Below are positions 1 to 64,000 of a stretch of DNA of 64,000 nt, in pieces. The position numbers and the translations under genes are program-made. This DNA is from Gammaproteobacteria bacterium (lineage in GTDB: Bacteria; Pseudomonadota; Gammaproteobacteria; Eutrophobiales; Eutrophobiaceae), in contig CBDCTH010000012.1 of NCBI GenBank assembly GCA_965222155.1, positions 1,632,001 to 1,696,000 on the forward strand. Direction: 5' to 3'. The notes beneath the pieces are model-generated. The model had not been told where the DNA came from. It did not search any database and was given only the letters and a program-made list of their open reading frames with translations. Within the stretch, counting starts at the first letter, position 1. Each line of letters opens with the position of its first letter.

Positions 1-2
1 GC

Positions 3-605
3 GCAGTTGATCTGAAGCATGAGTTTCGTAATTCCGTCATCAACCTGGGCTTCTTTTACGGCGGCTGTGCGTTATTCATCATCATTGCCGGGGGATTTGC
101 CCTGTATCCCCTTGCCCATCATGCAGAGATCGATTCAGTCCATGAAGCCGGCAGAATATTGCTGCGGGCCTTTCCCCAGGGATTTGAATTTCTTGGCCCG
201 GTAATATTTTCTGCCGGAATGGTTATAGCAGGCCTCACCACGTTTGTCGTCACGGTAGAAGTCATCAGCTATTTCATTCTCGATATGTTCGGCTTTGCCT
301 GGCACCATACCAGGGAAAACAGGCGCTTCAGGAGGACGGTGACGGTCTGTATTATCCTGCCCGCACTGCTGGCGCCGCTATGGACCTTCCCTGCCCTGTT
401 CAAACTGCTGCTGCTGATGTGCATCAATGCAATCGTGGTGCCACTGGTTTACATTGCAGTGCTCATACTGGTGAACAAGAAATCCGTCATGGGAGAACAT
501 ACCAGTAGTTTGCCGAGGAATATTATACTGCTGGCGGCCCTCATACTGTCGGTTACCTTATCGGCGCTCAAACTGCCTGAGTTCGTACAGGCATTGCTTG
601 GGTAA
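3..605 (+). CDS. NRAMP/divalent-metal-transporter-like membrane protein, 5'-truncated by the window edge
   Basis: Frame is open from position 3 (AVDLKHEFRNSVINLGFFYGG...) into ORF 159-605. It has multiple TM helices and a C-terminal LILVNKKSVMGEH motif typical of NRAMP-family C-termini. Confidence 0.6.
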   Translation, partial: AVDLKHEFRNSVINLGFFYGGCALFIIIAGGFALYPLAHHAEIDSVHEAGRILLRAFPQGFEFLGPVIFSAGMVIAGLTTFVVTVEVISYFILDMFGFAWHHTRENRRFRRTVTVCIILPALLAPLWTFPALFKLLLLMCINAIVVPLVYIAVLILVNKKSVMGEHTSSLPRNIILLAALILSVTLSALKLPEFVQALLG

Positions 606-732
606 TCTTCCAATTACATTGGATGAGGCCCCCGGCTTGTCTCGCAGATGCTCCGACTACCGGGGCCTGTGGCATTAATGGTAAGATACATGCTTGTGAT
701 TAATACTTAATAGAAACATTACACCGAAGAAT

Positions 733-1917
733 ATGACGCTGAATTTGAGTAAAAACGTAGAAGCATTCGATAGCTGGATACGCTCTTCATTCGTTGAGAT
801 GAATACCGAACTGGAGGAAATTTATTTCGCCCGGGAAGATCGTCAGGCCGTAACCGGTGTCGGTGACTCTATCAAGGTAAAACTGGTAGAAGAAGGACGG
901 AGTTGCATCATCCCATTATTAAAAGAAGGCAATACGGATGAAGGGTTTGACAGGCAATATAACCTGCTTGGTTGCGTCGGTTTTTATATGGCGGCCTGCC
1001 GCCGGCACGATATTACCGAACCATCACGGGAGACCAGTTCTCCCCTGGTTGAGGCGTCAGCGCTTTCCTTGCACCTGGCAACCACGCTGGGCGTTACCCC
1101 GCGCTTTGCCACCAGTCACATGGCGACCTTCAATCCGGCAAAAGATGGTGTTTACCGCTCGTTTACTTCTTTGAACGATGAGTTCCTGTTTCTGGATTAC
1201 AACACGCTGGGGATCTTTGCTTACCAGCGCGCGGCAGATGCGTTGAGGCGTATCTTGCCTATGGGGATATCCCATCCCCTGGCAGGCCATTTGTTTCATC
1301 TTGCAAAAACGGCTTTGGAAGACGTTATCAGGTTTAACGATTGCCTGTTTTCAGAATTGGATACCGATCGTTTTTTCAATTGCGTGCGTCCATATTACAA
1401 ACCCTATCGGGTCGGGCCCAACGTCTATCGCGGCGCAAACGCAGGCGACTTTGCCGGTATAAACGTAATTGACCTGTTGCTGGGTTTGTGCAGTGCGGAT
1501 AATCCGTCCTATTCACAGGTACTGGTCGACAAGTTTCTGTTTATGCTGCCTGAGGAGCAGGCGTTATTACGGGATTGCATGCGGCGCAAGAGCTTTATGG
1601 ACCAGTTCCTGGAAGAACCGGATGGGAACCGTGAAAAGGACTGGTTTCAAAACAATGTGAAAGCGTATCTGGAGGTTGTCGGCCTGCACGGTAAAGGCGC
1701 GGCTTCTCATCATGACAAGCTGGTAAAGAAGTTTATCGAGAAACCCGCTTCCCTGTTACCTGAGGAAGGATTGAGCAATATTACCGCCAGTGGGCCGCCC
1801 TTGCCTGTCCTGCTGGATGCGCTGGAGAAATTACGCGATCTCAGACTGGCTGCAAACCGTGATGACATCCCTAGCCGCTATCATGACCTGCAGAAACTGA
1901 AATCCTGCCTGGAATAA
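733..1917 (+). CDS. PrnB/DUF1864 family protein (heme-dependent tryptophan/indoleamine dioxygenase superfamily)
   Basis: 394 aa with FDSWIRSSFVEMNTELE, VRPYYKPYRVG...YRGANAGDFAGINVIDLLLG and TASGPPL motifs. Confidence 0.75.
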   Translation: MTLNLSKNVEAFDSWIRSSFVEMNTELEEIYFAREDRQAVTGVGDSIKVKLVEEGRSCIIPLLKEGNTDEGFDRQYNLLGCVGFYMAACRRHDITEPSRETSSPLVEASALSLHLATTLGVTPRFATSHMATFNPAKDGVYRSFTSLNDEFLFLDYNTLGIFAYQRAADALRRILPMGISHPLAGHLFHLAKTALEDVIRFNDCLFSELDTDRFFNCVRPYYKPYRVGPNVYRGANAGDFAGINVIDLLLGLCSADNPSYSQVLVDKFLFMLPEEQALLRDCMRRKSFMDQFLEEPDGNREKDWFQNNVKAYLEVVGLHGKGAASHHDKLVKKFIEKPASLLPEEGLSNITASGPPLPVLLDALEKLRDLRLAANRDDIPSRYHDLQKLKSCLE

Positions 1918-1958
1918 ATTAGCTGTTCATGCCGTTATTCCGGCACTGGCCGGGTAAG

Positions 1959-3458
1959 CTATAGCGCAGGGTTCTTGTATTCGGTCCTGTGCAACAACAG
2001 AGAACCGCCAACCGCAATGCCGAGGTTAATCACCAGTCCGTAGAGTCCGGGATGGAACCCCCATACCTTGCCGGCGTGGACAAATTCAAACGGTCCGAAT
2101 GCGAGCGCCAGTGAAATAACCAGCCCTGCAACAAGACCGATGACTACCGGACCTGCCCGTAACTTACTCCAGCGGATACTTAACATGAATGCAGGCGCCA
2201 ACTGGACAAGCAGGTCGAATTTCCTATCGATCAGGCTGATTAGCGAGGCCTTATCCTTCAGCATGATGGCCAGCCAGGTCAGGAACACGATCAGCGCCCA
2301 CGAACAGAGTTTCCCGATCCTGGTCAATTCAGCCTGGGATGCGTTGCTGCGAAAATACCCGGCATAAATATCCTTGGTTATCATGGATGAGATGGTGAGC
2401 AGGGCTGAATCGGCCGTGGACATCATGGCGGAAATGATTGCCGCGAACAATATGACCACCAGCCAGTAACCGAAGACCGAGTCCTCCTGAAGCAGGCGGA
2501 AAATACGCGTCAGGACTTGATCGGTCTGGACCCCGTCCAACCCCGGTACGTGGGCGATAGCATAAATACCTGCTATCAAGGCAATCAGGGTTGCAAAAAC
2601 CTGCAGGATGGCCATGCCGGCCAGGCTGTGTCGCAATACCTTGCCTGACCTGGATGCATAGATCCGTTGTATCGCCTGTGGATACAATGCGCCTCCCATG
2701 CCGACGAGCAGGGTATAACTCAACCATTCCCTCATCCTGTTGGCATCGGGCAGGATCACTTTATTGACATCGGGCGAGTTCAATATGCTGTTTGTGGTAA
2801 CTGACAAGGGGCCGAACATAATGAGCAAAGACGCTATCAATAATAAAAAACCGATGAATAACACGGTCCCCTGTACCACGTCCGTCCATGCCACGGCGCG
2901 CAGACCGCCGAGGGTCCCGTATACCACCATGATCAGGGCCAGTACGATTACGCCGCTCGTGTATGCAATATCAGGATTTCCTCCTGCCATCCCCTGCAAT
3001 GCCCGTCCCATGGCCATTAACTGCGCCAGGAGAAAATTGCTGAGGGATACAATCATGACGAGCGCGGCCAGAAGGTTTAGTGTGTTTGACCGGAATCGGT
3101 GTGAGAGATAATCCACCGGTGTAATAAACCCGTGGCGTCTGGATAATGTGCGCAAGCGCAAGGCATAAACGAGATAAAATACAACGATGGCCAGCATGAA
3201 ATAAGTGGACATGATCCAGGAAAAACCAATCCTATAGGCCATACCTGTGAAGGCAAAGAACACATTGCCGCTGTATTGTGTCGCGTACAGCGTTAATAAC
3301 AGGACAAGAAACCCAAACCCGGGTCCGGCCAGGTAAAAGTCATTGAGTGTATTCTCTGTGCGGGAACGGTATCCATACCAGCCGAACAACAACAGTGAAC
3401 CGATATAGAGAAAGATAACCGTCCAGGCGCCGGCGCCGAACGGAAGCAGTTCAAACAT
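1959..3458 (-). CDS. Sodium:solute symporter (PutP/PanF family)
   Basis: 499 aa, about 13 TM helices; GGLRAVAWTDVVQ and SAMMSTADSALL motifs. Confidence 0.9.
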   Translation of the reverse strand: MFELLPFGAGAWTVIFLYIGSLLLFGWYGYRSRTENTLNDFYLAGPGFGFLVLLLTLYATQYSGNVFFAFTGMAYRIGFSWIMSTYFMLAIVVFYLVYALRLRTLSRRHGFITPVDYLSHRFRSNTLNLLAALVMIVSLSNFLLAQLMAMGRALQGMAGGNPDIAYTSGVIVLALIMVVYGTLGGLRAVAWTDVVQGTVLFIGFLLLIASLLIMFGPLSVTTNSILNSPDVNKVILPDANRMREWLSYTLLVGMGGALYPQAIQRIYASRSGKVLRHSLAGMAILQVFATLIALIAGIYAIAHVPGLDGVQTDQVLTRIFRLLQEDSVFGYWLVVILFAAIISAMMSTADSALLTISSMITKDIYAGYFRSNASQAELTRIGKLCSWALIVFLTWLAIMLKDKASLISLIDRKFDLLVQLAPAFMLSIRWSKLRAGPVVIGLVAGLVISLALAFGPFEFVHAGKVWGFHPGLYGLVINLGIAVGGSLLLHRTEYKNPAL

Positions 3459-3676
3459 CAGGGATCATCATCCGAAAATTCAAACAAATACAGCCACGCG
3501 GTAAACAATGCCCCGATGAGTGCTGCGAGAAGGGAGATGAATGCCCACAGCGGAAATCCATAGATTATCATTGTGAGATCCGGGGGGAGATACCAGGGAA
3601 TACCGACAGCTGTCAGTAGTACATAAACAGCCGGGATCAGGTACGGGTTGTTTTTCAATGGACTCTTGTTTTTCAA
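3458..3676 (-). CDS. Small 2-TM membrane protein, SSS accessory subunit type
   Basis: 72 aa with IPWY...GFPLW; overlaps the symporter start by 1 nt. Confidence 0.7.
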   Translation of the reverse strand: MKNKSPLKNNPYLIPAVYVLLTAVGIPWYLPPDLTMIIYGFPLWAFISLLAALIGALFTAWLYLFEFSDDDP

Positions 3677-3735
3677 CTGGCGGAGACTTGCCGTTTTCAG
3701 GTCATGCTATGAACTGGCCAAAAGATTGGAAATGC

Positions 3736-4002
3736 TTATCTCAGTTGACTGCCCTTGCTGCCCCGGCGATTATAACCACTGAACTGCTCCTGTGCCTGGT
3801 CCTGCTCGGACTGGCAGATGACGCACAAACGCACGCCCGGGATGGTGGCCCGGCGCGCCTCAGGTATATCGTTCCCGCACTCTTCACATTCACTGAGGCT
3901 TACCCCCTGCGGTAAGCGGCTCCGGGCGCTCGCTACCGCATCCTCGATTGTCGCATCGATCTGGTCCTGGACTGCCCCGTCTTTGGTAAAACCGCCGGCC
4001 AT
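3736..4002 (-). CDS. DksA/TraR family C4 zinc-finger protein (YbiI-like)
   Basis: MAGGF...AVQDQIDATIEDAV, CEECG...RLCVICQ and C-terminal NRRGSKGSQLR. Confidence 0.9.
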   Translation of the reverse strand: MAGGFTKDGAVQDQIDATIEDAVASARSRLPQGVSLSECEECGNDIPEARRATIPGVRLCVICQSEQDQAQEQFSGYNRRGSKGSQLR

Positions 4003-4176
4003 AGGGTTAACCTCGAGATTGACTGTTGCCGATGAGCATTATTTAACCATGAAACAGCGAATTTGTCCTTCCGGGAACGGCTCATATAGTGAGTCGTTTC
4101 ATATAATCCGTTCGAATTCATCAAGCGCCAGTAGCCTGAGGTAATGCCCTTGGCCAGACACATCAGATCTACCTGA

Positions 4177-6243
4177 TCAATTCCAAAGATGTCGACTTTG
4201 GGCAGTACTTACCTGGCTGCTAGGGGTAAGAGTTACCAGAGTGCTATGTACACTGGTGCTCTCTGCCATATCCGTTTTTTGTCCGATGTGCAGTACATTC
4301 ACGTTTTTGTGATCCTTTTCGTTCTTTGGCCACCTGCCCTTGTAAGACACCAGTACGCCCGGTACTGAAATTTCATCTATGGTTGCAGTCAGGTTCAGAT
4401 CGCCGTTTTCATTGCTCAAATTAACCGTAGCGCCGTTCCCGATATTAAGCCGCTTGGCGTCTTCAGGATGGATATATACCCCGGCTTCACCGGCATTGCG
4501 GGCGAGTTTGGGATCATTGGCATAGGAATCGTTCAACCTGTAGTCAGACGCCGGCGTGATCAGACGCAACTGTCCTCCATTTTGACCCTTGTCCACTATT
4601 GCCTGTGGAATCCGGGGCAACCCCTGGCTTTCCGCGGCGTCAGAGGCCAGTTCTATTTTGCCGCTTACCGTCGGAAACTGCAGATCAGTCCAGGGAATGA
4701 TCGGCTCGGCGCTGATCGACTGCCAGCCTCTCTGTTGAAATTCCCTAAAGCCATCACTCACTCCCATTTGCTCCAGCATGCCGGCAAGCAACTCTTCGTC
4801 GGTTTCAAACAATTCTTTTTCCGTGTAACCCATGCCTTTAGCCAGACGCCGGAAGATTTCCTGGTTGGGCAATGATTCTCCCATGGGCTCCCTGGCCTTG
4901 GACTGTACGCCGATATTCAGGTGGAAATAACTGAACGTCAGGTCGTCAAATTCCAGAAAACCGGCAGCCGGTAACACAATATCGGCATAATCCGCCGAAT
5001 CTGTCTGGAAGCAGTCAATCACCACCGTAAACAGCTCCGCCCTCTCCAGGGCCTTGCGCAACCTGGTCTGGTTGGGGGCTGATGCAACCGGATTGGTGTT
5101 CCACACAAGCAGGGACTTGAACCGGTCCGGGTCCGACAGTTGCTCCGCAAAATCCATGTGGCTGATTGATACCGGCTCGGCAGTGGCAAGCTGCGCGCCG
5201 GCCATCGCATCAAAGTCCAGGCCGGCAATGGCCGGGGTGTAGGTGACATAGCTGAAACCCGCGCCGGCTTTACCAATATTTCCCGTGAATGCCGGTAACA
5301 ACCCTACTGCGCGCATGCAGTTGCCGCCGTTTAACTGGCGCTGAAACCCCTGTCCCAGCCATAACAGCGAGGGCCCCGTGGCGTAACATCTTGCCGCTTC
5401 TTCTATCAGCACAGCCGGGACACCGGCTACCTGCTCTCCCCATTCCGGCGTACAGTTTTTGATTACGGGCAACAGCTCATCACTTCCCACCGTGTGCTGC
5501 CTGATAAATTCGTCAGCGAACAAGCCTTCCCGTTGCATCACGTGCAGCAGGCTGTAAGCCAGGGCTGCATCCGTGCCGGGATAAAGCTGCAAATGAATAT
5601 CAGCGGCCCGGGCGGTATTCGTGCGCAACGGGTCCACCACAATCTTTTTGGCGCCGGCTGCGGCAAACCAGTGTTTATGGCTGTGGGGACCCGAATGGGA
5701 CGGATTGGCGCCCCAGATAAGAACACAGTTTGAATCCTTGATGGTGCGGGGATCAAAACCCACGTGTGATTCCCCGTATAACAGCGACAATGCGGCATGG
5801 CCCGCCGCATTACATATACTGTCCGGGGCGACTTCAGCTGCGCCCAGTTTCAGAAAAAACCGCATTGGGAACAACAGTGCGATCAGTGACAAGGTCCCGG
5901 AATAATGCGTATGCAGGATCGATTCGCGACCGTGATTGGCAACATCGTATTTTAACCTGTGGCTAATGGTATCGATTGCCTCTTCCCAACTGATGCGTTC
6001 AAACTGCCCCCTACCCTTTTTACCAATACGCCTCAGCGGGTACAGCAGCCGTTCAGTTTCGTCCTGCCAGACACCGTTATAGGCAATAGCGCACTTGTTG
6101 CATAGCCGGCCGCGGGAAACCGGGTGCGCTTCATCTCCCATTACCCTACTGATTCGGCCGTTTATCTTCTCAATACTGATCCCGCAACCGTCGTAACAGT
6201 CACGGGGGCAATTGCTTTTTATGATTTCAATATTTTCAGCCAT
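4177..6243 (-). CDS. Molybdopterin-dependent oxidoreductase (DMSO reductase family)
   Basis: CPRDCYDGC...GRLCNK Fe-S motif, TDSADYADIVLPAA and a C-terminal molydop_binding domain. Start chosen at MAENIE. Confidence 0.9.
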   Translation of the reverse strand: MAENIEIIKSNCPRDCYDGCGISIEKINGRISRVMGDEAHPVSRGRLCNKCAIAYNGVWQDETERLLYPLRRIGKKGRGQFERISWEEAIDTISHRLKYDVANHGRESILHTHYSGTLSLIALLFPMRFFLKLGAAEVAPDSICNAAGHAALSLLYGESHVGFDPRTIKDSNCVLIWGANPSHSGPHSHKHWFAAAGAKKIVVDPLRTNTARAADIHLQLYPGTDAALAYSLLHVMQREGLFADEFIRQHTVGSDELLPVIKNCTPEWGEQVAGVPAVLIEEAARCYATGPSLLWLGQGFQRQLNGGNCMRAVGLLPAFTGNIGKAGAGFSYVTYTPAIAGLDFDAMAGAQLATAEPVSISHMDFAEQLSDPDRFKSLLVWNTNPVASAPNQTRLRKALERAELFTVVIDCFQTDSADYADIVLPAAGFLEFDDLTFSYFHLNIGVQSKAREPMGESLPNQEIFRRLAKGMGYTEKELFETDEELLAGMLEQMGVSDGFREFQQRGWQSISAEPIIPWTDLQFPTVSGKIELASDAAESQGLPRIPQAIVDKGQNGGQLRLITPASDYRLNDSYANDPKLARNAGEAGVYIHPEDAKRLNIGNGATVNLSNENGDLNLTATIDEISVPGVLVSYKGRWPKNEKDHKNVNVLHIGQKTDMAESTSVHSTLVTLTPSSQVSTAQSRHLWN

Positions 6244-6309
6244 GGTTTTTCCTGTACCTCCCGATATCATTGTGCCAGCCACAACCCCAGTATAAACGGA
6301 AACGCCGCC

Positions 6310-6441
6310 GCCAGTACCTCCACCCTGCCCTACTTCAAAGTGATCACCCGTTCGTTTACGCGCCAGCGCGGCCTGGCTCTGGGCATTGCCAACTCCGGGA
6401 CCGGCGTGGCCAGTTCGTGCTACCCTATCTTGCCTTCATGA
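6310..6441 (+). pseudogene. Internal fragment of an MFS transporter
   Basis: Translates to STLPYFKVITRSFTRQRGLALGIANSGTGVAS, resembling the MFS 'F.++RGLA.G....G' segment. There is no start or remainder. Confidence 0.55.
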
Positions 6442-6488
6442 TCCCCATTACCCGCCTGGTCCATGCCGGCGAACTGAACGACAGACTC

Positions 6489-6516
6489 TTGACGCTGTAA
6501 CACGACATGTTACAAT
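6489..6516 (+). promoter_or_regulatory. Sigma70 promoter with overlapping palindromic operator (probable HigA autorepression site)
   Basis: TTGACG-16 nt-TACAAT. A perfect IR TGTAACA-N5-TGTTACA lies at 6496-6514. Confidence 0.65.
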
Positions 6517-6533
6517 ATGATTAGGGATGCGTA

Positions 6534-6810
6534 ATGATTAAGAGCTTTCGGCACAAAGGTCTTGCTGAATTGTTTGAGCGGGGTCGTAGCCGCCATATAC
6601 AACGGAGCTTGCAGGGCGCGCTGTTTACGACGGTTGGAAGTTCTCGATCAAGCTGAATCTTTGGTTGAAATGAATGTTCCAGGATTCAATTTCCATGGTC
6701 TTCGTGGAACCGAGACGCGTTACAGCATTCATGTTAATGGTCCTTGGTGCATTACATTTGCGTGGCAAGCAGGTGAGGTATTGCGAGTCGACCTTGAACA
6801 ATATCATTAA
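6534..6810 (+). pseudogene. higB: HigB (RelE-family) toxin with a +1 frameshift
   Basis: MIKSFRHKGLAELFERG... starts at 6534 and ARCLRRLEVLD...YSIHVNGPWCITF...DLEQYH continues in the next frame. The span is 277 nt (3n+1), with an extra G near 6614-6616. Confidence 0.8.
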
Positions 6811-6819
6811 GGAGGAGAA

Positions 6820-7131
6820 ATGACTGAATACACTGTCAAACGTCCGTTAAAGCGCCAGTCGATTCATCCGGGTGAAATCCTGCGTGAAGATGTTCTGCCA
6901 GCGCTTGGTTTATCGGTCAGTGAGATGTCCCGGCGGTTGGGCGTTTCGCGCCAGCAGGTGCATCGGGTCCTGGCTTGTACCCATCCCATCACGGTAGAAA
7001 TGGCGCTGAGGGTCGGCAAACTGGTTGGCAATGGCCCGGGGCTCTGGTTGAGGCTGCAACAGAATTACGACCTGTTGCGCGTGGAGCAGGGCTTAAGTAG
7101 CGAACTGGAAAAAATAAAGCCGATGCGCTGA
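6820..7131 (+). CDS. higA: HigA antitoxin (HTH)
   Basis: IHPGEILREDVL...ITVEMALRVG...WLRLQQNYDL; AGGAG RBS. Confidence 0.9.
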   Translation: MTEYTVKRPLKRQSIHPGEILREDVLPALGLSVSEMSRRLGVSRQQVHRVLACTHPITVEMALRVGKLVGNGPGLWLRLQQNYDLLRVEQGLSSELEKIKPMR

Positions 7132-7201
7132 CTGTGCTTCCTCTATTGATTGCAACACCGGGTTCGGTTATCTACAAGCAGTCCACCAGCGCCAGTAATG
7201 A

Positions 7202-7579
7202 TCACCATTTACAAGCAGTCCACCAGCGATAGTAATGGCTACTGTTAGCGGAACCAAGGGCCCCACTACTCCATTGTCCAGGCGTGAATGTAGAGATCAC
7301 GTCATCGCCATGATTGACAACGATTCTCACCTTCACCGGGTGCTCACACTCGTTGTTGACCGTGAACACACGGGGCTTATAGCAGTTCGTGACACGCGGA
7401 TGAGCGCAATGTCTGGCGTCACCAGTGAATTCGCCACCATCCAACTCAAGGTTAAAACAATCGGGGGCGGCATAGAACTGCGCCCTGGAACATTCGGCGA
7501 GACTCGCCTGTGTTAACAGGCACGACACGACGAACGCGGTCGCTATTGCAACGAGACGGGAGGGTTGAATCATAGCCAT
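7202..7579 (-). CDS. Small secreted Cys-rich hypothetical protein
   Basis: GGAGG RBS, signal peptide ending ASLA, six Cys in the mature part. Confidence 0.65.
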   Translation of the reverse strand: MAMIQPSRLVAIATAFVVSCLLTQASLAECSRAQFYAAPDCFNLELDGGEFTGDARHCAHPRVTNCYKPRVFTVNNECEHPVKVRIVVNHGDDVISTFTPGQWSSGALGSANSSHYYRWWTACKW

Positions 7580-7681
7580 CGTAATTACCTCCTGGCAGTT
7601 ATCTTGAACACGAATTGTCTAATAAAATCAAGTACATTATAACCCATCCTGCACAGCTTGTCAAAGACAAGGCCAGTGACT

Positions 7682-7880
7682 TTATGCAATAGCTTCGACG
7701 CCGAAGGTCATCTCGAGTTCGCGCAACCAGCGGCGATAGGCGACCACAGTCTTGTCAGGACGCATACTCAATTCGGCACTCGGGTCCAGCGGCAGGCATT
7801 TTGGCCGTTGGGATTCCACAATGGGTTTATCGTGGGCAAAGATCGAATCCTGCCAGTCAATCAGAACTTGCTCCGCTGTG
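7682..7880 (-). pseudogene. C-terminal remnant of a Rieske oxygenase alpha subunit (VanA/NdmA-like)
   Basis: Minus-strand translation EQVLIDWQDSIFAHDKPIVESQRPKCLPLDPSAELSMRPDKTVVAYRRWLRELEMTFG...stop. The N-terminal part is absent. Confidence 0.7.
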
Positions 7881-7915
7881 ACTCCTGACTATTGACGCCG
7901 GCAAAATATGTACGA

Positions 7916-9565
7916 TCACCTCGCATCGTCTGCTGCATAAACGCTCCGTCCTTCGAAAACCGTTCTCAACACACGCACCTCACTGATATCCTCTGTGGGA
8001 ATGCCAAACAGGTTGCGGTCCAATACAATGAAATTCGCGTATTTACCCGCTTGCAATGATCCGCTTGACCCTTCCCAGCCCGCGGCGAAAGCGCCATTGA
8101 GGGTCATGGCCCGTAAGGCCACCGGCAAATCAATCGATTCATCTCCCCGGTCCAGCATACCCTCCAGGGCCGGGAACAGGTTCGGTGTCGGTGTAACCAC
8201 CCAGTCAGTACCGACCGTCAAGCGCGCTCCGTGCTCGTGCAACGTCCTGAATTCCCAGGCATCACGCGGTGGATCGCCGAGCAGGCGGCCGTATAAATGC
8301 CACACCGACGGCGACATCTCAGCTATGGTGTTGAGTTCGACAAACCTGGGCATATCCGCCGGCGTCACGAGATTCGTGTGTCCCAGTTCGTGCCTGATTT
8401 TTGAATCCGGGTTGGCTTTTCGAGCCGCCCCGATGGCATCCAGCGCGGCGCGGGCTGCCCCGTCACCAGCGACGTGCAGCTTTACCTTCAAACCCATACG
8501 ATCGAAGCGCACGACCGTATCGTTCAACACTGCAGGTGGAAAAAGCAGGCGTCCGGCCTCGATTTGATCGTTGCCGGCAATCACATCGGACTGTGTGAAG
8601 TATGGCGGCGTGGGCGATCCGTCCACCCAGATTTTGATGAAATCCACGTCAACGTGCTCGGACGCATAGCCTTTGCGCTGCTCAATAAGTTCTTCAAGCC
8701 CGCTATTACTCATTCCCCCGAACTTGGGACTGCCCCAGATCAGGTGGGCCGCGACCCGCAACGTTAATGCGCCTTCAGCTTCCAGGGCGGCGAGCGTCTG
8801 CAACGTGGGCAGGTGTGCGGATGCGTCCTGAACCGACGTAATGCCGTATTGATTGTTGACGGCGACCGCCCAGCGTAACGCGGCCAGGTTTTGCTCTGCC
8901 TGCATTACAGGCAGATAAGGTTCCGCCAGTTCCGTCGCGGTTTCGACCAGTTCTCCCGTGAGGTCGCCTGCTTCATCTCTGGGGATCTCCCCGCCGTAGG
9001 GCGCCACCGTGTTCCTGTCGATACCGGCCATTGCCAACGCTTTGGAGTTCAATAACGCATGGTGGAACGTTCCCTCCCGCAGGTAGACCGGCGTATCGGG
9101 AAAGACTTTATCAAGGTGCGATCTATGGGGTTTATTATCCGGGAACTGGTCAAAGCGAAACAGGCCGGCGACCAGCCATTCATCTTTCGAACGTCCCGCC
9201 GCACATCCCTGGAGTGTCGCCAGTATATCGTCCAGGCTTACATCCGGGGAGAACTGGCAGCCGTAATTCAGTTGCAGACCGGCCCACAACAAGTGTGTAT
9301 GCGCATCATGAATACCCGGCATAACCATGCGTCCCTGCAAGTCGATGACCCGGGTCATGGCGCCGACATATTCTGTTACTGTGTCATCACCACCGACGTA
9401 AATCAGCCGACTGCCCTTTATGGCCAGGGCCTGCGCCCAGGGCTTGCTGTGGTCCACGGTATAAATCCGACCATTGTGGAACACGCTATCGGCTGTTTCC
9501 GCGGAAACCTGGATTAACGATAGTGACCAGACCGCTGCAATTGTGAAATACAATATTCTATTCAT
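7916..9565 (-). CDS. Secreted amidohydrolase (amidohydrolase_3/YtcJ-like)
   Basis: Signal peptide; MPGIHDAHTH, IKIWVDG, LHVAGD and GTDW motifs. Confidence 0.9.
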   Translation of the reverse strand: MNRILYFTIAAVWSLSLIQVSAETADSVFHNGRIYTVDHSKPWAQALAIKGSRLIYVGGDDTVTEYVGAMTRVIDLQGRMVMPGIHDAHTHLLWAGLQLNYGCQFSPDVSLDDILATLQGCAAGRSKDEWLVAGLFRFDQFPDNKPHRSHLDKVFPDTPVYLREGTFHHALLNSKALAMAGIDRNTVAPYGGEIPRDEAGDLTGELVETATELAEPYLPVMQAEQNLAALRWAVAVNNQYGITSVQDASAHLPTLQTLAALEAEGALTLRVAAHLIWGSPKFGGMSNSGLEELIEQRKGYASEHVDVDFIKIWVDGSPTPPYFTQSDVIAGNDQIEAGRLLFPPAVLNDTVVRFDRMGLKVKLHVAGDGAARAALDAIGAARKANPDSKIRHELGHTNLVTPADMPRFVELNTIAEMSPSVWHLYGRLLGDPPRDAWEFRTLHEHGARLTVGTDWVVTPTPNLFPALEGMLDRGDESIDLPVALRAMTLNGAFAAGWEGSSGSLQAGKYANFIVLDRNLFGIPTEDISEVRVLRTVFEGRSVYAADDAR

Positions 9566-9847
9566 CGATAGTCTCCCACACTATCCAAACGTGACAATTT
9601 CGGATTTCCTGACTGTTACTCATGGGTTTTTTATAAAATGCTGCGCCTGCAAGCCTGTTCTTTCTGGCCCGCGTCCACTACAGTATAGTACCAGGCTTGC
9701 AAATATCGAGGTTCACTCGTAAATTTAACAGGTGGCAGAAGATCTCCAATGGTCTGAAGCTGTCAGAAATAGTATTGGCCAGGCGAGAGAATAAATAAAA
9801 TACCCCAAAATTCCTATATTCATTGCGTACACCCTGTACGCCACCCT

Positions 9848-10897
9848 TCATACTTCGCCCACGAGTCCACCCAGTACGGCACTCCACGCCTGCGCCAGGT
9901 TAGACCGATTGTAGCCGCCGCCTCCGAACGCCATGATACGTCCCCGGGCGAACTTATCCGCCAGCCTCACCATGTGTTGCGCCGCATGCGCGTGCACGGC
10001 GGAAGAGTATTCGAGTTGCGCCAGCGGATCACCCTTGAGGCCGTCGGCGCCGCACTGAAAGATGAAGAACTCAGGTTGGAATACTGTGAAATGCGCCTCT
10101 ATCAGCGGCCAGGCTTCCATGAACTCGGCATCGCCCGAAAACGGCGCAAGCTCAATGTTGAGTTTGGTGCCTTCAGCACTGCCCTTGCCGGTTTCGTGCG
10201 CCCGACCCGTGCCGGGATAAAGCGTGCGTCCATCCTGGTGGATATCCGCAAAGATGAGATCGGGGTCCTCTTCGAATGCATAGAACACCCCATCGCCGTG
10301 ATGCACGTCGATATCGAGATAGCCGACGCGCCGGATGCCATACACGCGGCGCAGCGTTTCGATCACCACGCCAAGGTCGTTGAACACGCAGAACCCGGCA
10401 GCATGACCGCGTGCCGCGTGATGGAGACCGCCAATCGGTTGCAGGCTGCGCAGGCAATGCCCATCCATTATTTGTGCGAGCCCATCAAGGGCCGCGCCGA
10501 CCACGTGCGCAGAGGTGCGATACACACCGGGAAAGACCGGGGTATCACCATCATCGAGCAGGCGCACACCGTTCTCCTCAGCTGTCAATACCAGATCAAC
10601 GTATTCGTCGCTATGAAAACGAACCAACTCCTCGCGTAAAGCCTCGCGTGAATTGCGCTTGGTTATACGAACGATCAGACCCCGCTTAACTGCTTCACGC
10701 AGGAACGCGCCCTGGCGGTCGATACCCAGTGGATGATCGTCAGGAAAACCGTAAGCGGCCAGTTCGTCGTCGGTATACAGATTCACGTTCGTATTACCCG
10801 CCCGCACGGACAGGAACGCGTGAGGGTGTGTAACAAGCAGCGCGGTCGCTGCCGATACCTGTATGATCGCGCGCCGGGTACAGTTCATCGTATCCAT
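9848..10897 (-). CDS. Histone deacetylase/AcuC family protein with a probable Tat signal
   Basis: GGLHHA, GFCVFND, DIDVHHGDG, GADGLKGDPL and GGGGY motifs; N-terminal TRRAIIQVSAATALL. Start position uncertain. Confidence 0.85.
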   Translation of the reverse strand: MDTMNCTRRAIIQVSAATALLVTHPHAFLSVRAGNTNVNLYTDDELAAYGFPDDHPLGIDRQGAFLREAVKRGLIVRITKRNSREALREELVRFHSDEYVDLVLTAEENGVRLLDDGDTPVFPGVYRTSAHVVGAALDGLAQIMDGHCLRSLQPIGGLHHAARGHAAGFCVFNDLGVVIETLRRVYGIRRVGYLDIDVHHGDGVFYAFEEDPDLIFADIHQDGRTLYPGTGRAHETGKGSAEGTKLNIELAPFSGDAEFMEAWPLIEAHFTVFQPEFFIFQCGADGLKGDPLAQLEYSSAVHAHAAQHMVRLADKFARGRIMAFGGGGYNRSNLAQAWSAVLGGLVGEV

Positions 10898-10987
10898 CCA
10901 TTTTAACCATTTTGTGCCACGGTATTTATTCAGTCTGACTTCTAAATGGTATTCTGAAAACCGCCTTACCCTATTTGGAGAAATATT

Positions 10988-11068
10988 ATGCACGCAGTAA
11001 TTATCGGCGGCGGCATGGGCGGATTGTTTTCGGCCCTGGCGCTGCGCGAATCAGGATGTTCTGCTTGA
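10988..11068 (+). pseudogene. N-terminal stub of an FAD-dependent monooxygenase
   Basis: GGAG RBS, then MHAVIIGGGMGGLFSALALRESG (Rossmann GxGxxG) and a stop after 26 aa. Confidence 0.65.
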
Positions 11069-11144
11069 GCGGCAGGATAACGACTCCGATCGCTTCAACT
11101 CAGCGCAAAGTACCCTTCAATCAGCTGTCAGAAATAACAAGGCG

Positions 11145-11519
11145 CTAAGCGTGGAGATGAAATACTTTATTCATGATCTTCCATTCACCATCCACCTTTA
11201 GCAATGTAAATAAATCAGTAAATTTATGCCCGGTCCAGTTATCGGTCTCAAGACGAACGGTTGCAATCGTACCGACTATATCAATGTCAGCTATTCTTGC
11301 TTCAAGTTCGGTTGCCGGACCATTCCCGTCATTCCAGTCAAACAGCCCCTGTATTGGTCCGGCAAACAAGTCAGCCCCAATATACCCAAAGATAGTCGCG
11401 TCTGTGTGAAACGCCGGCTTCATATCATCACCCTTCCCGGATTTTGCTCCATCGATATAGAACTGGACAGTCCTTCCAATCATTTCATTGTCACTTGGAT
11501 TTGTAGTTGTGTTGTTCAT
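11145..11519 (-). CDS. NTF2-like (lumazine-binding/SnoaL-like) protein
   Basis: YIDGAKSGKGDDMKPAFH...FTDLFTLLKVDGEWKIMNKVFH. Confidence 0.85.
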   Translation of the reverse strand: MNNTTTNPSDNEMIGRTVQFYIDGAKSGKGDDMKPAFHTDATIFGYIGADLFAGPIQGLFDWNDGNGPATELEARIADIDIVGTIATVRLETDNWTGHKFTDLFTLLKVDGEWKIMNKVFHLHA

Positions 11520-11547
11520 GAATGTAACTCCTGATTTGGTAATAAAG

Positions 11548-13548
11548 TTAATCAACGCCTGTGGTGGTGGTCTGTCGCGCCATCTGCATCCAGAAGGGTC
11601 CTGACTCTTCCCATTTATTGTGTGTCAGTCGAATATGCAGGCCGTCGCTCAAACGATAGGCGTAGATTTCACCGTACATCTGTGGGCCGAATACGACCTC
11701 CTGCACCAGCGGTTCTTCATCGCTCAGGCCGGCCCGCTCCGAGGTGTAAACAATCCATTTGCCATCCGGTGAGAAATTCGGATGGGCGTCGTGTCCGGGG
11801 TCGTCCGTGATGCGAACAAGCTCCCCGGGTGTGCCATCCGGATTGAGTTTCATTATGTAGTTGTCGAAACTTTTGAAGCCCAGCGGATCAGGTTTACTGT
11901 CGCGGTCGGAAGAGAAGACAACGGCAGCGCCGGATCGCGAGAAAACCGGGAAGTTGTCTTTCGCTGCGTCATCGGTCAGTTGTATCAGGTTTCCACCGTC
12001 GGCATCCATCAGATACAGATCGAAGTTACCCGTTCGGGCGCTTCGGAACACGATTCTTTTTGCGTCGGGGGAGAACGCCGGCATTCCGTTATTGGTATCT
12101 GAACCTGCCGTCAAGTTTACCCGCCCGCTGCCGTCGCTGCGGATTTTCCATACATCCGCTTTTTTAGTCTGGTCGCCGAAAAACCAGCCTTGTGTGTAGG
12201 TGATCCAGTCGGCGTCAGCAGACCATTTCAGCCCAAAGATGCGGTCCAGTGTGCCACTGACGATCCCGATCCCGTTCACCGCGAACAATTCGTTCTGATT
12301 TTCACCGTCATAATCCTCGATGACGAAGCGCGTGCCGGTATTGTTTTCAATAGTGACGGCGAGTTTGCGTTCGTTAGGATGCGCAGCGAGCCCGCTCGTG
12401 TGCCGCATGGTATACATGGTGACGGTTTTATCCAGAAACCCGATCTTGGCCGGATAGTCCGTCGCCAGTATGCCGCCGGGTCCGAGGATGTCCTGAACGG
12501 CAACCTTGTCCGTGGTCAGCGGCCCAACGCCATGGCACACCATTGCGCCGCTGGCGTGGTGATAGTCCGGGTTCCAATACTCGCCGGCTGCATCACTTTC
12601 CAGCCGTGGATCGGTACCGTCCAATCGGGTCGATTGCAGATACCAGCCGATGAACGAGCGCCGGGTCTGATAGGCGATCCGTCCATCATGGGTTAATGCA
12701 GGGGCCAGCGCTTCGACTCCCACGGCAGTGATTGCCCTGGGATGCGAACCGTCGCTGTCCATCGCCCAGATACGGAATCCACCTTCTTGTCCAAGGATGT
12801 GGCTTTTTGGCGGACCGGGGAGTTCGCGTGGCCTGCCCGAGTAGTAGTAAATTGTTTCTCCGTCCAGAGACCATTCCGGCGCTCCGTCCCAGCTGCGGGC
12901 ATCGGTGAGACGCTTCGTGTTCGTTCCGTCAGCATCCATGACATAGACCTCACCTTCCCGCTGCCGCATAAAGCTCAGCGCCGGATGTCCATAGACCTCG
13001 GTGTCACGATCCGTTGAGAAAGCGATACGTTGGCCGTCGGGGGAGAATGCAGGCCGGAAATCACCTCCCGGGTGTCGGGTCAGGTTGACCGCATTGTCCA
13101 TACCTTGAGTTATTTCCGGTTCGAAGGGCATTGTGTAAATGTCTGCGTTGCCGCTCTCGGTACTGACAAACGCGAGCATCTTGCCATTCGGAGAGATGGC
13201 AGCCTGGTCCTCCATGGCATTGTTATCGATCAATAACCTTGGCGCAGGATCGCTTTTGAGATCGATGATGTAAAGATCCGGGTGGCCGCGGCGCTCGGAA
13301 GTGAACACCACCCACCTGCCGTCTGGGGAAAAGGCAGCTTCATAGTCGAGGCCTGGGTGGTCGGTAAGTCGTTTCGGGCTTGTGCCGGGTTGATTAAAAT
13401 AGAATATATCCCAGTTGCCCGGACGTAGCGAGGAGAAAACGATCTGGCCGGGGTCGGTTGCCATATCGGCGGCCGACGCATCGCTGAGCACCCCTATTCC
13501 CAAGCCCATTGATATCAGGACGGCAAAGATCCGGTTTTTGATTTTCAT
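11548..13548 (-). CDS. Secreted TolB-like beta-propeller protein (PD40 repeats)
   Basis: Signal peptide and repeated PAFSPDG..I.F.S.R.G...IY motifs. Start chosen at MKIKNR. Confidence 0.85.
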   Translation of the reverse strand: MKIKNRIFAVLISMGLGIGVLSDASAADMATDPGQIVFSSLRPGNWDIFYFNQPGTSPKRLTDHPGLDYEAAFSPDGRWVVFTSERRGHPDLYIIDLKSDPAPRLLIDNNAMEDQAAISPNGKMLAFVSTESGNADIYTMPFEPEITQGMDNAVNLTRHPGGDFRPAFSPDGQRIAFSTDRDTEVYGHPALSFMRQREGEVYVMDADGTNTKRLTDARSWDGAPEWSLDGETIYYYSGRPRELPGPPKSHILGQEGGFRIWAMDSDGSHPRAITAVGVEALAPALTHDGRIAYQTRRSFIGWYLQSTRLDGTDPRLESDAAGEYWNPDYHHASGAMVCHGVGPLTTDKVAVQDILGPGGILATDYPAKIGFLDKTVTMYTMRHTSGLAAHPNERKLAVTIENNTGTRFVIEDYDGENQNELFAVNGIGIVSGTLDRIFGLKWSADADWITYTQGWFFGDQTKKADVWKIRSDGSGRVNLTAGSDTNNGMPAFSPDAKRIVFRSARTGNFDLYLMDADGGNLIQLTDDAAKDNFPVFSRSGAAVVFSSDRDSKPDPLGFKSFDNYIMKLNPDGTPGELVRITDDPGHDAHPNFSPDGKWIVYTSERAGLSDEEPLVQEVVFGPQMYGEIYAYRLSDGLHIRLTHNKWEESGPFWMQMARQTTTTGVD

Positions 13549-13676
13549 AACTGTCTCGATGGAACCCGCGACGTTACCTGCATGCAATATAACAGGTTGT
13601 ATGTATAATACCATTCATCTCTCCCAAAAGACGCCCCGACTGAGGGGGGCAACTTCATTAACAACAGGAGGACATC

Positions 13677-14078
13677 ATGAAAAAACATTTTTGTTCAGCA
13701 CTGTTCACAGCGTTACTAGTCAGTTTCGCCATGCTACCATTCCCTGCCCTGAGCACGGAAGTAGCTGTGCTGTTTAAACAGGAATTGCCGGATATACCGG
13801 GCAAGACCGGTCTGATGCTGACCGTGGAATATGAACCGGGGGAATCATCCGCCGCGCATCGCCACAATTCCCATACGTTCGTCTATGTGCTGGAAGGCGC
13901 TGTCGTAATGCAGGTGCAAGGGGGTGAAGAAAAAACCCTGACGGCAGGACAAACCTTTTACGAAAACCCGAACGATATCCACAGTGTATCAAAAAACGCC
14001 AGTGCTACGGAACCGGTAAAAATCCTGGTATTCTTTATCAAGGAAAGCGGCGCCCCGGCCAGCATGCCGGTCGAGTAG
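13677..14078 (+). CDS. Secreted cupin-domain protein
   Basis: AHRHNSHTFVYVLEG...GQTFYENPNDIH; signal peptide; GGAGG RBS. Confidence 0.9.
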   Translation: MKKHFCSALFTALLVSFAMLPFPALSTEVAVLFKQELPDIPGKTGLMLTVEYEPGESSAAHRHNSHTFVYVLEGAVVMQVQGGEEKTLTAGQTFYENPNDIHSVSKNASATEPVKILVFFIKESGAPASMPVE

Positions 14079-14198
14079 CGGGGGAACCTACAACAAACGG
14101 TCTGTCATCCCAGCTAACGGCACAGGTTGACCACGAAAAATATTTTTCACATAAATGGCCCGCCCCGTTTTGCCAGAACTATTTCGACTTGGCAGGAG

Positions 14199-15422
14199 TC
14201 ATGCTATTAAAGCAAAATGCGCGGGGGGGTTACGCGAGATCATTTGACAAACCATGAATATGAATACCCCTGCCAGCGTAGATGCAATCGCAAACAGTAT
14301 CAGCGAACCATCATAATCGCCCCTGCTTGTCACCAGATATCCGCCCAGGTAGGTCGCCAGGATAGCCCCCGCGTAGCCCAGGGTAAAAACAATACCTATT
14401 GCTTTCCCGGCACTATGCTTCGGCACAATAATTGATGCCATACTCGTAACGGTCACAATCGCTTGTGTTTGCCCCCATGTTAATATGCTGATGACCAGTG
14501 CTGTTTCCCACGGGGATAACTGCACCATGATTAGCACCAGAATCCCGATGCTTGCGACAACTCCGCCTGATAACGTAAGCCAGAGAATTCTCACCATATT
14601 CGTAGCGAAATATCCCGTCACTATAGCTGCCGGTATCATGACTAATCCAAGCATCATGGAAGACAAGCCCACTTCCGATGGAGAAAACTGATATACATCA
14701 GTCAGGTATGGAGGGATCCAGGTAGTCACCCCATAGACTTCGATAAACAGGCTGCCCATTGAAACTGCTATCAGTATCAGCATAGGATTGGATAACAGTT
14801 TCCCGAATGAATAAGGCGCCTCAGAATCCGGCAGGATCGCATTGCCGATTGGTTGTAAAGCCTGTTCCTCTTTTATCAACAGCAGGGAGTATAAAAAAAG
14901 CATGCCGCATGCCAGGGACGTGAAGAGAAAATTAACACGCCAGCCAATCTTGTCTGAAATAATCGGTGTTACCAGTAATGCGATAGTGATCCCAATGCCG
15001 ATAGTTGCATTAATCAGCCCCATACCAAATCCTACTTTTTCGGGAGGTAACGTTTTCGAAACTGCATCCGTCCCGGCAACAAAAATGATTGCGAGCAATA
15101 CCGAACCCAAAAATCTCCATAACAGCAGTAATTTGAAACTCTCGCCTATTGTTCCCAGAATGCCAAAAATACAAATCCCCAGAAGGCTCACTGACATAAT
15201 GGGTACAGCCCCCCATTTATCCGAAATATACCCTGCAGGAGAACTGGCCAGGCATTTCATTACAGCATAAACAGACATAAAAAGGCCGGCTTGCGCGTAG
15301 TTGATGTGAAGATCTGATACCAGCGTCGGTATTACGGGGGGGATTTCAAAAACCTTGATAAAGGAAATCAGTATCGACAGGATAACCAGCCGGATTACCT
15401 TGTTTTTCGAGGCCGATGGCAT
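14199..15422 (-). CDS. MFS transporter
   Basis: 407 aa, about 12 TM helices, GYISDKWG motif A. Confidence 0.9.
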   Translation of the reverse strand: MPSASKNKVIRLVILSILISFIKVFEIPPVIPTLVSDLHINYAQAGLFMSVYAVMKCLASSPAGYISDKWGAVPIMSVSLLGICIFGILGTIGESFKLLLLWRFLGSVLLAIIFVAGTDAVSKTLPPEKVGFGMGLINATIGIGITIALLVTPIISDKIGWRVNFLFTSLACGMLFLYSLLLIKEEQALQPIGNAILPDSEAPYSFGKLLSNPMLILIAVSMGSLFIEVYGVTTWIPPYLTDVYQFSPSEVGLSSMMLGLVMIPAAIVTGYFATNMVRILWLTLSGGVVASIGILVLIMVQLSPWETALVISILTWGQTQAIVTVTSMASIIVPKHSAGKAIGIVFTLGYAGAILATYLGGYLVTSRGDYDGSLILFAIASTLAGVFIFMVCQMISRNPPAHFALIA

Positions 15423-15492
15423 AGTTTCTACTCAAACAGGATATCGACCCTGCGCGGGTTCATTTTCTCATCCTTCCCTTGCATCTGGTTAA

Positions 15493-16257
15493 TCAGGATT
15501 TATCATGTGAGTCTCGCCCCTTAAAAGGCACAAACTGCGCCCCCCCATAGGTCTGCTCCGTGGGCACTATCTCCATCTGACTCACATTCACCCGCCAGGG
15601 CGCGTTCACGCAGTACAGGATTGCATCCGCGATGTCGGCTGCTACCAAATCTTCGCAGTGAGTTTCGGTGATTTTTCGCAGTTGTTCGTCATCGTCGACC
15701 GCCACATTGTAAAACTCGCTGAGCACCCTCCCCGGATTGATCTCGGTGACACGTATTCCGGTGCCTTGCAGTTCCTGGCGCAGGTCCCGGGAAAGCTTAT
15801 GAATCGCCCCCTTGGTCGAGCCATAAAGTGCGGCAGGCAGTGGATATAGTGCAGTAACCGAACTCATGTTCACGATATGCCCCCGGCCCCGTTCAATCAT
15901 ACCGGGTAAGACCGCCTTGATCATCAGGATAGCGGCGGTGACATTGGTGTCGACAGTCATCTCGATATCCTTGATCTCCGCATTCCAGATCGACCCCAGG
16001 GCGCGGCCTAACCCCGCATTGTTGACCAGGATGTCTACCGGGTATTGCTCGCCAAAGGCCATGACCGCAGTGCGATCGCGCACGTCCAGTTCGATGGCAA
16101 TGCTTCCGATCTCTTGGGCCAGTTGTTCAAGACGCTCCAGGCGCCGTGCAGCCGCGTATACCTTCACGCCCCTGGAGCGCAATGCGCGAGCAGTGGCCTC
16201 GCCGATACCGCTTGAGGCGCCGGTCACCAATGCCGTTGTGTTTTCATCAAGTGCCAT
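15493..16257 (-). CDS. SDR family oxidoreductase (YdfG-like)
   Basis: TGASSGIG, NNAG and YGSTK motifs. Confidence 0.9.
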   Translation of the reverse strand: MALDENTTALVTGASSGIGEATARALRSRGVKVYAAARRLERLEQLAQEIGSIAIELDVRDRTAVMAFGEQYPVDILVNNAGLGRALGSIWNAEIKDIEMTVDTNVTAAILMIKAVLPGMIERGRGHIVNMSSVTALYPLPAALYGSTKGAIHKLSRDLRQELQGTGIRVTEINPGRVLSEFYNVAVDDDEQLRKITETHCEDLVAADIADAILYCVNAPWRVNVSQMEIVPTEQTYGGAQFVPFKGRDSHDKS

Positions 16258-16364
16258 CGTATGCCCTATTTTAATATTGCCTGTTATGTGTCTCATAAAG
16301 CAAGGAGCATGTAAATAATACAAATATTTCTAAGCTTAGAACTATTAGTTATAATGCTTCACAT

Positions 16365-17085
16365 GTGAATCAATCCTACCAAACTCAGTCGACATTCCCT
16401 GGAAACCCGGATCAAGTCAAGACTTCAACCTGTTATATGTGTGCTTGCCGATGCGGCATCCGGGTTTATCTAAAGGGTGGAACGGTCCGTTATATAGAAG
16501 GCAATCCCGACCACCCGGTAAACAAAGGGGCGCTGTGCGCAAAAGGCGCGGCCGGCATTATGCAACACTACTCCCCTGCTCGATTAACCAACCCTCTGTT
16601 GAGAGTGGGTGAACGCGGTACTGGTGAATTCAAGGAAATCAGCTGGGATGAGGCCTTGACTATTGCCACTGGCTGATTGTCAAACATCCGCTCAACTGAT
16701 CCCAGGCAACTGGCGTTTTTTACCGGCCGTGATCAAAGTCAATCCCTGAACGGATTGCTGCAGAACTGGCCGAGGCTGCATTTGAACAACAGATAGAACT
16801 GGACATCCCCTGGACAGACTGGACTGGTCGCAAGCACAACAAAATGATCGGCAGACCGGTTTCCATGCATGCAATGCGTGGTATTTCTACCCACTCAAAC
16901 GGCTTTCATACCTGCCATGCACTGCACAATCTGCAGATTTTGCCGGGTTCGATAGATGTGCCCGGTGGTTTTCGTTATAAAGCGCCCTTTCCCAAACACA
17001 TTCCAGCGCCCGATATACCGGCTAATGATCCGGACAAACCGAATACGCCGTTAGGCGGGATGCCCCTTGGTTTTCCAACCACACT
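16365..17085 (+). pseudogene. soeA: Degraded sulfite dehydrogenase molybdo-subunit SoeA
   Basis: TCYMCACRCGI...CAKGAAGIMQHYSPARL, an in-frame TGA at 16674, then LAFFTGRDQSQ. It jumps to PWTDW...GRPVSMHAMRGISTHSNGFHTC and is truncated at PLGFP. Confidence 0.75.
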
Positions 17086-17095
17086 GACAACAGTC

Positions 17096-18709
17096 TCACT
17101 TGTTTCTGAACCCGGAGGCAGGCGCAACCGGAGTGGCCTGTCTGAGCTTATGCATCACTTTAAAAAAGCCATAGCGGCCGTTGACAACGGCAGCGGCAGC
17201 GACCCCGCCCATTAATGCGCCGACAATGCCCAGAGAGCAGATGTCCGACCCGCTGAGGTACAAATTGGCCACCGGTGTTTCAGGTGTCAGCCAATCCAAC
17301 CGATAACGCGCCGGCACAGCCGGCAGACCGTACATCATGCCCTGTTCCCTGCTGGTGAAGTTTTGCATAGTCAACGGCGTCGACAACTCCTGGCAGGCAA
17401 TCAATTGACAAAACCCCGGATAATGGCTTTCGACCAGCTGCAACATGCCATCGGCAATAGTCTGCTTCAACCCCTCATAAGCTTCCCCCCGCTTCTTCCA
17501 GGATTTATCCTGCCATTGCGTAAAATGGTCATAATCCACGAAGCAGATAATTTCAGCCGTCGCGCCCTTCGCAGTCGGGTTTTTCAGTGAGGGAAACGAG
17601 AGATAACAGACCCGGCAGCGCCCTTCCAGGAGCGCCTCGGTATCATTGAGCAAACCATCGTGATCGTAACTTGTAAAAATCCAGTGATTTTCTCCCTTGA
17701 AACCCAACGTGCGCGGGTCGCCCCGAAACCCGATATACAGGGTCGCGGCGCTACAGGCGCGCTCGAAACGCTGCAACTCCTGCATGAATGGGAGGGTGAC
17801 GGATTTCGGCAACAGCTTTTTATACGTCAGGTCGGCGCCGACGTTGGAAATCACGACGGGGGCGTAGAACCTTAGCGCCTGTCGCTTTGTCCCTTTGATT
17901 TTTTCCACCTCCACACCCACTGCCTGGTTGTCGCGCACAAGAATCCTGAGCACCTCATGGTTGACCAGACAACGCCCGCCCCAGGCTTCAATAGCAGGCA
18001 GGATGGCACGCGCCATGCGTTTACCACCACCCGTTGGAAACCAGGCGCCGTTCAGATAATGACGGACGATCAACGCATGGATGGCGAACGCGCTGTGTGC
18101 CGGCGTCAGACCGTAATCACCCCACTGTGAAGCCAGGAGCGCTTTTAATTTCGGATCGGTAAAATACCTGTCCAGGACCGTTCTGGTTGTCGACAAGGCC
18201 AGTTGTTCGCCTGACAGGTTGCGCAATCGTATAAAAGGTTGTAACCAGGATGGTACAAGGGGCTTCAGGTAATGTCTCTGCGACCATGCCGCCGCACGAT
18301 GAATTGCCTTGAAATAGGCATGAATATGTGCTTCCTCGTCCGGGAACCGCCGCGCCAGGGCCGCCTTATAGGCCGCTTCACTGTCCGATACCTCAAAGGC
18401 AAAATCAGGGTAGATGAAACGCTCGAATACCTCGGGCATTTTTGTCCAGCCAAGTCGGCCATCAGAGATAAAGTCGAACACCTGCCTTGGCAGATCGCCG
18501 GGCTGCATCTCGCCCACATAGTGCAACCCGACGTCAAAGTGATAATCACCCCGCCTGAATTCATGGGTCAGCCCGCCCATCGTCCAGTGCTTTTCCAGGA
18601 TCAGCACCTTTTTATGGTTGATCTTTGCCAGCAGGGCGGCGCTCGCCAGCCCGCCGATGCCGGAGCCAATAACGATGACGTCGTAGGTATGCTCAGATTG
18701 CAGCGCCAT
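17096..18709 (-). CDS. Phytoene desaturase/retinol saturase-like FAD oxidoreductase
   Basis: VIGSGIGG, FDVGLHYVG, STPLT and NLYLSGSD motifs. Confidence 0.85.
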   Translation of the reverse strand: MALQSEHTYDVIVIGSGIGGLASAALLAKINHKKVLILEKHWTMGGLTHEFRRGDYHFDVGLHYVGEMQPGDLPRQVFDFISDGRLGWTKMPEVFERFIYPDFAFEVSDSEAAYKAALARRFPDEEAHIHAYFKAIHRAAAWSQRHYLKPLVPSWLQPFIRLRNLSGEQLALSTTRTVLDRYFTDPKLKALLASQWGDYGLTPAHSAFAIHALIVRHYLNGAWFPTGGGKRMARAILPAIEAWGGRCLVNHEVLRILVRDNQAVGVEVEKIKGTKRQALRFYAPVVISNVGADLTYKKLLPKSVTLPFMQELQRFERACSAATLYIGFRGDPRTLGFKGENHWIFTSYDHDGLLNDTEALLEGRCRVCYLSFPSLKNPTAKGATAEIICFVDYDHFTQWQDKSWKKRGEAYEGLKQTIADGMLQLVESHYPGFCQLIACQELSTPLTMQNFTSREQGMMYGLPAVPARYRLDWLTPETPVANLYLSGSDICSLGIVGALMGGVAAAAVVNGRYGFFKVMHKLRQATPVAPASGFRNK

Positions 18710-18715
18710 TTCAGC

Positions 18716-19213
18716 TCAGCCGACCGGTTTATAGACCATCCAATAGATCGCGATGACGGGCAGGAGAATCGCGAGCATACCGAAGATGTTCCAGATCAGG
18801 CTCAAACGCCAGTATTGTGCCGGGATGGCACAGCCATCGGTAAAATCCCTCGCCAGCCGGGCCTGTTTTATCTGCACCGGCACCAGGATGCTGATCCAGA
18901 TAATCCCGGATGCGATAATCAGCAACCGACCATTCATTATCCAGGTAATACCCGACGAATTTTCCATAAAAGTCTGCGCCAGGTATTCCCCGGATGCGAC
19001 CAACAGGCCGACTCCTAAGGCAGTGAAAACATAATCTGTCAAGGTCACCTGGCGCTGGGCGAACGTGATGATCTTCACATCACGGGTTCGGTTGGCCATG
19101 TTCTTCCACCACGCAGTGACGATAATGTTACCGAGAAACAGAATAACGCCTAGAATGTGCAGGGTTTTAAATAGTAGATAGGGATCGTTCATAGTTAACG
19201 GGGCCTCCTTCAA
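18716..19213 (-). CDS. DUF2269-like integral membrane protein
   Basis: KTLHILGVILFLGN...QVTLTDYVFT...WMVYKP. Confidence 0.75.
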   Translation of the reverse strand: MKEAPLTMNDPYLLFKTLHILGVILFLGNIIVTAWWKNMANRTRDVKIITFAQRQVTLTDYVFTALGVGLLVASGEYLAQTFMENSSGITWIMNGRLLIIASGIIWISILVPVQIKQARLARDFTDGCAIPAQYWRLSLIWNIFGMLAILLPVIAIYWMVYKPVG

Positions 19214-19222
19214 GTGTGGGTC

Positions 19223-19687
19223 TTACCAGCCTTTTAAATGGATGGTGACGGTTTTTTCAGGTGCATTGAACTCAAACAGCGCATCCCGGTAACTTGCCGG
19301 GCCGAAGAAGGTCCGGGGGTTATTTGAAAAACCATAGTCCTCGCTCGGAATACCGATAAAGTTTTTATCCAGTTCCCCATTGTTATTTTCATCGTGGTAG
19401 AGCTTGATCGCGTAGTCCCCATAGGGCAGTCGTTCAAACACATAATCAGCCTGTCCGTCATGCACCTCGGCAGTCACGGACTGATAGGCCTGTTCACGCC
19501 CTGCTTCCCCCTGTCCTTGATCCGCGTCATAGGTCTCTTCAGAAGTAAACAGACCTATCATCAAGATGCCGTTGTCCGCATCAACGTCCTCAACATGTAC
19601 TGTCAGAGCGCCACTCGACGTTTCAGCTATAGTCGAACAAATAAAACCGAGCGCCAGCCAGAGAAAAAATAATATTTTATGAATCAT
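19223..19687 (-). CDS. DUF2141 family secreted protein
   Basis: GDYAIKLYHDENNNGELDKNFIGIPSEDYGFSNNP. Confidence 0.85.
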   Translation of the reverse strand: MIHKILFFLWLALGFICSTIAETSSGALTVHVEDVDADNGILMIGLFTSEETYDADQGQGEAGREQAYQSVTAEVHDGQADYVFERLPYGDYAIKLYHDENNNGELDKNFIGIPSEDYGFSNNPRTFFGPASYRDALFEFNAPEKTVTIHLKGW

Positions 19688-19788
19688 GAAGTTGTCCTCC
19701 TTTTTATAATGTATATGAATATATTTGCATATGCCTCAAAGGAAGTATAGAATCGTATTCTGGCTGAGTCAAGCGCGGAGGTACATCC

Positions 19789-20328
19789 ATGTCGCTACGT
19801 CATGCCTTATTGGTATCCTTAAGCAGAAAACAAGGTACGGGTTATGAAATCACCTATGAATTTGACCGGGGGTTGGGGTTTTTCTGGCCGGCCAGTCACC
19901 AGCAAATCTATCAAGAACTCGGTAAAATGGCGACAGAGGGGCTGGTCGCGTTCAAACGGGTACAGCAGACCGATAAACCCCCTAAAAAAATTTACCGTTT
20001 AACCGAGAACGGGAAACAATCCCTGGTTGAATGGCTGGCCTCACCGGTAGACATGCCAGCGGTAAAAGACCCCCTGTTGATCAAACTATTTGCCGGGCAC
20101 CTGATACCAACACAAACACTGCTTGATGAAATTGACCGTCATATCGCTGACAACACTGAAATACTGTCACGATACCGCTCAATAGAGCAACAATATTTCA
20201 GCAACCCCGATGAACTGCCGGTCGCCAGCCAGTTCATGTACCTGACCCTGTTAAGGGGAATCTCGGCAAAAAAAGCGTGGCATACCTGGGCATTGCGAGT
20301 CAGGCGGTTTTTGGAAAACCGACCATAG
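19789..20328 (+). CDS. PadR family transcriptional regulator
   Basis: MSLRHALL...GFFWPASHQQIYQEL...KKIYRLTENG; divergent from the DUF2141 operon. Confidence 0.92.
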   Translation: MSLRHALLVSLSRKQGTGYEITYEFDRGLGFFWPASHQQIYQELGKMATEGLVAFKRVQQTDKPPKKIYRLTENGKQSLVEWLASPVDMPAVKDPLLIKLFAGHLIPTQTLLDEIDRHIADNTEILSRYRSIEQQYFSNPDELPVASQFMYLTLLRGISAKKAWHTWALRVRRFLENRP

Positions 20329-20745
20329 CCCGTATATCTCACCAATTCGCTTGTCATTAGCGGAAAGTTCCTTGCTGTCAATGAGATATCAGGATTATAG
20401 CATTCTGTTGCCATCACCCACTGCGCTGGATGCGCCCTCGCTTGTCTTTTTGATGCGCTCCATCCCTGGAGCGCCCCCTTCGGGCACTCTTCGAGTGTCC
20501 AAATCCATTCCAGATGGATTTGTGTCGCCAGCGGGCACGTGTTCATTGCGCCCATCCCTGGGCGCAACCCTGCGGGCGGCTGTCGCCGTGCAAATTGTCT
20601 ATCCTGACAATTTGTCCCTCAACCAGACAAATCTGCCTGGAGCAGATTTGGACATCCGAAGGATGCCCGCAGGGTGTGCGCCATGGAAGGCGCACATCAA
20701 AAATCCGGCGCGATCATCGCATCCATTGGTGAGATATACGGGCTA
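20326..20745. mobile_element. MITE-like element (420 bp) with perfect 21-bp TIRs, carrying three 74-nt modules
   Basis: TAGCCCGTATATCTCACCAAT at 20326-20346 and its exact reverse complement at 20725-20745. Internal sequence is homologous to 28975-29305 and 53526-53772. Confidence 0.8.
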
Positions 20746-21014
20746 GCAGGTTATTACCTGCCATCCCTGGCGCAGCGTCAATGGTTTCGATAACCCCCAG
20801 CCACAGCCTCCTTGTTGTGTCGTTCGCCGGGGAAAAGACACATTAAGTGTCCTTTTCCGGCTCACCCCTAAACCAGACAAATCTACTGAGAAATAATGGA
20901 ATAGTCTGTCCCGAAGTCAATCCTGAAATGACCGTCGGTGGGGATGGAATGTCCTGTTCCCAACCGGAGCCGCGTCCCAGAGTGTGCGGCCCGTGTAAGC
21001 CACCCACCGGGGTC

Positions 21015-24000
21015 TCAAATCCCCGCACCCCCCAGCCCGTAGCGCAGCCTCAGCATGAGGCCATGGTCCGGCGACTCGAACATACGCTCCCGGCGCGCAC
21101 TCTCCAGACTCAGAGTCAGCGCGCGGCCCAGCTCGAACACCCCGCCCAACCGGTAACGCCGCCCGCCCCCGTCCACTACCAGGCCCCCATAAGGCGTGAG
21201 CAGACCGCCCCCGGTCGCCAGCCCATACCCCAACTCGGTCTCCCACCGCACCCCGCGGGACGGTGACCCAGGCCCACTGCCCCCAACGTCCGCAGCCCCC
21301 TCCCAGAGCCGCTCAACACCACCGGCCCCGGCCTGCCCGGCAGCCAGGCCGTCCACCACGCCCCACCCCGGGCGCACACGGAACGACAGCCCACGCCCGT
21401 CCGGCCCCGGCGTCAGCACCACCAGTCCCCCGACGCCCCATTCCTCGATGTCCCCCGCGTGCGCCAGCAGCGCCCGGCCATAGCCTTCTACCCGCAGCCC
21501 CCGGGCCGGATCAAACCAGACCAGCCCGCCGCCCCACTCCAGCCCGCCGCCGGTCACGCCATCGCCGCCGTCATGGCGCAGCCCCAACGCCACCGAAGGC
21601 GTCACGGTCCCGCCCCCGGCCAGGCGCTGTGCATGCGAGCCCTCCAGCGCCAGGCGCAGCCGCCACACGTCCGTCGCCAGCCCCTCAATCAACCCCGCCG
21701 CCTCCACCTCATAGCGCGAGCCCCACCACGCACCCTTGAGATTCAACACCGTCGCCCCGCCGGCAACCAGACTGTTGCCTGCAAACAGCCGCACCCGACC
21801 GCCCAGCGCCGCCGTGGCCTGCTCGCTGTCCGCGGCCTGCCGGCCGGCCTCAGCGTCCCGGAGCCGCACCTCGCCTACGCCATAACCCAGGGCGCCCCAC
21901 AGACCTAACTCGGCCCGGGGGTGCCAGCCCACGTAGGGGTAGACACTCAGCAGCCGGCTTTCATGGGCGCCCTCTATGGGCCGGTAGCCGGCCGCACCCC
22001 GGTCGGTGTAGTCAAACTCGCCCTTGGCCCAGGACAGCGCCAGACCCGCCAGCAGGTCGTCCCGGAGCCGGGCGTCCAGCCCCAGGCGGGCGCTCAACAC
22101 GGCGCCGTCCCAGTGCATCGGGTCAGCGGCCCCTGCCCGGTCGTCATCCCCCCCGGACAGGCGCCGGTAATCGCCCCCGCCCCACAGGGTGATAGTGTTC
22201 AGCCCCCCGGCGGCGGGGCCCTCGTCCAGGCGCAGGGCAAAGGACGAGCGCCCCAGCACCTCTGCCCAGCGCCCCGCACGCAGGGACTCAGCCTGCCCCC
22301 ACAGCAGCCCCGCCAGAGTCTCGGCCGGTGTGGCTGCGCCCGGCGCCGCATCGGCACTGTCAATGCGCCGCTCTACGGCGTCCAGGGTACCGGCCACCAG
22401 GGCCCGGGACAATGCCGGCAGAATGGCCCGGTTGACCCGCTTAAGCCGCGCCCGGGCCACTGCCTCGGTCTCACCGGATACCGCCAGGACTACCTTTGTG
22501 CTGACACTCAGGCCCGCCGTGTCGCTGGCCACGACCGTAAAGGGGTAGGCCGGGTGGGTCTCACGGTCCAGCACAACACCCTGCCTGAGAGACAGGGCGT
22601 GGCCGGCCACCTCGAACACCGCCGCCTGCTCACCCTCCAGGGTGAAGCGGTGTTGGTCCCCGGCGTCCGGATCAGTGGCGGACAGCGTTGCCACCTGCAC
22701 CGGGCCGGCGCGGGTGTCGAGGTTCTCGGCGATAGCGCCGTCCGTGACCGGGGCTACCCAGGTGACAATCACTTCGGTCGGTGCCTCGTTGGCATCGGTC
22801 ACGGCAAGGGTCTGCGCAGCGCCGGTGACGCTGAGGCCGCCGCCATCCGTTGCAGTGAGCGTGAAGCCATAGCTTGACTGTGTCTCGTAATCCAGCCCCA
22901 CACCCTGCTTCAGGTAGAGCGCGGCGCCGGTAATCTCGAAGATGTCCGCGCCACTGAGGCTGAAGACGTGGCTGTCGTCGGCATCGGGGTCGACCGCGGA
23001 CAGCTCGGCCAGCTGCACCGGCCCGGCACTTGTGTCCACGTCCTCAGCGATGGCGCCGTCCGTGGCCGGGGGCACCCAGGTGACAATCACTTCGGTCGGC
23101 GCCTCGTTGGCATCGGTCACGGCAAGGGTCTGCTCAGTACCGGTGACGCTGAGACCACCGCTGTCGGTCGCAGTGAGCGTGAAACCATAGCTTGACTGTG
23201 TCTCGTAATCCAGCCCCACACCCTGCTTCAGGTAGAGCGCGGCGCCGGTAATCTCGAAGAGTGTCGTATCACTGAGGCTGAAGACGTGACTGTCGTCGGC
23301 ATCGGGGTCGACCGCGGACAGGTCGGCCAGATGCACCGGCCCGGCGCTCGTGTCCACGTCCTCGGTGATGGCGCCGTCCGTGGCCGGAGGCACCCAGGTG
23401 ACAATCACTTCGGTCGGCGCCTCGTTGGCATCGGTGACGGCAAGGGTCTGCGCAGCGCCGGTGACGCTGAGACCGCCACCATCCGTTGCAGTGAGTGTGA
23501 CGCCATGGCGTGGCTGCGTCTCGTAATCCAGTATCACACCCTGCTTCAGGTAGAGCGCCGTGCCGGTAATCTCGAAGAGTGTCGTATCACTGAGGCTGAA
23601 GACATGACTGTCGTCGGCATCCGGGTCGACCGCGGACAGCTCGGCCAACTGCACCGGCCCGGCGCTCGTGTCCACGTCCTCGGCAATGGCGCCGTCCGTG
23701 ACCGGGGGCACCCAGGTGACAATCACTTCGGTCGGCGCCTCGTTGGCATCGGTCACGGCAAGGGTCTGCTCAGTACCGGTGACGCTGAGACCACCGCTGT
23801 CGGTCGCAGTGAGTGTGACGCCATGGCGTGGTTGCGTCTCGTAATCCAGTATCACACCCTGCTTCAGGTAGAGCACCGCGCCGGTAATCTCGAAGAGGGC
23901 CGTATCACTGACGCTGAAGGTATGGCGACTGTCGTCCGGGTCGACCGCGGACAGCTCGGCCAGCTTCACCGGCCCGGCGTTTGTGTCCACGTCCTCGGCG

Positions 24001-27000
24001 ATGGCGCCGTCCGTGACCGGGGGCACCCAGGCGATAATCACTTCGGTGGGCGCCTCGTTGGCATCGGTCACGGCAAGGGTCTGCTCAGTGCCGGTGACGC
24101 TGAGACCGCCGCCATCCGTTGCAGTGAGGGTGACGCCATGGCGTGGCTGCGTCTCATAATCCAGCCCTACGCCCTGCTTCAGGTAGAGCGCGGCGCCGGT
24201 AATCTCGAAAATGTCCGCACCGCGGACGCTGAAGGTATGGTGACTGTCGTCCGGGTCGGTGGCGGACAGGTTCGCCAGCTTCACCGGCCCGGCGCGTGTG
24301 TCCACGTCCTCGGCGATGGCGCCGTCCGTGACCGGGGGCACCCAGGCGATAATCACTTCGGTGGGCGCCTCGTTGGCATCGGTCACGGCAAGGGTCTGCT
24401 CAGTGCCGGTGACGCTGAGACCGCCGCCATCCGTTGCAGTGAGGGTGAAGCCATGGCGTGGCTGCGTCTCGTAATCCAGTATCACACCCTGCTTCAGGTA
24501 GAGCACCGCGCCGGTAATCTCGAAGACAGTCGTATCACTGAGGCTGAAAACGTGACTGTCGTCGGCATCGGGGTCGACCGCGGACAGCTCGGCCAGCTTC
24601 ACCGGCCCGGCGTTTGTGTCCACGTCCTCGGCGATGGCGCCGTCCGTGACCGGGGGCACCCAGGCGATAATCACTTCGGTGGGCGCCTCGTTGGCATCGG
24701 TCACGGCAAGGGTCTGCTCAGTGCCGGTGACGCTGAGACCGCCGCCATCCGTTGCAGTGAGGGTGAAGCCATGGCGTGGCTGCGTCTCATAATCCAGCCC
24801 TACGCCCTGCTTCAGGTAGAGCGCGGCGCCGGTAATCTCGAAAATGTCCGCACCGCGGACGCTGAAGGTATGGTGACTGTCGTCCGGGTCGGTGGCGGAC
24901 AGGTTCGCCAGCTTCACCGGCCCGGCGCTCGTGTCCACGTCCTCGGCCATGGCGCCGTCCGTGGCCGGGGGGACCCAACTGACAATTACCCCGGTCGGCG
25001 CAGCATTGACGGGCTCAGGGGGAGTAACAGGGGCCGGGGGTTTGACTGTGAGCCTGATCGTGACGGTCTTGGGCTCGCTGCTGAGGCCACTCTCGCTGTT
25101 GGCGGCAATCAGGGTGTAGACGGTGCCCACACGGGTCTCGACCTTCAGCTGGCTGCCAGCGGGTAGTTTATCGCCCGGATCGATGAGGACGTTGTCCTGG
25201 TTATCGCGCAGAGACAGCACGTCCGTGTTCTTGCTCACCGTCCAACTCAGGGTCGACTTGCCGTCCTTGAGCGGCGTGGCCTCGAAGCGGATGATGTCAG
25301 GCGCACCGACAGTGGCCGTGGCGCTAGCCGACCAGGTGCTTAGTCCCTGAGCGTTCACGGCCTGCACCTGCACCTGGTAGGGCTGGCCGTTATCCAGACT
25401 CGTGATAGTGGTACTGGTACCCGTGCCGGTGAAGGGGTGGTCGGTCCATGAGTTGCCCGCATCGGCACTGTAGCGGACGTTGTAGCCCGTGATGGCCGAG
25501 CCGCCGTTGCTGCCGGGCGCTTTCCATGACACCTCAAGCTGACCGTTGCCGGGGGTGAGGGTCGGGGCCGCGGGCGCAGCAGGAGGGCCGACAGGGGTTG
25601 GGGGCACGACCGGCTCCGGCTCCGGTTCCCTGATCGTGACGGTGGCCGGCTCACTCTCCAGGAGGCTGTCGCCGTTGTAGGCGACAAGGGTGTAAACCGC
25701 GCCCGCGCGGGTCTCGACCTCCAACTCGTTGTCGGCGGGCAGCCCGTCGCCCCCCGGGTCGATCAGGACGTTGCCCTGGCCGTCGGCCAGACTCAGCACA
25801 TCCGTGTTGTCGCTCACCGTCCAGCTCAGGGTCGACTTGCCGTCCTTCAGCGGCGTGGCCTCGAAACGGATGATTTCCGGCGCCTTGTAGGGGAGGCTGG
25901 CCGCAGCTTCCTCCGACTCGGTGCCGGGGCCGTCGCCGTTCACCGCCCTGATCTGGAATACATAGGCCCTACCGTTGACGAGGTTCATTACCTTGTAGGT
26001 TGTGGTGGAGGGAGCGCTGCCCGGCATGTCGACCCAGGGCCCCCAGCCAGCGCCGCCACTGTACGGGGAGCGTCGGTACTGCCACTTGATGATGGAACCA
26101 TCGCTCGGGTCGCTCCACGACAAGGACACTTCCGCGTCGCTGGCGCTGGCGCTGAAGCCCGTGGGCTTGGCCGGGGCCGAGACCGAGACCGGCGTGGCCC
26201 GGACAATGTCCGACTCGGCGCCGGGGCCGTAGCGGTTCTTCGCCCTGACCCAAAAACCATATTCTGCGCCGTTTTCGAGGTTCTCCACCGTATCGGTCGT
26301 AGTTAAGGCATCGCTGTTCGGTATATCGACCCAGCTCTCCTGTTCGCCACCGGCTTTCCCCTTGCGCACCTGCCACCCGGTGATGGTGGCATCGCCCAGG
26401 TCGTCCCACGACAGGATGACCTCGCCGTCTCCGGGCTGCGCCCGCAAACCCGTGGGCCGGGCCGGGGCGCTGCCCTGAACCGGCGTGCCGGTGACTTCCG
26501 AATTATCACCGTTACCGTGAGCGTTCACGGCCCTGACACGAAAGGCATAGTCCACGCCGTTGTTGAGGTTCTCCACCCTATAGGTCGTAGTTGAGGCAAC
26601 AACGCTGTTCGGTATATCGACCCAATTATCCCAATCACCATTGACTGCCCCCTTGCGATACTGCCACTTGGTGATGGAAGTATCGCTTGGGTTATCCCAC
26701 GACAGGGTAACTTCGCCGTCTCCGGGCGCCGCCCGCAAACCCGTGGGCCGGGCCGGCGCATCAGCCGAAACCGGTTCAGTGAAGACGATAATCGAAGGCC
26801 TCCCGGGGCCGTGGATGTTGACCGCCCGCACCCGGAAAATATACTCCATACCGTTCTGGAGGCCGCTTATCCTGAAGGTCATGGTCTGATAAGAGCTGTC
26901 CGGCACGTCGGCCCAGTTCTCCCATTGGATGGTGCCTTGCTCCGTCGGCGTACCGCGCCGGTATTGCCAGTTGGTGATCGAGGGGTCGTTCACGGCGCTC

Positions 27001-28580
27001 CAGGACAGGACGACCAGACCGTCGCCGGCCACGGCGCTGAAGTCCAATGGCTCGGCCGGGGCCGAGGACGCGACAGGGGTGGCGGAAACGTCGGGCGAAT
27101 GCTGGCCGGCGCCGTGGCTGTTCACCGCCCTGACATGAAAGCTGTGCTCCACGCCGTTGTCGAGGCCGGTCACGCTGTGCGTCGTGGTTAAAGCGACGCT
27201 GACCGGTATGTTGACCCACCCCCCCCAAACGCCGTGGGTTACCCCCTGCCGGTACTGCCACCGGGTAATGGAGGGGTCGCCCGGGTTGTCCCACGACAAC
27301 CTGACCTCAGTATCGCCCGGCGTGGCGCTGACACCGGTGGGCTGAGCCGGCGCCAGGGCCGAGATCGGCGTGGCGAACACCCTCGCTGCCGTACTCTCGC
27401 CGTCTGCGTTCACCGCCCTGATCTCGAAGACATATATTCGATCGTTGGTCAGGCCGGTTATCGTGTACGATGAATTGGCGGCGTCGCCTGGCGGTATGGC
27501 TTGCCAACTTCCGAAAGACTGGCCGGCTTCGGCCCTCCGCATCTGCCACTCGGTAATGGTGGCGTCGCCCGGGTCGTCCCACGACAATAGAACCTGGGCG
27601 TCGCCCGGCGTGGCGCTGAAACCGGTGGGCTCGGCCGGCGCCGAGGGCGAGACCGGCGTAGCCCGCACGGTGTTCGACTTGGCGCCGAAGCCGTGGGCGT
27701 TCACCGCCCTGACCTGGAAGTAATAGGGCGTACCGTTGGGGAAGCCCGTAAGCCCGACGCCTGTCCAATCGTTGCCGGGTAAATCTATCCAGGCCTGCCA
27801 TGTGCTGCCGGCGCGATATCGGATCTGCCACTTGGTGATGGTGGCATCGCCCGGGTTGTCCCAGGACAGGGTAACTTCGCCGTCTCCGGGCGTCACTCGA
27901 AAACTCGTGGGCCGGGCCGGCGCCAAGGGCGAGTGCGGCCCCTGGAAGACTGTCGAATAGTTGCCGGGGCCGTGGGTGTTGAACGCCCGCACCCGGAAAG
28001 CATAATCCTTTGTATTGTCGAGGCCCCCTACCCTGTGGCTCGTGGTGGCGGCGCCGCTGGGCACGATATCGGTCCAACTTCCCCAAGCCTCACTCGATAC
28101 TCCCATGCGGAACTGCCACTTGGTGATGGTGGTATCGCCCGGGTTATCCCAGGACAGGGTAACTTCGCCGTCTCCGGGCGCCGCCCGCAAACCCGTGGGC
28201 CGGGCCGGCGCCCGGACCGAGATCGGCGTGGCGAAAACCATCGCTGCTGTACTCTCGCCGTCTACGTTCACCGCCCTGATCTCGAAGGCGTATCGTTGAC
28301 CGTTGGTCAGGCCCGTCACCGTGTACGATGAATTGGCGGCGTCGCTTGATGGTATGGTTTGCCAATTTTCCCAAACTCCACCGACTGCCGCCTTCCGGAC
28401 CTGCCATTCGGTAATGGAGGGGTCGCTCGGGTCTTGCCATGACAGGACAACCTCGGCGTCCCCGAGCGCCGCCTGTAAACCCGTGGGCTGGGCCGGAACG
28501 GCGGCATCCGCTATTCCCGGCGCCATCAGCAACCACGCGAAGAGAAGCGCAAGCGCCTGACCGCAAACCCGCGATCTCAT
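21015..28580 (-). CDS. Giant autotransporter adhesin: 10 FN3, 2 Ig-like repeats, 8 cadherin domains, C-terminal beta-barrel
   Basis: Signal peptide; P..PTG....GD.EV.LSW...Y.F.VRAVN repeats; DPD/LDYE/NEAP cadherin motifs; barrel region with WGGGDYRRL and ELGYG. Visibly more GC-rich than its flanks. Confidence 0.9.
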   Translation of the reverse strand: MRSRVCGQALALLFAWLLMAPGIADAAVPAQPTGLQAALGDAEVVLSWQDPSDPSITEWQVRKAAVGGVWENWQTIPSSDAANSSYTVTGLTNGQRYAFEIRAVNVDGESTAAMVFATPISVRAPARPTGLRAAPGDGEVTLSWDNPGDTTITKWQFRMGVSSEAWGSWTDIVPSGAATTSHRVGGLDNTKDYAFRVRAFNTHGPGNYSTVFQGPHSPLAPARPTSFRVTPGDGEVTLSWDNPGDATITKWQIRYRAGSTWQAWIDLPGNDWTGVGLTGFPNGTPYYFQVRAVNAHGFGAKSNTVRATPVSPSAPAEPTGFSATPGDAQVLLSWDDPGDATITEWQMRRAEAGQSFGSWQAIPPGDAANSSYTITGLTNDRIYVFEIRAVNADGESTAARVFATPISALAPAQPTGVSATPGDTEVRLSWDNPGDPSITRWQYRQGVTHGVWGGWVNIPVSVALTTTHSVTGLDNGVEHSFHVRAVNSHGAGQHSPDVSATPVASSAPAEPLDFSAVAGDGLVVLSWSAVNDPSITNWQYRRGTPTEQGTIQWENWADVPDSSYQTMTFRISGLQNGMEYIFRVRAVNIHGPGRPSIIVFTEPVSADAPARPTGLRAAPGDGEVTLSWDNPSDTSITKWQYRKGAVNGDWDNWVDIPNSVVASTTTYRVENLNNGVDYAFRVRAVNAHGNGDNSEVTGTPVQGSAPARPTGLRAQPGDGEVILSWDDLGDATITGWQVRKGKAGGEQESWVDIPNSDALTTTDTVENLENGAEYGFWVRAKNRYGPGAESDIVRATPVSVSAPAKPTGFSASASDAEVSLSWSDPSDGSIIKWQYRRSPYSGGAGWGPWVDMPGSAPSTTTYKVMNLVNGRAYVFQIRAVNGDGPGTESEEAAASLPYKAPEIIRFEATPLKDGKSTLSWTVSDNTDVLSLADGQGNVLIDPGGDGLPADNELEVETRAGAVYTLVAYNGDSLLESEPATVTIREPEPEPVVPPTPVGPPAAPAAPTLTPGNGQLEVSWKAPGSNGGSAITGYNVRYSADAGNSWTDHPFTGTGTSTTITSLDNGQPYQVQVQAVNAQGLSTWSASATATVGAPDIIRFEATPLKDGKSTLSWTVSKNTDVLSLRDNQDNVLIDPGDKLPAGSQLKVETRVGTVYTLIAANSESGLSSEPKTVTIRLTVKPPAPVTPPEPVNAAPTGVIVSWVPPATDGAMAEDVDTSAGPVKLANLSATDPDDSHHTFSVRGADIFEITGAALYLKQGVGLDYETQPRHGFTLTATDGGGLSVTGTEQTLAVTDANEAPTEVIIAWVPPVTDGAIAEDVDTNAGPVKLAELSAVDPDADDSHVFSLSDTTVFEITGAVLYLKQGVILDYETQPRHGFTLTATDGGGLSVTGTEQTLAVTDANEAPTEVIIAWVPPVTDGAIAEDVDTRAGPVKLANLSATDPDDSHHTFSVRGADIFEITGAALYLKQGVGLDYETQPRHGVTLTATDGGGLSVTGTEQTLAVTDANEAPTEVIIAWVPPVTDGAIAEDVDTNAGPVKLAELSAVDPDDSRHTFSVSDTALFEITGAVLYLKQGVILDYETQPRHGVTLTATDSGGLSVTGTEQTLAVTDANEAPTEVIVTWVPPVTDGAIAEDVDTSAGPVQLAELSAVDPDADDSHVFSLSDTTLFEITGTALYLKQGVILDYETQPRHGVTLTATDGGGLSVTGAAQTLAVTDANEAPTEVIVTWVPPATDGAITEDVDTSAGPVHLADLSAVDPDADDSHVFSLSDTTLFEITGAALYLKQGVGLDYETQSSYGFTLTATDSGGLSVTGTEQTLAVTDANEAPTEVIVTWVPPATDGAIAEDVDTSAGPVQLAELSAVDPDADDSHVFSLSGADIFEITGAALYLKQGVGLDYETQSSYGFTLTATDGGGLSVTGAAQTLAVTDANEAPTEVIVTWVAPVTDGAIAENLDTRAGPVQVATLSATDPDAGDQHRFTLEGEQAAVFEVAGHALSLRQGVVLDRETHPAYPFTVVASDTAGLSVSTKVVLAVSGETEAVARARLKRVNRAILPALSRALVAGTLDAVERRIDSADAAPGAATPAETLAGLLWGQAESLRAGRWAEVLGRSSFALRLDEGPAAGGLNTITLWGGGDYRRLSGGDDDRAGAADPMHWDGAVLSARLGLDARLRDDLLAGLALSWAKGEFDYTDRGAAGYRPIEGAHESRLLSVYPYVGWHPRAELGLWGALGYGVGEVRLRDAEAGRQAADSEQATAALGGRVRLFAGNSLVAGGATVLNLKGAWWGSRYEVEAAGLIEGLATDVWRLRLALEGSHAQRLAGGGTVTPSVALGLRHDGGDGVTGGGLEWGGGLVWFDPARGLRVEGYGRALLAHAGDIEEWGVGGLVVLTPGPDGRGLSFRVRPGWGVVDGLAAGQAGAGGVERLWEGAADVGGSGPGSPSRGVRWETELGYGLATGGGLLTPYGGLVVDGGGRRYRLGGVFELGRALTLSLESARRERMFESPDHGLMLRLRYGLGGAGI
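22470..25007 (-). repeat. Intragenic tandem array of eight 315-318 bp cadherin-coding repeats
   Basis: Seven near-identical 105-106 aa units plus one divergent unit. Confidence 0.9.
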
Positions 28581-28783
28581 TGGGGGGGGGGGGGGGGGGG
28601 GGTGAAAGAGGATTGACGCGGGAATCCGCGCAGCCGACGCGTCAGCGAGTCAGCACTGGCGCGGGTGGAGTTGGCCACTCCGAACCCTCCTCCGTAACAA
28701 AGGTCGCTACACGCCAAGCGACCGGTTATGTGCATTGCGATCCATCGGTTAATCATGGTTGCGAACGTTACCTGTTGCTTCAT
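28577..28783 (-). CDS. Upstream ORF, probably the out-of-frame N-terminal extension of the adhesin
   Basis: 68 aa ending TPPPPPPQ. Its TGA overlaps the adhesin ATG (ATGA). Confidence 0.5.
   Translation of the reverse strand: MKQQVTFATMINRWIAMHITGRLACSDLCYGGGFGVANSTRASADSLTRRLRGFPRQSSFTPPPPPPQ
28582..28602 (-). repeat. Homopolymer G21 (C21 on the coding strand), probable contingency tract
   Basis: Counted directly. It lies 1 nt upstream of the adhesin ATG and inside ORF 28577-28783. Confidence 0.85.
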
Positions 28784-28864
28784 ACCCTGTCAACCCCGGT
28801 TGTCCGGGTTCTGTTGTCCGGGTTCCAGGTGCTCCCGCTAAATCGAGGTCAATACAGAAGACGG

Positions 28865-28890
28865 GGGGGACAGATTTAAATCTGTCCCCC
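28865..28890. repeat. Perfect palindrome GGGGACAGATTTAAATCTGTCCCC (REP-like); second copy at 40575-40598
   Basis: Seen directly at both loci. Confidence 0.8.
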
Positions 28891-28974
28891 AGGAGTCACG
28901 GGGCCTGTTTCCCTGGGAGGGAGGGCGTCTCGCCCTCCACGAGGGCAGGATGCCCTCGAGCCCGGGAGTTAGCG

Positions 28975-29305
28975 GGAGCACGTGCCCGCTGGCGGCACAA
29001 ATCCATCTGGAATGGATTTGGACACTCGAAGAGTGCCCGAAGGGGGCGCTCCAAAGCCTGCCCCCCTGCTTACAACCGCAGGGGGGCAGGCTCTGTATGG
29101 AGTTGAGCAGGGGGATGGAGCGCATCAAAAAGACAAGCGAGACAAATCGGCAGGATAGCCGATTTGCACGGCAACAGCCGCCCGCAGGGTTGCGTACATG
29201 GATGTGCGCAATGAACGCATCAAGCGCAGTATATAATAGCAACAAAGTGATATTATCCTGATACTCGTTGACAGCAAAGAGTTTTCCGCTAACGGCAAGC
29301 GAAAC
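28975..29305 (+). mobile_element. Truncated copy of the MITE family (no TIRs) with two 74-nt modules
   Basis: Shares GCACGTGCCCGCTGGCGGC, AAAAAGACAAGCGAG, CGCATCAAGCGCAGT and TTGACAGCAA...TTTCCGCTAA with the other copies. Confidence 0.75.
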
Positions 29306-29563
29306 GAACGGATCGATCTGCTTGCCCTTGGCTGGCTCGGTGATGACAGCCGCCTCTCTCATTACCACCGGCGCCTCGATCACCACGACGCTGACTGGCA
29401 ACGATACTTCGAGCACGCCGGTAAGATGATCGACTCATATACCGACCATCGCTACGAGATCGGCCTTGCTGCCCACTGGTAGGCTGGGCTTGGTTGTTTG
29501 GAAGTCAGCCGCCGGGCTTTGTCGTAAGGTAAAACTTTCTATTCAAACGTTGCGCGCATTCTA

Positions 29564-43475: not shown

Positions 43476-44594
43476 ATGTATTACATAGGTCTTATGTCGG
43501 GCACCAGTGCGGACGCCATCGACGCGGCTTTAGTCGATATCAGCGGGGACGACCTGGAGATTATCGACTACCGGCAATACCCCCTGGCCGCTGATGTACG
43601 GCAGGCTCTGAGAAATATAACCCTGTCATCATCCATCGAAGAAATATCCGAACTGGACGTCCTGACGGGACAACACTTCGGCCATGCTGTTTTGTCATTG
43701 CTCGAAGTTAACAAAATAACCGCGCAGCAGGTTCGGGCAATCGGCAGTCATGGACAGACCATCATGCATTTACCCGGAGCAACACCGGCGCGCACCTTGC
43801 AAATCGGCGATCCCAACCAAATTTCCAGCCTGACGGGGATCACCACCGTGGCGGATTTCCGTCGGGCAGACATGGCTGCCGGGGGCCAGGGCGCACCGCT
43901 GACGCCGGCTTTCCATGCCTGGAGATTTCGCAGCGACCGGATAGACCGCATCGTATTAAATATCGGCGGCATCGCCAATATCACGCTATTACCAGGCGCT
44001 CACGCAGCTGAAGTCCGCGGCTTTGATACCGGCCCGGGAAACACCCTCATTGACGCGTGGATACAGCAGTGTCAGGGCCGTGATTTTGATGAACTTGGCG
44101 ACTGGGCTGCCTCCGGTAATGTCCAGCAAGATTTAATCAAGCTCATGCTGGTTGATCCCTATTTTTCGGCAGCGTATCCGAAGAGCACCGGAAAAGATGA
44201 TTTTAACCTGGCGTGGCTGGAATCGTTATCAGGAAAAACAGGCAGGACTTACCGGAATGAGGACATCCAAGCCACCCTGCTGGAGCTTACTGCCGCCAGC
44301 ATAGCCTACGCAATTTCAGCTTGTGCGCCCGCAACCGATGAAGTGCTGACCTGCGGTGGGGGGATTCACAATCCAGTCCTGATGAAACGTCTACAATCCT
44401 TACTACCCGGCATCGCGGTAAAATCCACCGGTGATTATGGAGTCAATCCCGATGCTGTAGAAGCACTGACTTTCGCGTGGCTGGCGAAACAACGATTGGA
44501 AAATACCCCGGCAAACCTGCCATCCGTTACCGGAGCAAAAAGACCCGTCGTCCTTGGAGCAATATATGAAGCAGCCGGTTTATACGGAAAATGA
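43476..44594 (+). CDS. anmK: Anhydro-N-acetylmuramic acid kinase
   Basis: [27 protein letters not shown] and FDTGPGN motifs. Confidence 0.97.
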
Positions 44595-44933
44595 AGAACC
44601 GCAGCCACAGGTTGTCTCGGCATTCGGGTTGCGGATGACGAATTGTGCCCCTTCCAGTCCTTCGGAATAATCAATCTCAGCGCCGGTCAGGTACTGGATA
44701 CTCATAGGATCAATCAGCAGCCTGACGCCTTCTTTTTCGACAACTGTATCACCATCTGAAACAGTCTCATCAAAGGTGAAACCATACTGGAATCCGGAGC
44801 ATCCTCCTCCTGATATAAACACTCTCAACATCAACGCCTCATTTTCCTCATCAGTAATCAACTGTTTCACCTTGAATGCAGCTGAATCGGTAAAAACAAG
44901 CGGATCCGGCAGTTTATCTGTTGTTTGCAACAT
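44580..44933 (-). CDS. erpA: Fe-S cluster insertion protein ErpA
   Basis: [11 protein letters not shown]...TCGCGSSF. Confidence 0.95.
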
Positions 44934-45081
44934 GGTTTTAACTATCTCCGAAGCTGTTTGTGCGCCTATGTATTCCAAGAATAACGATTAAACATGGTAT
45001 ATGGGGTAAATGTACTACTATTTCAAGGAAAAGCCAAGTATAAATAGAAAATAGAGGCACTACCATTCCCGCCCCGTTTTA

Positions 45082-45504
45082 CTATCCGGAATTATAATGG
45101 TCTGACACTGGAAGTATCTCATCTCGCGGTTTTCCATTACCGGTGTCCGGTGTGTGAACCAGTCGGCCGCTTACCTGGGCGCCGGCAGACATATCCAGTA
45201 AGTTGTAATAGACGTCACCTGTAATGCGTGACTTGGATTCAAGTTCAATATGCTCGCTACTGTACACGTTACCGATAATGGTCCCGTCAATAATGTTATA
45301 GGGCGCGTGAATTTCACCTTCTACGGTTCCATACTCACTGAGTGATAATACGGAACTGCTGTCAGGTTCCGCTATGATGTTCCCCTTGATAACACCGTCT
45401 ACATGCAGTCCGCCGGAGAATTTGACGTCACCAGCCAATTCCGTATGCTCACCAATCAAGGTATCAATTTTTGCGGTTTTTTTCTTTCGAGTGTTACCCC
45501 ACAT
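45082..45504 (-). CDS. Bactofilin (polymer-forming cytoskeletal protein)
   Basis: IDTLIG...GDVKFSGGLHVDG...GDVYY; conserved synteny next to erpA. Confidence 0.92.
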   Translation of the reverse strand: MWGNTRKKKTAKIDTLIGEHTELAGDVKFSGGLHVDGVIKGNIIAEPDSSSVLSLSEYGTVEGEIHAPYNIIDGTIIGNVYSSEHIELESKSRITGDVYYNLLDMSAGAQVSGRLVHTPDTGNGKPRDEILPVSDHYNSG

Positions 45505-46234
45505 CTGCTGTCTCCCGGCCGTCTGTTACAGGCCAATCAAATACCTTCTCAAACCCGGACTCGTCCTGGTCGTCAATAGATAAAGTTACAAATACTCGTT
45601 GTGGTTCAAAATTCTCCGGTAAGATAAAATTGTTCTCAAAGCGCTGGAAATTCCTGAACCTGATAGTGTAAGTCTGATTTTCATCAAGACTGATCTCATT
45701 CAGAGACAGTCGTTTTACCGCACTATCCAGAATGCCCTCCAAAACAACGTCTATCACCCCTTCAACCATCTTATCCGTATTGGCAATATAGAGTAATATC
45801 AACTCCAGTCGATAACCGTGGGCATGGGTAAGCGGTTTAATTCGAATCCCATGCACCCCCGGTGAGTTCTCTTCACCTGATGCATTTATGATCCCCTGGT
45901 AAAACTCCAGGTCTTTTCTCAACTGAAATATTTCCTCTTGTGAATCGATTAATCTCTCCTGTAACAAGGCAGCCGCCTGCGTATCCAAGCGGGTATTCTG
46001 CTGCAAAATCAGGAGCCTCTCCCGAAGTTCCGTGTTTTCATCGAATAGCGCTTCAGGGGATAAACCTTGAGCGAAATTCCATGGCAATATGAAAGTCCAG
46101 CCACCGTTTTGATTACTGCGGACACCCGGGAAATAATCACTGTTAATAAACAGAACCAGCAGCAAAACAAACAGGATCAGGAAGATAATCCGGCGGCGCC
46201 AGGGCCGACGCATTGTTATCACGAAATTATCCAT
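45494..46234 (-). CDS. DUF6776-like membrane-anchored coiled-coil protein
   Basis: TM helix, coiled coil, DLEFYQ and FRNFQ...LPENFEP; lies between argC and bactofilin. Confidence 0.75.
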   Translation of the reverse strand: MDNFVITMRRPWRRRIIFLILFVLLLVLFINSDYFPGVRSNQNGGWTFILPWNFAQGLSPEALFDENTELRERLLILQQNTRLDTQAAALLQERLIDSQEEIFQLRKDLEFYQGIINASGEENSPGVHGIRIKPLTHAHGYRLELILLYIANTDKMVEGVIDVVLEGILDSAVKRLSLNEISLDENQTYTIRFRNFQRFENNFILPENFEPQRVFVTLSIDDQDESGFEKVFDWPVTDGRETADVG

Positions 46235-46269
46235 TAGCGGTTTACCTGACGAGCACTACTGTTATCCGA

Positions 46270-47301
46270 TCAAGGCCAGAGTGCAATATGGTCCAGCCCG
46301 GTCGTTTCATCAAGCCCATACATTATATTCATATTCTGCACAGCCTGACCTGCCGCGCCTTTTACCAGGTTATCCTCCACTGCCAGGATGACGATTGTCG
46401 TTCCGTTTTGCGGTTGAAAAACGGCCATTCTACACATATTCGAACCATTAACAGAGGCCGTGTCGGGATGGGCGCCGCGCGGCAACACGTCAACAAAGTG
46501 TTCATGGGCATAACGACTCGTGAATATTTCGTGAATATCCGCGCCGGGTTCTTTTAATCGGGCATACAAGGTGGCATGTATGCCGCGGACAATCGGCAAC
46601 AGGTGAGGGACAAAAACCAGCTCTATTTCACCCCGTGACAACGCGGACAGACCTTGTTTAATCTCCGGCAAATGACGATGTCCGTCTGCGCAATAAGCGG
46701 AAAAAGACTCACCGGCTTCACAAAACTGTGTGGCTGATGTCGACGTGCGTCCGGCCCCGCTGACGCCTGATTTGGCATCGGCTATCAGGCTTCCCGGTTC
46801 CACCAGGTCATTTTCCAGCAACGGCAGAAAGCCAAGCTGTATTACGGTCGGATAGCAGCCCGGGTTGGCTATCAATTGCGCCTTACTGATTTCAGCCCTG
46901 TTGACTTCCGGCAAGCCGTATACCGCCTTACTCAAATAATCGGGACAGGCGTGTTTCCGGCCATACCAGTGTTCCCATTCATGCTGGTCGTGCAGGCGAA
47001 AATCAGCCGACAGGTCGATGACTTTTACCCCGGCCTCAAGTAAATCGGGGGCCTGATGCATGGCAATCCCACTGGGCGTTGCAAAAAACACCACGTCACA
47101 ACTTGAGATCGCTGTCGTTTCCGGATCAGAAAATGTCAGGTCGATCACACCGCGCAACGACGGAAAAATACTGGAAACCGTCTTGCCCTGCTCTGCGCGC
47201 GACGTAACGGCTGCCAGTTCTACTTCGGGATGCATGGACAGGCAACGCATCAATTCGACGCCCGTATAACCCGTTCCACCGACAATACCTGCCCTGATCA
47301 T
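46270..47301 (-). CDS. argC: N-acetyl-gamma-glutamyl-phosphate reductase
   Basis: [15 protein letters not shown] and [14 protein letters not shown] motifs. Confidence 0.97.
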
Positions 47302-47371
47302 TTTGTGTGTGCACCTTAATTATGTATCTGTCAGGTTTGAGATAATACTCTTATCTGAATATGATATTCAA

Positions 47372-47833
47372 ATGCCTCACCTTTTGATCATTTCTCACAT
47401 ACCTTCCGCCAACACCAGGGCGATGACGGATGCCGTAGTCTCCGGCGCATCCCATGATGATATCCAGGGGGTTGAATTACGGGTACTGACTCCATCCGGC
47501 GCCGCTGCGGATGATGTGCTATGGGCAAACGGTATTATCCTGGGCACAACTGAAAATTTCGGTTATATGAGCGGCGCCATCAAGGATTTTTTTGAGCGAA
47601 TCTACTATCCTTGTCTCGACAAAACCGCCGGGCTGCCCTACGCCTTGTTCATCAGGGCCGGAGATGACGGGTCCGGCGCCAGAACCAGCATGGAGCGCAT
47701 CATTACCGGCCTGGCCTGGCGGGCTGTTCAGGAACCGTTGATTTGCCGGGGCGAATACCAGGATAATTTTCTTGAACAATGTGAAGAACTGGGAATGACC
47801 ATGGCCGCCGGACTTGAAGCGGGAATATTTTAA
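47372..47833 (+). CDS. Flavodoxin family protein
   Basis: LGTTENFGYMSGAIKDFFERIYYP; start chosen at MPHLL. Confidence 0.88.
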   Translation: MPHLLIISHIPSANTRAMTDAVVSGASHDDIQGVELRVLTPSGAAADDVLWANGIILGTTENFGYMSGAIKDFFERIYYPCLDKTAGLPYALFIRAGDDGSGARTSMERIITGLAWRAVQEPLICRGEYQDNFLEQCEELGMTMAAGLEAGIF

Positions 47834-47857
47834 TCAGATATAATCAGAGATCATAGC

Positions 47858-47925
47858 AGCCACAGAGGACACAGAGTGGAAGGAGTAGACTGACAGAGTT
47901 ATTTTGCTCTGTGCTCTCTGTGGCT
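47858..47925. repeat. Intergenic IR of the CACAGAG type; related arms at 49683-49710 and 56720-56736
   Basis: AGCCACAGAGGACACAGAG ... CTCTGTGCTCTCTGTGGCT. Confidence 0.7.
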
Positions 47926-47935
47926 TAAGAAGACA

Positions 47936-48460
47936 ATGAAAGTAACCGAAACTGTAGCAATAATGTTCATTCTGGCCGTCATCGGGATAACATCCTGGTT
48001 ATGGACCAGTCCGTCCGGATTGAAATGGGCGCCGGACGTGACGTTCGCCACCTTGAAAGGTGAGAAAATCAATATGCGGGAGTTGCGCGGCCGGCCGGTA
48101 CTGGTGACGTTCTGGGCAACCACTTGCCCGGGATGTTTAAAAGAGATGCCGCACCTGGTCGAGTTATACGAGGAATTCGGGAACGGCGGGTTTGAATTGA
48201 TCGGCGTAGCGATGTCCTATGACCCCCCCAACCGGGTCCTGGAACTGACCACTGAACGGCAATTGCCTTATCCCATTGCGCTGGACCTTGACGGCGCCCT
48301 CGCCGCCGCGTTCGGCAGCGTCATGCTGACACCAACGACTTTTCTGATCGCTCCGGACGGCAAGATAATCAAGCATAAGATCGGTGAGATGGACATAGTC
48401 AAACTCAGGAGACAGATTGAAAACCTGCTGACCGCGCAAGCCGGGGTGAACAAAGTATAA
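47936..48460 (+). CDS. TlpA family thiol-disulfide reductase
   Basis: FWATTCPGCLKEMP. Confidence 0.92.
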   Translation: MKVTETVAIMFILAVIGITSWLWTSPSGLKWAPDVTFATLKGEKINMRELRGRPVLVTFWATTCPGCLKEMPHLVELYEEFGNGGFELIGVAMSYDPPNRVLELTTERQLPYPIALDLDGALAAAFGSVMLTPTTFLIAPDGKIIKHKIGEMDIVKLRRQIENLLTAQAGVNKV

Positions 48461-48475
48461 GATGGCAAGTCTGTC

Positions 48476-48901
48476 ATGTTGCTGCTGAAATCCCTGCACC
48501 TGATCTTTATGGTTACCTGGTTTGCCGGCCTGTTTTACCTGCCGAGATTATTTGTCTATCACGCCATGAGCAACGATTCCATCAGCACGGACCGGTTCAA
48601 AATAATGGAGCGAAAACTCTATTACGGCATCATGATGCCCGGGGCAGTGTTGACCCTGCTGTTCGGCGTCTGGCTTGTCGCGCTGAACGGTTGGGGCGCC
48701 TATATGACACAGACATGGTTCCAGCTCAAGCTGTTGTTGCTGCTGGTGCTGGTCGTTTATCATATTTATTGTGGTAAATTGCTGAAAGATTTCAAAAATG
48801 AGCGCAACACGCATTCACACCTGTGGTTTCGCTGGTTTAATGAAGTGCCGGTAATCTTCCTGATTGCAATCATCCTGCTGGCCGTTTATAAACCCCTGTA
48901 A
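48476..48901 (+). CDS. hemJ: Protoporphyrinogen oxidase HemJ
   Basis: WFAGLFYLPRLFVYH, MERKLY and FNEVP motifs. Confidence 0.93.
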   Translation: MLLLKSLHLIFMVTWFAGLFYLPRLFVYHAMSNDSISTDRFKIMERKLYYGIMMPGAVLTLLFGVWLVALNGWGAYMTQTWFQLKLLLLLVLVVYHIYCGKLLKDFKNERNTHSHLWFRWFNEVPVIFLIAIILLAVYKPL

Positions 48902-49668
48902 TGCATGCAAAACCCGTGGTGCTGGCTTTTTCCGGCCATGATCCGTCAGGCGCAGCGGGCATACAGGCGGATATCGAAGCGATTGCTCACTGTGGCTGTC
49001 ATTGTGTTTCCGTTATCACCTCACTGACCGCGCAAAATACCTCGGAATTCAGGAGCCTGGAAGCGCAATCTCCTGCCAGGTTCAGGGAACAACTGGACCT
49101 GTTGACTGAGGATATAGCTGTGGATGCCTGTAAAATCGGCTTGATCGGCAGCGTTCAACTGATTGAAATTATCGCGGATTACCTGAAAGCCGAAAAGCTT
49201 CCGGTGGTACTGGACCCGGTCCTGGGTAGCGGCACCGGGGTTAGACTGGCGGATCAGCGCCTGATCCGGACTATGACTGAATACCTGTTACCTCATACCA
49301 GCGTGATCACACCTAACCTGGAGGAAGCCGCGGCGCTGACCGGCTGTAACGAGACGGCGCAGGCGCTCCGGACCTTACTTGACCTTGGCTGTGACACGGC
49401 TTTGATCACCGCAGCAGATAACGGACGCGATCAGGTGATAAATACCTGGATGAGCGAAGCCCGTGAAATATACAGCTACCGGTGGGAAAAGCTGCCCGGG
49501 GTTTATCATGGCTCAGGTTGTACCCTGTCGGCATATCTCGCAGGACGCCTCGCCCTTGGAGATACTATTCGAACTGCGGTTGAAAAAGCTCAGGAATATA
49601 CCTGGCAGACACTGAAAAATGCGCATAAGGCAGGGAAATCACAGCTACATCCTGAGCGTTTTATTTAA
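48901..49668 (+). CDS. thiD: Hydroxymethylpyrimidine/phosphomethylpyrimidine kinase
   Basis: GHDPSGAAGIQAD, TPNLEEA and HGSGCT motifs. Confidence 0.9.
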   Translation: MHAKPVVLAFSGHDPSGAAGIQADIEAIAHCGCHCVSVITSLTAQNTSEFRSLEAQSPARFREQLDLLTEDIAVDACKIGLIGSVQLIEIIADYLKAEKLPVVLDPVLGSGTGVRLADQRLIRTMTEYLLPHTSVITPNLEEAAALTGCNETAQALRTLLDLGCDTALITAADNGRDQVINTWMSEAREIYSYRWEKLPGVYHGSGCTLSAYLAGRLALGDTIRTAVEKAQEYTWQTLKNAHKAGKSQLHPERFI

Positions 49669-49712
49669 AGCTTGCCTGAATCCTCTGTGATCTCTGTGTC
49701 CTCTGTGGCTAT

Positions 49713-50354
49713 ATGAAAGAAAAGATGAACACCGGCAGAGGACTTTATGCCATCACTGACTGTGAAAACCTGTCCACAGACAGGCTTTTGTCGGTTACGG
49801 AAGATATTCTCAGAGGGGGAGTGGCTGCCCTGCAATATCGGGATAAATCAGGGGATCACGCTAAAAGGAAATGCGAAGCAGCGGAATTACGACAACTATG
49901 CCGGGAACATGACTGCCTGTTTATCGTTAATGACGATGTGCGCTTGGCCAAATCGGTAAACAGCGACGGGGTCCATTTGGGTAGAGAAGATTGTGGCTGT
50001 AAAATAGCAAGAGACCGGTTGGGACCCGAAGCAGTGATCGGCGTTTCCTGTTATGACAGTGTCGAAACGGCGCTGGCCGCGGCATCAGATGGCGCTGATT
50101 ACGTTGCGTTCGGGTCGTTTTACCCGAGTTCTTCAAAACGGGGTACGGTTAGCGCCGAGCCTGATATCATAAAACAGGCAAAGCTGAAAATTACATTACC
50201 GATTGCAGCAATCGGGGGGATTACGCCGGCCAACTGTAAGATATTAATCGAATCCGGCGCTGATTTACTCGCGGTTATCAGTAGTATTTACCAGGCTGAA
50301 GACCCATACTCGACGGTAAAGGAATTCAACCGGCTGATCGGCGCGTTTACATAG
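49713..50354 (+). CDS. thiE: Thiamine-phosphate synthase
   Basis: QYRDK, IVNDD, GVHLG and AIGGIT motifs. Confidence 0.95.
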   Translation: MKEKMNTGRGLYAITDCENLSTDRLLSVTEDILRGGVAALQYRDKSGDHAKRKCEAAELRQLCREHDCLFIVNDDVRLAKSVNSDGVHLGREDCGCKIARDRLGPEAVIGVSCYDSVETALAAASDGADYVAFGSFYPSSSKRGTVSAEPDIIKQAKLKITLPIAAIGGITPANCKILIESGADLLAVISSIYQAEDPYSTVKEFNRLIGAFT

Positions 50355-50379
50355 GGGCGCACTCTGAAATCGAAGTTTT

Positions 50380-50619
50380 GTCATGCCGGCACAAGCCGGC
50401 ATGATGGTTTTGACTGGATTCTGGCCTGCGCCAGAATGACGAATTGTGGGTAGAAAAAAATTATGAGTGACAGTCATTTCAAAGAAGCCAGGGAATTTAT
50501 CGCCGGGGGAGTGAACTCGCCGGTGCCAATGACGAATTGTGGGTAGAAAAAAATTATGCGTGACAATCATTTCAAAGAAGCCAGAGAATTTATCGCCGGG
50601 GGAGTGAACTCGCCAGTGC
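50380..50619 (+). repeat. REP pair (50380-50440) followed by a 93-bp tandem duplication of the hemL start
   Basis: GTCATGCCGGCACAAGCCGGCAT ... CTGGATTCTGGCCTGCGCCAGAATGAC; the duplicated copies are 50435-50526 and 50528-50619. Confidence 0.9.
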
Positions 50620-51833
50620 GCGCGTTCAAGGCCGTGGGCGGAACTCCAGTATTTTTTGACCGCGCTAGTGGGGCCTACCTGTATGACGTTGACGGCAGGT
50701 CTTATATAGACTACGTGGGTTCATGGGGGCCGATGATCCTGGGTCATGCACACCCTGAAGTGATCGAACGCGTGCAACAGGTCATGGCAAGTGGTTTGAG
50801 TTTCGGCGCGCCGACAATAATAGAGACAGCCCTGGCAAAAAAAATATGTGAACTCATCCCCGCCATCGAAAAAGTACGTATGGTGAATTCCGGAACGGAA
50901 GCGGCGATGAGCGCCATCAGGCTGGCGCGGGGTTTCACCGGCAGGGATAAAATTATCAAATTTGAAGGCTGTTATCACGGTCATGCCGATGCATTGCTGG
51001 TCAAGGCCGGATCCGGCGCGCTTACCCTGGGTATCCCTACCTCGCCGGGTGTGCCGGCGGATACGGCAAAACATACCATCACGCTGGATTTTAACGACAC
51101 TGACCAGGTATTGGCCGTCTTTGAGGACGCGGGTGAAGATATTGCCGCCGTCATCGTAGAGCCGGTTGCCGGCAACATGAACTGTATCCCCGGTTCACAG
51201 AACTTCCTTGACACGCTACGCCAGGTCTGTGATCGCTATGGCAGCATCCTGATCTTCGATGAAGTGATGACAGGCTTTCGCGTGGCCCTGGGCGGAGCAC
51301 AAGCCCTGTATGACATCACACCCGACCTCACCCTGCTGGGCAAGATCATCGGCGGCGGCATGCCGGTAGGCGCTTTCGGTGGGCGCCGGCAGATTATGGA
51401 CCAGTTGGCGCCGGACGGTCCCGTGTACCAGGCCGGGACTTTATCAGGCAACCCGGTGGCAATGGCTGCCGGCCTGGCGACACTGGACCTCATCTCTGCT
51501 CCCGGCTTCTTTACCGGCCTGTCGAACAATCTGACCACTTTACTGGACGGGCTGAAACAAGCGGCGGCGGCAAACAACGTGCCCATTTCCACCAGTCAGG
51601 CAGGAGGCATGTTCGGGCTGTTTTTTACAGAAGACGCTCCGGTAACCTCATACAAACAGGCAACGGAATGTAACCAGGATATATTCAACCGTTTCTTTCA
51701 CGGCATGTTGGAGAACGGGGTCTACCTGGCACCGTCAAGTTATGAAGCAGGATTTATATCCAACGCCCACAGCGCCCGGGAGATAGACAGGACTATAGAA
51801 GCCGCCACAACCGTATATAAAAATCTGCATTAA
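50556..51833 (+). CDS. hemL: Glutamate-1-semialdehyde 2,1-aminomutase
   Basis: [19 protein letters not shown] and [11 protein letters not shown] motifs. Confidence 0.98.
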
Positions 51834-51968
51834 CAACAATTTCGCACCATTCCCCAATTTACTCCTTATGTCGTATTTACATGTAACAGTGTCGTTTAGT
51901 CATATACAAGAAATACTGCTCTATTCCAAAATCCGAAGTGTGACAATGACTTGGCATTACTTGCTTAC

Positions 51969-53516
51969 ATGACCATGAACGACCAGCCACGGCGGAGACG
52001 CAGCGGAAGTCGAAGCGCCAAAATAGCAGCACGGCAAAAATCCCAGGTGCAGCAGGCTGCTTTCATCGAACGCAAAATCCCTTACTACGAACTGCAGGAT
52101 GAGGCCGGCCTTGCACTGATCGAAGAAAACGCCGACGTCGTGCTTGAGGAAGTCGGCATTGAATTTCGTGATGACCCTGAGGCGCGGGCATTGTTACGTG
52201 AAGCCGGCGCAGATATACAAGGAGAAAGGGTGCACTTTCCCAAAGGCTTATGCCGCGCCATCATCCGTTCTTCGGCCCCGGCGGAATATATCCAGCACGC
52301 ACGCAACCCACAACGCAACGCCATCATAGGCGGCAGGCGTACCGTGCTGGTTCCTGCTTATGGCTCACCTTTTATTCGCAACCTGGATGAAGGCAGGCGT
52401 TATGCAACCATTGAGGACTTCCGTAATTTCGTCAAACTGGCTTACATGAGTCCCGGCCTGCACCACTCTGGCGGCACAGTTTGTGAACCCGTGGACCTAC
52501 CGGTGAACAAACGCCATTTTGATATGATCTACAGTCATATCAAATACAGCGATAAGCCATTTATGGGATCGGTAACCCACCCGGAACGGGCGCAGGACAC
52601 GGTTGACATGGCGAAAATCGTCTTTGGCGCTGAATTCGTGGAACAAAACACGGTGCTCACCAGCCTGATTAATGCAAATTCACCCCTGACCTATGACGCG
52701 ACCATGCTGGGGGCGGCAAAAATCTATGCGCGCCATAACCAGGCCACGGTGATCTCGCCCTTCATCCTGGCCGGCGCCATGTCTCCGGTTACCGTTGCCG
52801 GCACCGTTACCCAGATACTGGCGGAAGCCCTGGCAGGCATGGCCTTTATTCAACTGGTCAGGCCCGGCGCGCCGGTTGTTTTCGGTACGTTTTCCTCCTC
52901 TATTTCAATGCAATCCGGCGCGCCGACCTTCGGCACCCCGGAACCCAGCCTGGTGCTCTACATCGCCGCTGCGCTGGCGCGCCGGCTGGGTGTTCCGTTT
53001 CGCAGCGGAGGTGGTTTGTGTGCGGCGAAGATCACCGATGCGCAAGCGGCTTATGAGTCAGCCAACACCCTGCAGACGGCCGCTCTGGCAGGCGTCAATT
53101 TTATGCTGCATACGACCGGCTGGCTGGAAGGCGGGCTGGTGATGAGTTACGAAAAATTCATCACCGACTTAGACCAGGCCAACATGATAGCGATACTGCT
53201 GCAGGGCGTGGACTTCTCGGAAAACGGCCAGGCCATGGATGCGATACGGGAAGTCGGACCGGGCAAACATTATCTTGGCGCGTCCCATACCCAGGCAAAC
53301 TTCGAATCGGCATTTTATCGTTCCATCGTCGCCGACAACAACAGCTTCGAACAATGGCAGGAAGACGGCGGTATGGATACCGCACAGCGCGCTAACAGGG
53401 TCTGGAAAAAGATGCTGGAAGATTACACGCCGCCGCCGCTTGATGAAGCTGTAGACGAGGCCCTGCTGGCATTTATCCGACAACGAAAATCGCAGTTTCC
53501 GGACAAGGATTACTGA
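51969..53516 (+). CDS. Trimethylamine methyltransferase superfamily protein (non-pyrrolysine, MtgB-like)
   Basis: HSGGTVCEPVD, SDKPFMG, INANSPL, GAPTFGTPE and GWLEGGL motifs; no in-frame TAG. Confidence 0.92.
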   Translation: MTMNDQPRRRRSGSRSAKIAARQKSQVQQAAFIERKIPYYELQDEAGLALIEENADVVLEEVGIEFRDDPEARALLREAGADIQGERVHFPKGLCRAIIRSSAPAEYIQHARNPQRNAIIGGRRTVLVPAYGSPFIRNLDEGRRYATIEDFRNFVKLAYMSPGLHHSGGTVCEPVDLPVNKRHFDMIYSHIKYSDKPFMGSVTHPERAQDTVDMAKIVFGAEFVEQNTVLTSLINANSPLTYDATMLGAAKIYARHNQATVISPFILAGAMSPVTVAGTVTQILAEALAGMAFIQLVRPGAPVVFGTFSSSISMQSGAPTFGTPEPSLVLYIAAALARRLGVPFRSGGGLCAAKITDAQAAYESANTLQTAALAGVNFMLHTTGWLEGGLVMSYEKFITDLDQANMIAILLQGVDFSENGQAMDAIREVGPGKHYLGASHTQANFESAFYRSIVADNNSFEQWQEDGGMDTAQRANRVWKKMLEDYTPPPLDEAVDEALLAFIRQRKSQFPDKDY

Positions 53517-53525
53517 TTAACCCTT

Positions 53526-53772
53526 TAACCCGGATTTCTCACCAGGTGATGCGATGATCGCGCAGGATTTTTGCCGCCAGCGGGTGCCTGCGACCGAAAG
53601 CATAGCCGTAGCTCTGGTTAAGGGAGCACGTGCCCGCTGGCGGCAAAAAGACAAGCGAGGGCGCATCAAGCGCAGTCTATAATGATGGGATATTGAGAAT
53701 TTTACCATAACTTACTGACAGCACATTGACGTTTCCGATAGCAACCAGCGATCTGGTGAGAAATCCGGGTTA
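53526..53772. mobile_element. MITE-like element, module-free form (247 bp)
   Basis: TIR TAACCCGGATTTCTCACCAG/CTGGTGAGAAATCCGGGTTA, flanked by AACCCTT on both sides (53519-53525 and 53773-53779). Confidence 0.82.
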
Positions 53773-53837
53773 AACCCTTCACCCCGTGCTTATGCCGATG
53801 ACACAAGCAGCCGTTGCAGATAACTTGAGCGACTGAA

Positions 53838-54140
53838 ATGGAAAAAACCATAGTTTACTGGCGCGATATTCCGTCACAGGTGATCGTGAAAAAAGGACGG
53901 GAAAAAGGGAAAGTTTTACTGAGCCCGCGTTTTCAGGATGCCATAGATCGGTCCGCCATGCGGGCGCGTAAACATGATGCCGATTCCTACATGGATGAGT
54001 GGAAACGGATAAAGTCAGTCGTGGAAAATAGCGGCGACCCGCAAACGGTTGCCCGGCAGGAAGCGCAACAAATCGAAGCGTACTATCCTGACGAGAGACT
54101 GTTGCAACTGATAAAGAATCACGGGCTGGCCGGGAAATAA
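53838..54140 (+). CDS. Virulence_fact-family small protein, associated with the metF cluster
   Basis: IVYWRDIPSQVIV...RFQDAIDRSAM...DSYMDEW. Confidence 0.85.
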   Translation: MEKTIVYWRDIPSQVIVKKGREKGKVLLSPRFQDAIDRSAMRARKHDADSYMDEWKRIKSVVENSGDPQTVARQEAQQIEAYYPDERLLQLIKNHGLAGK

Positions 54141-54154
54141 ATCACAGGTAAATC

Positions 54155-54628
54155 ATGTACAGAATGCGCCTTTGGTCAGCACGTAACGCCGGATGGTTAA
54201 GTGCGCTTTACCTTGCCTGGGAGAGAATTCTCATCCTGCTTCATCCTGTGTTTGCACGAATCGGTTATGAGCGTCTGGACAAATTCTTTCTCAGTATTGA
54301 AAAGCCGATAAAAGGCTTCCTGTTTGATTCCCGCTCCTGCGGTCAATGTACGCTGGGTGATACCGGCATGTCATGTCCGATGAACTGCCCAAAGACCATG
54401 AGGAACGGCCCCTGTGGCGGCGTCCGCGCTGATGGCAATTGTGAAGTCAAGCCGGACATGCCCTGCGTCTGGGTAGTCGCATGGGAAGGTAAACAGCGAA
54501 TGAAAAGCAGCGCACAGGTCATCGATTTTGTATTGCCGCCTGTCGATATGCGTCTCCGGAACACATCAGCATGGCTAAGAAAAGTCAGGCAATATCATGG
54601 TCACCCGGAACTGGAATCCCTGAAATGA
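54155..54628 (+). CDS. Methylenetetrahydrofolate reductase C-terminal-domain protein (MetV-like)
   Basis: CGQC...CPMNCPK.MRNGPCGGV...CEV....CVW. Confidence 0.9.
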   Translation: MYRMRLWSARNAGWLSALYLAWERILILLHPVFARIGYERLDKFFLSIEKPIKGFLFDSRSCGQCTLGDTGMSCPMNCPKTMRNGPCGGVRADGNCEVKPDMPCVWVVAWEGKQRMKSSAQVIDFVLPPVDMRLRNTSAWLRKVRQYHGHPELESLK

Positions 54629-54699
54629 GTCAGTGGTTCTCTTTAACTGGATTGAGTGCGAGTTTGGGGGCTGTTAGAGGGAACTACCGGAAATAAATT

Positions 54700-55758
54700 A
54701 TGCTATTTGAAGATGAACCCGTAGCAGGTGAAAACCTGCCTATCCTTGCCGGACACGTGTCGCCCGGTCGTCTGGAACGTATCCTGCGGACAGGCGGGTT
54801 TGCGGTTACCACTGAAATTGCGCCCCCTGATTCCGCTGATCCCGCCGAAGTATATGAACTCGCCGCCATGTTCGACGGTTATGTTGATGCCATCAATGCC
54901 ACCGACGGCTCAGGCGCCAATTGCCACATGTCCAGTGTCGGTATCTGTTCACTGTTGACTCGGCGCGGCTATGCCATGGTCATGCAGGTATCCTGTCGCG
55001 ACAGGAATCGCATCGCCATACAAGGTGACGTGTTGGGTGCGGCGGCCATGGGTGTGGCAAATATACTGTGTCTTACCGGAGACGGGGTGCAAGCGGGGGA
55101 TCATCCACAGGCAAAACCGGTCTTTGATCTGGATTCCATGACCGCATTGGAGATGCTGCGCGGGATGCGTGATGACAGCCGTTTTCTCAGCGGTCGCAGG
55201 ATTACCAGTCCACCGCGGGTTTTTCTGGGTGCAGCGGCCAATCCGTTTGCCAAACCATACGATTTTCGCCCTTTGCGTCTCGCCCTGAAAATCAAGGCTG
55301 GCGCCCAGTTTATTCAAACCCAGTATTGCTTTGACATTGACATGTTCAAACAATATATGGAACGGGTGTGTGATCTCGGGTTGCACGAGAAAGTCTATAT
55401 CCTGGCCGGCGTCGGGCCCCTGGCGTCCGCCCGATCGGCGCAATGGATACGAACTCATGTTGCCGGGGTATCCATACCGGATTCCGTGATAAAACGACTC
55501 AGCGGCGCCGGCAACCAGGCCCGGGAAGGCGTCAATGTGTGCAAGGACATGATTTATCGGTTACGCGAAATCGAAGGCGTGCACGGCGTCCATATCATGG
55601 CCTATCGGCAGGAGCACCGGGTTGCCGAAATCGTGGACTCAACAGGTATCCTGCAAGGCAGAACGCCCTGGTATCCCGGTGTGACAGAAAAAGGCAATCC
55701 GCCATTCCAGCGCAAGCAGGAACGGCGGGTCGGGTTAGCAGAGAAAATAAGACAATGA
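54700..55758 (+). CDS. metF: Methylenetetrahydrofolate reductase
   Basis: INATD, CRDRNRIAIQG, LTGD and KIKAGAQFIQTQ motifs. Confidence 0.9.
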   Translation: MLFEDEPVAGENLPILAGHVSPGRLERILRTGGFAVTTEIAPPDSADPAEVYELAAMFDGYVDAINATDGSGANCHMSSVGICSLLTRRGYAMVMQVSCRDRNRIAIQGDVLGAAAMGVANILCLTGDGVQAGDHPQAKPVFDLDSMTALEMLRGMRDDSRFLSGRRITSPPRVFLGAAANPFAKPYDFRPLRLALKIKAGAQFIQTQYCFDIDMFKQYMERVCDLGLHEKVYILAGVGPLASARSAQWIRTHVAGVSIPDSVIKRLSGAGNQAREGVNVCKDMIYRLREIEGVHGVHIMAYRQEHRVAEIVDSTGILQGRTPWYPGVTEKGNPPFQRKQERRVGLAEKIRQ

Positions 55759-56657
55759 CAGAGACACTAATCAGTTCAGCGAACAAAGAAGTCGTTATCG
55801 GTTTTGATCGACCCTTTGTGATCATCGGCGAACGGATTAATCCGACCGGACGTAAAATCCTGGCTGAGGAAATGAAAGTGGGCGATTACAGTCGTGTAGA
55901 AGCGGATGCTATCGCCCAGGTTGAGGCCGGTGCGCACATGCTGGATGTAAACGCCGGTATTCCGCTGGCGGATGAGCCGGCGATCCTGGCACAGGCAATC
56001 AGGCTGGTACAGTCGATTACCGATGTGCCCTTGTCTATCGATTCATCCATCGTCGCGGCCCTGGAAGCCGGTCTGGCCGTATATCAGGGCAAGGCGCTGG
56101 TCAATTCCGTTACCGGCGAAGAAGAACGGCTGGAATCGGTATTGCCTCTGGTTGCCAGGCATAACGCGGCCGTGGTGGCTATTTCCAATGATGAAACCGG
56201 CATATCGGAGGACCCGGACGTACGCTTTGAAGTGGCCAGAAAAATCGTTGCGCGCGCTGCGGACTACGGCATCCATCAGCGCGACGTCGTCGTCGACCCG
56301 CTGGTGATGCCGATCGGGGCGATCAATTCAGCCGGCAGACAGGTCATGCATATCGTCAGGCGGCTGCGCGAGGAACTGAAAGTCAATACGACCTGCGGCG
56401 CATCCAACGTCAGTTTCGGGCTACCGAACCGAAACGGTATCAACAGCGCGTTTCTTACCATGGCTATCAGCGCCGGTATGACTTCGGCAATTACCAACCC
56501 CCTGCACGGCGAAGTGATGCAGGCGGTACTGGGAGCGGATGTAATGATGGGTCATGATCCGGATTGCAGACGCTGGATAAAAAAATACCGAGAACCCGGC
56601 GCGACAGCAGAGTCCGGTGGCGGACGAAGAGACAGACCCCGTCGCCGCCGCGCCTGA
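55755..56657 (+). CDS. Pterin-binding methyltetrahydrofolate:corrinoid methyltransferase
   Basis: IIGERINPTGRK, LDVNAG, IDSS and GASNVSFGLP motifs; ATGA overlap with metF. Confidence 0.9.
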   Translation: MTETLISSANKEVVIGFDRPFVIIGERINPTGRKILAEEMKVGDYSRVEADAIAQVEAGAHMLDVNAGIPLADEPAILAQAIRLVQSITDVPLSIDSSIVAALEAGLAVYQGKALVNSVTGEEERLESVLPLVARHNAAVVAISNDETGISEDPDVRFEVARKIVARAADYGIHQRDVVVDPLVMPIGAINSAGRQVMHIVRRLREELKVNTTCGASNVSFGLPNRNGINSAFLTMAISAGMTSAITNPLHGEVMQAVLGADVMMGHDPDCRRWIKKYREPGATAESGGGRRDRPRRRRA

Positions 56658-56667
56658 CAGAAGAATC

Positions 56668-56765
56668 AATCCGCAGATGACGCAGATTAGCGCAGATAAA
56701 ACAACATGAAAATATCATACCTGTGTCCTCTGTGGCATAACTAATCTGCGTCATCTGCGGATATA
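56668..56765. repeat. Intergenic IR CCGCAGATGACGCAGATTAG ... CTAATCTGCGTCATCTGCGG
   Basis: 20-bp perfect arms enclosing a CTGTGTCCTCTGTGGC remnant. Confidence 0.8.
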
Positions 56766-56783
56766 ATAAAATACCTGCATACT

Positions 56784-58817
56784 ATGGTGGACAAGTCAGG
56801 CAAAACGGCAAAAGTTGTATTCACCCCATCGGGGCGAAGAGGCGTGTTCCGGTTGGGCACGCCGTTGTTGGAAGCGGCCCGGGAACTGGGTGTTGACATT
56901 GATTCCGTGTGCGGCGGGCGCGGTTTGTGCGGCCGTTGCCAGATATTATGCAATGAGGGTAATTTTCCCAAACTTAGCATTACCTCAAAAAAGGAACACC
57001 TCTCTCCATTCAGCGCAACTGAACAGAAATTCGGCGCCAGAAAACAGCCATTGGAAGCGGGACGGCGCCTGAGTTGCCACACCACCGTGCAGGGAGACCT
57101 GCTCATCGATGTCCCGCCGGAGAGTCAGATCCATCGCCAGCTGGTACGCAAGGAAGCCGAACAAAGGGACATTACACTCGACCCCGTCGTCCACCTGCAC
57201 TTTGTGGAAGTCCAGGAAGCGGATATGTATGAGCCCAAGAGTGATATGACAAGGCTGATGGAGGCACTGCGTCACCAATGGGGCTTCACGGACTTGACCT
57301 GGCGCTCCACTGTTCTGAACAATATCCAGCCCGCATTAAGAGAAGGCAAATGGTCGGTCACGGCTGCGATACATCAAAACAAGGAAATAATCGCCTTATG
57401 GCCGGGATATAGGGATGCCGTTTATGGTCTGGCCATAGACGTCGGTTCAACTACGATCGCCGCACACCTGTGCGATTTGAACATCGGCGAGGTAATCGGT
57501 TCAAGCGGCATGATGAACCCGCAGATCCGCTTCGGTGAAGACCTTATGAGCAGGGTGTCTTACGCCATGATGCGCCCGGAAGGCGTTGATGAAATGATTC
57601 AAGTAGTGCGCGAAGGGATAAATAAACTCATTTTGCAGATCAGTAGTGAGGCCGGTATCTGTCCCAGCGATATCGTCAGTATTACCCTGGTAGGCAACCC
57701 CATCATGCATCATCTGTTGCTGGGCATCAGTCCTGTTGAGCTTGGTGGGGCGCCATTTACCCTGGCGGTCGATAGCGCCGTTTATATGGGCGCAAAAGAA
57801 CTTGCGCTCAATATCAACCCGGGGGGAGTCGCCTACCTTCTTCCCTGTATCGCCGGGCACGTCGGGGCTGATACGGCCGGCGTTATTCTATCCGAACAAC
57901 CCCACGTTCACGATGATATCAGCCTGCTCATAGACATCGGCACCAACGCGGAAATCGTGCTGGGGAACAGGGAACGCCTGCTGGCCTGTTCCAGCCCGAC
58001 CGGACCGGCATTTGAAGGGGCGCAAATCAGTTGCGGACAACGGGCGGCCCCCGGGGCTATTGAACGAGTACGCATCAACCCGAAAACACTGAAAGTCAGG
58101 GTGAAGGTGATCGGCTCATCTCTCTGGTCAGATGATCCCATGTTTGAACAATCGATTAGCGCTACCGGTGTAACCGGCTTGTGCGGCTCAGGACTCATCG
58201 AAGCCGTGGCGGAAATGTACCTGTCCGGAATCCTGAGCAGCGACGGGGTAATTAACGGCGAACTGTCCAGCAGGACGGATAAAATTGTTCCAGACGGCCG
58301 TACCTTCTCTTTAATTCTCTACAGTGGCAACACCACGATTACCCTCACACAGAACGATATAAGACAGGTCCAACTCGCCAAAGCCGCTTTATATGCCGGG
58401 GTGAAACTACTGATGGACAAGCTGGCAATCAAGTCGGTGGACAGGATAAGACTGGCCGGCGCATTCGGCAGCCATATTGACGTCAGACTGGCCATGGTGC
58501 TGGGCATGATACCGGACTGCCCGCTGCAACAGGTTGCTTGCGTGGGCAACGCCGCGAGTACCGGCGCCAGAATCGCGTTATTGAATAACGCATCCAGAAA
58601 CGAGATCGAAACGACGGTCAGGCAAATACAAAAGGTTGAGACCGCGGTCGAACCAAGATTTCAGGAATACTTTGTGAATGCCATGGCGATACCGCATAAA
58701 ACCGACCCTTTCCCTAACCTGTCGGCAACGATAGCGATGCCACATGGTCAGACCTCAACTCCTGATCAGGGGGCAGCAAAGCCCGCTAAACGCCGGCGAC
58801 GGAGAGCGGCTCCTTGA
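56784..58817 (+). CDS. ASKHA-domain reductive activator of corrinoid proteins (RACo/DUF4445) with N-terminal 2Fe-2S domain
   Basis: CGGRGLCGRC, DVGSTT, DIGTNAE, GPAFEG and AGAFG motifs. Confidence 0.92.
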   Translation: MVDKSGKTAKVVFTPSGRRGVFRLGTPLLEAARELGVDIDSVCGGRGLCGRCQILCNEGNFPKLSITSKKEHLSPFSATEQKFGARKQPLEAGRRLSCHTTVQGDLLIDVPPESQIHRQLVRKEAEQRDITLDPVVHLHFVEVQEADMYEPKSDMTRLMEALRHQWGFTDLTWRSTVLNNIQPALREGKWSVTAAIHQNKEIIALWPGYRDAVYGLAIDVGSTTIAAHLCDLNIGEVIGSSGMMNPQIRFGEDLMSRVSYAMMRPEGVDEMIQVVREGINKLILQISSEAGICPSDIVSITLVGNPIMHHLLLGISPVELGGAPFTLAVDSAVYMGAKELALNINPGGVAYLLPCIAGHVGADTAGVILSEQPHVHDDISLLIDIGTNAEIVLGNRERLLACSSPTGPAFEGAQISCGQRAAPGAIERVRINPKTLKVRVKVIGSSLWSDDPMFEQSISATGVTGLCGSGLIEAVAEMYLSGILSSDGVINGELSSRTDKIVPDGRTFSLILYSGNTTITLTQNDIRQVQLAKAALYAGVKLLMDKLAIKSVDRIRLAGAFGSHIDVRLAMVLGMIPDCPLQQVACVGNAASTGARIALLNNASRNEIETTVRQIQKVETAVEPRFQEYFVNAMAIPHKTDPFPNLSATIAMPHGQTSTPDQGAAKPAKRRRRRAAP

Positions 58818-58878
58818 CCAATCAGCCGCATTCAGCCAGCCCGAGCATCGCATCAACTGGTGAAAAATGCGGGCTGGA

Positions 58879-59286
58879 TCAAGAAGAAGTATCTTTTGCC
58901 TTACTGGTACGAAATTCGCAAACACGGACGATGACATAGGCTATGAGAGCGAAAATGAAAAATAGCAGCAGCATAAATGCGATAGACTGCAAAGACTCAA
59001 TAATTGTTCGATAGATCTCCAATATCCAGCGTTCTGCTGTTAACACCGGGGGAGTGAACTCTTCCGTAGGCGCCCCAAGGAATTTCTCCAGGTAGTGAAT
59101 TTGAACACCACCGGATATTCCGACAACGTATATGGCAAACTGCAAATACTTTGTCCAGGCGTAGGCAATCTCATCGGCAACAATCCGTTCCAGGACACTA
59201 TCAATGGGCTTAGTAAACAACTTGGCTATGATAAAGCATACAATGAACGAGACTACAAATGTGATACTTAAAAGTGACAAAAACAT
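58879..59286 (-). CDS. Conserved hypothetical membrane protein
   Basis: 135 aa with 3 TM helices; AWTKYLQFAIYVVGISGG. Confidence 0.75.
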   Translation of the reverse strand: MFLSLLSITFVVSFIVCFIIAKLFTKPIDSVLERIVADEIAYAWTKYLQFAIYVVGISGGVQIHYLEKFLGAPTEEFTPPVLTAERWILEIYRTIIESLQSIAFMLLLFFIFALIAYVIVRVCEFRTSKAKDTSS

Positions 59287-59332
59287 CTATGAGTTCCTCA
59301 TACGTATTTCCGGACATAACATAATACAGCTA

Positions 59333-59596
59333 TTAATAATGGTATCTGCACGAAATTATCGTCAGTCGTTCAACATCTACCACATAGACCAACCGGTTAG
59401 TTTCATCTATTCGGCGAGACCAGAATCCGGACAAGTTTTCCTTTAACGGCTCCGGTTTGCCGACGCCTGCAAATGGCGATCTTTGTACGTCGGAAATCAG
59501 CTTGTTGATGCGCTTCAAGGTTTTCCTGTCCTGGCTCTGCCAGTAGAGGTAGTCTTTCCAAGCCTCTTTCGTCCATGCCAGAATTTCAATCATCAA
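59333..59596 (-). CDS. yoeB: Txe/YoeB toxin
   Basis: AWKDYLYWQ, GKPEPLK, WSRRID..NRLVY and CRYHY motifs. Confidence 0.95.
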   Translation of the reverse strand: MMIEILAWTKEAWKDYLYWQSQDRKTLKRINKLISDVQRSPFAGVGKPEPLKENLSGFWSRRIDETNRLVYVVDVERLTIISCRYHY

Positions 59597-59840
59597 TTAA
59601 ATTGTGTTCCCTGGTTTGCCCTCTGTGATATTGATCGATTGATTCTGCCAGGTGCGCGGCGTTTGCCGGACTCTTTGACAGATACACGGTTTCCATCAAT
59701 CCGTTAAAATGATCGAGTGACATGACGACAGCATCTTCAGCATCCCGGCGCGTGATGATGGTGCAATCGGAATCCTCAATGACTTGATCTAAAACTCTCT
59801 TTAACTGATTTCTGGCTTCGGAAAAGTTAACCACCCGCAT
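59586..59840 (-). CDS. yefM: Phd/YefM antitoxin
   Basis: MRVVNFSEARNQLK...VVMSL...ETVYL..SPANA.HL. Confidence 0.93.
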   Translation of the reverse strand: MRVVNFSEARNQLKRVLDQVIEDSDCTIITRRDAEDAVVMSLDHFNGLMETVYLSKSPANAAHLAESIDQYHRGQTREHNLIDD

Positions 59841-59959
59841 AACTGAGCACCTGTCTTGTACTGTATAATGTCCAAGTATAACTCCATTTTCCTTCATAGG
59901 CAAAAAAAGAAATCGGCTAATTCTTCGACCAACCGATCAATATCAGGTATAAAAAATAC

Positions 59960-60373
59960 TCACTCCAATACCCTGCCCCGCAGGGATTTAATCTGACCGC
60001 GCCGGGTTTTTCTATCCAGTCTTTTCTTTTGTGAACTTCCGCTGGGACTGGTTGGCCGCCTCACTTTCCTGGGCACGGTAACGCGTCTGATTAATTCCTG
60101 CAATCGCTCAAGCGCATCAGCCCGATTCTTTTCCTGTGTTCTGTATTTCCCGGCTTTAATGACTATCACGCCGTCCTTGCTGATGCGCCGATCTTTCAGG
60201 TTCAACAAGCGTTGCTTATACCATTCCGGTAGTGAGGATGCGCGAATATTGAAACGGAGATGTATCGCGGATGAGACTTTGTTGACATTCTGGCCGCCTG
60301 CACCCCGCGCGCGGATGGCTGAAAGTTCTATTTCATCATCCGGAAGCGTTACCTTTGAAGATATATTCAGCAC
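59960..60373 (-). CDS. arfB: Alternative ribosome rescue peptidyl-tRNA hydrolase ArfB
   Basis: GAGGQNVNK and a basic C-terminal tail. Confidence 0.95.
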   Translation of the reverse strand: MLNISSKVTLPDDEIELSAIRARGAGGQNVNKVSSAIHLRFNIRASSLPEWYKQRLLNLKDRRISKDGVIVIKAGKYRTQEKNRADALERLQELIRRVTVPRKVRRPTSPSGSSQKKRLDRKTRRGQIKSLRGRVLE

Positions 60374-60465
60374 GGATCACTTTATTCAGTCTTGTTACCA
60401 TCCAAGTATGGCCCTTTCTATTAGTTGTGTGTCTTTGCAGCGTCTAAGATATACGGGCTATTCCT

Positions 60466-61389
60466 TCAGGTAACTACCGTGAGGAAATTCTCGTTCAGTT
60501 TCCTGTCGTGATAGAAGATGGCCTTGCCGAGTTCGTCCGCGGTCCAGGTAATAGGCTCACGATCGGGATACCAGGTGTAATCGCCGCAGAACACTTCGTT
60601 GCGATTGCCTGAGGGGTCGAAGAAGTAAATAGTTCGCCCCCGGGTAATGCCGTGACGGGTCGGGCCAATGTCGATGGGAATTTCATGCATGCCCATGATA
60701 TCGGCGGCCCGTAACACCTCCTCCCAGGTCATCAGCATGAATGACACGTGGTGCAGTTTGTTCGGTTCGGGGTATTCGAGAATGGCCAGGTCATGGGCCT
60801 TATTGGAACAGGAGACGAAGGCCGCAGCCATTTCACCTTCCGGGTTCAAGACCTTTTCGGTCAGGTCAAAACCCAGGACGTCCGTGAATATCTTCGTGGT
60901 CCCGGTGGCGTTGGGCCCGTATAACAGCACGTGGTCAAACCGGTGAACCTGCATGCCTTTCAAGCCTTCCGGCCAGGGGTTAGGATTAAGTCGACCCAGT
61001 CCGTCGCCTATTTGCTTTTTCTCCGCATACAGTTCAAACAGGTGACCGGACGGAGCCTCAAAACGCGCCCGTTCGCCACAATTATTGAGTTCGCCTTCCG
61101 GGATCCATTCAATGTCAAGACCATAATCCTCCAGCTTCCCGACAAGCTCATCCATGTCGGCTCTCGAGTAAGTCTTGTAGCCGGTATAATCTATTCCCGG
61201 TGAATCAGCTTCCCTGAGTACTATGGAAAAACAATCCAATTCATCCCATGCCTTGAGATAAACCCTGCCTTGATCGTCCTCACCAGTTTTTATCAAACCT
61301 ATTCGCTCTGTGTAGTAAGCTAACGATTCCGCCATATCCAGCACACGGATTGCCGCATGGCCGGGACGCATCACACCTGTAAATGACAT
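60466..61389 (-). CDS. xylE: Catechol 2,3-dioxygenase (XylE/DmpB)
   Basis: GVMRPGH, FDHVLL, LHHVSF and GPTRHGITRG.TIYFFDPSGNRNE motifs. Confidence 0.96.
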   Translation of the reverse strand: MSFTGVMRPGHAAIRVLDMAESLAYYTERIGLIKTGEDDQGRVYLKAWDELDCFSIVLREADSPGIDYTGYKTYSRADMDELVGKLEDYGLDIEWIPEGELNNCGERARFEAPSGHLFELYAEKKQIGDGLGRLNPNPWPEGLKGMQVHRFDHVLLYGPNATGTTKIFTDVLGFDLTEKVLNPEGEMAAAFVSCSNKAHDLAILEYPEPNKLHHVSFMLMTWEEVLRAADIMGMHEIPIDIGPTRHGITRGRTIYFFDPSGNRNEVFCGDYTWYPDREPITWTADELGKAIFYHDRKLNENFLTVVT

Positions 61390-61431
61390 TGTCTTCTCCT
61401 CCTGCTATTAATTTTACAAAGCTCTAATCAG

Positions 61432-61591
61432 TATAGGAACCTCTGATTAAGTCAGAGGTTCCTACGATACAAGGACGTATCGTCAAAATCAATGACAATA
61501 AGGCATTGATTTTGTGAGGAAAACAAAAATCGAAATTTTTGTTTTCCGTACTCTGACAAGTCCTGGATGGACTTGTTCAGAGTTTCCTATA
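61432..61591. mobile_element. 160-bp MITE-like chain of hairpins with 15-bp TIRs
   Basis: TATAGGAACCTCTGA/TCAGAGTTTCCTATA (1 mismatch) enclosing five consecutive stem-loops. Confidence 0.7.
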
Positions 61592-61595
61592 TTAT

Positions 61596-61678
61596 ATATT
61601 TGGGGTCAGAGTAAAAACCTATTCACCCTCCCTGTCCGACAATGATCATATACAGGTTTTTACTCTGACCCCAAATAT
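61596..61678. repeat. 25-bp perfect IR (GGGGTCAGAGTAAAA type)
   Basis: ATATTTGGGGTCAGAGTAAAAACCT ... AGGTTTTTACTCTGACCCCAAATAT. Confidence 0.85.
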
Positions 61679-61995
61679 GTACCAGTTAAAAAGATTTTTT
61701 GCCATTTCCCCAGAACTTTCAAGCGTAAATTACCTTCGGGAAACAGTTTGCATGCCAGACAGATACCCTGCTCTTCATCCTTGACCGGCACCTGTTCACG
61801 GCTCATCTTGCCGGTCCGATAATGACCGTCACCCAGCACCTGTACGCGACACACACCACAGCCTCCGCCCCGGCAACCTACCGGAATACCCTTCCTGCCG
61901 AGTTGCTCCATGGCCTTGAGGACGTTACGTTCAGATGAACAGACAAATTCCTCACCGTTATCTTCAATGGCAATTATAAATTTATTCATGTCCAT
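61660..61995 (-). CDS. dmpQ: XylT/DmpQ-type 2Fe-2S ferredoxin
   Basis: GIPVGCRGGGCGVCRV...KMSR...LAC. Confidence 0.9.
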   Translation of the reverse strand: MDMNKFIIAIEDNGEEFVCSSERNVLKAMEQLGRKGIPVGCRGGGCGVCRVQVLGDGHYRTGKMSREQVPVKDEEQGICLACKLFPEGNLRLKVLGKWQKIFLTGTYLGSE

Positions 61996-62001
61996 TTAAA
62001 G

Positions 62002-63066
62002 TCAAAACTTTTTAAACAGGGCGCTGCGTCTGGCCGGTTTCTCGCTGTCTGCCGCCGTGAAGAAGTTTTCCATGAAGATGTGCTCTTCGAACAAGCGCCC
62101 CTGCATCAGGCTGGTGATGCAACTATCGACCATAGGGGGAGGACCGCAAAGGTAGGCTTTATTCCCCTCAAAGCGCTTGTCAAAATGTTTTTCAGCCAGT
62201 TCATGCACAAAACACTGTGGCCCGTCCCAGTCATCTGCTTCGGCCGGTTCCGATAACGCGGTAAGGTAGTGAAAATTATCATGTTGCCGGGCAAGTTCGG
62301 TAAACAGGTCAAAATAATACAGTTCAGACTGGTTGCGAGCGCCGTATACAAGCGTGATAGTGCGATCGTCGCCATTTTCCAGCAGGTCCAGGATCATGGA
62401 TTTCGGGCTGGACAACCCGGACCCGCCGGCCAGGAAAATCACCGGTTCAGGCGCTGATTTACGTACAAAAAAGCGACCCAACGGCGCGGCAAACGTCAGT
62501 TCGTCACCAACCTCGAGGCATTCGTGCAGGTATGTAGTAGCCTGGCCGTCGGCAACGTAGCGAACGTTCAATTCGATGATATTTTTCTCGGAGGGCGGGT
62601 TGGCAAGGGAGAAAGCCCTGGGTATTTCCACTCCGGGTACGTTCAGGTTGAGATATTGACCGGCCTGAAATTCAATACCGTTACCCGCTACCTCCAGCCA
62701 TATTCCTTTAACCGTAGGGGTTAAATCTTTCATCCGGACAACCGTGCCGACAAAATCCCCGACCGGCAAGTTCTGTGCGTCTTCCTCTTCCTCTATGTCC
62801 GCTTCTATGACGATATCCGACGACAGGGTCGCACAACAGGCCAGGGTCTTGCCTTCGTCACGCTCAACATCCATCAGCGCAAACGCGGAGGCTTCATTAT
62901 GCTCAACCTCGCCTTCCAGCACGTCTACTTTGCAGGTGCCGCACAGCCCATGATTGCAGGCATAAGGCAACCAGATCCCGGCGCGCAAAGCCGCATCCAG
63001 CAGCTTCTGCCCCTCTTCGACCTCTATCGTCTCGCCCAGAGGTTCAATGGTGGCCTGGAAAGACAC
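62002..63066 (-). CDS. dmpP: Phenol hydroxylase reductase (P5)
   Basis: CNHGLCGTCK, RAFSLAN, GGSGLSSPKSM and LCGPPPM motifs. Confidence 0.93.
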   Translation of the reverse strand: MSFQATIEPLGETIEVEEGQKLLDAALRAGIWLPYACNHGLCGTCKVDVLEGEVEHNEASAFALMDVERDEGKTLACCATLSSDIVIEADIEEEEDAQNLPVGDFVGTVVRMKDLTPTVKGIWLEVAGNGIEFQAGQYLNLNVPGVEIPRAFSLANPPSEKNIIELNVRYVADGQATTYLHECLEVGDELTFAAPLGRFFVRKSAPEPVIFLAGGSGLSSPKSMILDLLENGDDRTITLVYGARNQSELYYFDLFTELARQHDNFHYLTALSEPAEADDWDGPQCFVHELAEKHFDKRFEGNKAYLCGPPPMVDSCITSLMQGRLFEEHIFMENFFTAADSEKPARRSALFKKF

Positions 63067-63092
63067 GTGCGTATTCCAGCGCCAATCCTGCG

Positions 63093-63455
63093 TTAATTAC
63101 CTACCCCGTGCAAACCTTCCAGGCCAGGAGTGGTTACCCGGATGAACGAATTATGCGCAATGCCGTTTTCGCTAAAGGATTTATCCAAATCAGGCTGCCA
63201 GTTTTGATTCTCCAACTGCCAGACACCCTCTTCCCAGTTGACCTTGTCAATATCGGGGTGCTGGGGATAATCAGGGGCAAATACCTGCGCCAGGAAATCC
63301 CTGAATTTCATGTCCGGCGGCAGCCGATAGGCGTTGGGCGCGCAATAAATCAGGTGATGATCCCAGACCACGTATACATTTATATCGCCGCCATAATTCT
63401 CCCGCCGGTTGGCACAGGGAAAATCGTATGAATCACCGATAAATTTTACTGCCAT
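63093..63455 (-). CDS. dmpO: Phenol hydroxylase subunit P4
   Basis: WDHHL...YPQHPD...W.PDLDKSF.ENG...TPGL.G; operon position. Confidence 0.88.
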   Translation of the reverse strand: MAVKFIGDSYDFPCANRRENYGGDINVYVVWDHHLIYCAPNAYRLPPDMKFRDFLAQVFAPDYPQHPDIDKVNWEEGVWQLENQNWQPDLDKSFSENGIAHNSFIRVTTPGLEGLHGVGN

Positions 63456-63472
63456 CTTACTTGACCCGTTTA

Positions 63473-64000
63473 TCAGGCGTCAGCGCTGGCCATCTTGCCC
63501 GCCTGGGCTTGCCACTCCTCCCACATCTTATGATCTTCCGACCCGTAATACTCACCGGTTTCCTCCTCCTTGATATGCAACCACTCTTTATAGGCTTCAA
63601 GAGTGGCGCCGCCGCAATTCCCCTGGTAAATCTGTTGCGGTGGAATATAGGCCTGGCAATATTTCTCCGGCTCATGGTCGAAAATATCCTTGCAACCCTG
63701 CGAACACATCTGGTGCTTGGTGCCCTTGTATTCGGTAACCAGGCAACAATTCATCAACGGATCATCCGGCATGGTGTGGAAGATGGGGATCTGGCAGACG
63801 TTACAGACCACAGGCAAGCGTTTTTGAAAGAAGCGCTCGCCCTTCTTATGTAACTCATCCCAGTATTCATAACGCGGGCGATACACAGTATCGAACAACT
63901 CACCGTATTCTGCCGACAACCAGTCCAGTTCTTCCGTGGTGGGTATCCAGGTGTACAGAGCCGTTGCATGGGAAAACTGGTAAATGGTGGACCAGAATTC
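63473..64000 (-). CDS. dmpN: Phenol hydroxylase alpha subunit P3, 5' end outside the window
   Basis: LPVVCNVCQIP...CSQGCKDIFDHEPEKY.QA..P..QIYQGNCGG. Confidence 0.9.
   Translation of the reverse strand, partial: EFWSTIYQFSHATALYTWIPTTEELDWLSAEYGELFDTVYRPRYEYWDELHKKGERFFQKRLPVVCNVCQIPIFHTMPDDPLMNCCLVTEYKGTKHQMCSQGCKDIFDHEPEKYCQAYIPPQQIYQGNCGGATLEAYKEWLHIKEEETGEYYGSEDHKMWEEWQAQAGKMASADA

Follow-up and report, generated by a model that had tools for sequence, protein, structure and literature searches.

A dispersed four-hairpin module of about 74 nucleotides is probably a once-mobile unit and the core of RtT elements

Five copies of a short, structured unit are nested inside a larger repeat in a 64,000-nt stretch of contig C12 from a gammaproteobacterial genome (G000); this stretch is referred to below as the window. 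We think it reasonably probable that these units are insertion modules of approximately 74 nt with four hairpins, that they were once mobile, and that the same module forms the core of RtT elements when it lies in the T-loop of a duplicated tRNA 3' end. RtT RNA has been annotated for decades in proteobacterial genomes with its origin and function unexplained, and should its core prove to be a portable module that inserts with defined ends at a defined target step, then the origin of RtT becomes directly testable. Compared with an earlier sequence-only reading of the window, what is new is that the family is not local, that in low-copy genomes it is linked to tRNA genes and RtT, and that its multiplication in this genus is passive.

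The first three modules, m1 (20450..20523, minus strand), m2 (20542..20615, minus) and m3 (20627..20700, plus), reside in a composite copy of the host repeat at 20420..20745 on the minus strand (C12:1652420-1652745). The other two, m4 (28997..29128, plus) and m5 (29142..29215, plus), reside in a partial and degraded host-repeat copy at 28974..29320 (plus), the right end of which is approximate as it has no intact terminal repeat. All five had been placed correctly and on the correct strand by the sequence-only reading, which was also right that m1, m2, m3 and m5 are each exactly 74 nt and that m4 contains an extra insert of about 58 nt; the 132 nt of m4 correspond to 74 nt plus this insert, which interrupts the loop of hairpin 4. 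Modules m1, m3 and m4 are of type A, containing ATTTGGAC and ending in the tail ATCAA, and m2 and m5 are of type B, containing ATTTGCAC and ending in ATGAA. ACAAAT..ATTTG, GCCCGNAGGG, the GGA loops, the AT(C/G)AA tail and four variants of stem 1 are present as originally described, and the number of hairpins has been corrected from three to four, because CCC-GNA-GGG is itself a mini-hairpin. Window copies score between E = 2e-21 and 1e-17 with covariance model R1 (4.3e-21 for m1 and 2.3e-21 for m3), and these scores, together with a test of covariation, place the window modules far beyond chance expectation.

Modules start with an invariant ACAAAT. Their ends are fixed, 5'-AC...AA-3', they have one polarity, and they lack both inverted ends and target duplications. 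In a MAFFT alignment that was not fitted to the structure, 93.4% of cells are paired, whereas shuffles give 76.9%. For covariation the score is 0.364 versus 0.096 in shuffles, a level that none of 500 shuffles reaches and that bears out the earlier claim of covarying stems; slid controls score no higher than 0.077. While the stems covary, the unpaired motifs stay constant, with GGA in loop 1 and in loop 4 (81 of 83 rows each) and GNA as the loop of the third hairpin (82 of 83). The nucleotide in column 27, which lies beside a hairpin foot, and the third-last nucleotide of the element covary, and the resulting 27-77 pair is CG in 52 rows, GC in 26, GU in 2 and other in 3 of the 83. Sense and antisense strands fold equally well (-0.33 +/- 2.4 kcal/mol across 119 unique modules), G-U makes up 3% of pairs on the sense strand and 5% on the antisense strand, and one stem-1 loop occurs inverted, as AGGACT and AGTCCT. 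Given this equal folding, the low number of G-U pairs and the inverted loop, the module probably acts as a folded single strand, with DNA more likely than RNA. Neither strand gives a coding signal, the three sense frames being free of stops in 81, 64 and 76 of the 119 modules versus 85, 68 and 111 for antisense. Alternatively, it could be the binding of RNA or protein, and not transposition, that has kept the GGA loops and other unpaired motifs constant in different phyla.

The host repeat is approximately 245 nt long and ends in (TA)GCCCGGATTTCTCACCAG, with inverted ends and TA flanks both present. One of the 26 near-full empty copies in the genome is located in the window (53526..53772, plus). 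In the host repeat, m1 occupies the site GGCGGC/AA/AAAGAC, m4 a site of the same type, m2 the site GAGGG/AG/CACGTG and m5 the site GCGAG/GG/CGCATC, where the strokes enclose the dinucleotide replaced. The proposal that each module replaces 2 nt agrees with the AG, GG and AA found in the empty repeat opposite m2, m5 and m1/m4, respectively, with the reservation that a clean 72-nt insertion ahead of AA/AG, followed by change, could be an alternative. When filled and empty sites were tabulated, as had been suggested, every empty counterpart found had exactly 2 nt in place of the module at seven types of site, the dinucleotide being AA or AG, with a single GG and a single AT. Some filled AG sites retain ..AG, and copies within AATGACG hairpins in genome G041 end in AG. 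Among 82 collapsed sites, the nucleotide preceding the module (position -1) is a G at 57 and a C at 21, and the best reading of these data is entry at S/AR steps without duplication. Module m3 has its left flank from the site CAACCAG/AG/CTACGG and its right flank from GGCGGC/AA/AAATCC, indicating that the repeat segment between two module sites of the same sense has been deleted. The module itself is not built like a DDE-type MITE, as ACAAAT.. and ..ATSAA are not inverted copies of one another and the flanks show no duplication. Contigs from four public sequencing runs covering window positions 20000-29900 contain joints, for example from 20451 to 20526, with 74 nt skipped and 2 other letters in between, and these were rejected as evidence of alleles or excision because the region is repetitive and in contigs paralogous empty copies look alike. 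No public RNA run is listed as containing the stretch.

The module family is not confined to this genome and is very widespread. Scanning R1 over this and related genomes, a check proposed at the outset, gave 116 matches in G000, where a strict pattern finds 78 copies, as well as matches in 21 of the 22 other genomes of the genus. At E <= 1e-5, a sample of 150 other families of the class contains 66 that are R1-positive, a count that includes the unpublished positives G068 and G170 and becomes 64 of 148 if both are left out. At least 110 stretches are present in named records from Gamma- and Zetaproteobacteria, Desulfobacterota and Magnetococcales, and the 80 loci listed from these records contain 95 full modules. 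Modules are found outside the MITE positions, in repeats, ORFs and tRNA fragments. IS5-like transposase genes, dRS3-like hairpins, an integrase-like ORF, tRNA fragments, phage-like contigs and a vapBC junction, from taxa that are unrelated, all contain the module with the same ends. Inside genes and tRNA fragments their orientation is always sense. Only 9 stretches come from the viral contigs of the collection, all in ordinary intergenic or gene-start settings, and among these contigs there is no sign of phage carriage or transport of the module. A literature search on the motifs (including a 14-mer), nested small repeats, T-loop insertions and small dispersed repeats, supplements aside, retrieved no description of the module.

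The usual position of the module in low-copy genomes is the T-loop of a duplicated tRNA 3' end that has an intact tRNA next to it; of 10 genomes with 1-3 copies, 7 have their best copy in a tRNA context. All 17 tRNA-like loci carry the module in tRNA sense, 15 of them in the T-loop, one in the D-loop and one in the anticodon loop. The module-bearing duplicates, often with a terminator, are 30-120 nt from intact tRNA genes (Ser, Arg, Thr, Gln, Met, Pro, Tyr and Lys), and a conserved (A/G)TGAGAA(C/G) loop in a T-arm-like hairpin is found 5' of the module in taxa as far apart as E. coli and its distant counterparts. When the module is removed in silico from locus L102, ARAGORN calls a tRNA-Ser. 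A module in the T-loop of a tRNA 3'-end duplicate probably corresponds to the RtT RNA of Rfam (RF00391), known from the rttR/tyrT repeats of E. coli. With the RtT model, locus L050 scores 45.9 bits (gathering score 45), L276 31.9 and L278 28.9, and 21 of 25 RtT-positive genomes in the class are also R1-positive. In E. coli, where rttR denotes the 178-bp repeats of the tyrT operon, the unit reads ..GGTTCG, then a 70-nt four-hairpin core of the form AC..AA, then TCC... All three E. coli tyrT repeats below tyrV are matched by R2 (E = 0.0027), in their 3' half only. R1 detects only the 9-nt mini-hairpin CCCGAAGGG in E. coli tyrT and misses the cores; homology with E. coli RtT therefore rests on bridging loci and shared architecture. 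The module and the RtT core have the same order of parts (hairpin, hairpin, CCC-GNA-GGG, hairpin with tandem G-A, short tail) and the same borders (AC start and AA end, between G57 and T60 of the T-loop), and relatives of the module that are linked to tRNAs are scored as RtT by its model (L050). A preprint (10.1101/2024.07.17.603846) describes increased mobilome coverage at tyrT/rttR in E. coli. The similar units beside tRNA genes that the sequence-only reading had mentioned are, to judge from the RtT model scores and the E. coli layout, RtT elements.

Window copies nevertheless differ from RtT in several respects. They have no tRNA-like flanks, to which approximately 45% of the RtT model is devoted. 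Their setting is a MITE-like repeat and not the neighborhood of a tRNA operon, and they belong to a dispersed family that is also nested in ORFs. In addition, they have a long hairpin 1 whose base, ACAAAT/ATTTG, is invariant and whose GGA loop is missing from E. coli cores. A match to a described Rfam family, which the sequence-only reading had named as grounds for refuting it, is thus half present: the tRNA-linked relatives match RtT, whereas the window modules are below threshold, with no RtT match in the window even at E <= 10 and none at E <= 1 in the whole of G000 (115 candidates scored). In G000, a distance of 244 nt is the shortest between a module and a tRNA, and there is no T-loop-type flank anywhere in that genome. 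In the passages of PMC4986893 and PMC7542023 concerned with it, RtT is described as an sRNA to which no function is assigned, and not as mobile DNA.

Under the explanation that we favor, the module is or was a non-autonomous mobile element, and its favored target would be the G57/A58A59 step of T-loop-like sequence. It would insert as a folded single strand, of DNA rather than RNA, the two ends may be brought together by a 2-bp helix of S27-A28 with T76-S77, and the terminal AA of the module would overlap the two target nucleotides. Entry into the TA-flanked repeat of this genome, at six positions, would be old, and multiplication would now occur only when the host repeat is moved by that repeat's own transposase. 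At least one flank matches the host repeat in 66 of the 78 G000 copies, and identical copies have common host-repeat flanks in 9 of 9 cases in G002 and 6 of 6 in G010. Since identical copies share host-repeat flanks, amplification in this genome and genus is passive. No recent module-level insertion was caught, and in G000 no identical modules in unrelated flanks were confirmed; in G041, near-identical modules do have different flanks. The earlier proposal of an independently mobile unit has therefore to be divided: a discrete, structured, tRNA-sized unit with precise ends, filled and empty sites and many unrelated contexts is present, but current independent mobility in this genome is not supported, as identical copies share their flanks. 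G000, G006 and G018 have a copy at one orthologous site, a vapB-vapC junction, and this copy is decaying: it has lost 12 nt, gained an insertion of 30 nt and has broken stems, as a selfish element would. Replication-strand counts in contig C12 show no bias (17 versus 20), but little can be read from this, given an irregular skew curve and copies that are carried by the host repeat.

The mobilizer originally suggested was an HUH/RAYT-type enzyme. According to this explanation, which we now judge unlikely, the module is a REP/REPIN-like or IS200/IS605-derived element moved as single-stranded DNA in trans by a Y1 HUH transposase (RAYT/TnpA). Like the elements of REP/REPIN-RAYT systems, modules are short, abundant, structured, strand-specific and without duplication, and there are copies in inverted pairs, A(-) and B(+) being 11 nt apart. 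Like IS200/IS605 and PATEs, they have hairpins near both ends, whose stems are Watson-Crick only, and neither inverted ends nor duplication, and the base in column 27 could pair with the 3' end in a manner resembling the guide/cleavage-site pairing of IS608. In type B, this base also matches position -1 (G in 35 of 39), but in type A it does so in only 17 of 40, and no target tetra- or pentanucleotide is conserved 5' of the module, only the S at -1. Passages in PMC6006769 describe in-frame REP copies within genes. A REP, however, is one palindrome of 20-40 nt, whereas the module packs four hairpins into 74 nt, paired modules are of different subtypes that each fold alone, and there is neither a GT[AG]G (or CGTC) foot nor an association with RAYT. 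Replacement of two target nucleotides at AG, GG and AT sites is also unlike peel-and-paste transposition. Weak Y1_Tnp-like ORFs of 228-320 aa were found in G000 and in 5 of 5 other carriers tested, but Y1_Tnp itself was not found in G003, G005, G008, G001 or G011, which have 26, 93, 15, 5 and 4 module matches, respectively. G000 has Y1_Tnp loci at C12:2623939, C12:1985766 and C10:21320, with no module within 1 kb of any of the three and the nearest R1 match approximately 4 kb away. No tnpA was found between module halves, and candidates for an autonomous form (halves split by a gene, a stem-4 partner within 6 kb, or a 5' half without a 3' half) all proved to be degenerate full modules. The check for co-occurrence of RAYT/TnpA thus found no RAYT/IS200-type gene that tracks the modules; IS110-type genes do not track them either, and a search for RVT_1 in five genomes of the genus, including three that are module-rich, found it in none. 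Because none of these three kinds of gene tracks the modules, the argument for mobility is that of their sequence anatomy, and the inserting enzyme is probably not encoded by most carriers.

We also see little probability that the module is a functional RNA domain, namely an RtT-type sRNA released from tRNA or repeat transcripts that perhaps binds a GGA-recognizing protein such as CsrA/RsmA, with its spread a by-product of host repeats or of retro-insertion. RtT RNAs are expressed and processed, according to Northern signals in PMC4986893 and to passages in PMC3300014. The GGA in two hairpin loops and the consistent sense orientation in genes and tRNA fragments fit such a role, yet E. coli RtT cores have no GGA loops, and the sense strand has no fold advantage and few G-U pairs. 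Rfam returns sub-threshold matches to RsmY, sX7 and Ysr224 on the GGA hairpin; the modules do not reach the threshold for CsrA/RsmA-binding sRNAs of the RsmY/Z clan, the RsmY match being 11.5 bits against a gathering score of 57. The vapBC junction copy decays, and retro-insertion is opposed by the failure to find RVT_1 in the genus genomes tested.

It is very unlikely that the module is the crossover of tiny tRNA-targeting integrative elements served in trans by a tyrosine integrase, with the dispersed copies being off-target events. The duplicates near intact tRNA genes, which are typical island targets, and the conserved (A/G)TGAGAA(C/G) loop 5' of the module would suit it, and one copy is in frame inside an ORF that resembles a P4-type integrase, as judged from reading the translation and not from a family scan. 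Against this, no integrase is linked to the units, dispersed copies have no tRNA sequence, the overlap is 2 nt and not 6-8 nt, and insertion into a redundant tandem tRNA copy followed by decay explains the duplicates equally, with L102 as such an intermediate. That modules are not separate elements but variable internal segments of the subfamilies of one repeat, shuffled by recombination, is hardly credible, for although most G000 copies touch the host repeat, site occupancy is common to several species and m3 shows recombination between modules, this is already contradicted by the same module with the same ends in unrelated contexts and taxa.

Returning to the insertion module, an extension that we put forward tentatively, and regard as rather doubtful, is that RtT elements, including the E. 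coli tyrT/rttR repeats, are fossils of a structured transposable element of 72-74 nt that homed to the T-loop at G57/A58 with a 2-nt overlap, by means of an enzyme that belongs to none of the Y1 HUH, IS110 and reverse-transcriptase families and may be a host function. If true, bacteria would have a mobile element of a distinct class, one from which sRNA genes, insertions in proteins and composite repeats originate. If the core of RtT is a portable insertion module, as favored above, this already provides an example of an element the size of a tRNA that inserts into other repeats, breaks up redundant copies of tRNAs and lengthens proteins by 24 codons. It would also give a name to a very common unannotated repeat (66 of 150 sampled families of one class, the two unpublished positives included), and annotators could trace to it many structured blocks between genes, as well as in-frame insertions of 72 nt, that now have no explanation.

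Two other groups of very small repeats are similar in habit. The cyanobacterial small dispersed repeats of Elhai and colleagues (2008) are reported to insert into each other as well as into MITEs, with no duplication, and the Rickettsia palindromic elements of Ogata and colleagues (2000) are said to lie in frame within protein genes. Both differ from the module in sequence, size and taxa, and neither is known to be linked to the tRNA T-loop. The insert in m4 (29054..29111, plus; 58 nt, its borders uncertain by a few G) is a member of another family, that of the small hairpin elements of the form GCCTGCCCC..GGGG, and has two levels of its own, a 29-nt form and an inner hairpin of approximately 27 nt.

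All five copies of the module lie where the sequence-only reading had placed them, at 20450-20523(-), 20542-20615(-), 20627-20700(+), 28997-29128(+) and 29142-29215(+) (m1 to m5, respectively). As it had claimed, m1, m2, m3 and m5 are each 74 nt long and m4 carries an extra insert; this is 58 nt (29054-29111) and is located inside the loop of the last hairpin. Each module is predicted to fold into four successive hairpins: a 9-bp stem with an invariant CAAAT/ATTTG base, a second stem of 4-5 bp capped by a GNA or GNNA loop, the mini-hairpin CCC-GNA-GGG, and a last stem of 8-9 bp whose loop contains GGA. A lone A lies 5' of the hairpins and AT(C/G)AA 3' of them. The modules fall into two subtypes, type A (ATTTGGAC, tail ATCAA) and type B (ATTTGCAC, tail ATGAA), the latter with one loop base more. 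The unpaired motifs are nearly fixed: among 83 aligned modules, GGA is present in loop 1 of 81 and in loop 4 of 81, and the loop of hairpin 3 is GNA in 82.

The proposed covariation of the stems holds in this alignment, which was made with MAFFT, was not fitted to structure, and combines four window copies with 79 from named records of other taxa. The score was 0.364 versus 0.096 after shuffling, with none of 500 shuffles as high, and pairing cells made up 93.4% versus 76.9% in the shuffles. Both sides vary in 16 of the 27 stem pairs, and controls with partners slid by 1-3 columns scored at most 0.077. Pair counts support an additional 2-bp helix, S27 and A28 (after hairpin 1) with T76 and S77 (in the tail), that encloses hairpins 2-4 in a junction and draws the two ends of the unit together. 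Column pair 27-77 is CG in 52 modules, GC in 26, GU in 2 and other in 3; because its two states track the two subtypes, they may mirror one old split and not repeated compensation.

The module is genuine and occurs very widely. With a covariance model based on the four intact window copies (R1), matches were found in 6 of 16 other families in an initial draw, and at E <= 1e-5 in 66 of 150 other families of the class (64 of 148 without the unpublished genomes G068 and G170), in most cases with 1-30 copies per family. Named genomes, scanned with an exact pattern, gave at least 110 module stretches, and among the matches listed R1 confirmed 95 full modules within 80 loci. Carriers among these matches include Methylococcaceae, Rhodanobacter, Luteimonas, Microbulbifer, Marinobacterium, Thiohalophilus, Ectothiorhodospira, HdN1, MAGs of Legionellaceae, Coxiellaceae and Francisellaceae, Mariprofundus, Desulfobacterota MAGs and Magnetococcales. 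On one viral contig (L209), a 21-nt copy of hairpin 4 and tail sits directly 5' of a full module, and the duplicated last hairpin flanks the 5' two-thirds of the element on both sides.

The window's 4.55-Mb genome holds 78 copies by strict pattern and 116 R1 matches, and R1 also matched in 21 of 22 other genomes of the genus. The MITE-like host repeat (~245 nt, inverted ends (TA)GCCCGGATTTCTCACCAG, ~131 BLAST loci, 26 near-full empty copies) flanks 42 of the 78 copies on both sides, 24 on one and 12 on neither. Identical copies have common host-repeat flanks, 9 of 9 in one genome (G002) at one site of one repeat and 6 of 6 in another (G010) within another host repeat; module amplification in the genus is therefore now passive. 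The copy m3 shows deletion through recombination between two modules. A frequent arrangement across the genome is a type A(-) module facing a type B(+) module head to head over an 11-nt spacer (CCCTCAACCAG; 20616-20626 in the window), a REPIN-like doublet whose members are two different subtypes.

The suggested replacement of 2 nt by the module was upheld at the host repeat's six module positions, where empty copies carry AG, AG, AA, AA, GG and AT; the net gain per insertion is therefore 72 nt. An IS5-like transposase gene carries a type B module in frame at four places (contig C12, 36531, 2186713, 3196553 and 3368962), with a net 72 nt added and no stop, reading TATG-[module]-TT(T/C)GGG versus TATG-AA-TTCGGG in the uninterrupted genes, of which there are at least 10 copies. 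The interrupted gene has itself spread. Module flanks from relatives, when mapped to the window's genome, lay exactly 2 nt apart at 7 site types, and besides filled sites no other gap was seen. After collapsing similar flanks (82 sites), the base 5' of the module is G at 57 and C at 21, with C nearly absent from type B (2 of 39, versus 17 of 40 in type A). The replaced pair is mostly AA or AG, the module's last two bases are nearly always AA, including at AG, GG and AT sites, and a minority of filled AG sites retain AG. We interpret this as the element's 3' end overlapping the target by 2 nt, an overlap that would be resolved in either direction; alternatively, 72 nt may have been cleanly inserted before AA, with change afterwards.

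Elsewhere the module recurs in three contexts: tRNA-like loops, start codons or ORFs, and small palindromes. The first comprises 15 loci in the T-loop (..GGTTCG[module]TCC..), one in the D-loop and one in the anticodon loop, and at each of them the module follows the tRNA sense. The sequence it interrupts is a duplicate or a partial copy, with an intact tRNA 30-120 nt away (by ARAGORN, Ser in six cases and Gln, Arg, Thr and Met in one each), and removal of the module in silico from one locus (L102) let ARAGORN call a full tRNA-Ser. In genomes with 1-3 copies, the best copy is in a tRNA context in 7 of 10. Within palindromes the module occupies the 3' arm, as in ACTGGATTCCCGCCTGCGCGGG[module]TGACG at 12 of 26 sites in one genome (G041); these resemble the Neisseria ATTCCC-N8-GGGAAT repeats. 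In the ORF context, modules lie in frame, either directly after the start codon or farther inside, as in the IS5-like transposase, a P4-type-integrase-like ORF (by reading) and a vapB-vapC junction. At the latter (C12, 748225; L176 and L177), the insertion falls precisely within the ATGA stop/start overlap, with the vapB TGA retained and the vapC start shifted to a downstream ATG. The module occupies this one site in three species, with flanks 75-80% identical, and it is decaying there, with a 12-nt deletion (G018), a 30-nt insertion (G006) and broken stems. Its structure is therefore without selection at that locus, so selection for something that the copies must do to get copied best accounts for their covariation.

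The HUH/RAYT-type mobilizer proposed from the sequence did not find support, as Y1_Tnp turned up in 9 of 15 genomes of the genus, with none found in three others (G003, G005 and G008). DEDD_Tnp_IS110 occurs in 1 of 5 genomes tested and does not track modules, and RVT_1 in none of 5, leaving no tracking enzyme among these three candidates. Weak Y1_Tnp-like ORFs are present in all 5 tested carriers from other taxa. One genome (G045, reached via the tRNA-linked locus L050) shows an unusual expansion of 57 Y1_Tnp-like matches in ORFs of ~250-320 aa (L268, L273 and other loci). A search for a split, gene-carrying module form found none. The mechanism that we infer is that the module would act as a folded single strand, its two ends held together, and would enter behind S, overlapping the target by 2 nt at AR. 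Folding is as good for the antisense strand as for the sense strand, G-U pairs are rare on both (88 in sense and 157 in antisense, of ~2,900 pairs), a stem-1 loop is also present in inverted form, and the loops of hairpins 2 and 3 are of the C-GNA-G kind, known for very stable DNA mini-hairpins. Together these favor DNA as the acting strand.

The closest known relative of the module is RtT RNA (Rfam RF00391), described in excerpts of published work as an expressed sRNA near tRNA genes with unknown function (PMC4986893, PMC7542023, PMC8092127, PMC3318445, PMC3300014). The Rfam search suggested by the sequence-only reading gave a divided answer: tRNA-linked relatives match RtT (L050 at 45.9 bits against a gathering score of 45, L276 at 31.9 and L278 at 28.9) and the window's modules do not. 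Since RtT finds nothing in the window's genome, the window's modules are "naked" cores, related to RtT and not members by Rfam's test. At E <= 1e-3, RtT matched in 25 of 151 class-sample genomes (5 above threshold), 21 of them also R1-positive. In E. coli K-12 there are 16 RtT matches, of which 13 exceed the threshold; they lie in the tyrT, proK, lysT-valT, valU-lysV, serX and serV-argV regions. Here the order is a T-arm-like hairpin (loop ATGAGAA), ..GGTTCG, a 70-nt core, TCC and a tRNA 3' end with CCA, a plan common to the tRNA-linked module units. The core starts with AC, followed by two hairpins, CCC-GAA-GGG, a hairpin with tandem G-A and a final AA; it is without the GGA loops, whereas those of the module are kept across phyla. 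R1 did not find the tyrT repeats below tyrV, and a broader covariance model (R2) matched all three in their 3' half (E = 0.0027). From E. coli to distant taxa, the T-arm-like hairpin 5' of the module in RtT units has an (A/G)TGAGAA(C/G) loop, and its stem matches the local tRNA; the inverted ends of the host repeat include GGTGAGAAATCC. The dispersed, nested insertion-like form, the target rule and passive spread within repeats were not found in the literature searched. The ychS and tpr annotations fall wholly within the tyrT RtT repeats (E. coli K-12 1286709-1287236), and may not be genes but reading frames that the repeat opens.

The window also contains a group I intron (RF00028, 55.2 bits) at 34263-34606(-), inside a 23S rRNA gene (32485-36657) whose operon includes two tRNAs and a 5S gene. 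A second family of tiny hairpin elements, which outnumbers the module, starts GCYTGCCCC and ends GGGG; it has 352 seeds in the whole genome and occurs in the window at 29054-29111 and ~28860-28975. Its inner hairpin is found in both orientations, the elements take nested forms of 29 and 56-58 nt, and they sit in module loops and in the host repeat, as well as within a module of a Coxiellaceae MAG (L116).
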